This document shows, piece by piece, positions 1 to 32,000 of a DNA stretch of 32,000 nt. The first letter of the stretch is position 1. Every line of letters begins with the position of its first letter. The stretch lies in the NCBI GenBank assembly GCA_964514965.1, contig CAZETV010000001.1, positions 813,063 to 845,062 on the forward strand, given 5' to 3'. Source of the DNA: Candidatus Hadarchaeota archaeon. Its GTDB lineage: Archaea > Hadarchaeota > Hadarchaeia > Hadarchaeales > Hadarchaeaceae. The notes beneath the pieces were generated by a model, which worked only from the letters and a program-made list of their open reading frames with translations, searched no databases and was not told where the DNA came from. The position numbers were made by a program, and so were the translations under genes.

Positions 1-150
1 AATCCATTCGTCGCGAAGGGTTGAGGGCGAGTAACAATAGATGCAGCCGTGCTCGCAACCCAAGTACGGGTTCAACGAGTACTTTAGCCCAGGCAGCTTG
101 CTGGGGGAAAGAGCGGTCTTACATTCTATTGACGAATATTCAACGCTCAT
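1..150 (-). CDS. radical SAM protein, N-terminal fragment (SplB/COG1533-like DNA-repair radical SAM family); continues beyond left edge
   Basis: Not in ORF track (<60 aa inside window). Reverse-strand translation from ATG at 150: MSVEYSSIECKTALSPSKLPGLKYSLNPYLGCEHGCIYCYSPSTLRDEWI. It has the CxxxCxxC radical-SAM cluster motif (CEHGCIYC) in an NPYxGCxHGCxYC context. The ATG overlaps the upstream stop (ATGA at 147-150). Confidence 0.6.
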   Translation of the reverse strand, partial: MSVEYSSIECKTALSPSKLPGLKYSLNPYLGCEHGCIYCYSPSTLRDEWI

Positions 151-1475
151 GCGGCAAACTCCGTGATCTTTTTCTGGAACAGTGCACGTTTCAACATTTC
201 ACTGTTTTCAATCCACTTGCGTAGTGGAATAGTAAGTTTCGTCTGTACATGATTAAGTGCTGCTTGAAGGGTGTCGAACTTCTGTGGCTCGCTCTGCATC
301 GTTTGTCTGACGGACTCGCGCACATTCCAGACGCCAACAGGTAGGATGTAGCCGGGATGAATTTCTCGAAGCACTAGCGCCGAGGCCTGCCTCCGCTCTT
401 GATTCAACCTCTCGGCAACCGCCAGCCTGCAAGCGTAGTAACACCCACCAACATCGGGGTAAGTTGTCCGGCCTCGGTAGGGCTCGAAGTCCCCCATTAT
501 CGCTGGGGCGGCGGCACTTTTGTCGGGATTCCAAGTTGTGCCCGGGAACCAAGCCTCGATCCACTCGAAGCTCCAGCTTTCAGGCATCAGGATTGCGACG
601 AACAGGTTGTCAAGGTGTTTGAAAAAGTAGACACGATACTCGTCGATCGTGTTGTGTTGCTTTATTCGATTGATGAGCTCGAGGGATAGTATCGAGTCGA
701 CCGCTGTGATGCTCCAGCGGGTCGGGATGAGCTTCCTACGCTTTTGGAAGCCGAACATGCCCAAGCTGAAAGCCCGTTGGATGCGCGTGACCAAAACATC
801 ATCTTCGTAGAGCCCAACAACCGCATCAGCCGCCTTAAAGTCCCGGTCGTAGAATGCGCGTTCTATTCTGTGGTCAACACTCACGTCTGAAGTTTTGAAT
901 GATCGCAGCGGCGCGGAGGGACCGAATGGCTGGGACTCCCCGCTCAGGGTTATCACCTTGTTAGGAACTCTCGTGAGCATAGCTTCAGCATCGACGGGCC
1001 GCTTCCCCATAGCCAGCTCCTGAAGCGTGTCGAGTAGCCTCCCGCCGAATTGGGCGTTGTACACGCTTGCCCGCACCTTCCCACGGATTAGAGCGAAGCG
1101 ATAATCGATTATGTCTTGGATACTTTTTCCAACCCACAGCTCAGGAGTGTCGAGGATTTCGGTGTCGCCTTGGTAGGGAGGTACCATGGGGCCGATGTAA
1201 ACTTTGGGATAGCCTATGCGCCCGACGAATACTCCTGGGGGCGTCGAGCCCTGGATGTGCGGGGAGGGGATTTTCAGGCTCGATTTGGCGAGCGATTGCG
1301 CTTTGGCCACGATCGGGCATCTCAGCTTGCCACAGAGCATCCGCCCGCCCTTGCACAGCAGGCAAAGGGAGCTTGAGGGGGCTCGGGCAACTTTGATGTC
1401 TCTGAATGCCGCGAGTTCGCCAACTTGTTTGGTCGCGATGATGTCTCGAAGCCATTTAATATTAGTTGGTGGCAT
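147..1475 (-). CDS. Nre-family (NreA-like) archaeal DNA repair protein with C-terminal PIP-box-like tail
   Basis: 442-aa ORF. The N-terminal Cys cluster (CLLCKGGRMLCGKLRC), the length and the overall pattern recall archaeal Nre_N/Nre_C (DUF650/651) proteins. The extreme C-terminus QKKITEFAA fits Qxx[ILM]xxF PCNA-interaction motifs. Family assignment is from memory only. Confidence 0.55.
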   Translation of the reverse strand: MPPTNIKWLRDIIATKQVGELAAFRDIKVARAPSSSLCLLCKGGRMLCGKLRCPIVAKAQSLAKSSLKIPSPHIQGSTPPGVFVGRIGYPKVYIGPMVPPYQGDTEILDTPELWVGKSIQDIIDYRFALIRGKVRASVYNAQFGGRLLDTLQELAMGKRPVDAEAMLTRVPNKVITLSGESQPFGPSAPLRSFKTSDVSVDHRIERAFYDRDFKAADAVVGLYEDDVLVTRIQRAFSLGMFGFQKRRKLIPTRWSITAVDSILSLELINRIKQHNTIDEYRVYFFKHLDNLFVAILMPESWSFEWIEAWFPGTTWNPDKSAAAPAIMGDFEPYRGRTTYPDVGGCYYACRLAVAERLNQERRQASALVLREIHPGYILPVGVWNVRESVRQTMQSEPQKFDTLQAALNHVQTKLTIPLRKWIENSEMLKRALFQKKITEFAA

Positions 1476-1524
1476 ACAATACCCATTATACTCGGCGTAT
1501 TGGCCAATAAATGGTGGAAGTTAT

Positions 1525-2529
1525 TTGAGATTTTATGATTTTGAATCGGCGCGGGTCAAGCGATTTCTAAGGCAACACAAGGCGAGGCGAGCAGCGATTC
1601 AGCTCCCTGCAGGTTTGAAGGAACACATACAAGAAATCGTGGAACCTTTCGCTGAGATGGGTGTCCAGACACTCGTGTTGGCGGACAGTTGTTATGGCGC
1701 CTGCGATTTGGCCGATGTAAAGGCAAAGCAGCTTGGGTGTGATGTGCTGGTTCACTATGGACATGCAGACATGGGACTGCCCGCCTGTTTGCCAGCGCTC
1801 TACATCGAGGCACGAATGCCGGCTGACCCGCTCGGGGTGGTTGAGCGAGCGCTGTCCGAGTTGAAGTTCAAGCGCGTGGGGCTGCTCACTACAGTTCAAC
1901 ACATTGCCCGCCTGCTGGATGTAGCGAAACTCCTCAGCTCAAGCGGGATAAAACCGTTTATCGGCAGACCTGGAACGAGGGCGAAGTATCCCGGACAACT
2001 TCTGGGTTGTGATTTCGGCTGTGCCCGCTCGGTCGCCGCCTACGTTGACGGTTTTCTTTACATCGGTACAGGTGAATTTCACCCGCTAGGTGCAGCGCTC
2101 GCGACTGGCAAGCAGGTTTTAGCCGTAAACCCAGTTTTGGAGGGCTTCAAGACGCTAGCTCCGGATATCGACGCTTTCCTGCGGAGGAGAAAGGTGATGA
2201 TTGCCCGAGCTGCAGCGGGAGAGCGGTTCGGCGTCATCGTGAGCACAAAACCCGGACAAACCCGATTCAAGCTCGCGACGAGGATGGCTGAAGATTTAAA
2301 GCGGGCTGGAAAGGTTGCGCGCATACTCTCGGTAGACGAGGTTCGGTCAGAGGAGCTGGGTGATTTTGGGCTCGATGGATTCATCTGCGCCGCCTGCCCG
2401 CGCATACCAATTGATGATGCGGAGAGATTCGAGCGACCTATTTTGACCCCCTTTGAAGCGCGGGTCATGCTCGGGAAGGCAAAATTTGAGCCGTACAGAA
2501 TGGATGAGTTTAATAGGAAAGATTTTTGA
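1525..2529 (+). CDS. dph2: 2-(3-amino-3-carboxypropyl)histidine synthase Dph2 (diphthamide biosynthesis)
   Basis: Alignable by eye to archaeal Dph2: RAAIQLPAGLK...SCYGACD...GCDVLVHYGH...GEFHPLG...ACPRI. The ORF track extends to 1216, but that part overlaps the divergent nreA-like gene. The first plausible start after it is TTG 1525 (ATG 1438/1441 are alternatives). Confidence 0.85.
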   Translation: MRFYDFESARVKRFLRQHKARRAAIQLPAGLKEHIQEIVEPFAEMGVQTLVLADSCYGACDLADVKAKQLGCDVLVHYGHADMGLPACLPALYIEARMPADPLGVVERALSELKFKRVGLLTTVQHIARLLDVAKLLSSSGIKPFIGRPGTRAKYPGQLLGCDFGCARSVAAYVDGFLYIGTGEFHPLGAALATGKQVLAVNPVLEGFKTLAPDIDAFLRRRKVMIARAAAGERFGVIVSTKPGQTRFKLATRMAEDLKRAGKVARILSVDEVRSEELGDFGLDGFICAACPRIPIDDAERFERPILTPFEARVMLGKAKFEPYRMDEFNRKDF

Positions 2530-2582
2530 TGTACTATCTAAGAAGATTTAAGTTCGTGGTAGATTAGTTAAGGTGGATTGAT

Positions 2583-3161
2583 ATGGAAGAAACAAAAACA
2601 GGCGATTTCGTCGTTCCGGGGGACTTCCTCGCAACCACAGAGGAGTTCGTTCCCGGTGATGGAGCATACGAAGAGGAGGGCAAGATATATTCCTCTTGCA
2701 CTGGCGTGGTGTTAGTCGATGTTCAAACTAAGCACATCTCGGTATTGTCCCGCGCAGCTGGGCCGCCAAAGTTAAAGCGCGGCGACACAGTAATCGGGCG
2801 GGTCGAGGATGTAAGAGACCAGAGCGCAAACGTTTACATAGGAGTTCTCAAGGGGCACGAGAGTAGGGAGCTCCCCCTCCCGAATATGGGCAACGTTCAC
2901 ATTTCACAAGTTCGCACTGGTTACGCCAAGGATATGCACCACCAGTTTAAATCCGGCGACATCATTCGCGCGCGGGTTCTGGACGCGCGCAGGGAGCCCG
3001 TCCAGCTTTCGACGGCTGGAGATAATCTAGGAGTAATCGTTGCGGCTTGTTCGCGCTGCCGTGCACCGCTCGAGCGAGAGGATTCCAAGCTTCGGTGCTT
3101 GGAGTGTGGCAATTTAGAGTTCCGGAAGCTCGCGAGCGATTACCGCCAAGGAGCCCTCTGA
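2583..3161 (+). CDS. csl4: exosome complex RNA-binding subunit Csl4 (S1 domain + C-terminal zinc ribbon)
   Basis: 192 aa. It has an N-terminal FVVPGDxL motif, a central S1-like GDxVxGxV...GxVHISQV segment, and a C-terminal CSRC...CLECG zinc ribbon. Its position next to rpoL is typical for archaea. Confidence 0.88.
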   Translation: MEETKTGDFVVPGDFLATTEEFVPGDGAYEEEGKIYSSCTGVVLVDVQTKHISVLSRAAGPPKLKRGDTVIGRVEDVRDQSANVYIGVLKGHESRELPLPNMGNVHISQVRTGYAKDMHHQFKSGDIIRARVLDARREPVQLSTAGDNLGVIVAACSRCRAPLEREDSKLRCLECGNLEFRKLASDYRQGAL

Positions 3162-3385
3162 TGCAAAAACAAAAGCGAGTCATCAACGTGAGGGTGAAGG
3201 ACGTTTCCCAGCTGGTCACGTTGATGGAGAAACTTGGGAAGCTAGAAGTGGATTTAATTGCGGAGTCGCGCCCCAGAGCGGTCAAGATAGAAGTATTCAG
3301 CTCGAAGGAGGAAGCCCGCGAGCTGGAGCACAAGATAATGGGGGTTTCCTCAAAAACTCGCAATCATCATAAGTCAATGGGATAA
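3161..3385 (+). CDS. small conserved-context hypothetical protein (74 aa)
   Basis: ATG 3161 overlaps the csl4 stop (TGATG). The product is MQKQKRVINVRVKDVSQLVTLMEKLGKLEVDLIAESRPRAVKIEVFSSKEEARELEHKIMG..., with an alternating beta/alpha-like pattern. I recognise no family. The longer track ORF (3047) overlaps csl4. Confidence 0.45.
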   Translation: MQKQKRVINVRVKDVSQLVTLMEKLGKLEVDLIAESRPRAVKIEVFSSKEEARELEHKIMGVSSKTRNHHKSMG

Positions 3386-3399
3386 ACTAAGTAAGGTGC

Positions 3400-3687
3400 A
3401 TGGTAGTGGAACTTGAAATTATTGAAAAAGGCGATGGGGCGCTGCTGATGAAGGTAAGGGAAGAGGATCATACCCTCTGCAACCTTTTGCGCAAAGCCCT
3501 GCTCAGCGACAAATACGTCGTTGCGGCATCCTACGCAATCGAGCACCCTCTCACGGAGTCTCCCAAGTTTTACGTTAAGACAAAAAAAGGAAAGACTCCC
3601 GAACGCGCTCTCGTGGACGCTGCTGATCAACTAGCGGGACAGTTGAAAGAGCTACAGAAGCAGTTGCAGCAAGAGCTCAAGAAATGA
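3400..3687 (+). CDS. rpoL: DNA-directed RNA polymerase subunit L (Rpo11)
   Basis: 95 aa with the hallmark EDHTLCNLLR motif and the ...YAIEHPL... segment of RpoL/Rpb11-like subunits. Confidence 0.9.
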   Translation: MVVELEIIEKGDGALLMKVREEDHTLCNLLRKALLSDKYVVAASYAIEHPLTESPKFYVKTKKGKTPERALVDAADQLAGQLKELQKQLQQELKK

Positions 3688-4322
3688 TATCGGAGCGCTC
3701 CTCGCGGGGACTTGAGTTGCAAAAAGTCAAATTTTGGCAGATAAAGCCAGAGATACGGATTCTCGGAATAGACGATGGGCCGTTTGAGCGACGCGCGAGG
3801 GGGGCAGTTCCGCTCGTAGGAACGGTCTTCAGGGGAGGGCGATGGCTGGACGGAGTTATGAGAACCACCATCGAGCAGGACGGCACCGATGTGACCGAAC
3901 GCGTGGTTGAGATGGTCAACCGAAGCCGTCACCGGGAGCAGCTCAGGATAGTGATGACGGACGGTGTGACATTCGCCGGCTTTAATGTGCTCGATACCAA
4001 GAAAGTATTCGAGCAAACAGGTTTACCGATCATCGTCGTCTCCAGGGAGTTACCGGATATGGTGAATGTCAAAAAAGCTATCAAGCATCTCCCCAACTGG
4101 CGCGAGCGTTGGGAGATAATTAAAAGTTCTGGCAAGATTTATCCGGTGAATACTAAACGTCGAGCGGCGCCAGTCTACATGCAGTTTGTCGGCATGGGGC
4201 GTGCCGATGCCGAACAGGTGGTAAAATTAAGCTCGACGCGCAGTTTAATTCCGGAGCCGTTAAGGGTCGCGCACTTGATTGCCACGGCCATGGTGCGAGG
4301 CGAGAGTTACGGGAGGGCCTAG
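3684..4322 (+). CDS. DUF99/UPF0215 family protein (endonuclease V-like fold)
   Basis: 212 aa with IRILGIDDGPF near the N-terminus and the later GVTFAGFNV and EPLRVAHL segments typical of archaeal DUF99. The ATG overlaps the rpoL stop (ATGA). Confidence 0.78.
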   Translation: MISERSSRGLELQKVKFWQIKPEIRILGIDDGPFERRARGAVPLVGTVFRGGRWLDGVMRTTIEQDGTDVTERVVEMVNRSRHREQLRIVMTDGVTFAGFNVLDTKKVFEQTGLPIIVVSRELPDMVNVKKAIKHLPNWRERWEIIKSSGKIYPVNTKRRAAPVYMQFVGMGRADAEQVVKLSSTRSLIPEPLRVAHLIATAMVRGESYGRA

Positions 4323-4323
4323 C

Positions 4324-4872
4324 TTGGCGAGAAAAAAATCAAAGTTGCGTGTAGCTAAGAAAGTTGTAGTGAATATATTAGGCCGCCCTATCGTCAAAGG
4401 ATTGCTGAAATACATCTTGGTTCTGGCTATACTCTATTTCAGCGTGAGTGGTGTTCTGGTCTTGGCCCTCCGCGCTGACCCGTATTGGAGGGCGGTCATA
4501 TCCAACAGCATGAAACATCAGGATGAGAGCTGGAGGGAATATTTCGAGGCACATGATTACGACCCTTCCCAATTTCCGATTCAAGATGGGTTCGAGCGTG
4601 GGGACATGCTCATCATCGAGGGCGTGGGGTCCGTCACGGAAATATCGATCGGTGATGTCATCGTATTCGACACCGGTCAACCAACGCCGCTCGTCCACCG
4701 GGTCGTAGACATAAGAAACGAGAACGGAGAAGTTCGGTTAACGACGAGAGGGGATGCTAACAGAGGAAGTTTATCCGTGGAAAAGTCAATAAAACCCGAG
4801 CAACTAATAGGAAAGGTAATTTTCGTAATCCCGAAGCTCGGCTATCTGTCGCTCTGGTTCCATGGAAGTTGA
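4324..4872 (+). CDS. signal peptidase I, archaeal/ER Sec11 type (S26B)
   Basis: It has an N-terminal TM helix, then SNSM (catalytic Ser box), GDMLII, HRV (catalytic His) and TRGDAN boxes. The start is set at TTG 4324 just after the DUF99 stop. The track ORF begins at 4279, inside the upstream gene. Confidence 0.8.
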   Translation: MARKKSKLRVAKKVVVNILGRPIVKGLLKYILVLAILYFSVSGVLVLALRADPYWRAVISNSMKHQDESWREYFEAHDYDPSQFPIQDGFERGDMLIIEGVGSVTEISIGDVIVFDTGQPTPLVHRVVDIRNENGEVRLTTRGDANRGSLSVEKSIKPEQLIGKVIFVIPKLGYLSLWFHGS

Positions 4873-5269
4873 TGGCATGGCGCGGTGCCCAATGCTCGCG
4901 GTCGATGTGGTCATTCGAACTCCCGATGGCGTGGTGCTGATCAAGCGGAAGAACGAACCGTACAAGGGGAGGTGGGCGATACCTGGCGGATTCGTGCGTT
5001 ATGGCGAAAGAGTTGAAGATGCAGCGGCACGCGAGGTGAAGGAGGAAACAAGTTTAAGAGTCAAGCTGAGGGGGCTTGTGGGCGTTTACTCGGACCCAAA
5101 GCGCGATCCGAGGGGGCATGTTGTCAGCGTATGTTTTTTGGCAGAAAGGGCGGGTGGCAGATTAAAAGCAAGCAGTGATGCTAAAGATATAAAAATTTTC
5201 AAGCAAATTCCTTGGCGCGAGCTGGCGTTCGACCATGCACGGATTTTAAAGGACGCAGGGGTTAAGTGA
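4862..5269 (+). CDS. NUDIX hydrolase
   Basis: Nudix box GGFVRYGERVEDAAAREVKEETSL (Gx5Ex7REUxEExGU). 135 aa. ATG 4877 is an alternative start. Confidence 0.85.
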   Translation: MEVDGMARCPMLAVDVVIRTPDGVVLIKRKNEPYKGRWAIPGGFVRYGERVEDAAAREVKEETSLRVKLRGLVGVYSDPKRDPRGHVVSVCFLAERAGGRLKASSDAKDIKIFKQIPWRELAFDHARILKDAGVK

Positions 5270-5273
5270 GTGC

Positions 5274-5600
5274 ATGCAATTCTGTCCGAAGTGTGGAAGC
5301 CTGATGCTACCAAAGCAGGGGAAGCAGGGGCCAATCCTCGTTTGCGGTAGCTGCGGGTATATTGCGAAAGCAGAAAAATTGGAAGAATACAAACTCGTCA
5401 AACCAGCCAAGCAGAAGGAGACGATAACGGTGATAGATGAGGGAGCGAAGCCGGCCCTACCGACCACTAGAGTCGAATGTCCTAAATGCGGGCACGGCAC
5501 AGCCCACTGGTGGCTGAGGCAGACGCGCGCAGCAGACGAGGCGACGACACGTTTCTACCGTTGTGCAAAGTGCGGCCACACTTGGAGAGAATACACATAG
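5274..5600 (+). CDS. tfs: transcription factor S (TFS) / RpoM-like, TFIIS-type zinc ribbon
   Basis: It has an N-terminal ribbon CPKCG...CGSCG and a C-terminal TFIIS ribbon CPKCGH...QTRAADEATTRFYRCAKCGHTWRE with the acidic DE hairpin. Confidence 0.9.
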   Translation: MQFCPKCGSLMLPKQGKQGPILVCGSCGYIAKAEKLEEYKLVKPAKQKETITVIDEGAKPALPTTRVECPKCGHGTAHWWLRQTRAADEATTRFYRCAKCGHTWREYT

Positions 5601-5657
5601 CATCAGATGGAATTAAAACGTAAAAGGTAGATATGAAAAAACGATGAGGGCTTGGGC

Positions 5658-6011
5658 ATGGAGGAACTTAGACCGCACAGAAAGCCAGCGCGCAGCAGAA
5701 AAATTTCAGAGATAAAAATAGGCGATGAGCAGGTGAGGATAGTCGGGCTGGTCGTTGACAAGAAGGAAGCCGAATTTGTGCTCGACGATGGCTCGGGTCA
5801 TCTCACCGTGTTTTTCGACGACCCCGCGGTGGTTGAAGGCGTGGAGGTAGGGTCAAAAATCAGGGTATTCGGGATGCCGCTGAACGTCGCTGGCACCCAC
5901 GAACTGCGGGCTGAAATCGTGCAGAAGATGGAAGGGTTGGACTTGGAACTGTATGAAGAAGTCAGGCGCGAAGTTAAAAAATTGGAGAAAGAACTCGAGG
6001 AGGGTGGATGA
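5658..6011 (+). CDS. OB-fold nucleic-acid-binding protein with acidic coiled-coil tail
   Basis: The VRIVGLVVDKKEAEFVLDDGSGHLTVFF...GSKIRVFG pattern is typical of tRNA-anticodon-type OB folds (RPA-like). The stop lies 1 nt before the PCNA ATG. Function is not assignable from sequence alone. TTG 5652 is an alternative start. Confidence 0.5.
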   Translation: MEELRPHRKPARSRKISEIKIGDEQVRIVGLVVDKKEAEFVLDDGSGHLTVFFDDPAVVEGVEVGSKIRVFGMPLNVAGTHELRAEIVQKMEGLDLELYEEVRREVKKLEKELEEGG

Positions 6012-6012
6012 A

Positions 6013-6768
6013 ATGGTAAGTGTCAAGATGACGGATTCGAAGACTTGGAAAACATGCGTGGGCGCGATGGTGAACCTCATCGACGAGGCGGCATTCAAGT
6101 TCACTCCCGAGGGCATCAAGATGAAGGCGATGGACCCCTCGCACGTCGCGCTTTTGGATTTCGAGTTGCCGGCTTCGGCGTTCGAGGAGTACACGGTCAA
6201 GCAGCCAACGACTTTGGGCATAGGCCTCACCGAGATGAACAAGATTCTGGCGCGCGCCAAGGCCGAGGACGGGCTAATCCTCGAGCTCGATGAGGAGAAA
6301 AATCGTTTGGCCCTCACATTCAAGGGGGTATCGACGAGGCGCCTCAGCTTGCCTCTCATAGATGTGAGCGAGGCGGAGTTGCCCGAGCCAAAGCTTCAGT
6401 TAACCGCGACCGCTGATGTGGCGGCGGGGGTGATTCAGGATGGATTGAAGGACGCAGAGATCGTGGGGGACAATGTGAAATTCGAATTGAGCGAGGACGG
6501 ATTTTTCCTTTCTGCTGAGAGCGATAAGGGCACCTCTGAACTTAAACTGCGCAAGGGAGACCAAGGGCTGCTGAAGCTCAGCGTCAAGCAACCGGCGCAT
6601 GCGATGTTCAACATAAAATATCTTAGCGACATGACGAAGGCGGCAGGGTCGTCGGAAGTCGTCACCATCAACTTGGGCACGGACTTGCCGATTCAGCTGG
6701 ATTTACCGGTCGCCGAGGGCAAAGGTAAACTGCGGTTCTTGTTGGCCCCAAGGATTGAGGCGGAGTGA
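6013..6768 (+). CDS. pcn: DNA polymerase sliding clamp PCNA
   Basis: 251 aa from ATG 6013. It contains LIDEAAFKFTPEGIKMKAMDPSHVALLDFELP...FLLAPRIE, a characteristic PCNA N-terminus and C-terminal LAPRI motif. The track ORF start at 5953 overlaps the upstream gene. Confidence 0.92.
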   Translation: MVSVKMTDSKTWKTCVGAMVNLIDEAAFKFTPEGIKMKAMDPSHVALLDFELPASAFEEYTVKQPTTLGIGLTEMNKILARAKAEDGLILELDEEKNRLALTFKGVSTRRLSLPLIDVSEAELPEPKLQLTATADVAAGVIQDGLKDAEIVGDNVKFELSEDGFFLSAESDKGTSELKLRKGDQGLLKLSVKQPAHAMFNIKYLSDMTKAAGSSEVVTINLGTDLPIQLDLPVAEGKGKLRFLLAPRIEAE

Positions 6769-7133
6769 TTTCGCGTAAAGGGAAGTGTGTTAAAGAGAAA
6801 AAGGATCAAAAAGTTCGATGAGTATTAGAAAAATTGGAACCGTAATTAGAGAGAAGCCGATAAAATTGGTGCAGTATTTGAGACGGGAGAAGGAGAGGTA
6901 TGAACCAGTTGTGATTTCGAAATGTATGATAAAGCGAATCTAAAGGCGCTTTCCTAACACCAATGGGGGGAGGCACCTATTTCTTTTTTCTTTTCTTTTC
7001 CCCAACCAATCTTCTCTTATGGTCTTGCTTACGCTTTTTCTGCCATCTCCTGTGATTAGTTTCCTTTCCAATCCCCTTGCTGTTGTAGGTCCTTTCTTTT
7101 TTGTCATCTTACCACATCTAACTTTATTTCAGA

Positions 7134-7502
7134 CTAAAATAAATCATACGGAGACTTTGTTATTTTCTTTTTTATTAGTTTTCCAGTAATAGGCTCTACA
7201 TAATATCCTTCAGGAATTCGTCTTCCAGTAATAGGCTCTATGTAATAACGTTTTTTCTCCCCTTTCTTAATTCGTTTCTTGTGCTCTACTTCTGCATGAC
7301 AAGTTGGGCATAAGATACGAAGATTGCTCAATCGATTGTTATTACGGTTCCCATCTCTGTGATGTATGTGCCATACCGCCTCTAATTGCCTATGGCAACG
7401 CTGACATTTATGACGTGCTCTAGCCAATGCTTCTTTTCGATAGGATGTGGGGACTGGCTTTCTTCTCTCCCTTTTCTCTCCACCATACCAATTAAATGCC
7501 AT
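7134..7502 (-). CDS. free-standing HNH endonuclease (122 aa) with C-terminal tandem peptide repeat
   Basis: HNH core CQRCHRQLEAVWHIHHRDGNRNNNRLSNLRILCPTCHAEVEH. The gene is markedly AT-rich relative to its neighbours (hand counts of about 28-42% GC per 60-nt line versus about 55-65% in pcn and priL). The tail holds a 42-nt tandem repeat encoding YY[IV]EPITG[RK]x[IL]. Confidence 0.8.
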   Translation of the reverse strand: MAFNWYGGEKRERRKPVPTSYRKEALARARHKCQRCHRQLEAVWHIHHRDGNRNNNRLSNLRILCPTCHAEVEHKKRIKKGEKKRYYIEPITGRRIPEGYYVEPITGKLIKKKITKSPYDLF

Positions 7503-7581
7503 GGGCTAACCTCGTATAGAAACTTAATTTTCGCATATTAAAATCTCCTCTTTAGGGCGAGTTCTGCATGTTGTACGCTTG

Positions 7582-7643
7582 GAGTTTGCTCGGATTGGCT
7601 AGAAGGGTAGCGCAGCATGCTCAGATGGCCATTGAGCAAGCTC
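7582..7643. repeat. imperfect inverted repeat / long hairpin in the HNH-priL intergenic region
   Basis: 7582-7601 pairs with 7626-7643: 14 Watson-Crick plus 4 G-U pairs read on the + strand, with one 2-nt bulge (GAGTTTGCTCGG..TTGGCTA / TGGCCA..TTGAGCAAGCTC). Paired by hand. Confidence 0.35.
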
Positions 7644-7723
7644 GAAAGTAGGAAAATTATAAAAAGTTAAAATTCAACCTTCATTTCCACTGAAAGTTTT
7701 TAGGTTAGCCATTTCAAATCGAT

Positions 7724-9034
7724 GTGAAAGTGGTATCGAACTCTAAGAATGAATCGTTGGTGAGGCTGGCCTTGATTGCTCCCGAATATGTAGCAACGCT
7801 AGACCCGTTTGGAGATGAGGCAAAGAAGCTGGTGGAGAAGTCACCCCCGCTGGATTCGATGCCGCAGGAAATAGTCGACCGAGCCATCGCGCGCGTGAAA
7901 TGGTCGAGCAAGGAAATGGTGGTTGAGTCTGATATCGAGGCAATTCGAGCTGACGTTCTCTCCTTTTATCTCATGTGCCAGGGCGTGGCCGCGGTTTCCT
8001 ACCCCTACTCGCGCGAGACCCGCATGATAAGTGACATGACAAAGAACGCGATCAAGTATCGCATGTACGACCTCTTCAAGCGCGGGCACGGTAATTTGTG
8101 TTTGGAGGTGGTTAAGCGTTCGATTAAACTCGTTGAGCTGGAGGAAGGCGATGTGGTCAAGCTCGGTAGTGTAGAAATTCCTCGGGAGGACCTCTACAAG
8201 ATACGCGACCGACGCCTCGCGGAGGACGGCGTAGAGACAATAGACGATCGCTTGCTCCCGCAGTATTTGCCCAGATACGGGGTGCGCTGGACGGATCTGG
8301 CTCTCCTGCTCAGACATCGACGCGCCGAGCTGACGAAGTTCTATCTGGTGAACGGCAGGGCGGTGATTACTCCCCGTGATCTCTGGGATCTTTTTTCGGC
8401 CTTCATAGCCGTGCGAACAGAGGAATACGTGACATTGGTGTACGAGCGCTTCTCGGACGTTGGGGCGCCACCCGAGCGGCTCACCGAAGTTGGCGAACGC
8501 ATTTCCTCGCTTTTGCCGCCGGAACTCGAACTTCGCGAGAGGTTTGCGCGCGTGCCGGGAGGAAAGCTTCGCCCGGACTCTTTCCCACCTTGCGTGAAAA
8601 CAGCAATGGGCGGGGTCGGCTCTGGAATGAGGAACTATGCGATCACTTTTCTGCTGACTTCGTTTCTCTCTTACGCGCGCGTTTCCCCCTCGGGCAAGGT
8701 CGCCAATCGGATTGGTGATTTCATCAAGGACATTTCGGTCGTTCGGGATGAGATTGCGGCTCCAATTTTTGAAGCGGCCGAGCGATGCAAACCACCGTTT
8801 TTCAAAGATCAACCCCAAGAAAAGGCAAATGTTTACTACCACCTCGGGTTCGGCATGACGACCGAGCCCCGCTTGGACGGCAGTGGAAAATCGAAGTGGT
8901 ACCGTTGCCCGAATTGTTCGAAAATACAGATGTCGGCCGCATCGCTCTGCGACCCAGACGAATTTTGCCGTGACCGTAAGATAAAGAATCCACTCACCTA
9001 TTATTTTAGAAAAGTATCCGAGGCAGGTGGATAA
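7724..9034 (+). CDS. priL: DNA primase large (regulatory) subunit PriL
   Basis: 436 aa. It has the Fe-S domain signature PDSFPPCVKTAMGG...RNYAITFLLTSFL and the C-terminal NPLTYY. It lies immediately upstream of priS. GTG start. Confidence 0.9.
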   Translation: MKVVSNSKNESLVRLALIAPEYVATLDPFGDEAKKLVEKSPPLDSMPQEIVDRAIARVKWSSKEMVVESDIEAIRADVLSFYLMCQGVAAVSYPYSRETRMISDMTKNAIKYRMYDLFKRGHGNLCLEVVKRSIKLVELEEGDVVKLGSVEIPREDLYKIRDRRLAEDGVETIDDRLLPQYLPRYGVRWTDLALLLRHRRAELTKFYLVNGRAVITPRDLWDLFSAFIAVRTEEYVTLVYERFSDVGAPPERLTEVGERISSLLPPELELRERFARVPGGKLRPDSFPPCVKTAMGGVGSGMRNYAITFLLTSFLSYARVSPSGKVANRIGDFIKDISVVRDEIAAPIFEAAERCKPPFFKDQPQEKANVYYHLGFGMTTEPRLDGSGKSKWYRCPNCSKIQMSAASLCDPDEFCRDRKIKNPLTYYFRKVSEAGG

Positions 9035-9991
9035 ATGAAAATGCGCGAGGCAACCCCAGAGGAGCGAAAGCAATTTTACTCCGAGGAATGGAACAAAAGC
9101 GAGTTGCCCGATTTTATCCTCCACACCCTTTCCCTCCGTGAGTTCGGGTTCGATCTGGATGGCACGGGGCCAAGCCACAGATACAATCAGTTCATGACCG
9201 TCGAGAGACTGATGGAGTATTTACGAAACAGGGTGCCTTACTCCGTCTTCGCCAGCGTCGCACTTTACGATCAGCCGTCGATGCGGAAGGGGTGGCTGAA
9301 ATCCGAGCTCGCGTTTGATATAGACGCGAAGGATCTCCCTCTGAAAAGTTGCGATTGCACGTCCGGGAAAGTTTGTGAACGATGCATCGATGAGGCCCGT
9401 CGAATCGCGATGGAGTTCGCCGAGACCATGAGCACGGATTTGGGGCTGCGTAACATCGTCTTTTCATATTCGGGTCGCGGCTTCCACATTCGAGTAAATG
9501 ACGATACAATAATGACGTTGGAGCAAACCGAGCGAACCCAAGTTGTTGAGTATGTCACCGGCAGCGTGATCCCTACCGATTTCACGATGGCGCTTGGGTA
9601 TTCTCAGGTATTTCGGGAGCGCCTCGCGCGGACTTTAAGGGGGATGGACGAGCAGCGACTTTTGAAAGCTCGCGGATTGAGAAAGTCCATGATTCAAAAA
9701 CTCTTGGCGGAGAAGGAACGGGCTTTGGAGGCGATACGCAGGGGAAAATTGGATGAGCTTTCCTCGCTCGGTGGGTTTGGCCCAAAGACATTTCGACAAC
9801 TTTTGGATTTTTTGGTTAGGCTGAATTCGGAATGCACAGATGGTAAGGTCACGATTGACACGAAGCGCATCTTGCGTTTACCCTCAAGCTTACACTCAGG
9901 AGTGAGCATGAAATGTATGGTCGTGCGGGACATGGAGCATTTCAAGCTGGAAGACGCGCTCCCAAAATTTGTACGTGAGCGTGAGAGCTGA
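9035..9991 (+). CDS. priS: DNA primase small (catalytic) subunit PriS
   Basis: AEP primase motifs ELAFDIDAKD (motif I), SGRGFHIRV (motif II) and RILRLPSSLHSG (motif III). The ATG directly follows the priL stop. Confidence 0.92.
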   Translation: MKMREATPEERKQFYSEEWNKSELPDFILHTLSLREFGFDLDGTGPSHRYNQFMTVERLMEYLRNRVPYSVFASVALYDQPSMRKGWLKSELAFDIDAKDLPLKSCDCTSGKVCERCIDEARRIAMEFAETMSTDLGLRNIVFSYSGRGFHIRVNDDTIMTLEQTERTQVVEYVTGSVIPTDFTMALGYSQVFRERLARTLRGMDEQRLLKARGLRKSMIQKLLAEKERALEAIRRGKLDELSSLGGFGPKTFRQLLDFLVRLNSECTDGKVTIDTKRILRLPSSLHSGVSMKCMVVRDMEHFKLEDALPKFVRERES

Positions 9992-10542
9992 TGGTTGAAT
10001 TTTCGTATAATGACGTGAAGCAGGTGTGGTTGGCGGAAAAAACTTCGCGCGAGCTCGTGGAGATCCCAGAGGAATTCTACCAAAATGCAGCTAAGTACGT
10101 GGTGCAGCTGAATCTCGAGCTCAAGCGCAGCGAACCCCTGCGGGAGGAGCTGTTGCGTGAGGAACTCCAAAATGTGTTTCAGATGGTACAGGAGATTTAC
10201 CTCTCCCGCACGCTCAAGGCCATCGATGAGGTAACTCAGGGGAGGCTGCCGAATCCCTTGCTGGAGCGCGAGCGCTACGCGTTTAACGAGATAAGGCAGA
10301 GCTTGGAGAAACTTTGTGCCGAACTCATCCCTCCAACGATTTCCGGGGGTGCGGAACTCGCGATGTCTCGTGAGATAACAAATGTTTTATTGATTATGCA
10401 GGATGAGGTTCCGACCATAGTCGGCGATGACCTCCAGCAATACGGGCCATTCAAGAAGGGAGAGATCGCCAGCCTACCGAGACGCAGCGCTGAACTCATG
10501 GTGAAGCATGGTCTCGCGAGAAAAATTGAGGTAAATGGTTAG
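9991..10542 (+). CDS. GINS complex subunit (Gins51/Gins15-type)
   Basis: 183 aa, with a helical N-domain and a C-terminal small beta domain (YGPFKKGEIASLPRRSAELMVKHGLARKIE). It is coupled to priS (TGATG). Linkage of gins15 with priS is a known archaeal arrangement. Confidence 0.65.
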   Translation: MVEFSYNDVKQVWLAEKTSRELVEIPEEFYQNAAKYVVQLNLELKRSEPLREELLREELQNVFQMVQEIYLSRTLKAIDEVTQGRLPNPLLERERYAFNEIRQSLEKLCAELIPPTISGGAELAMSREITNVLLIMQDEVPTIVGDDLQQYGPFKKGEIASLPRRSAELMVKHGLARKIEVNG

Positions 10543-10553
10543 TCGGCGATACC

Positions 10554-10560
10554 TTTTTTT
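10554..10560 (+). terminator. oligo-T tract (T7) after the priL-priS-GINS operon
   Basis: The T7 run begins 12 nt after the GINS stop codon. Archaeal RNAP terminates at oligo-T tracts. Confidence 0.45.
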
Positions 10561-10589
10561 GGGGAAGAGGCTAAAATTTAAGAGATTAC

Positions 10590-10868
10590 ATGAAAGTTCC
10601 AAAAAAGCTTCACACATATTGCCCGTCTTGTAGGAAGCACACCGGGCACAAGGTGTCCCAACTTAAAAAGCGCGCCCCGCGCCGGCTGAGTTGGGGGCAG
10701 CGTCAGTTCGCGCGTGTCACGTCTGGGTACGGCAGCCAGCCTAGGTCCGAGCAGAAGAAATTTGCGAAGGCGACAAAGAAGGTGGTCCTGATGCTTAAGT
10801 GTAGTGTCTGCGGGAAGTCCCACCCTCGTCGCGGTTTTAGGGCGAAAAGTGTGAAGTTTGAGGAATAG
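10590..10868 (+). CDS. rpl44e: ribosomal protein L44e (eL42)
   Basis: 92 aa. It contains KKLHTYCPSCRKHTGHKVSQLKK...KCSVCGK, a zinc-ribbon basic protein, and sits first in the conserved L44e-S27e-aIF2alpha-Nop10 cluster. Confidence 0.92.
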   Translation: MKVPKKLHTYCPSCRKHTGHKVSQLKKRAPRRLSWGQRQFARVTSGYGSQPRSEQKKFAKATKKVVLMLKCSVCGKSHPRRGFRAKSVKFEE

Positions 10869-10876
10869 GTGAGCAA

Positions 10877-11056
10877 ATGCAGGAAAAACAGCGCTCGAAA
10901 TTTTTGAAGCTTAGATGTAATGGTTGCGAGAATGAACAGTTGGTGTACAGTCATGTTAGCTCTATCGTCAAATGCAAAGTATGTGGCAAGACGCTCGCGA
11001 TACCGCGTGGAGGAAAGGCGGAGATAAAGACCACGATTCTTGGTATGGTGGAGTGA
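10877..11056 (+). CDS. rps27e: ribosomal protein S27e (eS27)
   Basis: Not in ORF track (59 aa). The product is MQEKQRSKFLKLRCNGCENEQLVYSHVSSIVKCKVCGKTLAIPRGGKAEIKTTILGMVE, with the CxxC...CxxC ribbon and PxGGKA motif of S27e. Confidence 0.9.
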   Translation: MQEKQRSKFLKLRCNGCENEQLVYSHVSSIVKCKVCGKTLAIPRGGKAEIKTTILGMVE

Positions 11057-11066
11057 AGGGGGCGTT

Positions 11067-11867
11067 TTGCTGGTAAAACGTAAGTCGAAGTGGCCGACCG
11101 TTGATGAGTTCGTCATGTGTACGGTAAAAAAGGTCTTCAATCAAGGCGCATTCATGAGGCTCGATGAGTATGACGGAGAAGAAGGAATGGTTCACATCTC
11201 TGAGGTCGCTTCGGGCTGGATTAAAAACATTCGTGATTACGTTCGAGAGGGGCAAAAAGTGGTGTGCAAAGTTTTGGCAGTGGACCCAAAACGAAAGCAT
11301 GTTGACCTCTCGATTCGCAGGGTCAAGGACAGCGAGCGCCGGTGGAAGGTGCAGCAGTTAAAACGGGAGCAGAGAGCTGAGAAGCTTCTTGAACTGGCGG
11401 CGGGCAGGCTCGGGAAAAATCTTGACGAAGCATACGAGGAAGTGGGCCTTGCGTTGGAGAACAAATTTGGTGACCTTTACTCGGCGCTCGAGTCGGCTGC
11501 AAAGGACAAGAGCGCACTGGTTGATGTGGTCAAGGACCAGCGTTGGGCGGAGGTGCTCAGCGATATTGCGGCCTCAAAGGTCGAAGCGCCGTCTTATGAC
11601 GTCGTTGGTTACCTCGACTTGAGTTGTCCTTCCTCCAGTGGTATCGAGGTGATAAAATCAGCCATGATTGACATCCGCGACTCCACGAAGGGGAATGGGA
11701 TTAATGTGGAGTTTTACTATGTGGGTTCGCCGAGATATCGTATCGAGGTTACTGCCCCCTCGTACAAAGTTGCTGAAAACGTGATGCAGAAGGCAGTTGA
11801 TGAGGTCATCGCAGTCGTGAAAAAGGCAGGCGGTAAAGGAGAATTTTACAGGACGATGCGGAGATGA
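11067..11867 (+). CDS. eif2a: translation initiation factor aIF2 alpha subunit
   Basis: It has an S1 domain (GAFMRLDEYDGEEGMVHISEVASGWIKNIRDYVREGQKVVCKVLAVDPKRKHVDLSIRRV) followed by helical and alpha-beta domains. The start is uncertain: TTG 11067 is chosen because the track start at 11040 overlaps S27e. Confidence 0.9.
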   Translation: MLVKRKSKWPTVDEFVMCTVKKVFNQGAFMRLDEYDGEEGMVHISEVASGWIKNIRDYVREGQKVVCKVLAVDPKRKHVDLSIRRVKDSERRWKVQQLKREQRAEKLLELAAGRLGKNLDEAYEEVGLALENKFGDLYSALESAAKDKSALVDVVKDQRWAEVLSDIAASKVEAPSYDVVGYLDLSCPSSSGIEVIKSAMIDIRDSTKGNGINVEFYYVGSPRYRIEVTAPSYKVAENVMQKAVDEVIAVVKKAGGKGEFYRTMRR

Positions 11868-12025
11868 AATTAAAAAAATGTAAATCGTGTGGTGCGTATA
11901 CGCTTAAGGATGTGTGCCCGAGTTGTAGCGGACAAGCAATTTCACCTCACCCACCCAAATTCTCACCTCTCGACCCCTACGGCAAATACCGGCGTATGCT
12001 GAAAAAGCAGGCGGGGAAGGTTTGA
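11864..12025 (+). CDS. nop10: H/ACA RNP protein Nop10
   Basis: Not in ORF track (53 aa). The product is MKLKKCKSCGAYTLKDVCPSCSGQAISPHPPKFSPLDPYGKYRRMLKKQAGKV, with the Nop10 zinc ribbon and PxKFSPxDxYxxYR motif. ATGA overlap with eif2a. Confidence 0.9.
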   Translation: MKLKKCKSCGAYTLKDVCPSCSGQAISPHPPKFSPLDPYGKYRRMLKKQAGKV

Positions 12026-12027
12026 AA

Positions 12028-12789
12028 ATGGAAAAGACGACTGTGAAAATTCTCTCAAAGCCCAAGCTAAAGGCGCCGGGCCTAATCGAGGGCTTACCGG
12101 GCATGGGTTACGTTGGAAAGTTGGCGGCTGAGCACTTGCTGGAAGAGCTTCACGCAAAAAAATTTGCTGAGCTTTGTTCGCCTTACTTCCCACATCATGT
12201 TGTGGTCAAAGCGGACGGCACACTAAGGCCGCTGAGGAACGAATTTTATTGGGCACGCGCCGATGGCAAAGATGTTATAATTTTGACCGGGGATGTACAG
12301 CCGATATCTTCTGAGGGACACTATGAGGTCGTCAAAAACATCCTCGGCATTGTAGAGAAGTTCAAGGTGAAACAGCTCTTCACCCTCGGCGGGTATGCCA
12401 CGGGTAAGTATTCGAAGACGAAGCCGAAAGTCATAGGGGTGGGGAACCCCGCGCTTTTGAAGGAATTCAAGAAGTATGGCGTCGAGGTGGAGGAAGGTGG
12501 AGGGCCGATAATTGGTGCTGCGGGTTTGTTGCTGGGGCTTGGAAGACTGCGCGGGATACGCGGGGCATGTTTACTTGGTGAAACCCACGGGATGATGGTT
12601 GACCACCGCGCTGCGCAGGCGGTACTAGAGGTGCTCGTTGGCGTGTTGGGTATAAATGTAAACATGACTGCTCTCGAACATCGCGCGAGGGAAACGGAGC
12701 GTATGCTAGATCAGATACGGAAAGAGATGGATATTCATACGAACAAGGAGCGGCGGCGCGAAGAGGAAGATGCGTGGTATATAGGGTAG
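12028..12789 (+). CDS. PAC2-family proteasome assembly chaperone (COG1938)
   Basis: The segments LIEGLPGMGYVGKLAAEHL...ILTGDVQP...GGPIIGAAGLLLG are typical of archaeal PAC2/PbaA-B-like proteins. The gene occupies the conserved position after nop10. Confidence 0.72.
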   Translation: MEKTTVKILSKPKLKAPGLIEGLPGMGYVGKLAAEHLLEELHAKKFAELCSPYFPHHVVVKADGTLRPLRNEFYWARADGKDVIILTGDVQPISSEGHYEVVKNILGIVEKFKVKQLFTLGGYATGKYSKTKPKVIGVGNPALLKEFKKYGVEVEEGGGPIIGAAGLLLGLGRLRGIRGACLLGETHGMMVDHRAAQAVLEVLVGVLGINVNMTALEHRARETERMLDQIRKEMDIHTNKERRREEEDAWYIG

Positions 12790-12790
12790 A

Positions 12791-12796
12791 TTTTTT
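12791..12796 (+). terminator. oligo-T tract (T6) after the L44e...PAC2 operon
   Basis: The T6 run starts 2 nt after the PAC2 stop codon. Confidence 0.4.
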
Positions 12797-12861
12797 CCTA
12801 GATGGCAACTTCGGATCGGTAGATTAACCTTTGGAGTGAGGGTTAACAGAATCCTCTTAAG

Positions 12862-12870
12862 CTTTTAAAA
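12862..12870 (+). promoter_or_regulatory. TATA-box-like element upstream of the EndoQ-like gene
   Basis: CTTTTAAAA lies about 35 nt upstream of GTG 12902, a spacing compatible with a near-leaderless archaeal transcript. Confidence 0.35.
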
Positions 12871-12901
12871 CGTTGAACCGCAACATCGAGTAGGTATCCG
12901 C

Positions 12902-14146
12902 GTGCCTGAGTTCCAAACTTATCCCGCTGACTTACACATACATTCCAAATACTCGGGTGCAACTTCAAAGAGGATGGATTTGGATATCGTCGCGCAGCAG
13001 GCCAAACTCAAGGGTCTGGCGTTCGTGGGCACGGGCGATGTTTTTCATCCTAGGTGGTTTGAGAGCATAAAAACGGAGCTCGAGGAAATCGCAGAGGGTA
13101 CATTCGAGCATCCCCGCTACCACACAAAGTTCGTTCTGACCGTGGAGATCGAAGACAGGCACCGCGTTCACCATTTAATTTTTCTGCCTAGCCTTTCCAC
13201 CGTCGAAAGTGTGCGTGAGGAACTCGCAAAACATTCAAGTGACATAAATGCAGATGGACGTGCACGAATTGAGTTGGATGCCCCGGGAATAGTTGACATA
13301 GCACTGGCGCATGACTGTTTGATCGGGCCCAGCCACGCTTTCACGCCGTGGACAAGCATGTACAAGGAATTCGACAGCATGCGGGCCTGCTATGGTGACA
13401 GGGTGAACGACGTGAAATTCTTGGAGCTCGGGCTGAGTGCGGACACCTCCATGGCGGATCAGATTGCGGAGCTGGGAGATGTTACCTTCTTGGCGAATAG
13501 CGATGCCCATTCACCTTGGCCCGATAAATTAGGGCGCGAGTTCAACCGCTTCGAGCTGATGGAACCGACCTACGCTGAGATTATTAAAGCGATCAAGCGG
13601 GAAAATGGGCGACATATCGTACTGAATGTCGGTTTCGATCCCCGCTTGGGTAAATATCACATGACTGCCTGTTCGCGTTGTTACAAGCAGTTCACATTTG
13701 AGCAAGCGAAAGCATCGCGATGGCGTTGCGATAAATGTGGCGGATGGGTCAAGAAGGGGGTCCGGGACCGTGTCAGTGAGCTTGCTGATTATCCGGAGCC
13801 AAGACATCCGCCTCATCGACCCGACTACTTACGGATAGCGCCGCTCGCCGAAGTTATTGCATTGGCGCTGGGAGAAAAAAATGCTCACGTTCCTGAAGTC
13901 CAATCGATGTGGGAGAAGCTTGTTTCACGTTTCGGCAACGAGATTGGAGTGCTCGTAGATGTCCCTCCAGAGGAGCTCGCAAATGCAGCTGGGACGAAAG
14001 TTGCGGCAGTAATCAAGGCATTTAGAGCGGGCGAGTTGAAGGTGATTGCAGGGGGAGGGGGAAGATACGGATATCTTGAAATCCCTCTCGAGCTTACCAC
14101 AACCTTACCTCCGAAAGCTCAACGCACGCTGATGGATTTTGGGTAA
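12902..14146 (+). CDS. endoQ: EndoQ-like PHP-domain endonuclease (TIGR00375 family) with C-terminal PIP box
   Basis: It has the PHP motif ADLHIHSKYS, then GTGD, RVHHLIF, GPSHAFTPWTS, LELGLSADT, SDAHSP and GREFNRF. It also has the zinc finger CSRCY...CDKCGG, then GVRDRV and GGGGRYG, and the C-terminal QRTLMDFG (Qxx[L]xxF). This matches my recollection of Pyrococcus EndoQ. Confidence 0.8.
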   Translation: MPEFQTYPADLHIHSKYSGATSKRMDLDIVAQQAKLKGLAFVGTGDVFHPRWFESIKTELEEIAEGTFEHPRYHTKFVLTVEIEDRHRVHHLIFLPSLSTVESVREELAKHSSDINADGRARIELDAPGIVDIALAHDCLIGPSHAFTPWTSMYKEFDSMRACYGDRVNDVKFLELGLSADTSMADQIAELGDVTFLANSDAHSPWPDKLGREFNRFELMEPTYAEIIKAIKRENGRHIVLNVGFDPRLGKYHMTACSRCYKQFTFEQAKASRWRCDKCGGWVKKGVRDRVSELADYPEPRHPPHRPDYLRIAPLAEVIALALGEKNAHVPEVQSMWEKLVSRFGNEIGVLVDVPPEELANAAGTKVAAVIKAFRAGELKVIAGGGGRYGYLEIPLELTTTLPPKAQRTLMDFG

Positions 14147-14244
14147 AAGTCTTACGTTTTCCCCATTTCGATTAAGGAATTAAAAATTTTAGACGTGCTG
14201 CTAATTCTTCTTGATGCGGGAGGGATATAATGACGTTTTTTCCA

Positions 14245-14255
14245 TTTTATAAATA
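14245..14255 (+). promoter_or_regulatory. TATA-box-like element upstream of ferredoxin/GGR operon
   Basis: TTTTATAAATA lies about 35-40 nt upstream of ATG 14287, within an AT-rich intergenic region. Confidence 0.4.
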
Positions 14256-14286
14256 GTAGTTATTGCTACTAATTTTGAGGCATGTG

Positions 14287-14460
14287 ATGAAGGTTGATAC
14301 AAACATCTGCATAAGGTGCGGTGCGTGTGCGAGCGTTTGTCCTGTAAATGCAATCGAAGTGGCGGATGCCTACGTTCGTGCTGATAAAAGCTGTAATGAC
14401 TGCGGGATTTGCGCAAAATTATGTCCTCTGGGGGCGGTAATGATTGAAAGAAAAGTATGA
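14287..14460 (+). CDS. 2x[4Fe-4S] ferredoxin
   Basis: It has two CxxCxxCxxxCP motifs: CIRCGACASVCP and CNDCGICAKLCP. It overlaps the downstream GGR gene by 17 nt. Ferredoxin plus GGR pairing is known in archaea. Confidence 0.8.
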   Translation: MKVDTNICIRCGACASVCPVNAIEVADAYVRADKSCNDCGICAKLCPLGAVMIERKV

Positions 14461-15634
14461 TATTGTAGTAGTAGGGGCGGGCCCAGCAGGGTCGATGGCT
14501 GCTCGGGCGGCTGCTAGAGCCGGGGCAGAAGTTTTGTTGCTCGATAAACGGCGCGAACTCGGGGTGCCGGTACAGTGCGGTGAAGCACTGGCGGAGGAGC
14601 CGCTGTTAGAGCTTGGGATAAAGCCGAACCCCCGATGGATAGCTGGCGAAGTGAACGCGGTTAAACTCATTTCACCATCTGGTCTCGAAGTTTCGATAGC
14701 AGAGAAAAAAGTAATGCACGGTAAAGTTGGCTTCATCTTAGATAGAAAGGTTTTCGACAAGCACCTCGCGATGCTCGCAGCCAAAGAAGGATCGGACGTG
14801 AGGGTTGGAACTTTGGTAGATGGGTTACTGATGGATGGAAAGAAAATAGTCGGCGTGAAGGCCCGCAGCTTTGACGGCAGAATGGAAGCCGAGGCAAAGA
14901 TTGTGATAGCGGCAGATGGGGTTGTTTCCAGAGTGGCGCGTTGGGCTGGCGTTAACACTGCGCTTAAACTGGTGGACATCGAGTCATGCGCGCAGTTCCA
15001 GATGGTTGGCATAGACATCAAGTCACTGGGGATTATGGATTACTATTTTGGGAGCAGGATTACACCTGGCGGTTACGCTTGGATATTCCCGAAGGGTAGA
15101 GATATGGCGAACGTAGGTATAGGTATCCTCGCTAGCCGTATGCAGCGTCCGGCGATAGATTATCTGAAAGACTTTGTGAATTCTATGCCCGGGCTCAAGA
15201 AGGGGCGGGTAATTGAAATAAATGGCGGCGGGGTGCCAGTCGGCGGCCCCATACCGAAGACATTCAAAGATAACTTGTTGATAGTTGGTGATGCAGCTCG
15301 TCAGGTCAACGCTCTGACGGGCGGCGGGATCGACTCAGCCATGCGCGCAGGAAATATAGCAGGCGAAGTTGCAGCGAAAGCGGTAGCTTCGGGGGATGTT
15401 TCAGAGAAAAAACTTAAAGAATACGAAAAGCTTTGGCGCGAGCGGATGGAGAAAAAATTCAAGCGTTATCTGAAGGCTAAAGAAGTGCTTTTGAGTATGT
15501 CCGACGAGGAGCTAGATCAGCTCGCGAAGGTTCTGCAGGGAGGGGAGTTCGAGAAAATAAGCCTGACCGACATATTGAAGGTATTAATGAAAGTTAGTCC
15601 GAAGCTCATGTGGAAGCTCAAAGGCCTGATGTGA
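14444..15634 (+). CDS. geranylgeranyl reductase family FAD-dependent oxidoreductase
   Basis: It has the Rossmann motif YDIVVVGAGPAGSMAARAAARAG, then GGYAWIFPKG and LIVGDAARQVNALTGGGI, which are typical of the GGR family. TTG start. Confidence 0.85.
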   Translation: MKEKYDIVVVGAGPAGSMAARAAARAGAEVLLLDKRRELGVPVQCGEALAEEPLLELGIKPNPRWIAGEVNAVKLISPSGLEVSIAEKKVMHGKVGFILDRKVFDKHLAMLAAKEGSDVRVGTLVDGLLMDGKKIVGVKARSFDGRMEAEAKIVIAADGVVSRVARWAGVNTALKLVDIESCAQFQMVGIDIKSLGIMDYYFGSRITPGGYAWIFPKGRDMANVGIGILASRMQRPAIDYLKDFVNSMPGLKKGRVIEINGGGVPVGGPIPKTFKDNLLIVGDAARQVNALTGGGIDSAMRAGNIAGEVAAKAVASGDVSEKKLKEYEKLWRERMEKKFKRYLKAKEVLLSMSDEELDQLAKVLQGGEFEKISLTDILKVLMKVSPKLMWKLKGLM

Positions 15635-15638
15635 AGAG

Positions 15639-16958
15639 TTAAGGGGTCAGCCTTTTCCTGTCCCGCGGGAACAGGACGCATTCTCGAATATTTTCGGCTC
15701 CAGTAAGGATCATCGTCAGACGATCCAGCCCAAGACCCCACCCAGCGTGTGGAGGTAAACCAGTCTGAAAGTTCTGCAGGTGCGACTTGAAACTTTCTAG
15801 GTTCAGCTCCTTCTCCTTCAGTCGCTTGATAAGGAGTTCGTGCTGGTGAATGCGCGTGCCGCCAGAGGCCAGTTCGATTTCGCCGTGCATTAGATCGAAG
15901 GACTCAGATAATTTTGGAGAACCGGGCTTCGATGCGGTGTAAAAAGGTTTTATTGCGAGTGGCCAGTCAACCACAAAATAAGCACCGCCGACCAGTTCGC
16001 CGAGTTTTCGCTCCGCTGGAGTCGACAGGTCCTCACCCCACGGAACTTTTACTCCCGCTCGTTCCAACTTCTCGAGGGCCTCGTCGTAAGTTACGCGCGG
16101 GAACGGTTTTTTCGGAACGTCCAGTTTGTGCTCAAGCACTTTCATTTCCTTTGCGCATGTTCGCTTTACCTGCGAGAAGACTTTAACGATTAAATCTTCA
16201 AGAATTTTCATCACGTCCTCAGCCGTCGCATACGCGGCCTCAATATCGATTGAAATTGCTTCGTTCAGGTGTCGCGGCGTGTCATGCTCCTCGGCGCGGT
16301 ATATCGGCCCAACCTCAAAGACGCGCTCGAAACAGCCCGTGAGCACCTCTTTGTAGAGCTGGGGGCTCTGGCTCAGGAAAGCTTCGCGCTCGAAGTAGGA
16401 AATGGGAAAAAGTGCGGCGCCGCTCTCGGTTGCGGTTGCCACGATTTTCGGCGTGTTTACTTCGATGAGGCCCTCTGAAATGAGATGTTCTCTCGCGCTC
16501 TGAAGGGCTTGGTGGCGAATTTTGAAGATAGCGAGCGACTCCGGGCGGCGGAGGTCAAGTGCCCGTGCATCTAGACGTGTATCCAAGTTAGCTTTTACCC
16601 GCCCTCTAGGGTCGAGTGGTAAAGGAACGGCGGCGAGGTTTAAAATTTTGACATCCGATGGCACAATCTCGACACCACGCGGGGCCTGCTTTGCGGCCAC
16701 GACTTTACCTTTCACTGCCACCGCTGACTCCTGGGTTAAGCTGTCGATTTTAGCCAGAACTTTTTTATCAGTTTTGGCTTTTGGCGCCGTAACTTGAATT
16801 TGGCCGGAAATATCAGAAAGAATAAAGAATTTGATCCCTCCAAGGTCGCGGGCGTCACCGACCCTCCCCATCGCAACAACTTCTTTACCGGCCAACTCAG
16901 GCGTGACCTCATTTGAAAGGTGCGTCCGCCGCCAGTTTTCTATTTCTTCGAGCTTCAT
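15639..16958 (-). CDS. aspS: aspartyl-tRNA synthetase, archaeal type (class IIb)
   Basis: It has an N-terminal OB anticodon-binding domain, then class II motifs FRAEEHDTPRHLNE, GGTRIH and GLGLDRLTMILTGAENIRECVLFPRDRKRLTP. Confidence 0.93.
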   Translation of the reverse strand: MKLEEIENWRRTHLSNEVTPELAGKEVVAMGRVGDARDLGGIKFFILSDISGQIQVTAPKAKTDKKVLAKIDSLTQESAVAVKGKVVAAKQAPRGVEIVPSDVKILNLAAVPLPLDPRGRVKANLDTRLDARALDLRRPESLAIFKIRHQALQSAREHLISEGLIEVNTPKIVATATESGAALFPISYFEREAFLSQSPQLYKEVLTGCFERVFEVGPIYRAEEHDTPRHLNEAISIDIEAAYATAEDVMKILEDLIVKVFSQVKRTCAKEMKVLEHKLDVPKKPFPRVTYDEALEKLERAGVKVPWGEDLSTPAERKLGELVGGAYFVVDWPLAIKPFYTASKPGSPKLSESFDLMHGEIELASGGTRIHQHELLIKRLKEKELNLESFKSHLQNFQTGLPPHAGWGLGLDRLTMILTGAENIRECVLFPRDRKRLTP

Positions 16959-16965
16959 CTATTCC

Positions 16966-17532
16966 CTACTCAAATGCAAGTTTAATGTTTTTATTGGTTA
17001 GCTTTGTCAGGGCGGTTTGAATATCGTTAACGCTGGCTGGGAGGCGCTTCAGGTGTGAACGTGGTACCCTCACACGATACTCTTCCTCGCCCCCAGCATA
17101 GAGAACGTTGACACCCAAGACCTTTGCTGGTGTCAGAATGTCCCCTGCTAACTTACGGGTTTCGGTGCCTTCCTCGGCTATTCGGATTTTCGCTCGAAAT
17201 CCGTGCTCGAGTGCTCGGACAACTTTTCCGCCCCTCCCCACGACGAAACGTATTTCTCCACGCTTGACGGTGAGGACAATCAAATTGCCGGCAGCGATTG
17301 TGTGGTTAAGGTTTATTTTTTCCAGCCCCCGGTGTTTTTGCGCGAGCTTGAACAGAGTCCGGGACATTTTGACATCGAGTTCGGAAATCTTTCCCTCTTT
17401 TAACCTACTTTCGCAGCCCCGGCAGAGAATGCCGCTTTTGAGACAAATATTACAGATAGGTGCTCGCAAATTCAGACCTAGTAGTCCTTCGCTCTTTTGA
17501 TTTAAGGCTTTTAAACTGGGCGAAGGAGACAA
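16966..17532 (-). CDS. NusA-like KH-domain RNA-binding protein with N-terminal zinc ribbon
   Basis: It has CNIC...CRGC, then a KH GxxG motif (VVGRGGKVVRALE) and the PAKV...VRVP segment, as in archaeal NusA-like proteins. The stop lies 7 nt upstream of the aspS start. The TTG start is uncertain. Confidence 0.55.
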   Translation of the reverse strand: MSPSPSLKALNQKSEGLLGLNLRAPICNICLKSGILCRGCESRLKEGKISELDVKMSRTLFKLAQKHRGLEKINLNHTIAAGNLIVLTVKRGEIRFVVGRGGKVVRALEHGFRAKIRIAEEGTETRKLAGDILTPAKVLGVNVLYAGGEEEYRVRVPRSHLKRLPASVNDIQTALTKLTNKNIKLAFE

Positions 17533-17558
17533 AAAAAATAAGAGAGCGCGGAAAGTGT

Positions 17559-17861
17559 TTACTTCCCGAGTACTATTTCTATGGTCGAAACGCTGACTAC
17601 ACCGCGCTCGCCTTTAAGCTCTTCGGTTCCAATCGAAATGTTTTGCACAGATAGTCCCTGCAAGAAGCGGTTCCTGACTATCTCCGCAACATCGACGGCC
17701 CTGCTAATCGATTTACCTCGTGCTTTTAGGGTGACGTCTTTTCCGCCTTGATTGAACTGCGTTATCACTGCAAGCACGTAATTCATCACTGGTTTCACCC
17801 CAATAAAAACGGTGCTTTCCGCAACGGGTGTTTCTTTAACCGCAGGTTTCTCTTCAGCCAT
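17559..17861 (-). CDS. albA: Alba (Sso10b) DNA/RNA-binding chromatin protein
   Basis: 100 aa. The segments [49 protein letters not shown] are hallmark Alba sequence. A GGAGG sequence lies upstream of the ATG. Confidence 0.92.
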
Positions 17862-18076
17862 TGTACCTTTCCTCCCTTGTTTTTGTCAATCCATTTACTT
17901 TCAGCTTTAATAAATACCTTTGGGAGTATGCTTTTGGTCTTCATAAATAAATTTTGGTTCTATTTCACGTCTAAAATAAATTTTTAAGTTTATTTTCGGT
18001 CTTTATAAATCCCGAGATCGTGGCACGGGGCACGAAAAGGTTAAATCTTTACTTGTAAAGTTCGGTTTGGCATTTG

Positions 18077-18565
18077 ATGATCCCCATGTCGGATGAAACC
18101 GAGTTGACTGAACGCCAGCTCTCTATCTTGCGCAAGCTCTTCAACGAGGGCAAGCTGATGCGGGTTCGTAGGGTCAAGAAAACGCAATCAACCTTGGCTA
18201 GGGAGCTCGGAATAACCCGGCAGGCGCTCAGTAGTCATTTGCGGGAGCTACGTGAGCTTGAGTTATTGAAATCTGGTAGAGGATTTATCGATCTCTCGGA
18301 AAAAGCTAGGCGCGTTCTCAGGGAAGGTCCAACTCAGGCCTTCGTGTTTGCCAAAATCGAGCCAAAGCAGAGGCATGACGTCTACAAGGAGATAATGTCG
18401 CTGGATGTGTTGCAGGCATTCCGCGTGACAGGGGATGTAGATTTGATTATTGTGGTGGATCGGCAAAAATTGGACAAAGTTTTGAAGGTGCTCTCGGGTA
18501 TCAATGGCGTAAAAGGAACTTCCGCTCATCTTGTGCTCTCTACGCTGGTCGAAGGGAAGTTTTAA
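18077..18565 (+). CDS. Lrp/AsnC-family transcriptional regulator
   Basis: It has an N-terminal HTH (TQSTLARELGITRQALSSHLRELRELELL) and a C-terminal RAM/AsnC-type domain (AFVFAKIEP...VTGDVDLIIVV). Its stop overlaps the convergent gene's stop (TTAA at 18562-18565). Confidence 0.7.
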   Translation: MIPMSDETELTERQLSILRKLFNEGKLMRVRRVKKTQSTLARELGITRQALSSHLRELRELELLKSGRGFIDLSEKARRVLREGPTQAFVFAKIEPKQRHDVYKEIMSLDVLQAFRVTGDVDLIIVVDRQKLDKVLKVLSGINGVKGTSAHLVLSTLVEGKF

Positions 18566-18969
18566 CGCTTTTTAGCGGTCTTTTTCGTGAGTTCTACCAT
18601 TCTCCGTTCGATTCGGTCTCGCAGCTCATCGAGGTTCCCCTCGCCGCGAGCTAGCGTAACGTAGTCCAACAGGTCATCCACCATGAGTTCAGCTGTCTCG
18701 GCCTCTAGAACTCCCGCATAAACAGCTAATTCTATAGTGTAGAAAGAGCGCATGACGGCGTCGCGCCCTATCCGCCAACGTTTCCAAGCTCCAGGCCTCT
18801 GCATACGAAGCCTTTTTGCGAGTTCTTCGAAGGTCGCACCTTCGCTCCAATAGTGCATGAGCATCGTTTTGAGCGTCTTTTCGTCTAGATGAGACCGCTC
18901 AAGCAACGCTCGCGCGAGCAGATTTTCCTGCATCCATTTTTCGGCCCTGGCGAATTCCTCCCTCGGCAT
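18562..18969 (-). CDS. small HTH protein, sigma-70 region-4 / LuxR-like helix-turn-helix (third gene of accessory operon)
   Basis: ATG 18969 is preceded by a GGGGG SD-like run. The segment LDEKTLKTMLMHYWSEGATFEELAKRLRMQRPGAWKRWRIGRDAV resembles sigma70_r4-type HTH domains, with a basic C-terminal tail. No family name can be given without a search. Confidence 0.5.
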   Translation of the reverse strand: MPREEFARAEKWMQENLLARALLERSHLDEKTLKTMLMHYWSEGATFEELAKRLRMQRPGAWKRWRIGRDAVMRSFYTIELAVYAGVLEAETAELMVDDLLDYVTLARGEGNLDELRDRIERRMVELTKKTAKKR

Positions 18970-18984
18970 TTTAGTCCCCCATAT

Positions 18985-19003
18985 GTTTCCATTTTTTGGA
19001 AAC
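18985..19003 (-). promoter_or_regulatory. perfect 7-bp hairpin between ATPase gene and third gene
   Basis: + strand GTTTCCA TTTTT TGGAAAC. In mRNA sense the loop is A5. It sits 16-34 nt upstream of ATG 18969 and 28 nt after the ATPase stop. Confidence 0.3.
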
Positions 19004-19030
19004 AAATAAATACCTGTTGGGTGGTGGGGC

Positions 19031-19909
19031 TCATATTAAGAAAGAAAATATTCGTTTAAAGAAGGAGCGTTTGTTTGCTTTCTTCACCACGCGCGCGTCA
19101 ATCGGCACATCTATCTCAGAGGCATAGTGTATGGCGTTGCTTGCGGCTTTCAAGGCTAACCTCGGAATCCCCTTACTGAGCTTGTAAAGTGATTTAAAGC
19201 CTTTTGAAGTCAGTAAATCGTTGTAATCGGCACATCCAGCGTTTTTGAGGCGCAATTCGAGCATTTCTTTTAGATTTTTCTTGCTCATTGGCTTTAGTTG
19301 GATTTTTGTTTGGATGCGGTCGGCCAGAGCTGGTGCCCTTGCTAGAAAGCGCTCCATTCTCTTGAGTTCGCCGTTGATCAGGATCGAGATATTTGGAATA
19401 TCGGCCAGCACGCGCAAAAATTCTCCAACCTCTAATGCGTCTGCGCCGCTCTCAGGGAGGTCGTCTATGATTATCGCTAGACGCTCTGGGTGTTCTTGGG
19501 GCCATCGGCGCAGAAATTCGAAGAGATTCTCCCTTTCTTTGCTGGCGTCCATCTCAAGTCCCAGAATTATCGCGCGCAATAGCTCATCGGCTGATTTGTA
19601 TGCGGCGCCGTGGATGAAAACGGGTATAATCTGTTTTGAGGGGTCGGGTTCAGTTAGATTCTCTTCCTTCAGCGATGCGACTAAAAACTCGCACACGGTA
19701 GTTTTGCCAGTTCCTAAACCGCCTGTGAGAACACCGACTTTGCCGCCATAAAACAAACGTTCGAGTTTGCGTAGGTCTTTACGCTGGAATGGGGCAAAAG
19801 CTTCGATGGATGGCAGCTCGAGCTTGAATGGGTCATCCTGCATCCCCCAGTTCCAGATATAACTCTCGAAAAGCCGATCTCGGCCGATTTTTTTATCGAA
19901 AGTGGTCAT
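19031..19909 (-). CDS. AAA+ ATPase of the ORC/Cdc6 - ExeA - TniB (AAA_22-like) type, no winged-helix domain
   Basis: It has Walker A GGLGTGKTT, Walker B LAIIIDDLPE, and a sensor-2-like SKGIPRLALKAASNA. The overall layout (DPF...P...F, then P-loop, then lid) resembles ExeA/TniB/Orc1 ATPase cores. The ATG overlaps the upstream stop (ATGA at 19906-19909). Confidence 0.75.
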   Translation of the reverse strand: MTTFDKKIGRDRLFESYIWNWGMQDDPFKLELPSIEAFAPFQRKDLRKLERLFYGGKVGVLTGGLGTGKTTVCEFLVASLKEENLTEPDPSKQIIPVFIHGAAYKSADELLRAIILGLEMDASKERENLFEFLRRWPQEHPERLAIIIDDLPESGADALEVGEFLRVLADIPNISILINGELKRMERFLARAPALADRIQTKIQLKPMSKKNLKEMLELRLKNAGCADYNDLLTSKGFKSLYKLSKGIPRLALKAASNAIHYASEIDVPIDARVVKKANKRSFFKRIFSFLI

Positions 19910-20709
19910 CTTGCCAGCCTCACGTGCAGTTCAAACCCCCCGTTTTTGCTCAAAATGTAACCGCAAGTACTCATTCGTTCGCAAAATGTTCTGGCAACAT
20001 CTTCGGGGCAATGAACTCGTGCAGTCAAATCCTCCAGCGTAAAGCTCTTGAGCACGGCAGTAGCTGAGAGCAGGTCCCCAAACAAGGTGCGCTGGGCCAG
20101 TCCAGTTGGCTTGAGGTCGTCTAAGACCTTGTGGCGAGGTAGTTCGGCCGCTTCTGGCACTGGAGGGGGCTGAATTTTAGCGGGTTTTTCGGTCTTTGGG
20201 GCCGGTACCTCCTCCGGTTTTGTGCTTGGTTTGGGAGTTGGCACTTTGTGTACATGTTTATGCACTAGGTTGTAACACTTCTGGCAAAGTGTGACTAGGT
20301 TATCAGGGTCGTTTTGGCTTGTTCCATTCTTGTGGTGCACCTCCAGTAGCTCCTTTCCCCCGCATTCTTGGCAGGTATAGTTGTCTCTGATGATTACGGC
20401 TTTTCTTACCAGTTCCCAATCATCCCGATGATAAGAGAAAACATAGTTCAAAAAGGAGGAGAGGGCTTCATCCTTCGAGATTGTGGTGAGAGAAGACGTG
20501 GGAGCGGTAGAAGAGCCCCGAATTAGACGATTTATCTCGCTTTCGGGTATCCTTCTTTGCCCTCCTTGGGGCCGCACAACTTTGATTTTTTCCTGTTTAT
20601 CCCACAATCTAATCGTGTTGGGATGTACTCCAAGTATTTTGCACGCTTCTTTCATTTTGTAGAGTTTTTCCTTTTGTTCCACTATCTCACCTTTTCTAAC
20701 AATAACCAA
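19906..20709 (-). CDS. Xis/MerR-type HTH - HNH endonuclease - Pro/Lys linker - C-terminal wHTH-like domain fusion protein
   Basis: The N-terminal KLYKMKEACKILGVHPNTIRLWDKQEKIKVVRPQGGQRRIPESEINRLI matches the excisionase/MerR HTH_17 pattern. The HNH core is CQECGGKELLEVHHKNGTSQNDPDNLVTLCQKCYNLVH. The linker is PTPKPSTKPEEVPAPKTEKPAKIQPPPVP. The C-terminus has a ...GYILSKNGGFEL wing-like motif. The TTG start at 20709 may be leaderless (TATA about 25 nt upstream). Confidence 0.75.
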   Translation of the reverse strand: MVIVRKGEIVEQKEKLYKMKEACKILGVHPNTIRLWDKQEKIKVVRPQGGQRRIPESEINRLIRGSSTAPTSSLTTISKDEALSSFLNYVFSYHRDDWELVRKAVIIRDNYTCQECGGKELLEVHHKNGTSQNDPDNLVTLCQKCYNLVHKHVHKVPTPKPSTKPEEVPAPKTEKPAKIQPPPVPEAAELPRHKVLDDLKPTGLAQRTLFGDLLSATAVLKSFTLEDLTARVHCPEDVARTFCERMSTCGYILSKNGGFELHVRLAR

Positions 20710-20820
20710 CAGATTTTAACAATACATAGATATAAAGTTAACGGCGGTTCTTAACAAAAATAACCTAAACTTTACTAAAAAGTTAACAATTGGAAGTTTT
20801 TGTTAGAATTTGTTAACAAT
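20650..20820. repeat. AT-rich module A: promoter/5' end of HNH operon with TAACAA iterons (paralogous to module B)
   Basis: By hand alignment it is about 75-80% identical to 21722-21892. TAACAA/TTAAC motifs lie at 20697, 20717, 20738, 20752, 20783 and 20813, with TGTTAG (reverse) at 20801 and the palindrome TTGTTAACAA at 20810-20819. The shared block is ATATAAAGTTAAC. Confidence 0.7.
20730..20738 (-). promoter_or_regulatory. TATA box (minus-strand CTTTATAT) for the HNH-ATPase-HTH operon
   Basis: It lies about 25 nt upstream of the TTG at 20709, consistent with a leaderless transcript. The element is quasi-palindromic (+ strand ATATAAAG), so bidirectional use cannot be excluded. Confidence 0.4.
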
Positions 20821-21721
20821 ATCAAAACGCGGAATTATCGGTGACATGATTTTCACTTTGGGGCAAAGAAGCATGAACGATTTAATGTGTGGCCTGTAGT
20901 TGGTTATGGAATGACGTTGAGGGTAATATTTTCTGAGGTCTTTTCAGCACAAGGGACTCGTTGGGATTGACTTCGGCGGTAGGTAGAAATGGCGTGATGA
21001 TTCATCATACGATGTAATCCTGGTTAGCGGCATCGAATTCTACGCGGCGTGGTCCTAAATGAGGCGCTTTACAAGAGGAAATTTTGGTTATTTTCACGGC
21101 TTAGGCCTTTTGCTGCTTTTGGGTGCAGCTGATCCCGGGTCGAGGACAAAATCCTCTCGGTGGTGGTGGGTATCCCCCCATGCCTTGGGACAGAAACCCG
21201 CCACGTTTCGAGGCGGGGTCTAAAGCCGCTTTCTTCCTTGTGCTTGCGTACTTGCCAGATGACCTCTAGCTAAGAAGTGACAGAACTTGGAGTCAGCGAT
21301 TTATACTTAATAATGATTCATGAAGTGAAATCCGTCTCTTACTGGATTGACCAATAACTATTCCCCCCTGGATTCCTCTGTAGTGCGGGGATACCCAGCT
21401 GCAGCTTGGGGTATTGATATCACAAGACCTTGGAAGTGTCTCCAGTGAAAAGGGGATGTACGACTTGCTGGTTGGAACCAAAATTTGGAGAGGGATATTT
21501 TGGAGGTATTGAGGTTCGAGGGAAGCCGGCATTGGTGTGGCCTCGGCCGCGTGAATAAGTTCCTTAATGGGTCCAAGAGTCCGTAATCGCAAGTGTTATT
21601 GATGGGGAAACAGCTTAAGGCTAAGTCGCGGCATATTCCCCCTCGAAGAACTCAGGGGCGCTGAATCTTTAAAGATATTTTAAATCTCAATTTGATCGGT
21701 CAAAACAGAGGATACCCTAAT
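20821..21721. ncRNA. candidate large noncoding (structured?) RNA region; strand unresolved, + strand favoured by composition
   Basis: No ORF of 60 aa or more on the + strand, and only two low-quality minus ORFs. A hand count of 20881-21660 gives about G 225, C 157, T 220, A 178 (G+T about 57%), which fits neither coding orientation. Two GC-richer blocks (about 20940-21295 and 21361-21660) are separated by AT-rich 21296-21360. Several hairpins and long-range complements were found by eye. No known RNA family was recognised. Confidence 0.35.
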
Positions 21722-21910
21722 CCTTACATTTTCTCCCATATTCTTTTACAACTTGTTTGTTTCGACTATTATTTTACATTTTTTAACAATAATCTACAAA
21801 TTCTAACGATAAATAAAAATATAAAGTTAACTAATTTTAACAAAAAATATGTTAAATAATTAACAAGTCTGGAAACTTTTGTTAGAATTTGTAAAATGCC
21901 GTCTAACAAA
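21722..21910. repeat. AT-rich module B: diverged copy of module A including a decayed copy of the HNH gene 5' end
   Basis: TAACAA/TTAAC motifs lie at 21783, 21803, 21827, 21837, 21860 and 21903, with TGTTAG at 21880 and ATATAAAGTTAAC at 21819-21831. The minus-strand translation *IIVKKCKIIVETNKL* compares with module A's (M)VIVRKGEIVEQKEKL. The module abuts the hypE stop at 21903. Confidence 0.65.
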
Positions 21911-22928
21911 TTCTGGGTGCCGGGTCCCCGATTGGCGACTCCAGCAGGCGCCGTCCGCCGACAATCGTTTCAAGCATAACGTCGCCAGGGTGGGTAGTTG
22001 TCGTTACTTCCCCTATCACGCACGCTTCTTTCCCGTACCTTGTTTTTCGAATTGCGGCGAGGACATCATCGCAGCGCCCGGATTCAGCCCCGATTATGGC
22101 TTTTCCCTCGTTCGTTATCTGAAAAGGGTCTATGCCGAGCATCTCGCTCATTGACCTGACTGCGGGCAGGAGGGGGACATCGGCTTCTCTTATGAGTATC
22201 CTGACATTTGCTTTCGAGGTCATATCGTTGAGCGCGGCCGCCAGGCCCCCGCGAGTCGGGTCTTTCATTGCCGTTATTCCGCCGACTTTCAGTGCGGCTT
22301 CGATAGTCTCCCAGATAGGTGCGATGTCCGAGCGGAGGTCGACATCAGCGCCGATGCCTTCCCGGTGGGCCATAATCGTGATGCCGTGGTCTCCGATAGT
22401 CCCCGTTGTGATAATCTTGTCTCCGGGGTTGAGTCCGTGGTCGGTCACTAAGGTTTCAGCCATACCAACCCCCGTACTTGTAAGCACAGCACCGTCGAGC
22501 GCACCCCGTTCCATCACCTTTGTGTCGCCGGTTATCAGCGGGACTTTTGCCTCTCTTGCGGTGGCGTCTATCGATCGACAAATTTTTCGGAAATCTTCGA
22601 CCAAAAAGCCCTCCTCGAGCACGATTGCACAGGCCATCGCGAGCGGTCGAGCCCCCATCACCGCTAGGTCGTTGACGGTACCTGCAATCGCGAGTCTGCC
22701 GATGTCGCCTCCAGGGAAGAAAAGCGGCTTGATGGTGTGGGAATCGGTCGTAAGCACGAGGGTTTTATCGCCAATCGATATCGTCGCGCCGTCGTCAAGC
22801 TCATCAAGCCCTATTTCTCCCGCGCGCTTCAGCGAGAGTTCCTTGAGAGCGACATCCGCGATGAGTTTCATCATCGCCTTGCCGCCAGCACCGTGTGCTA
22901 GCGAGATTTTTTCTCCTGACGTTTTCAC
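21903..22928 (-). CDS. hypE: hydrogenase maturation protein HypE (carbamoyl dehydratase)
   Basis: It has an AIR-synthase-like fold, an N-terminal LAHGAGG motif, and the C-terminal invariant PRIC ending. Confidence 0.93.
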   Translation of the reverse strand: MKTSGEKISLAHGAGGKAMMKLIADVALKELSLKRAGEIGLDELDDGATISIGDKTLVLTTDSHTIKPLFFPGGDIGRLAIAGTVNDLAVMGARPLAMACAIVLEEGFLVEDFRKICRSIDATAREAKVPLITGDTKVMERGALDGAVLTSTGVGMAETLVTDHGLNPGDKIITTGTIGDHGITIMAHREGIGADVDLRSDIAPIWETIEAALKVGGITAMKDPTRGGLAAALNDMTSKANVRILIREADVPLLPAVRSMSEMLGIDPFQITNEGKAIIGAESGRCDDVLAAIRKTRYGKEACVIGEVTTTTHPGDVMLETIVGGRRLLESPIGDPAPRIC

Positions 22929-23290
22929 ACCCCTTTCTTTTCCAATTTTACATCAACAATCTCAAGTTCCTGACCCGAAGTGAGAGAAATTTCATGCCCG
23001 CCACATTTCGGGCAGGGGATTCCTAGCTCGGGTTCGGGGATATGGATATCAATGGAGCTTGCCTCACCCGAGTACCCACACCCACATTTGATCGTAATCG
23101 GTACCCGGGAGATGTTAAATTTTGTTAAGTTTAATTCATCGCCCCCGAGTTTATTTAACCATAACTGCAGGGAGTCCGGCTCGTTTATCTCGCCCACCCG
23201 CAGGTTAACTTCCAGCACCCGTGCGCCGTTTTCGGTCGCTATCTGACGGACGGCTTTTAATACACGCTTCGCAAGTTCGATTTCATGCAC
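22925..23290 (-). CDS. hypA: hydrogenase nickel insertion protein HypA
   Basis: A GTG start gives (M)HEIELAKRVL..., the HypA MHE N-terminus. The zinc site is KCGCG...CPKCGG. The track ORF extends upstream into hypC and was trimmed. ATGA coupling with hypE. Confidence 0.85.
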   Translation of the reverse strand: MHEIELAKRVLKAVRQIATENGARVLEVNLRVGEINEPDSLQLWLNKLGGDELNLTKFNISRVPITIKCGCGYSGEASSIDIHIPEPELGIPCPKCGGHEISLTSGQELEIVDVKLEKKGV

Positions 23291-23510
23291 CGCTTTCACC
23301 CGCAGCGACTTCTTCCCACGCGCTGAGTATCTCTTTCGCCTTAGCTTCGTCGAGAATCTGGATGGCGTATCCGACATGGACGAGCACATAATCGCCCTCC
23401 TGCACGTTACTAAGCAGGTCTAGCTTAACCTCCCGCCGCACGCCACCGAAGTCAACGGTCGCAATTTGCTCCCCGATTTTCAAAACTTTCCCTGGAATCG
23501 CGAGACACAT
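23283..23510 (-). CDS. hypC: hydrogenase assembly chaperone HypC
   Basis: 75 aa starting MCLAIPGKV (invariant Cys2), with an OB-like GDYVLVHVGYAI segment. Confidence 0.92.
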   Translation of the reverse strand: MCLAIPGKVLKIGEQIATVDFGGVRREVKLDLLSNVQEGDYVLVHVGYAIQILDEAKAKEILSAWEEVAAGESGA

Positions 23511-23573
23511 TCGACTTCCCCTTAGCTATCTTGATTAGATTAACTTTTTCAATGCTTATGGAGTTTATGTATA

Positions 23574-24278
23574 GTGATTTCCGTGACGGTGAAGTTCGAC
23601 TTTCACACTCACACGCTTTACTCGGACGGCGTGAGCACAGCCGCGGCGATGGTTGAGGCAGCGGAGGCGCAGGGGTTGGGAGCTGTTGCCCTCACAGACC
23701 ACGGACACGAAGCTAGTGTGGGTGTTCCCCGAGAGAAATTTGCCCAAATGTTGCAGGACGTTGAACTAGCGCGCGAGGACGCGGGAATCCCGGTTTTGGC
23801 CGGAATTGAGGCGAACGTGGTGGACGAGTGGGGGGGAATTGATGGTGAAGATGAGTCTTTCCGAAAGCTCGACATCTTGCTGGTAGGTATCCACAGGCTG
23901 GGCAGGGCGAGGGATCCAGCCGAGCTCGCCAGGGATTACCTGAGCAGGGCAACGAACGTGATTGAGCACCATAAGTTTGACGTTTTTGCCCATCCTTTTT
24001 ATTTTCATCAATATCTAGTACCTAACCTTCTACCGGAAGACCTCGAGGATTTCGTGAGGCTCGCGGCCCGGCATGATGTCGCAATAGAAATCAACATAAA
24101 ATACCGGACACCCGACGAGGAGTTCTTGAAGCTCTGCCTGCGCGAGGGGGTAAAGCTGAGCATAGGCACCGATGCTCACACCACGGGTGAGGTTGGCAGG
24201 GTCGATTGGGCGCTTGGGTTACTCAGGCGAATAGGAGCGAAACGTGAAGACCTAATTTTGAATAGATTTTTGAGGTGA
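23574..24278 (+). CDS. PHP-domain metal-dependent phosphoesterase (histidinol-phosphatase-like)
   Basis: It has PHP motifs FDFHTHTLYSDG, ALTDHG, GIEAN, AHP and GTDAH. Its stop lies 4 nt before the hycI GTG. Confidence 0.75.
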   Translation: MISVTVKFDFHTHTLYSDGVSTAAAMVEAAEAQGLGAVALTDHGHEASVGVPREKFAQMLQDVELAREDAGIPVLAGIEANVVDEWGGIDGEDESFRKLDILLVGIHRLGRARDPAELARDYLSRATNVIEHHKFDVFAHPFYFHQYLVPNLLPEDLEDFVRLAARHDVAIEINIKYRTPDEEFLKLCLREGVKLSIGTDAHTTGEVGRVDWALGLLRRIGAKREDLILNRFLR

Positions 24279-24282
24279 GGAC

Positions 24283-24762
24283 GTGCCGCTTGAGCTTTCT
24301 TCCTTTTTGTACGGTGCGGACCGCGTGGCGATTGTCGGTGTTGGGAGTGGTATGCGGGGGGACGATGCGGCTGGAATCGAGGTCGTACGCGGGCTGAGGC
24401 ATAAGCTCAAGTCGTCGAAGTTACTTTTGGTCGAGGGCGGGGTGGCGCCTGAAAACTTTACCTCGCATATCCGACGATTTAAACCATCTCACGTGATTTT
24501 TATCGACGCAACCGATTTCGGCGCTGAACTTGGCGAAGTGATTTTAGCAGAACCCGAGGCCATCACCGGCCAGTCCATCTCGACCCACACACTCCCACTT
24601 TCCATGCTGGCGGGATATCTTCGGGAACAAACGGGGGCGAAAATAATGCTCCTGGGGATCCAGCCGGCAAAGGCGCAGATAGGAGCGGAGATGAGTAAGC
24701 CGATAAAGGACGCGGTTGAGAAAGTCAGTAGAGCTTTGTCGATGGAACTTAGCTCATTTTAG
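24283..24762 (+). CDS. hycI: [NiFe] hydrogenase maturation endopeptidase (HycI/HybD family)
   Basis: It has VGVGSGMRGDDAAG (the GxGNxxxxDDG-type motif), then FIDA and STHTLPL motifs. 159 aa. Confidence 0.85.
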   Translation: MPLELSSFLYGADRVAIVGVGSGMRGDDAAGIEVVRGLRHKLKSSKLLLVEGGVAPENFTSHIRRFKPSHVIFIDATDFGAELGEVILAEPEAITGQSISTHTLPLSMLAGYLREQTGAKIMLLGIQPAKAQIGAEMSKPIKDAVEKVSRALSMELSSF

Positions 24763-24785
24763 GTTGTTTTAATCGTGCGCGGGCA

Positions 24786-25112
24786 TCATTCGGACTTAGC
24801 TTGCTGTATGTTGTAGGTCGCGAGTTCGAAATCTTTGGTCATGGTGATCGCGCGTGTCGGACAGGCCTCAGCGCACTCCCCGCAGAAGACGCATCGTCCA
24901 AGCCATATACTCGGTTTTTTGGTTTCCTTGCTTACTGTGATCGCTCGGACTGGGCAGGTTCTTATGCAAAGCCAGCACTGAATGCACCGCTCCTTATCAA
25001 TTAATGGGCGCCCACGGTATCCCTCGGGGGGCTCAACCCTCACGTAGGGGTACTTCACCGTGGCGGGTTTGCGAAATAGGTTCCGGAGCACCTGGGGGAG
25101 TATTCGGGGCAT
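24786..25112 (-). CDS. mbhN: membrane-bound hydrogenase 2x[4Fe-4S] subunit (MbhN / NuoI-like)
   Basis: It has CIQCWLCIRTCP and CVFCGECAEACP motifs and is the last gene of the Mbh-type operon. Confidence 0.85.
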   Translation of the reverse strand: MPRILPQVLRNLFRKPATVKYPYVRVEPPEGYRGRPLIDKERCIQCWLCIRTCPVRAITVSKETKKPSIWLGRCVFCGECAEACPTRAITMTKDFELATYNIQQAKSE

Positions 25113-26075
25113 CTAGGGCACCACCAGCACGAGCACTAGGCTGATTATCGCGAGCAACGCAACGAACGTCCAGAAGAATTTGAGAGCTTGGTCAATGCGC
25201 AGACGGGCCATGATGTTCCGGAGGGTCGTCGTCAGCAGCACGATCGCGAGGATTTTGATCAGGAAATCGACGACTCCAGGGATTTGAATACTGCCAATCA
25301 CATATGCCGTTGGTCCACCGAAGAAGAGGGCTGCAAGAAAACCAGCAACCACGATTGTTTCAACGTCATAGGCGAGGCGCCAAATCGCTAGCCTCGGCCC
25401 CGAGTACTCAGTCAAAGGTCCAGCCACGATTTCGGTGTGAGCTTCAGGGATGTCAAAGGGTACGCGCAATAGCTTTCCCTGAGCGGCTATAAGCGCAGCG
25501 ATTACCGCGGGCAGCATGCGCCAGTCGAGGGCGAGCCATCCCTGCTGGGCTTGATAGCTCACAATCGTCGGCAGGCCGAGGGATCCAACCCTAATTACCG
25601 CAGCGATGATTGCAAGGATGAATATGAACTCATAGCTGAACAGCTGGACGACGTAGCGCCCTGCTCCTGCCGCGCCGAATGGGCTCCCCGATGAGTAACC
25701 GCCCAGCATCATGCAAATCGCCGGGATGTTGAGCAGGTAGATAATGACGATCAAATCCGCGACCAAAGTCAGCGCGGGCTGGGCCGAGTTAATTGGCAAT
25801 AGAAGCATCACCGTGACCACCGCCCCCAGCGCAACCAGCGGCGCGGCGGTGAATACGGGCGACTGTGCGGCGGCAGGGGTAATATCCTCTTTGCTTAGCA
25901 GTTTGCCCACATCGAGGAACTCCTGCCATACCGGGGGCCCTATGCGATTTTGCATGTGCGCAGTTACCTTTCGGTCGATCCCAATGTAGAGTAGCCCGAT
26001 GAGGGAAGCAAAGAGGAGCCCCGGGAAGACTAGAGAGCCCAAGATAAAATTGATTACTTCCATCATTTCTTCCAC
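25113..26075 (-). CDS. mbhM: membrane-bound hydrogenase integral membrane subunit (MbhM / NuoH-like)
   Basis: 320 aa, polytopic. It has the NuoH/HycD-like motifs RKVTAHMQNRIGP and LAEYSGP-like TEYSGP. Confidence 0.85.
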   Translation of the reverse strand: MEEMMEVINFILGSLVFPGLLFASLIGLLYIGIDRKVTAHMQNRIGPPVWQEFLDVGKLLSKEDITPAAAQSPVFTAAPLVALGAVVTVMLLLPINSAQPALTLVADLIVIIYLLNIPAICMMLGGYSSGSPFGAAGAGRYVVQLFSYEFIFILAIIAAVIRVGSLGLPTIVSYQAQQGWLALDWRMLPAVIAALIAAQGKLLRVPFDIPEAHTEIVAGPLTEYSGPRLAIWRLAYDVETIVVAGFLAALFFGGPTAYVIGSIQIPGVVDFLIKILAIVLLTTTLRNIMARLRIDQALKFFWTFVALLAIISLVLVLVVP

Positions 26076-27214
26076 CTCCTGAGTTCTTTAAAGCTCAGGA
26101 CGCGCGTTTTACCGGTGCGCGAGTCAACAAGGGCGACGCGGTCGGTGCAAGCAAAGCAAGGGTCTATGCTCGCCAGAACGATTGGGATTTCAGCAACCGT
26201 CCCGCCCACGAACATAGGTTTGAACGATGGGATGTTGGCATAGGTTGGAGGTCTAATGCGCACGCGCTCAGGTTTATCTGTGCCATTCGAGATCGCGTAG
26301 TAGAATAGTTCTCCCCTTGGCGCCTCCACCCGATCGACAGCTTCGTTGGGTTCGATTTTTGGAGTAATTTTTGTCCGCAATGGTCCGTTAGGCAGAGCCT
26401 TGACCGCTTGGCGGGTTATATAGATAGATTCCAAAAGTTCTTTTAGCCTGACTACCACCTTAGCCAAAACATCTCCATCTGGCTCGGTTATCACTTCGAA
26501 CGGAATTTGGTCATAAGCAGCATAAGGGTCATCTCTCCTCAAATCAACGTCGACACCCGAAGCACGGGCGGTTGGGCCCACGGCACATAATTTTTTCGCG
26601 TCATCTTTTGGCAGTACGCCGATGCCTGTACAACGTGCCAAAATCGTGCGATCTGAAGTGCAAAGATCTATATATTGGTGGGTTGCCTTTTCGAGCTTCT
26701 TTAGTGTCCTGAGTATCTTGGGGACGTGTTCCGGTTTAACGTCGCGCCTTACCCCACCCAAGGTGTTTGACGCTGAGGTTTGACGATTTCCAGAAATCAT
26801 CTCTTTCAAGTCAAGCACGAGCTCACGATCGCGCCAGAAGTACATGAACAAGGTGTCAAAGCCTATTTCGTGGGCAGCTATCCCAGCCCAAAGCATGTGA
26901 CTATGGATGCGTTCGAGCTCGCATAGGATGGTTCGAATGAAGCGTGCCCGATCAGGAACTTCGATGCCGGCAAGCCGCTCAATTGTTTGGCAGTAGGCCG
27001 TTGTATGGGCAACGTTGCATATACCACAGATTCGCTCGGAGAGGTAGATATTGTGCAGGTAGCTTCGCTTCTGCATCGCAAGTTCGATGCCGCGATGAAC
27101 GTAGCCCAAGCGGACGTTGAGGTCGACGATTTCCTCGCCCTTAGTCTCAAACCTGACGTACACGGGTTCTTTCAACGCTGGGTGCTGAGGACCTATCGGC
27201 ACGATAAAAGTCAT
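26063..27214 (-). CDS. mbhL: group 4 [NiFe] hydrogenase large subunit (MbhL / NuoD-like)
   Basis: Both Ni-Fe ligand pairs are present: N-terminal RICGICNVAH and C-terminal DPCFACTDR. A 24-aa extension follows, which is a substrate for HycI-type processing. Confidence 0.92.
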   Translation of the reverse strand: MTFIVPIGPQHPALKEPVYVRFETKGEEIVDLNVRLGYVHRGIELAMQKRSYLHNIYLSERICGICNVAHTTAYCQTIERLAGIEVPDRARFIRTILCELERIHSHMLWAGIAAHEIGFDTLFMYFWRDRELVLDLKEMISGNRQTSASNTLGGVRRDVKPEHVPKILRTLKKLEKATHQYIDLCTSDRTILARCTGIGVLPKDDAKKLCAVGPTARASGVDVDLRRDDPYAAYDQIPFEVITEPDGDVLAKVVVRLKELLESIYITRQAVKALPNGPLRTKITPKIEPNEAVDRVEAPRGELFYYAISNGTDKPERVRIRPPTYANIPSFKPMFVGGTVAEIPIVLASIDPCFACTDRVALVDSRTGKTRVLSFKELRRWKK

Positions 27215-27633
27215 TTCTTAGCCTCCTTGCGCAGCGGGTACACTCCGGAGGGCCAATCATCGGACAGGAACAGTCTGCGCGGTTCTGGATGATTTTCAAT
27301 TTCGATTCCGAGCATCTCCATTATATCACGTTCGTAAAGAGTCGCCCCTGGGAAAATATCTGTAACAGTTTTCACCTTTGGCGTGTTTTTTGGTAGGTTA
27401 AGTTTTAGGCTAAGTAGGGTTGGCAAACAATCGAAGTGGTAAACCACGGTGATAGTATCACCGCGGTCAACGCCAGAAATCGTGGACAAGTGTTGCACGC
27501 CATGCTGCGCCAGGGCTGTCATGGCGTCCCTGCAGCGCTCCTTATCAGTCGTGGCAAACACACGTCGTTCGTTTGCAATTTTTACCTCATCCACATACTC
27601 TTTGATGGCTTCTGCAACTTCGTTTGCTTTCAT
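27211..27633 (-). CDS. mbhK: hydrogenase subunit MbhK (NuoC-like)
   Basis: 140 aa. The FPGATLYERDIMEMLGI motif is typical of NuoC/HycE-N modules. ATGA coupling to mbhL. Confidence 0.85.
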   Translation of the reverse strand: MKANEVAEAIKEYVDEVKIANERRVFATTDKERCRDAMTALAQHGVQHLSTISGVDRGDTITVVYHFDCLPTLLSLKLNLPKNTPKVKTVTDIFPGATLYERDIMEMLGIEIENHPEPRRLFLSDDWPSGVYPLRKEAKK

Positions 27634-28049
27634 TATTTCAACCTCGCTAGGGCTTTGATTAGTCCGTCGATAATCGCCTCAGGCTTGGGTGGACAGCCCG
27701 GTACGTAGGCGACGACGGGGACGTGCTTGTCGAGGGGCCACACTACGTTGTAGCAGTCGTGGAACGCGCTGCCAGATGCGGGGCATGAGCCGATCGCAAC
27801 GACGGCCTTCGGTTCGGGCATCTGTTCGTAAATTCTGATGAGCCTGGGTAAGCACTGCTTCGTGATCGGTCCCGTGACAACCAAGATATCGGCGTGTCTC
27901 GGCGTGCCCTTTACCAGCATCCCGAAGCGCTCGATATCGTAGCGCGGCGTAAGCGCAGCAACGACCTCGATGCTGCAAGCGTTGCAGCCTCCACTGTCGA
28001 AGTGCAGCACCCAAGGGGATTTTTTCCTAAGTGATTGGACTAGTCCCAT
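27633..28049 (-). CDS. mbhJ: hydrogenase small subunit MbhJ (NuoB-like, proximal [4Fe-4S])
   Basis: It has the NuoB-family motifs GGCNACSIE, GSCPASG and VPGCPPKPE. Confidence 0.9.
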   Translation of the reverse strand: MGLVQSLRKKSPWVLHFDSGGCNACSIEVVAALTPRYDIERFGMLVKGTPRHADILVVTGPITKQCLPRLIRIYEQMPEPKAVVAIGSCPASGSAFHDCYNVVWPLDKHVPVVAYVPGCPPKPEAIIDGLIKALARLK

Positions 28050-28053
28050 GAGC

Positions 28054-28389
28054 TCACCACAATATCACCGCGATTGCTGCGAGGATGATGATAAATCCGA
28101 CCACCACCCAGAATAGGTATGTGTTCAAGATGCCCGTGTGTCCGGGGCGCACATAGCGGTAAAATGGCCCGAAGACGCGACGGATGGGCGAGAAGAACTG
28201 TTCGCTGTCTGCGTGGGCCTCGTCAGCATCAAGCAACTCGCCGCAGGCATAGGTCTGAAGTTTTTTGGCACTGGGTTTTGCTTTAGTAATTCTCCGTCCG
28301 CCGATTAGAATGAGCCATGTTACCGCGACGATGAGCAGAAGCGCGGCGGTTGCGACGAGTGGTCCCCAGAACCCTGGTCCAAATTCCAT
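28054..28389 (-). CDS. mbhI: small membrane subunit, MbhI-like
   Basis: 111 aa from ATG 28389, which is preceded by a GGGGGGAG SD-like run. It has two TM helices flanking a polar loop. Position and size match MbhI. The track start at 28437 was rejected. Confidence 0.6.
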   Translation of the reverse strand: MEFGPGFWGPLVATAALLLIVAVTWLILIGGRRITKAKPSAKKLQTYACGELLDADEAHADSEQFFSPIRRVFGPFYRYVRPGHTGILNTYLFWVVVGFIIILAAIAVILW

Positions 28390-28535
28390 TAGCTCCCCCC
28401 TAGCACGTGTGTGTGGTGCTTTGCTTGGGCAGTGCACCGATTAAAGGCTATCATGAAAACATCAACCTTTATCGCCAGACCTCCTAGCTTGTTCACGTCT
28501 GATCCCATGTGTTACAACTCCTTTTGACTTATCAC

Positions 28536-29678
28536 CTAACTTTCACTTTTCATCCAAGGGGGTATTGGCTTTCCGTGTTTTTCCCGGCGCTTCAACAATT
28601 TTTCAGTTGTATTTTTCTTTCTTCTTGAGAGCCGTTTGACTAGTCCGATTCCGGGCTTGACCAATTTGAGCGATTTTACACCGAGTTTTGGATTATTTCT
28701 GGCTACTTTAAAAGCCTCCGCTCCGACCTTAGTGCGCACTAATACCGTGGAGCGACCTAGAGGAGATCCCACTGCACCTACGGATATGTCCGCCAGCTCA
28801 CAGGAGAAATCCGGACAAACCAAACAGAATGTATTAACGCATTTCTTTAGGAGTTTTACCTTAACTTCCCGCTTCGACCCTTTTTTGGTATAAACGACAA
28901 AATTTCCCTTTTTGATGTCGAACTTAGAGACATTCTCTAAAGAAGTTTTTAGTTTTTGCCTCACGAAATTTTTGAGCTTTCTATAATTGAATGATTCCAT
29001 GCAGAACAACCCGATTACCAACTTCACGGAATCCGCCAGATGGTGAAAAGCTCTATCACCGAACTGCATCCTTCGTATGGCGTTGATTTGGCAGGGAGTG
29101 CCCACGAGTGCTACTCTCTCTTTCAAGTACAGGTCTACGGCGTCCTTCAGCCCTGAGAGGATAGGAGTTGAAGTATATTTTGTTCCCGCGCACTGGATTA
29201 TCTTGTCCGATGTAAGCGCCACATTCGGCTCCGGCTTCCAGGATTCACCATCAACTCCCGTCACCACTGCTCCATCTATAAAACCCTTTTTTAAGAGCCA
29301 GGTGAGCATCGAGGTCACAGCACTTCCATCTTGGCATTTCTTCCGAAGTTTTGGATCCTTAGTTTTCACGGAGAAGGATTTTCTATACACCCCGATGTTT
29401 GGGTCGGGGGTTGCTTGGCCAAATATATGCTCTACAAGCTTGGCAGGGGCACCTGTTTGAGGACATTCGTAATAGCAGATGTTGCAATTTTCGCATTTTC
29501 CAACGAGCTTAGGTTTGCGGCTAGTGATATTCAAAGCATTAAATCGACATGACGCGACGCATGCCCCGCAGCCGGTGCAAAGTCCCGGCTTTATCACTTC
29601 GTTATGAAGGTCTTCGAAGATTTTATTCATCTTCTCACCAATTTCGAGTGATGTGGGAGCGTGGAGTGCAAGTTCCAT
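28536..29678 (-). CDS. FrhB/FdhB/FpoF-family protein (coenzyme F420 hydrogenase/dehydrogenase beta-like) with N-terminal 2x[4Fe-4S] ferredoxin domain
   Basis: It has CTGCGACVASC and CENCNICYYECP, then QDGSAVTS, GTKYTSTP, GTPCQI, GLFCMES and CPDFSCELADISVG, which are hallmark FrhB_FdhB N and C domain motifs. ATG 29678 overlaps the mbhH stop (TAATG). ATG 29630, preceded by GGTGAG, is an alternative start. Confidence 0.85.
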   Translation of the reverse strand: MELALHAPTSLEIGEKMNKIFEDLHNEVIKPGLCTGCGACVASCRFNALNITSRKPKLVGKCENCNICYYECPQTGAPAKLVEHIFGQATPDPNIGVYRKSFSVKTKDPKLRKKCQDGSAVTSMLTWLLKKGFIDGAVVTGVDGESWKPEPNVALTSDKIIQCAGTKYTSTPILSGLKDAVDLYLKERVALVGTPCQINAIRRMQFGDRAFHHLADSVKLVIGLFCMESFNYRKLKNFVRQKLKTSLENVSKFDIKKGNFVVYTKKGSKREVKVKLLKKCVNTFCLVCPDFSCELADISVGAVGSPLGRSTVLVRTKVGAEAFKVARNNPKLGVKSLKLVKPGIGLVKRLSRRKKNTTEKLLKRREKHGKPIPPWMKSES

Positions 29679-31174
29679 TAGACACCACCCAACACCGCGC
29701 TTATGTAACCACTAGAGTTCATCACGGCTTCCTGCGCGGGGTGCACCAGTTCTATCCCTAGATTTGGAAGCACGCCGAATATCACGCAGAGCGCCGCAAG
29801 TAGCAAGATTGGAATGAGCATCGAGATGGGAGTTTCCTTCACATTTTTCAAGTGCTTTGGCCGCTGGCCTAAGAAAATCGAGTTGAATGCTTTCAAGAAG
29901 TAAGCTAGCGTTAGAGCGCTTACGACGAGAGCGATTATTGTGAACACGTACTGCCCGTTTTCTATGCCTGCCACGTAAATCGTCCACTTACTCGCGAAGC
30001 CGTTCATAGGCGGCACCCCTGAGATCGCAAGCGCACCTATCATGAAAGCCATCGCGGTCAAGGGCATGTTGTTCCAGAGCCCTCCAAGCTTGTCCATGTT
30101 AGAGGTTCCCACCCGGTAGACGATTGTCCCGGCAATCATGAAGAGCATCGTCTTGTAGATAGCGTTGTTGAGCAGGTGGAAGAGCCCACCTTGGATTCCC
30201 AGCGTCGTGCCCAGACCTATGCCTAGCAGGATGTAACCGAGTTGGGAGATACCCGAGTATGCGAGCAAACGCTTTAAGTCCCGTTGGACGAGAGCCATGA
30301 AAGCTCCAAGTACCATCGAGACTAATCCGAGGCCCGCGAGTATCATCCCCATTCCGAGAATCCCGAAAAGCATGTAGACCACTCGCAACATCGCGTAAAT
30401 CCCGACGGTAGCCGTGGCCCCCGAGAAAAGAGCTGCTACAGCCGATGGCGCCGCTTGGTATGCGTCTGGTTGCCACATGTGCAGGGGAACCATCGCAATC
30501 TTGATGCCGAAGCCGGTCATGAAGAGACCTAGCGGCACAATCAGGGCTGATGGGACTACCCCTCCAAACTTTTGCATCAGGTCAGCTATGTTGAGGCTAC
30601 CCATTTGCCCGTAGAGCAACGCCACGCCAAGCAGGATGAAAGAGGTGCCTAGGGAGCTGACGATCATGTACTTGATGCTTGCCTCGATTGATTGCCAATT
30701 TCGCCTGAACGCCACGAGGGCATAGGAGGAGATGCACATGATCTCGAAGAACACGTAGAGGTTGAAGATGTCTCCCGTGAGAGCGACGCCCATCATACCG
30801 GCCAGAATGAGCAAGAAAAGGGTGTAATACTGGTCTAGCCCTGTGTCGCGCTCCATGCAAACAAAGGAGTAAATCGCGACGAGTACGCTGATGCTAGCAA
30901 CGATGAGCGCTACCAGTAGGTTCAGCCCGTCGATGGCAAGGTTGATTCCCCAAGGGGGCTGCCATCCTCCTAGCTGATAGACGAACATTTGGCCGCCCCA
31001 TACCTCTGGCGCCATGCTCACCAGGACTACTAACTCCGCAAGCACCGCAGCGATCGCAAACCACTCCCGAGCGCGTTTGATACCTCGTCGGCGGGCTAAA
31101 ATTCCAACTACTGGCATCAGGAACGCCGCGAACAACGGGAGCAAGATGGCCAAAATTGGGGCGTGGGGTATCAC
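29678..31174 (-). CDS. mbhH: Mrp-antiporter-like subunit MbhH (MrpD / NuoL-M-N family)
   Basis: 498 aa with about 14 TM helices. It shows the typical proton-pumping antiporter-like pattern (WQPDAY..AP, LLAYSGISQLGY). Confidence 0.88.
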   Translation of the reverse strand: MIPHAPILAILLPLFAAFLMPVVGILARRRGIKRAREWFAIAAVLAELVVLVSMAPEVWGGQMFVYQLGGWQPPWGINLAIDGLNLLVALIVASISVLVAIYSFVCMERDTGLDQYYTLFLLILAGMMGVALTGDIFNLYVFFEIMCISSYALVAFRRNWQSIEASIKYMIVSSLGTSFILLGVALLYGQMGSLNIADLMQKFGGVVPSALIVPLGLFMTGFGIKIAMVPLHMWQPDAYQAAPSAVAALFSGATATVGIYAMLRVVYMLFGILGMGMILAGLGLVSMVLGAFMALVQRDLKRLLAYSGISQLGYILLGIGLGTTLGIQGGLFHLLNNAIYKTMLFMIAGTIVYRVGTSNMDKLGGLWNNMPLTAMAFMIGALAISGVPPMNGFASKWTIYVAGIENGQYVFTIIALVVSALTLAYFLKAFNSIFLGQRPKHLKNVKETPISMLIPILLLAALCVIFGVLPNLGIELVHPAQEAVMNSSGYISAVLGGV

Positions 31175-31530
31175 TCCTTCAACCTCCTGAGTTTAGATGG
31201 GTCAAGCGTGCCGTAGTGGCGGTAGGCGTAGATGGCTAGCGAGAGAGCCAGCGCGAGGATGCAGATATTGATGACGATCGAAGTTAGCACGAGTGCTTGG
31301 GGGACAGGGTCGACGGCGTGGGCGGCAAATCCAGGGAGGTTTGAAAACATATTCCCGCTAACGATTGGAGCCGTGCCTCCTAGGCGATATCCAAGGCTTA
31401 TCAGGAATAGGTGGATACCATCGGTCAGCACGGAGAGGCCGATGATGATTTTAATCAGGTTTCGCTTGAGCAACAAACAGTAAATCCCGAGCGCCACGAG
31501 CGACATAGCCATAATATAATTGAGTTCCAA
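31171..31530 (-). CDS. mbhG: MbhG (MrpC / NuoK-like) membrane subunit
   Basis: 119 aa with 3 TM helices. It has MnhC-like LLKRNLIKIIIGLSVL and VDPVPQALVLTSIVI motifs. ATGA coupling to mbhH. Confidence 0.8.
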   Translation of the reverse strand: MELNYIMAMSLVALGIYCLLLKRNLIKIIIGLSVLTDGIHLFLISLGYRLGGTAPIVSGNMFSNLPGFAAHAVDPVPQALVLTSIVINICILALALSLAIYAYRHYGTLDPSKLRRLKE

Positions 31531-31548
31531 CTTTACACCCCTGTAAAT

Positions 31549-31986
31549 CTACTCATTTTTATCCTCCCTGAAAGCGAACAACATCGCGTAGAAAATCAGG
31601 ATGATGCCCGCCGTGACTTTTATTCCGACGCCTATGTAGAGCAGGGGCAGGTTGCCGGCACTAAATAGCTGCCCGAGACTTCCGAGCGGGAACACGTTTT
31701 GAAGGAAGAAGGTGCCGAGTAGGAGGCCGAACAACCCGAGAACTACTATCGTTATCCCGCCGATACTTTCAAGCACCTCGGCTTGCAGGAGGCCCATTCT
31801 TTTCTGTGTTCGTTCGACGCCGTAGGCTAGGAGTAGCATCACCACCGAGGCGGCGATGATTACACCACCCGGGAACCCCCCTCCGGGAGTCAGGTGGCCG
31901 TGCAGTACGATGTAGGCGCCGAAGAGAAAAGTGAACGGGAAGAGAAGCCTCGTGATTGTTCGAACGATTACCGTCATTCCAGCCAT
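31549..31986 (-). CDS. mbhF: MbhF (MrpB-domain) membrane subunit
   Basis: 145 aa and polytopic, with GHLTPGGGFPGG, the MnhB-domain signature. Confidence 0.75.
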   Translation of the reverse strand: MAGMTVIVRTITRLLFPFTFLFGAYIVLHGHLTPGGGFPGGVIIAASVVMLLLAYGVERTQKRMGLLQAEVLESIGGITIVVLGLFGLLLGTFFLQNVFPLGSLGQLFSAGNLPLLYIGVGIKVTAGIILIFYAMLFAFREDKNE

Positions 31987-32000
31987 TACTCCTGCCTCCT
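31986..32000 (-). CDS. 3' end of a further upstream mbh-operon gene (partial, runs off right edge)
   Basis: A TAA stop at 31986-31988 (minus strand) overlaps the mbhF ATG (TAATG). Only the last 4 codons (RRQE) are visible. Confidence 0.3.
   Translation of the reverse strand, partial: RRQE

Follow-up and report, generated by a model that had tools for sequence, protein, structure and literature searches.

The window analysed here is a stretch of 32,000 nucleotides from a Hadarchaeota archaeon, in which an operon and the hydrogenase maturation gene hypE lie on the minus strand, separated by two similar AT-rich modules (A beside the operon, B beside hypE) and by a decayed gene on the opposite strand between these modules (Table 1). 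The operon combines an excisionase-type HTH (HTH_17) and an HNH nuclease with a TniB/ExeA-like AAA+ ATPase, which is ExeA/AAA_22-like and without an Orc1 winged helix; the product of its third gene is 147 aa long. The HTH and HNH domains are fused in the product of its first gene (Pfam matches: HTH_17, 9.7e-11; MerR, 4.2e-10; HNH, 4.2e-5). Since the HTH_17 domain begins at residue 16, an upstream TTG or ATG start is needed, and in close relatives the gene has an ATG one codon upstream of the TTG position. Synteny of the HNH operon with hypE is kept across genera, insert-free genomes included. Defence-system models (PADLOC) gave only generic HTH (mad1) and HNH (ZorE) domain matches, a tRNA scan found none, and a search of the literature on Hadesarchaea, hydrogenase and HNH returned nothing relevant.

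Table 1. Features of the hypE/HNH locus (positions in the window)
Feature	Coordinates	Strand	Remarks
HTH_17/MerR-type HTH fused to HNH nuclease, first operon gene	19906..20709	-	267 aa; TTG start
Module A, putative functional copy of the control region between hypE and the HNH gene	20657..20816	.	Alignment to B; TAACAA density; identity to orthologous A modules
Leader region upstream of the cassette gene	20895..21058	+	Alignment; BLAST
DUF4367-family pseudogene X (N-terminally membrane-anchored protein)	21059..21683	+	Nucleotide identity to the intact G030 gene; tblastn; read-through
HNH gene 5' end, decayed copy	21743..21796	-	Translation and alignment; TAG in place of the start codon, stop after 15 codons
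Module B core, relic control-region copy	21779..21895	.	Directly downstream of hypE
hypE (hydrogenase maturation)	21903..22928	-	Pfam AIRS and AIRS_C; C-terminus ...PRIC* in orthologues

Positions 20640-20830 were aligned locally with 21712-21910, using 500 dinucleotide-preserving shuffles as the null. The modules scored 86 over ~145 nt, about 21 SD above the shuffles (21.6±3.0, maximum 43). A repeat search placed three collinear blocks at a spacing of 1079-1089 (52 nt at 77% identity, 26 nt at 88% and the 13 nt ATATAAAGTTAAC at 100%), and the ~120-nt cores of A and B share 69% global identity. The duplication of AT-rich TAACAA modules, which a sequence-only reading had aligned by hand, is thus real, and its similarity lies far beyond that of shuffled sequence. 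Both regions are AT-rich and have a short motif in common, as two low-complexity stretches that resemble each other by chance would, but the score, the collinear order of the blocks and the presence of orthologous A and B copies in five other genomes leave this explanation a virtually negligible probability; it is refuted by the shuffle test together with the module tree described below. No extra copy of the module or of the spacer between A and B was found in the whole 1.28 Mb genome.

Module A overlaps the 5' end of the HNH gene by ~50 nt. On its minus strand, a BRE/TATA-like GTTAAC-TTTATAT is located at 20742-20730, and ATTGTTA-N13-ATTGTTA is present on both sides of the HNH start. According to the alignment with A, module B extends over ~21743-21895 in full. 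Its core still has the 13-mer ATATAAAGTTAAC, with T-runs on either strand, and shows an 11-nt deletion relative to orthologous B modules. The decayed gene start that had been proposed for B is borne out by the sequences of the minus strand: A reads TTG(20709) VIVRKGEIVEQKEKLYKMKEAC, whereas B reads TAG(21796) IIVKKCKIIVETNKL, followed by an in-frame stop.

The ~900 bp between the modules are a heavily decayed plus-strand DUF4367 gene, not an RNA gene. This gene, X, shares 68% nucleotide identity over 568-604 nt with an intact 222-aa gene of the relative G030. The copy in the window is a pseudogene, because its reading frame is changed by frameshifts from codon ~6 on and interrupted by eight in-frame stops on read-through (five TGA and three TAG); its tblastn matches are divided between frames +2 and +3 and likewise contain stops. 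It is the only copy in the genome. Intact homologues are found in G030, G006, G009 and G003, with scores above the Pfam cut-off for DUF4367 (PF14285; 22.1 bits) in G003 (33.1 bits) and for the second gene, X2, of G009 (23.4 bits). The leader upstream of X is common to X-type and X'-type alleles as far as a recombination breakpoint, CCCCATAC, at ~21004-21008, past which its homology is with the sequence that precedes the G030 gene.

It had also been suggested that the promoter was duplicated to drive a minus-strand RNA together with the operon. Such a live promoter in B, whose antisense or non-coding transcript would run through the cassette, would fit with the BRE/TATA-like 13-mer GTTAACTTTATAT, which is identical in B and A and has also persisted in module B of G007, G003 and G009, species whose B cores show slightly higher conservation than 4-fold sites. 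This idea fares poorly, however, since what lies between the modules is the relic of a plus-strand protein gene whose homologues are intact protein ORFs, and since B in this genome changes at the neutral rate and carries the 11-nt deletion. Searches against Rfam gave no match for the whole window at the gathering threshold or for positions 20500-22000 at E ≤ 10; in the related loci, the only match was a sub-threshold one to sR32, inside hypE. The minus strand of the 901-nt spacer shows no excess of structure on folding (z = -0.78), and a hairpin between the end of hypE and the AGAATTTGT block of the module is unremarkable (z = -0.9). A co-regulated minus-strand transcript is, on balance, unlikely. 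For annotation, what looks like a large gene for a non-coding RNA between iterons is a dead DUF4367 gene between duplicated promoter/terminator spacers, and its identification as a pseudogene takes away a false lead both for an RNA gene and for a replication origin.

A search of related genomes for empty-site alleles, as had been proposed, was successful in six relatives. Five of them belong to the same genus (G010, G001, G012, G002 and G005) and one to another genus (G020); all have one module and no insert, with hypE and the HTH-HNH gene ~110 bp apart. These genomes are more distant relatives with a phylogenetically basal position, and because of this position their sites look ancestral rather than excised. 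Filled sites, in which a DUF4367 gene is flanked by two modules, are present in G007, G003, G006, G009 and L075, which are all the closest relatives with contigs spanning the locus. The comparison genomes are all MAG assemblies, in which contigs are broken or joined wrongly at repeats of this kind. The modules form the ends of several contigs, and L071 contains an odd internal repeat.

The cassettes between the modules vary from genome to genome, amounting to at least four configurations between the same two modules, with flanks that are 86-95% identical, and recombination between cassette types is visible as mosaicism. In the MAG assembly of G009, two cassettes are accompanied by three modules. 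The middle module combines a B-like core with an A-like right edge, and the switch from one to the other falls within 19 nt of identical sequence, which is what an unequal crossover would be expected to leave. In a tree of the modules, the single-copy modules form one clade (100/99) and the A and B copies the other (100/99), within which the B copies are monophyletic (84/98). Since A and B group together to the exclusion of the single-copy modules, they go back to a single duplication in situ, with no imported att site.

The two copies have had different fates. Module A is 80-88% identical to orthologous A modules, compared with 72-77% identity at 4-fold sites, whereas module B is 71-77% identical to its orthologues, about equal to these sites. 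By this measure, A is conserved above the neutral rate in the present genome, with B drifting approximately neutrally. Outside the G000 species, the B cores are 90-94% identical, as against 82-89% at 4-fold sites; this somewhat better conservation suggests that B may have a function there. The locus thus provides a natural experiment in which one control region was duplicated and, in this genome, one copy was conserved and the other left to neutral change.

TAACAA is under-represented genome-wide (499 observed, 712 expected), and A and B are the two densest clusters of this motif in the 1.28 Mb genome, A being the denser. None of 2000 shuffles reached the observed count. Module A contains five TAACAA and two TTGTTA, the palindrome TTGTTAACAA at 20810-20819 among them; module B contains three TAACAA, one TAACGA and one TTGTTA. 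The TAACAA at 21904 corresponds to the Cys and stop codons of hypE, whose last codons are ATT TGT TAG. The only other TAACAA cluster, at position 408,100 of contig C1, consists of a different CTTGTTA/TAACAAG palindrome set and was rejected as a module copy. Conservation of the first three motif blocks is at least 90% over 21 modules, which come from two genera. The repeat sequence appears to change together with the recognition helix of the HTH protein: lineages with HPNTIR or HPNTLR have TTGTTA repeats, those with CTKTIQ have TTGACA or TAGACA, and those with SVRTLQ have GGACA, corresponding to only about three lineage groups, which are mutually related. Because they form the densest clusters, flank the predicted start of the HNH operon and seem to covary with the recognition helix in these groups, the motifs most probably serve as operators for the HTH protein that the operon itself encodes, which would repress its own synthesis by binding across the transcription start. 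The ATTGTTA repeats and the HTH-HNH protein would then constitute a candidate regulator-operator pair in an uncultured phylum, with a natural specificity variant in the GACA-type repeats that accompany the CTKTIQ helix; G004 and G023 have a short orthologue of the GACA type.

These observations are best accounted for if the modules are old copies of one control region that was duplicated when a DUF4367 membrane-protein gene inserted, and that was later reshaped by recombination, a reading to which we assign a probability of about 0.8. An insertion of ~1 kb had already been considered, in the form of an att-like replacement of the gene end. The insertion itself holds in outline, given the empty sites in six relatives; the att-like replacement is not upheld, as no integrase is present and A and B are each other's closest relatives. 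In favour of reading the modules as attL and attR of a site-specific integrative element that displaced the resident promoter and 5' gene end with its own are the empty-site alleles, the gene 5' end inside the direct repeats, and the excisionase-type HTH, HNH nuclease and TniB/ExeA-like ATPase encoded next door. However, no integrase or transposase lies in or beside the insert and there is no tRNA target; relative to the single-copy modules A and B are sisters, so neither was imported; the HNH operon keeps its synteny with hypE also where the insert is missing; and the DUF4367 genes located elsewhere, checked in G030 and G015, have neither modules nor a TAACAA cluster beside them. We therefore regard an integrative element as very unlikely. 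Equally improbable in our view is a previously undescribed archaeal cassette-exchange system, in which the HTH/HNH nuclease and the AAA+ ATPase would cut the TAACAA arrays as recognition and recombination sites. Such a system would explain the variety of cassette configurations between the same modules and, if true, would imply the capture, swapping and amplification of surface-protein (DUF4367) genes beside its own operon.

Paired iteron arrays forming a replication origin had been a further proposal, and for an origin or partition site it can be said that the modules are among the lower-GC 200-bp windows, that copies of the motif recur in either orientation with a spacing of ~20 bp and that an AAA+ ATPase gene is nearby. 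Relatives manage with a single module, however, and the pairing is accounted for by the insertion. The Cdc6_C-containing (Orc1/Cdc6) genes are found at 804 and 751 kb of contig C1, 29 and 82 kb from the modules (833.7-835.0 kb), and the operon's ATPase lacks the Orc1 winged helix. The cumulative GC skew has its minimum at ~780-790 kb, ~45-55 kb from the modules, which is a weak test with a genome in three contigs. Repeats beside the nearer orc1/cdc6 gene were inspected, and nothing linked the modules to an origin. This proposal finds no support, and we consider an origin or partition function extremely improbable. The locus is a product of ordinary genome evolution, neither an RNA gene nor a replication origin.

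Under the preferred reading of a control region duplicated by gene insertion, the ancestral state, which the more distant Hadarchaeota relatives still show, is a single ~120-bp AT-rich spacer between hypE and the HTH-HNH/AAA+ ATPase operon downstream on the same strand. In this spacer the transcription end of hypE would lie together with the putative operon promoter and the TAACAA (ATTGTTA) repeats. A gene for a DUF4367-family membrane protein would then have inserted on the opposite strand in the ancestor of one sub-lineage within the genus, duplicating ~155 bp of target around itself, namely the spacer and ~50 nt from the start of the HNH gene. Copy A, beside the operon, would have kept the promoter and operator role, and copy B, beside hypE, at most that of a terminator. 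Since then, unequal homologous recombination has acted on the direct repeats and cassettes have been replaced between them. In the present genome, the cassette gene has decayed to a pseudogene and B drifts about neutrally.

Several known systems offer partial likenesses. Like iteron- or ORB-type origins, the modules combine AT-rich DNA with a repeated short motif, but the repeat unit measures 6-7 bp instead of about 20-36 bp, no initiator gene is adjacent, relatives have a single array and the site is away from the skew minimum. With the attL and attR of tRNA-targeting archaeal and bacterial elements the locus shares direct repeats that include a gene end, and empty sites in relatives; integrase and tRNA are missing, both copies derive from resident sequence, and the repeats are 69-77% identical where att sites have an exact common core. 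The homologues of the decayed gene resemble DUF4367 (PF14285) proteins in that they reach the Pfam cut-off and have an N-terminal membrane anchor followed by the domain, whereas the copy in the window is dead.

The predicted architecture of module A resembles that of archaeal autoregulated promoters, where repressor repeats overlie the TATA box or start: repeats are located at about -14 to -8 and +7 to +13, a predicted leaderless start follows a TATA-like box, an HTH protein is the product of the first gene, and the motif seems to change with the recognition helix between about three related lineage groups. It differs in that the motif also occurs further upstream and in both orientations, and in that the putative regulator has an HNH nuclease domain. 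As in gene insertions flanked by a duplicated piece of target and followed by unequal homologous recombination, direct repeats surround a dispensable gene and outgroups have a single copy. With other variable loci bounded by direct repeats, the locus has in common a hybrid repeat in a two-cassette array and a content that varies between the repeats; its distinguishing feature is the long target (~155 bp), made up of a whole promoter/terminator spacer and a gene 5' end.

The genome holding the window (G000:C1:813063-845062) is archaeal and comprises 1.28 Mb on three contigs. The locus contains two AT-rich, TAACAA-rich copies of the hypE/HNH intergenic control region, modules A and B.

Layout of the hypE/HNH locus (window positions)
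Feature	Position	Strand
hypE	22928→21903	minus
Module B	~21895→21743	listed on minus
Segment without long ORF, ~900 bp	between B and A	
Module A	~20816→20657	listed on minus
HTH_17/MerR-HTH + HNH gene	20709→19906	minus
AAA_22 (ExeA/TniB-like) ATPase	19909→19031	minus
147-aa protein	19005→18562	minus

Formal local alignment of A and B gave a score of 86 over ~145 nt, whereas dinucleotide shuffles (n=500) reached 21.6±3.0 with a maximum of 43, which rules out a chance resemblance. A repeat search returned collinear blocks, spaced by 1079-1089, with 77% identity over 52 nt, 88% over 26 nt and 100% over 13 nt. The duplication claimed in the sequence-only reading is thus upheld, and the two start-region peptides reported there were exact: the HNH gene starts in module A with TTG-VIVRKGEIVEQKEKLYKMKEAC, and the same site in module B reads TAG-IIVKKCKIIVETNKL-stop. 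The TAACAA "iterons" of that reading are dense in both modules, but the one at 21904 represents only the Cys-stop codons of hypE (...PRIC-stop). The palindrome TTGTTAACAA (20810-20819) was found in this genome alone among the compared modules.

The segment between the modules, for which that reading had suggested a minus-strand RNA as one possibility, is a DUF4367-family pseudogene on the opposite, plus strand. It contained no Rfam match, and its 901 nt showed no excess folding relative to shuffles (z = -0.78). A DNA search of relatives matched window 21006-21573 at 68% identity to part of G030, which belongs to another family; the counterpart there is an unbroken plus-strand ORF (222 aa), and the homologues in the related genomes G009, G006 and G003 are intact too. 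The Pfam cut-off for DUF4367 (22.1 bits) was reached by two homologues (33.1 and 23.4 bits), and an N-terminal hydrophobic anchor is present in all of them. The window copy (start ATG 21059, end TAA 21681-21683), single in its genome, is frameshifted from about codon 6 and matches the intact proteins only if split over two frames, with eight in-frame stops (five TGA, three TAG). Because of these frame changes and stops, and of the intact homologues in relatives, the segment without an ORF was classified as a pseudogene. L070, the closest relative covering the gene, also has at its 5' end a frameshift near codon 6, followed by a stop codon.

A short conserved stretch from ATGGCACGAGGATCCCCATAC (window 20995-21061, L070, and L021 2140-2195) lies 5' of both the X genes (X being the DUF4367 type of the window) and the genes of the very divergent paralogue X'. 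L070 and the distant G030 share 86% identity over it. In L070 it reads as a 22-codon upstream ORF whose end, TAA-ATG, overlaps the start of the gene, and in the relative G007 it continues in frame into X'. Candidate identities are an upstream ORF, a former N-terminus and a leader with a regulatory function. In G030 (G030:C20, L021 2990-3300), the intact DUF4367 gene is followed at ~130 bp by the start of a CRISPR array (repeat CTTTCAATACTACACTAGTCCGATTCAAAC).

Empty sites, with one TAACAA module in the ~110 bp from the HNH gene to the hypE stop, were found in G010, G001, G012, G002 and G005 (same genus) and in G020 (another genus), and in further genera the synteny of hypE, HTH gene and AAA ATPase is kept without the cassette. 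Filled sites belong to the genomes closest to the source genome G000 (HNH nucleotide identity 82-90%), and the order module A, cassette, module B is present in all genomes of this group with contigs spanning the locus. The cassette is a decayed G030-like gene in G000 and L070, one copy of a second X type in G006, two copies (88% identical, with three modules) in G009, and an intact X' (195 aa) in G003 and L075. In G007 (Hadesarchaea DG-33; L024 2523-3183), X' is split by a frameshift into ORFs of 148 and 104 aa, reflecting either a second, independent decay or a sequencing error. Contig G006:C22 (L152, 6096 bp) carries genes for a ParA/MinD-like ATPase and, ahead of a longer, 349-aa X', for putative surface proteins of 816 and 334 aa, and it terminates in a B-like module. 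The contig represents a much larger cassette in the same place in a co-binned strain, or else a third copy of the module at another site. All compared relatives are MAGs, and several contigs stop at modules. In the metagenome contig L071 (JABUBO010000001.1, reverse-complement 5665-6805), 320 nt of hypE run into the final 153 nt of the cassette gene, after which come a module and hypE once more; this may reflect either a rearrangement of the locus or faulty assembly across the repeats.

In the module tree, one clade (100/99) is made up of the single-copy modules and a second (100/99) of every A and B copy; the B copies are monophyletic (84/98). Since the A and B copies stand apart from the single-copy modules, they derive from one in-situ duplication in the ancestor of the filled sub-lineage, and neither was imported. 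No TAACAA cluster was seen beside the DUF4367 genes of G030 (next to the CRISPR array) or G015, and the modules go with the locus rather than with the cassette. Given that A and B are sister copies, with neither a recombinase nor a tRNA at hand, it is very improbable that they are att sites of an integrative element. The duplication is real and old, and the pair is explained by gene insertion with target duplication: a gene would have been inserted with duplication of ~155 bp of target, with recombination and decay following afterwards. A ~125-nt leader (20895-21020) is common to X and X' alleles as far as a breakpoint at CCCCATAC. The middle module of G009 resembles B as far as a 19-nt stretch that A and B share unchanged, and resembles A beyond it, as would be expected of an unequal crossover, in a MAG assembly; an assembler misjoin was rejected, the 19-nt identity being too short at usual k. 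In the filled lineage, the modules carry at their right edge (20800-20816 in A, with TAGAATTTGTTAA; 21879-21895 in B) the hypE terminus of the empty alleles L015/L016 (TTAACAAATTCTA) in reverse complement, and this inverted copy may be a footprint of the duplicating event. The edge of B and the hypE stop region together make a 9-bp inverted repeat, whose predicted hairpin is no stabler than shuffles (z = -0.9).

In hypE and the HNH gene, G000 is 72-77% identical to G003/G006/G007/G009 at 4-fold degenerate positions. Identity to orthologous cores is above this neutral level for the A core (80-88%) and equal to it for the B core (71-77%), and module B of G000 has lost 11 nt; among the other species, conservation of the B core is somewhat higher (90-94% vs 82-89% neutral). 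In our reading, module A would be the working promoter/operator and module B in G000 a relic decaying alongside the dead gene, which, judging from T-runs on both strands, may keep at most a role as T-rich hypE terminator. The TATA-like 13-mer kept in B would suit an antisense promoter, an unlikely candidate that is unsupported here. Hardly credible is a replication origin formed by the paired modules: relatives have one module, and the modules lie at 833.7-835.0 kb, as against 804 and 751 kb for the Cdc6_C genes and ~780-790 kb for the skew minimum. The two Orc1/Cdc6 genes are outside the window, at G000:C1:803.3-804.6 kb, ~9 kb short of where it begins, and at 751 kb; together with the cumulative GC-skew minimum of G000:C1 they point to this area as the probable place of the chromosomal origin. 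No ORB-like repeats turned up at distances of up to 1.5 kb from the nearer gene.

TAACAA is under-represented genome-wide (499 observed vs 712 expected from composition), and its two densest clusters in 1.28 Mb are A, with 7 occurrences in 118 bp, and B, with 5 in 121 bp. In 21 modules from two genera, conservation reaches 90% or more in the motif blocks TT.T.ACAA, T..TAAC.ATA and TA.AAAGTTAAC; on the operon strand they read GTTAAC-TTTATAT, a TATA-like box at 20742-20730, followed by ATTGTTA at about -14/-8 and +7/+13 relative to TTG 20709 (spacing 20 bp), a geometry that would fit a repressor site spanning a leaderless start in archaea. Other Hadarchaeota lineages have, between hypE and the AAA ATPase, a short form of the first gene (173-197 aa) without HNH domain, and their spacers contain TTGACA/TAGACA (G023, L155 2128-2432; G004, L159 1696-1766) or GGACA repeats (G024, L156 2198-2300), all enriched relative to shuffles. 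The predicted recognition helix is HPNTIR/HPNTLR with TTGTTA, CTKTIQ with GACA and SVRTLQ with GGACA, a covariation over ~3 related groups that is suggestive of autoregulation by the first protein of the operon. The only other TAACAA-rich spot (G000:C1:408100-408160), intergenic and downstream of a 344-aa ORF, has CTTGTTA...TAACAAG palindromes around the TATA-like ATATTTATATAG and looks like an unrelated operator. The A/B duplication is of an ordinary kind in genome evolution, and the candidate locus-specific operator is a modest point of interest.
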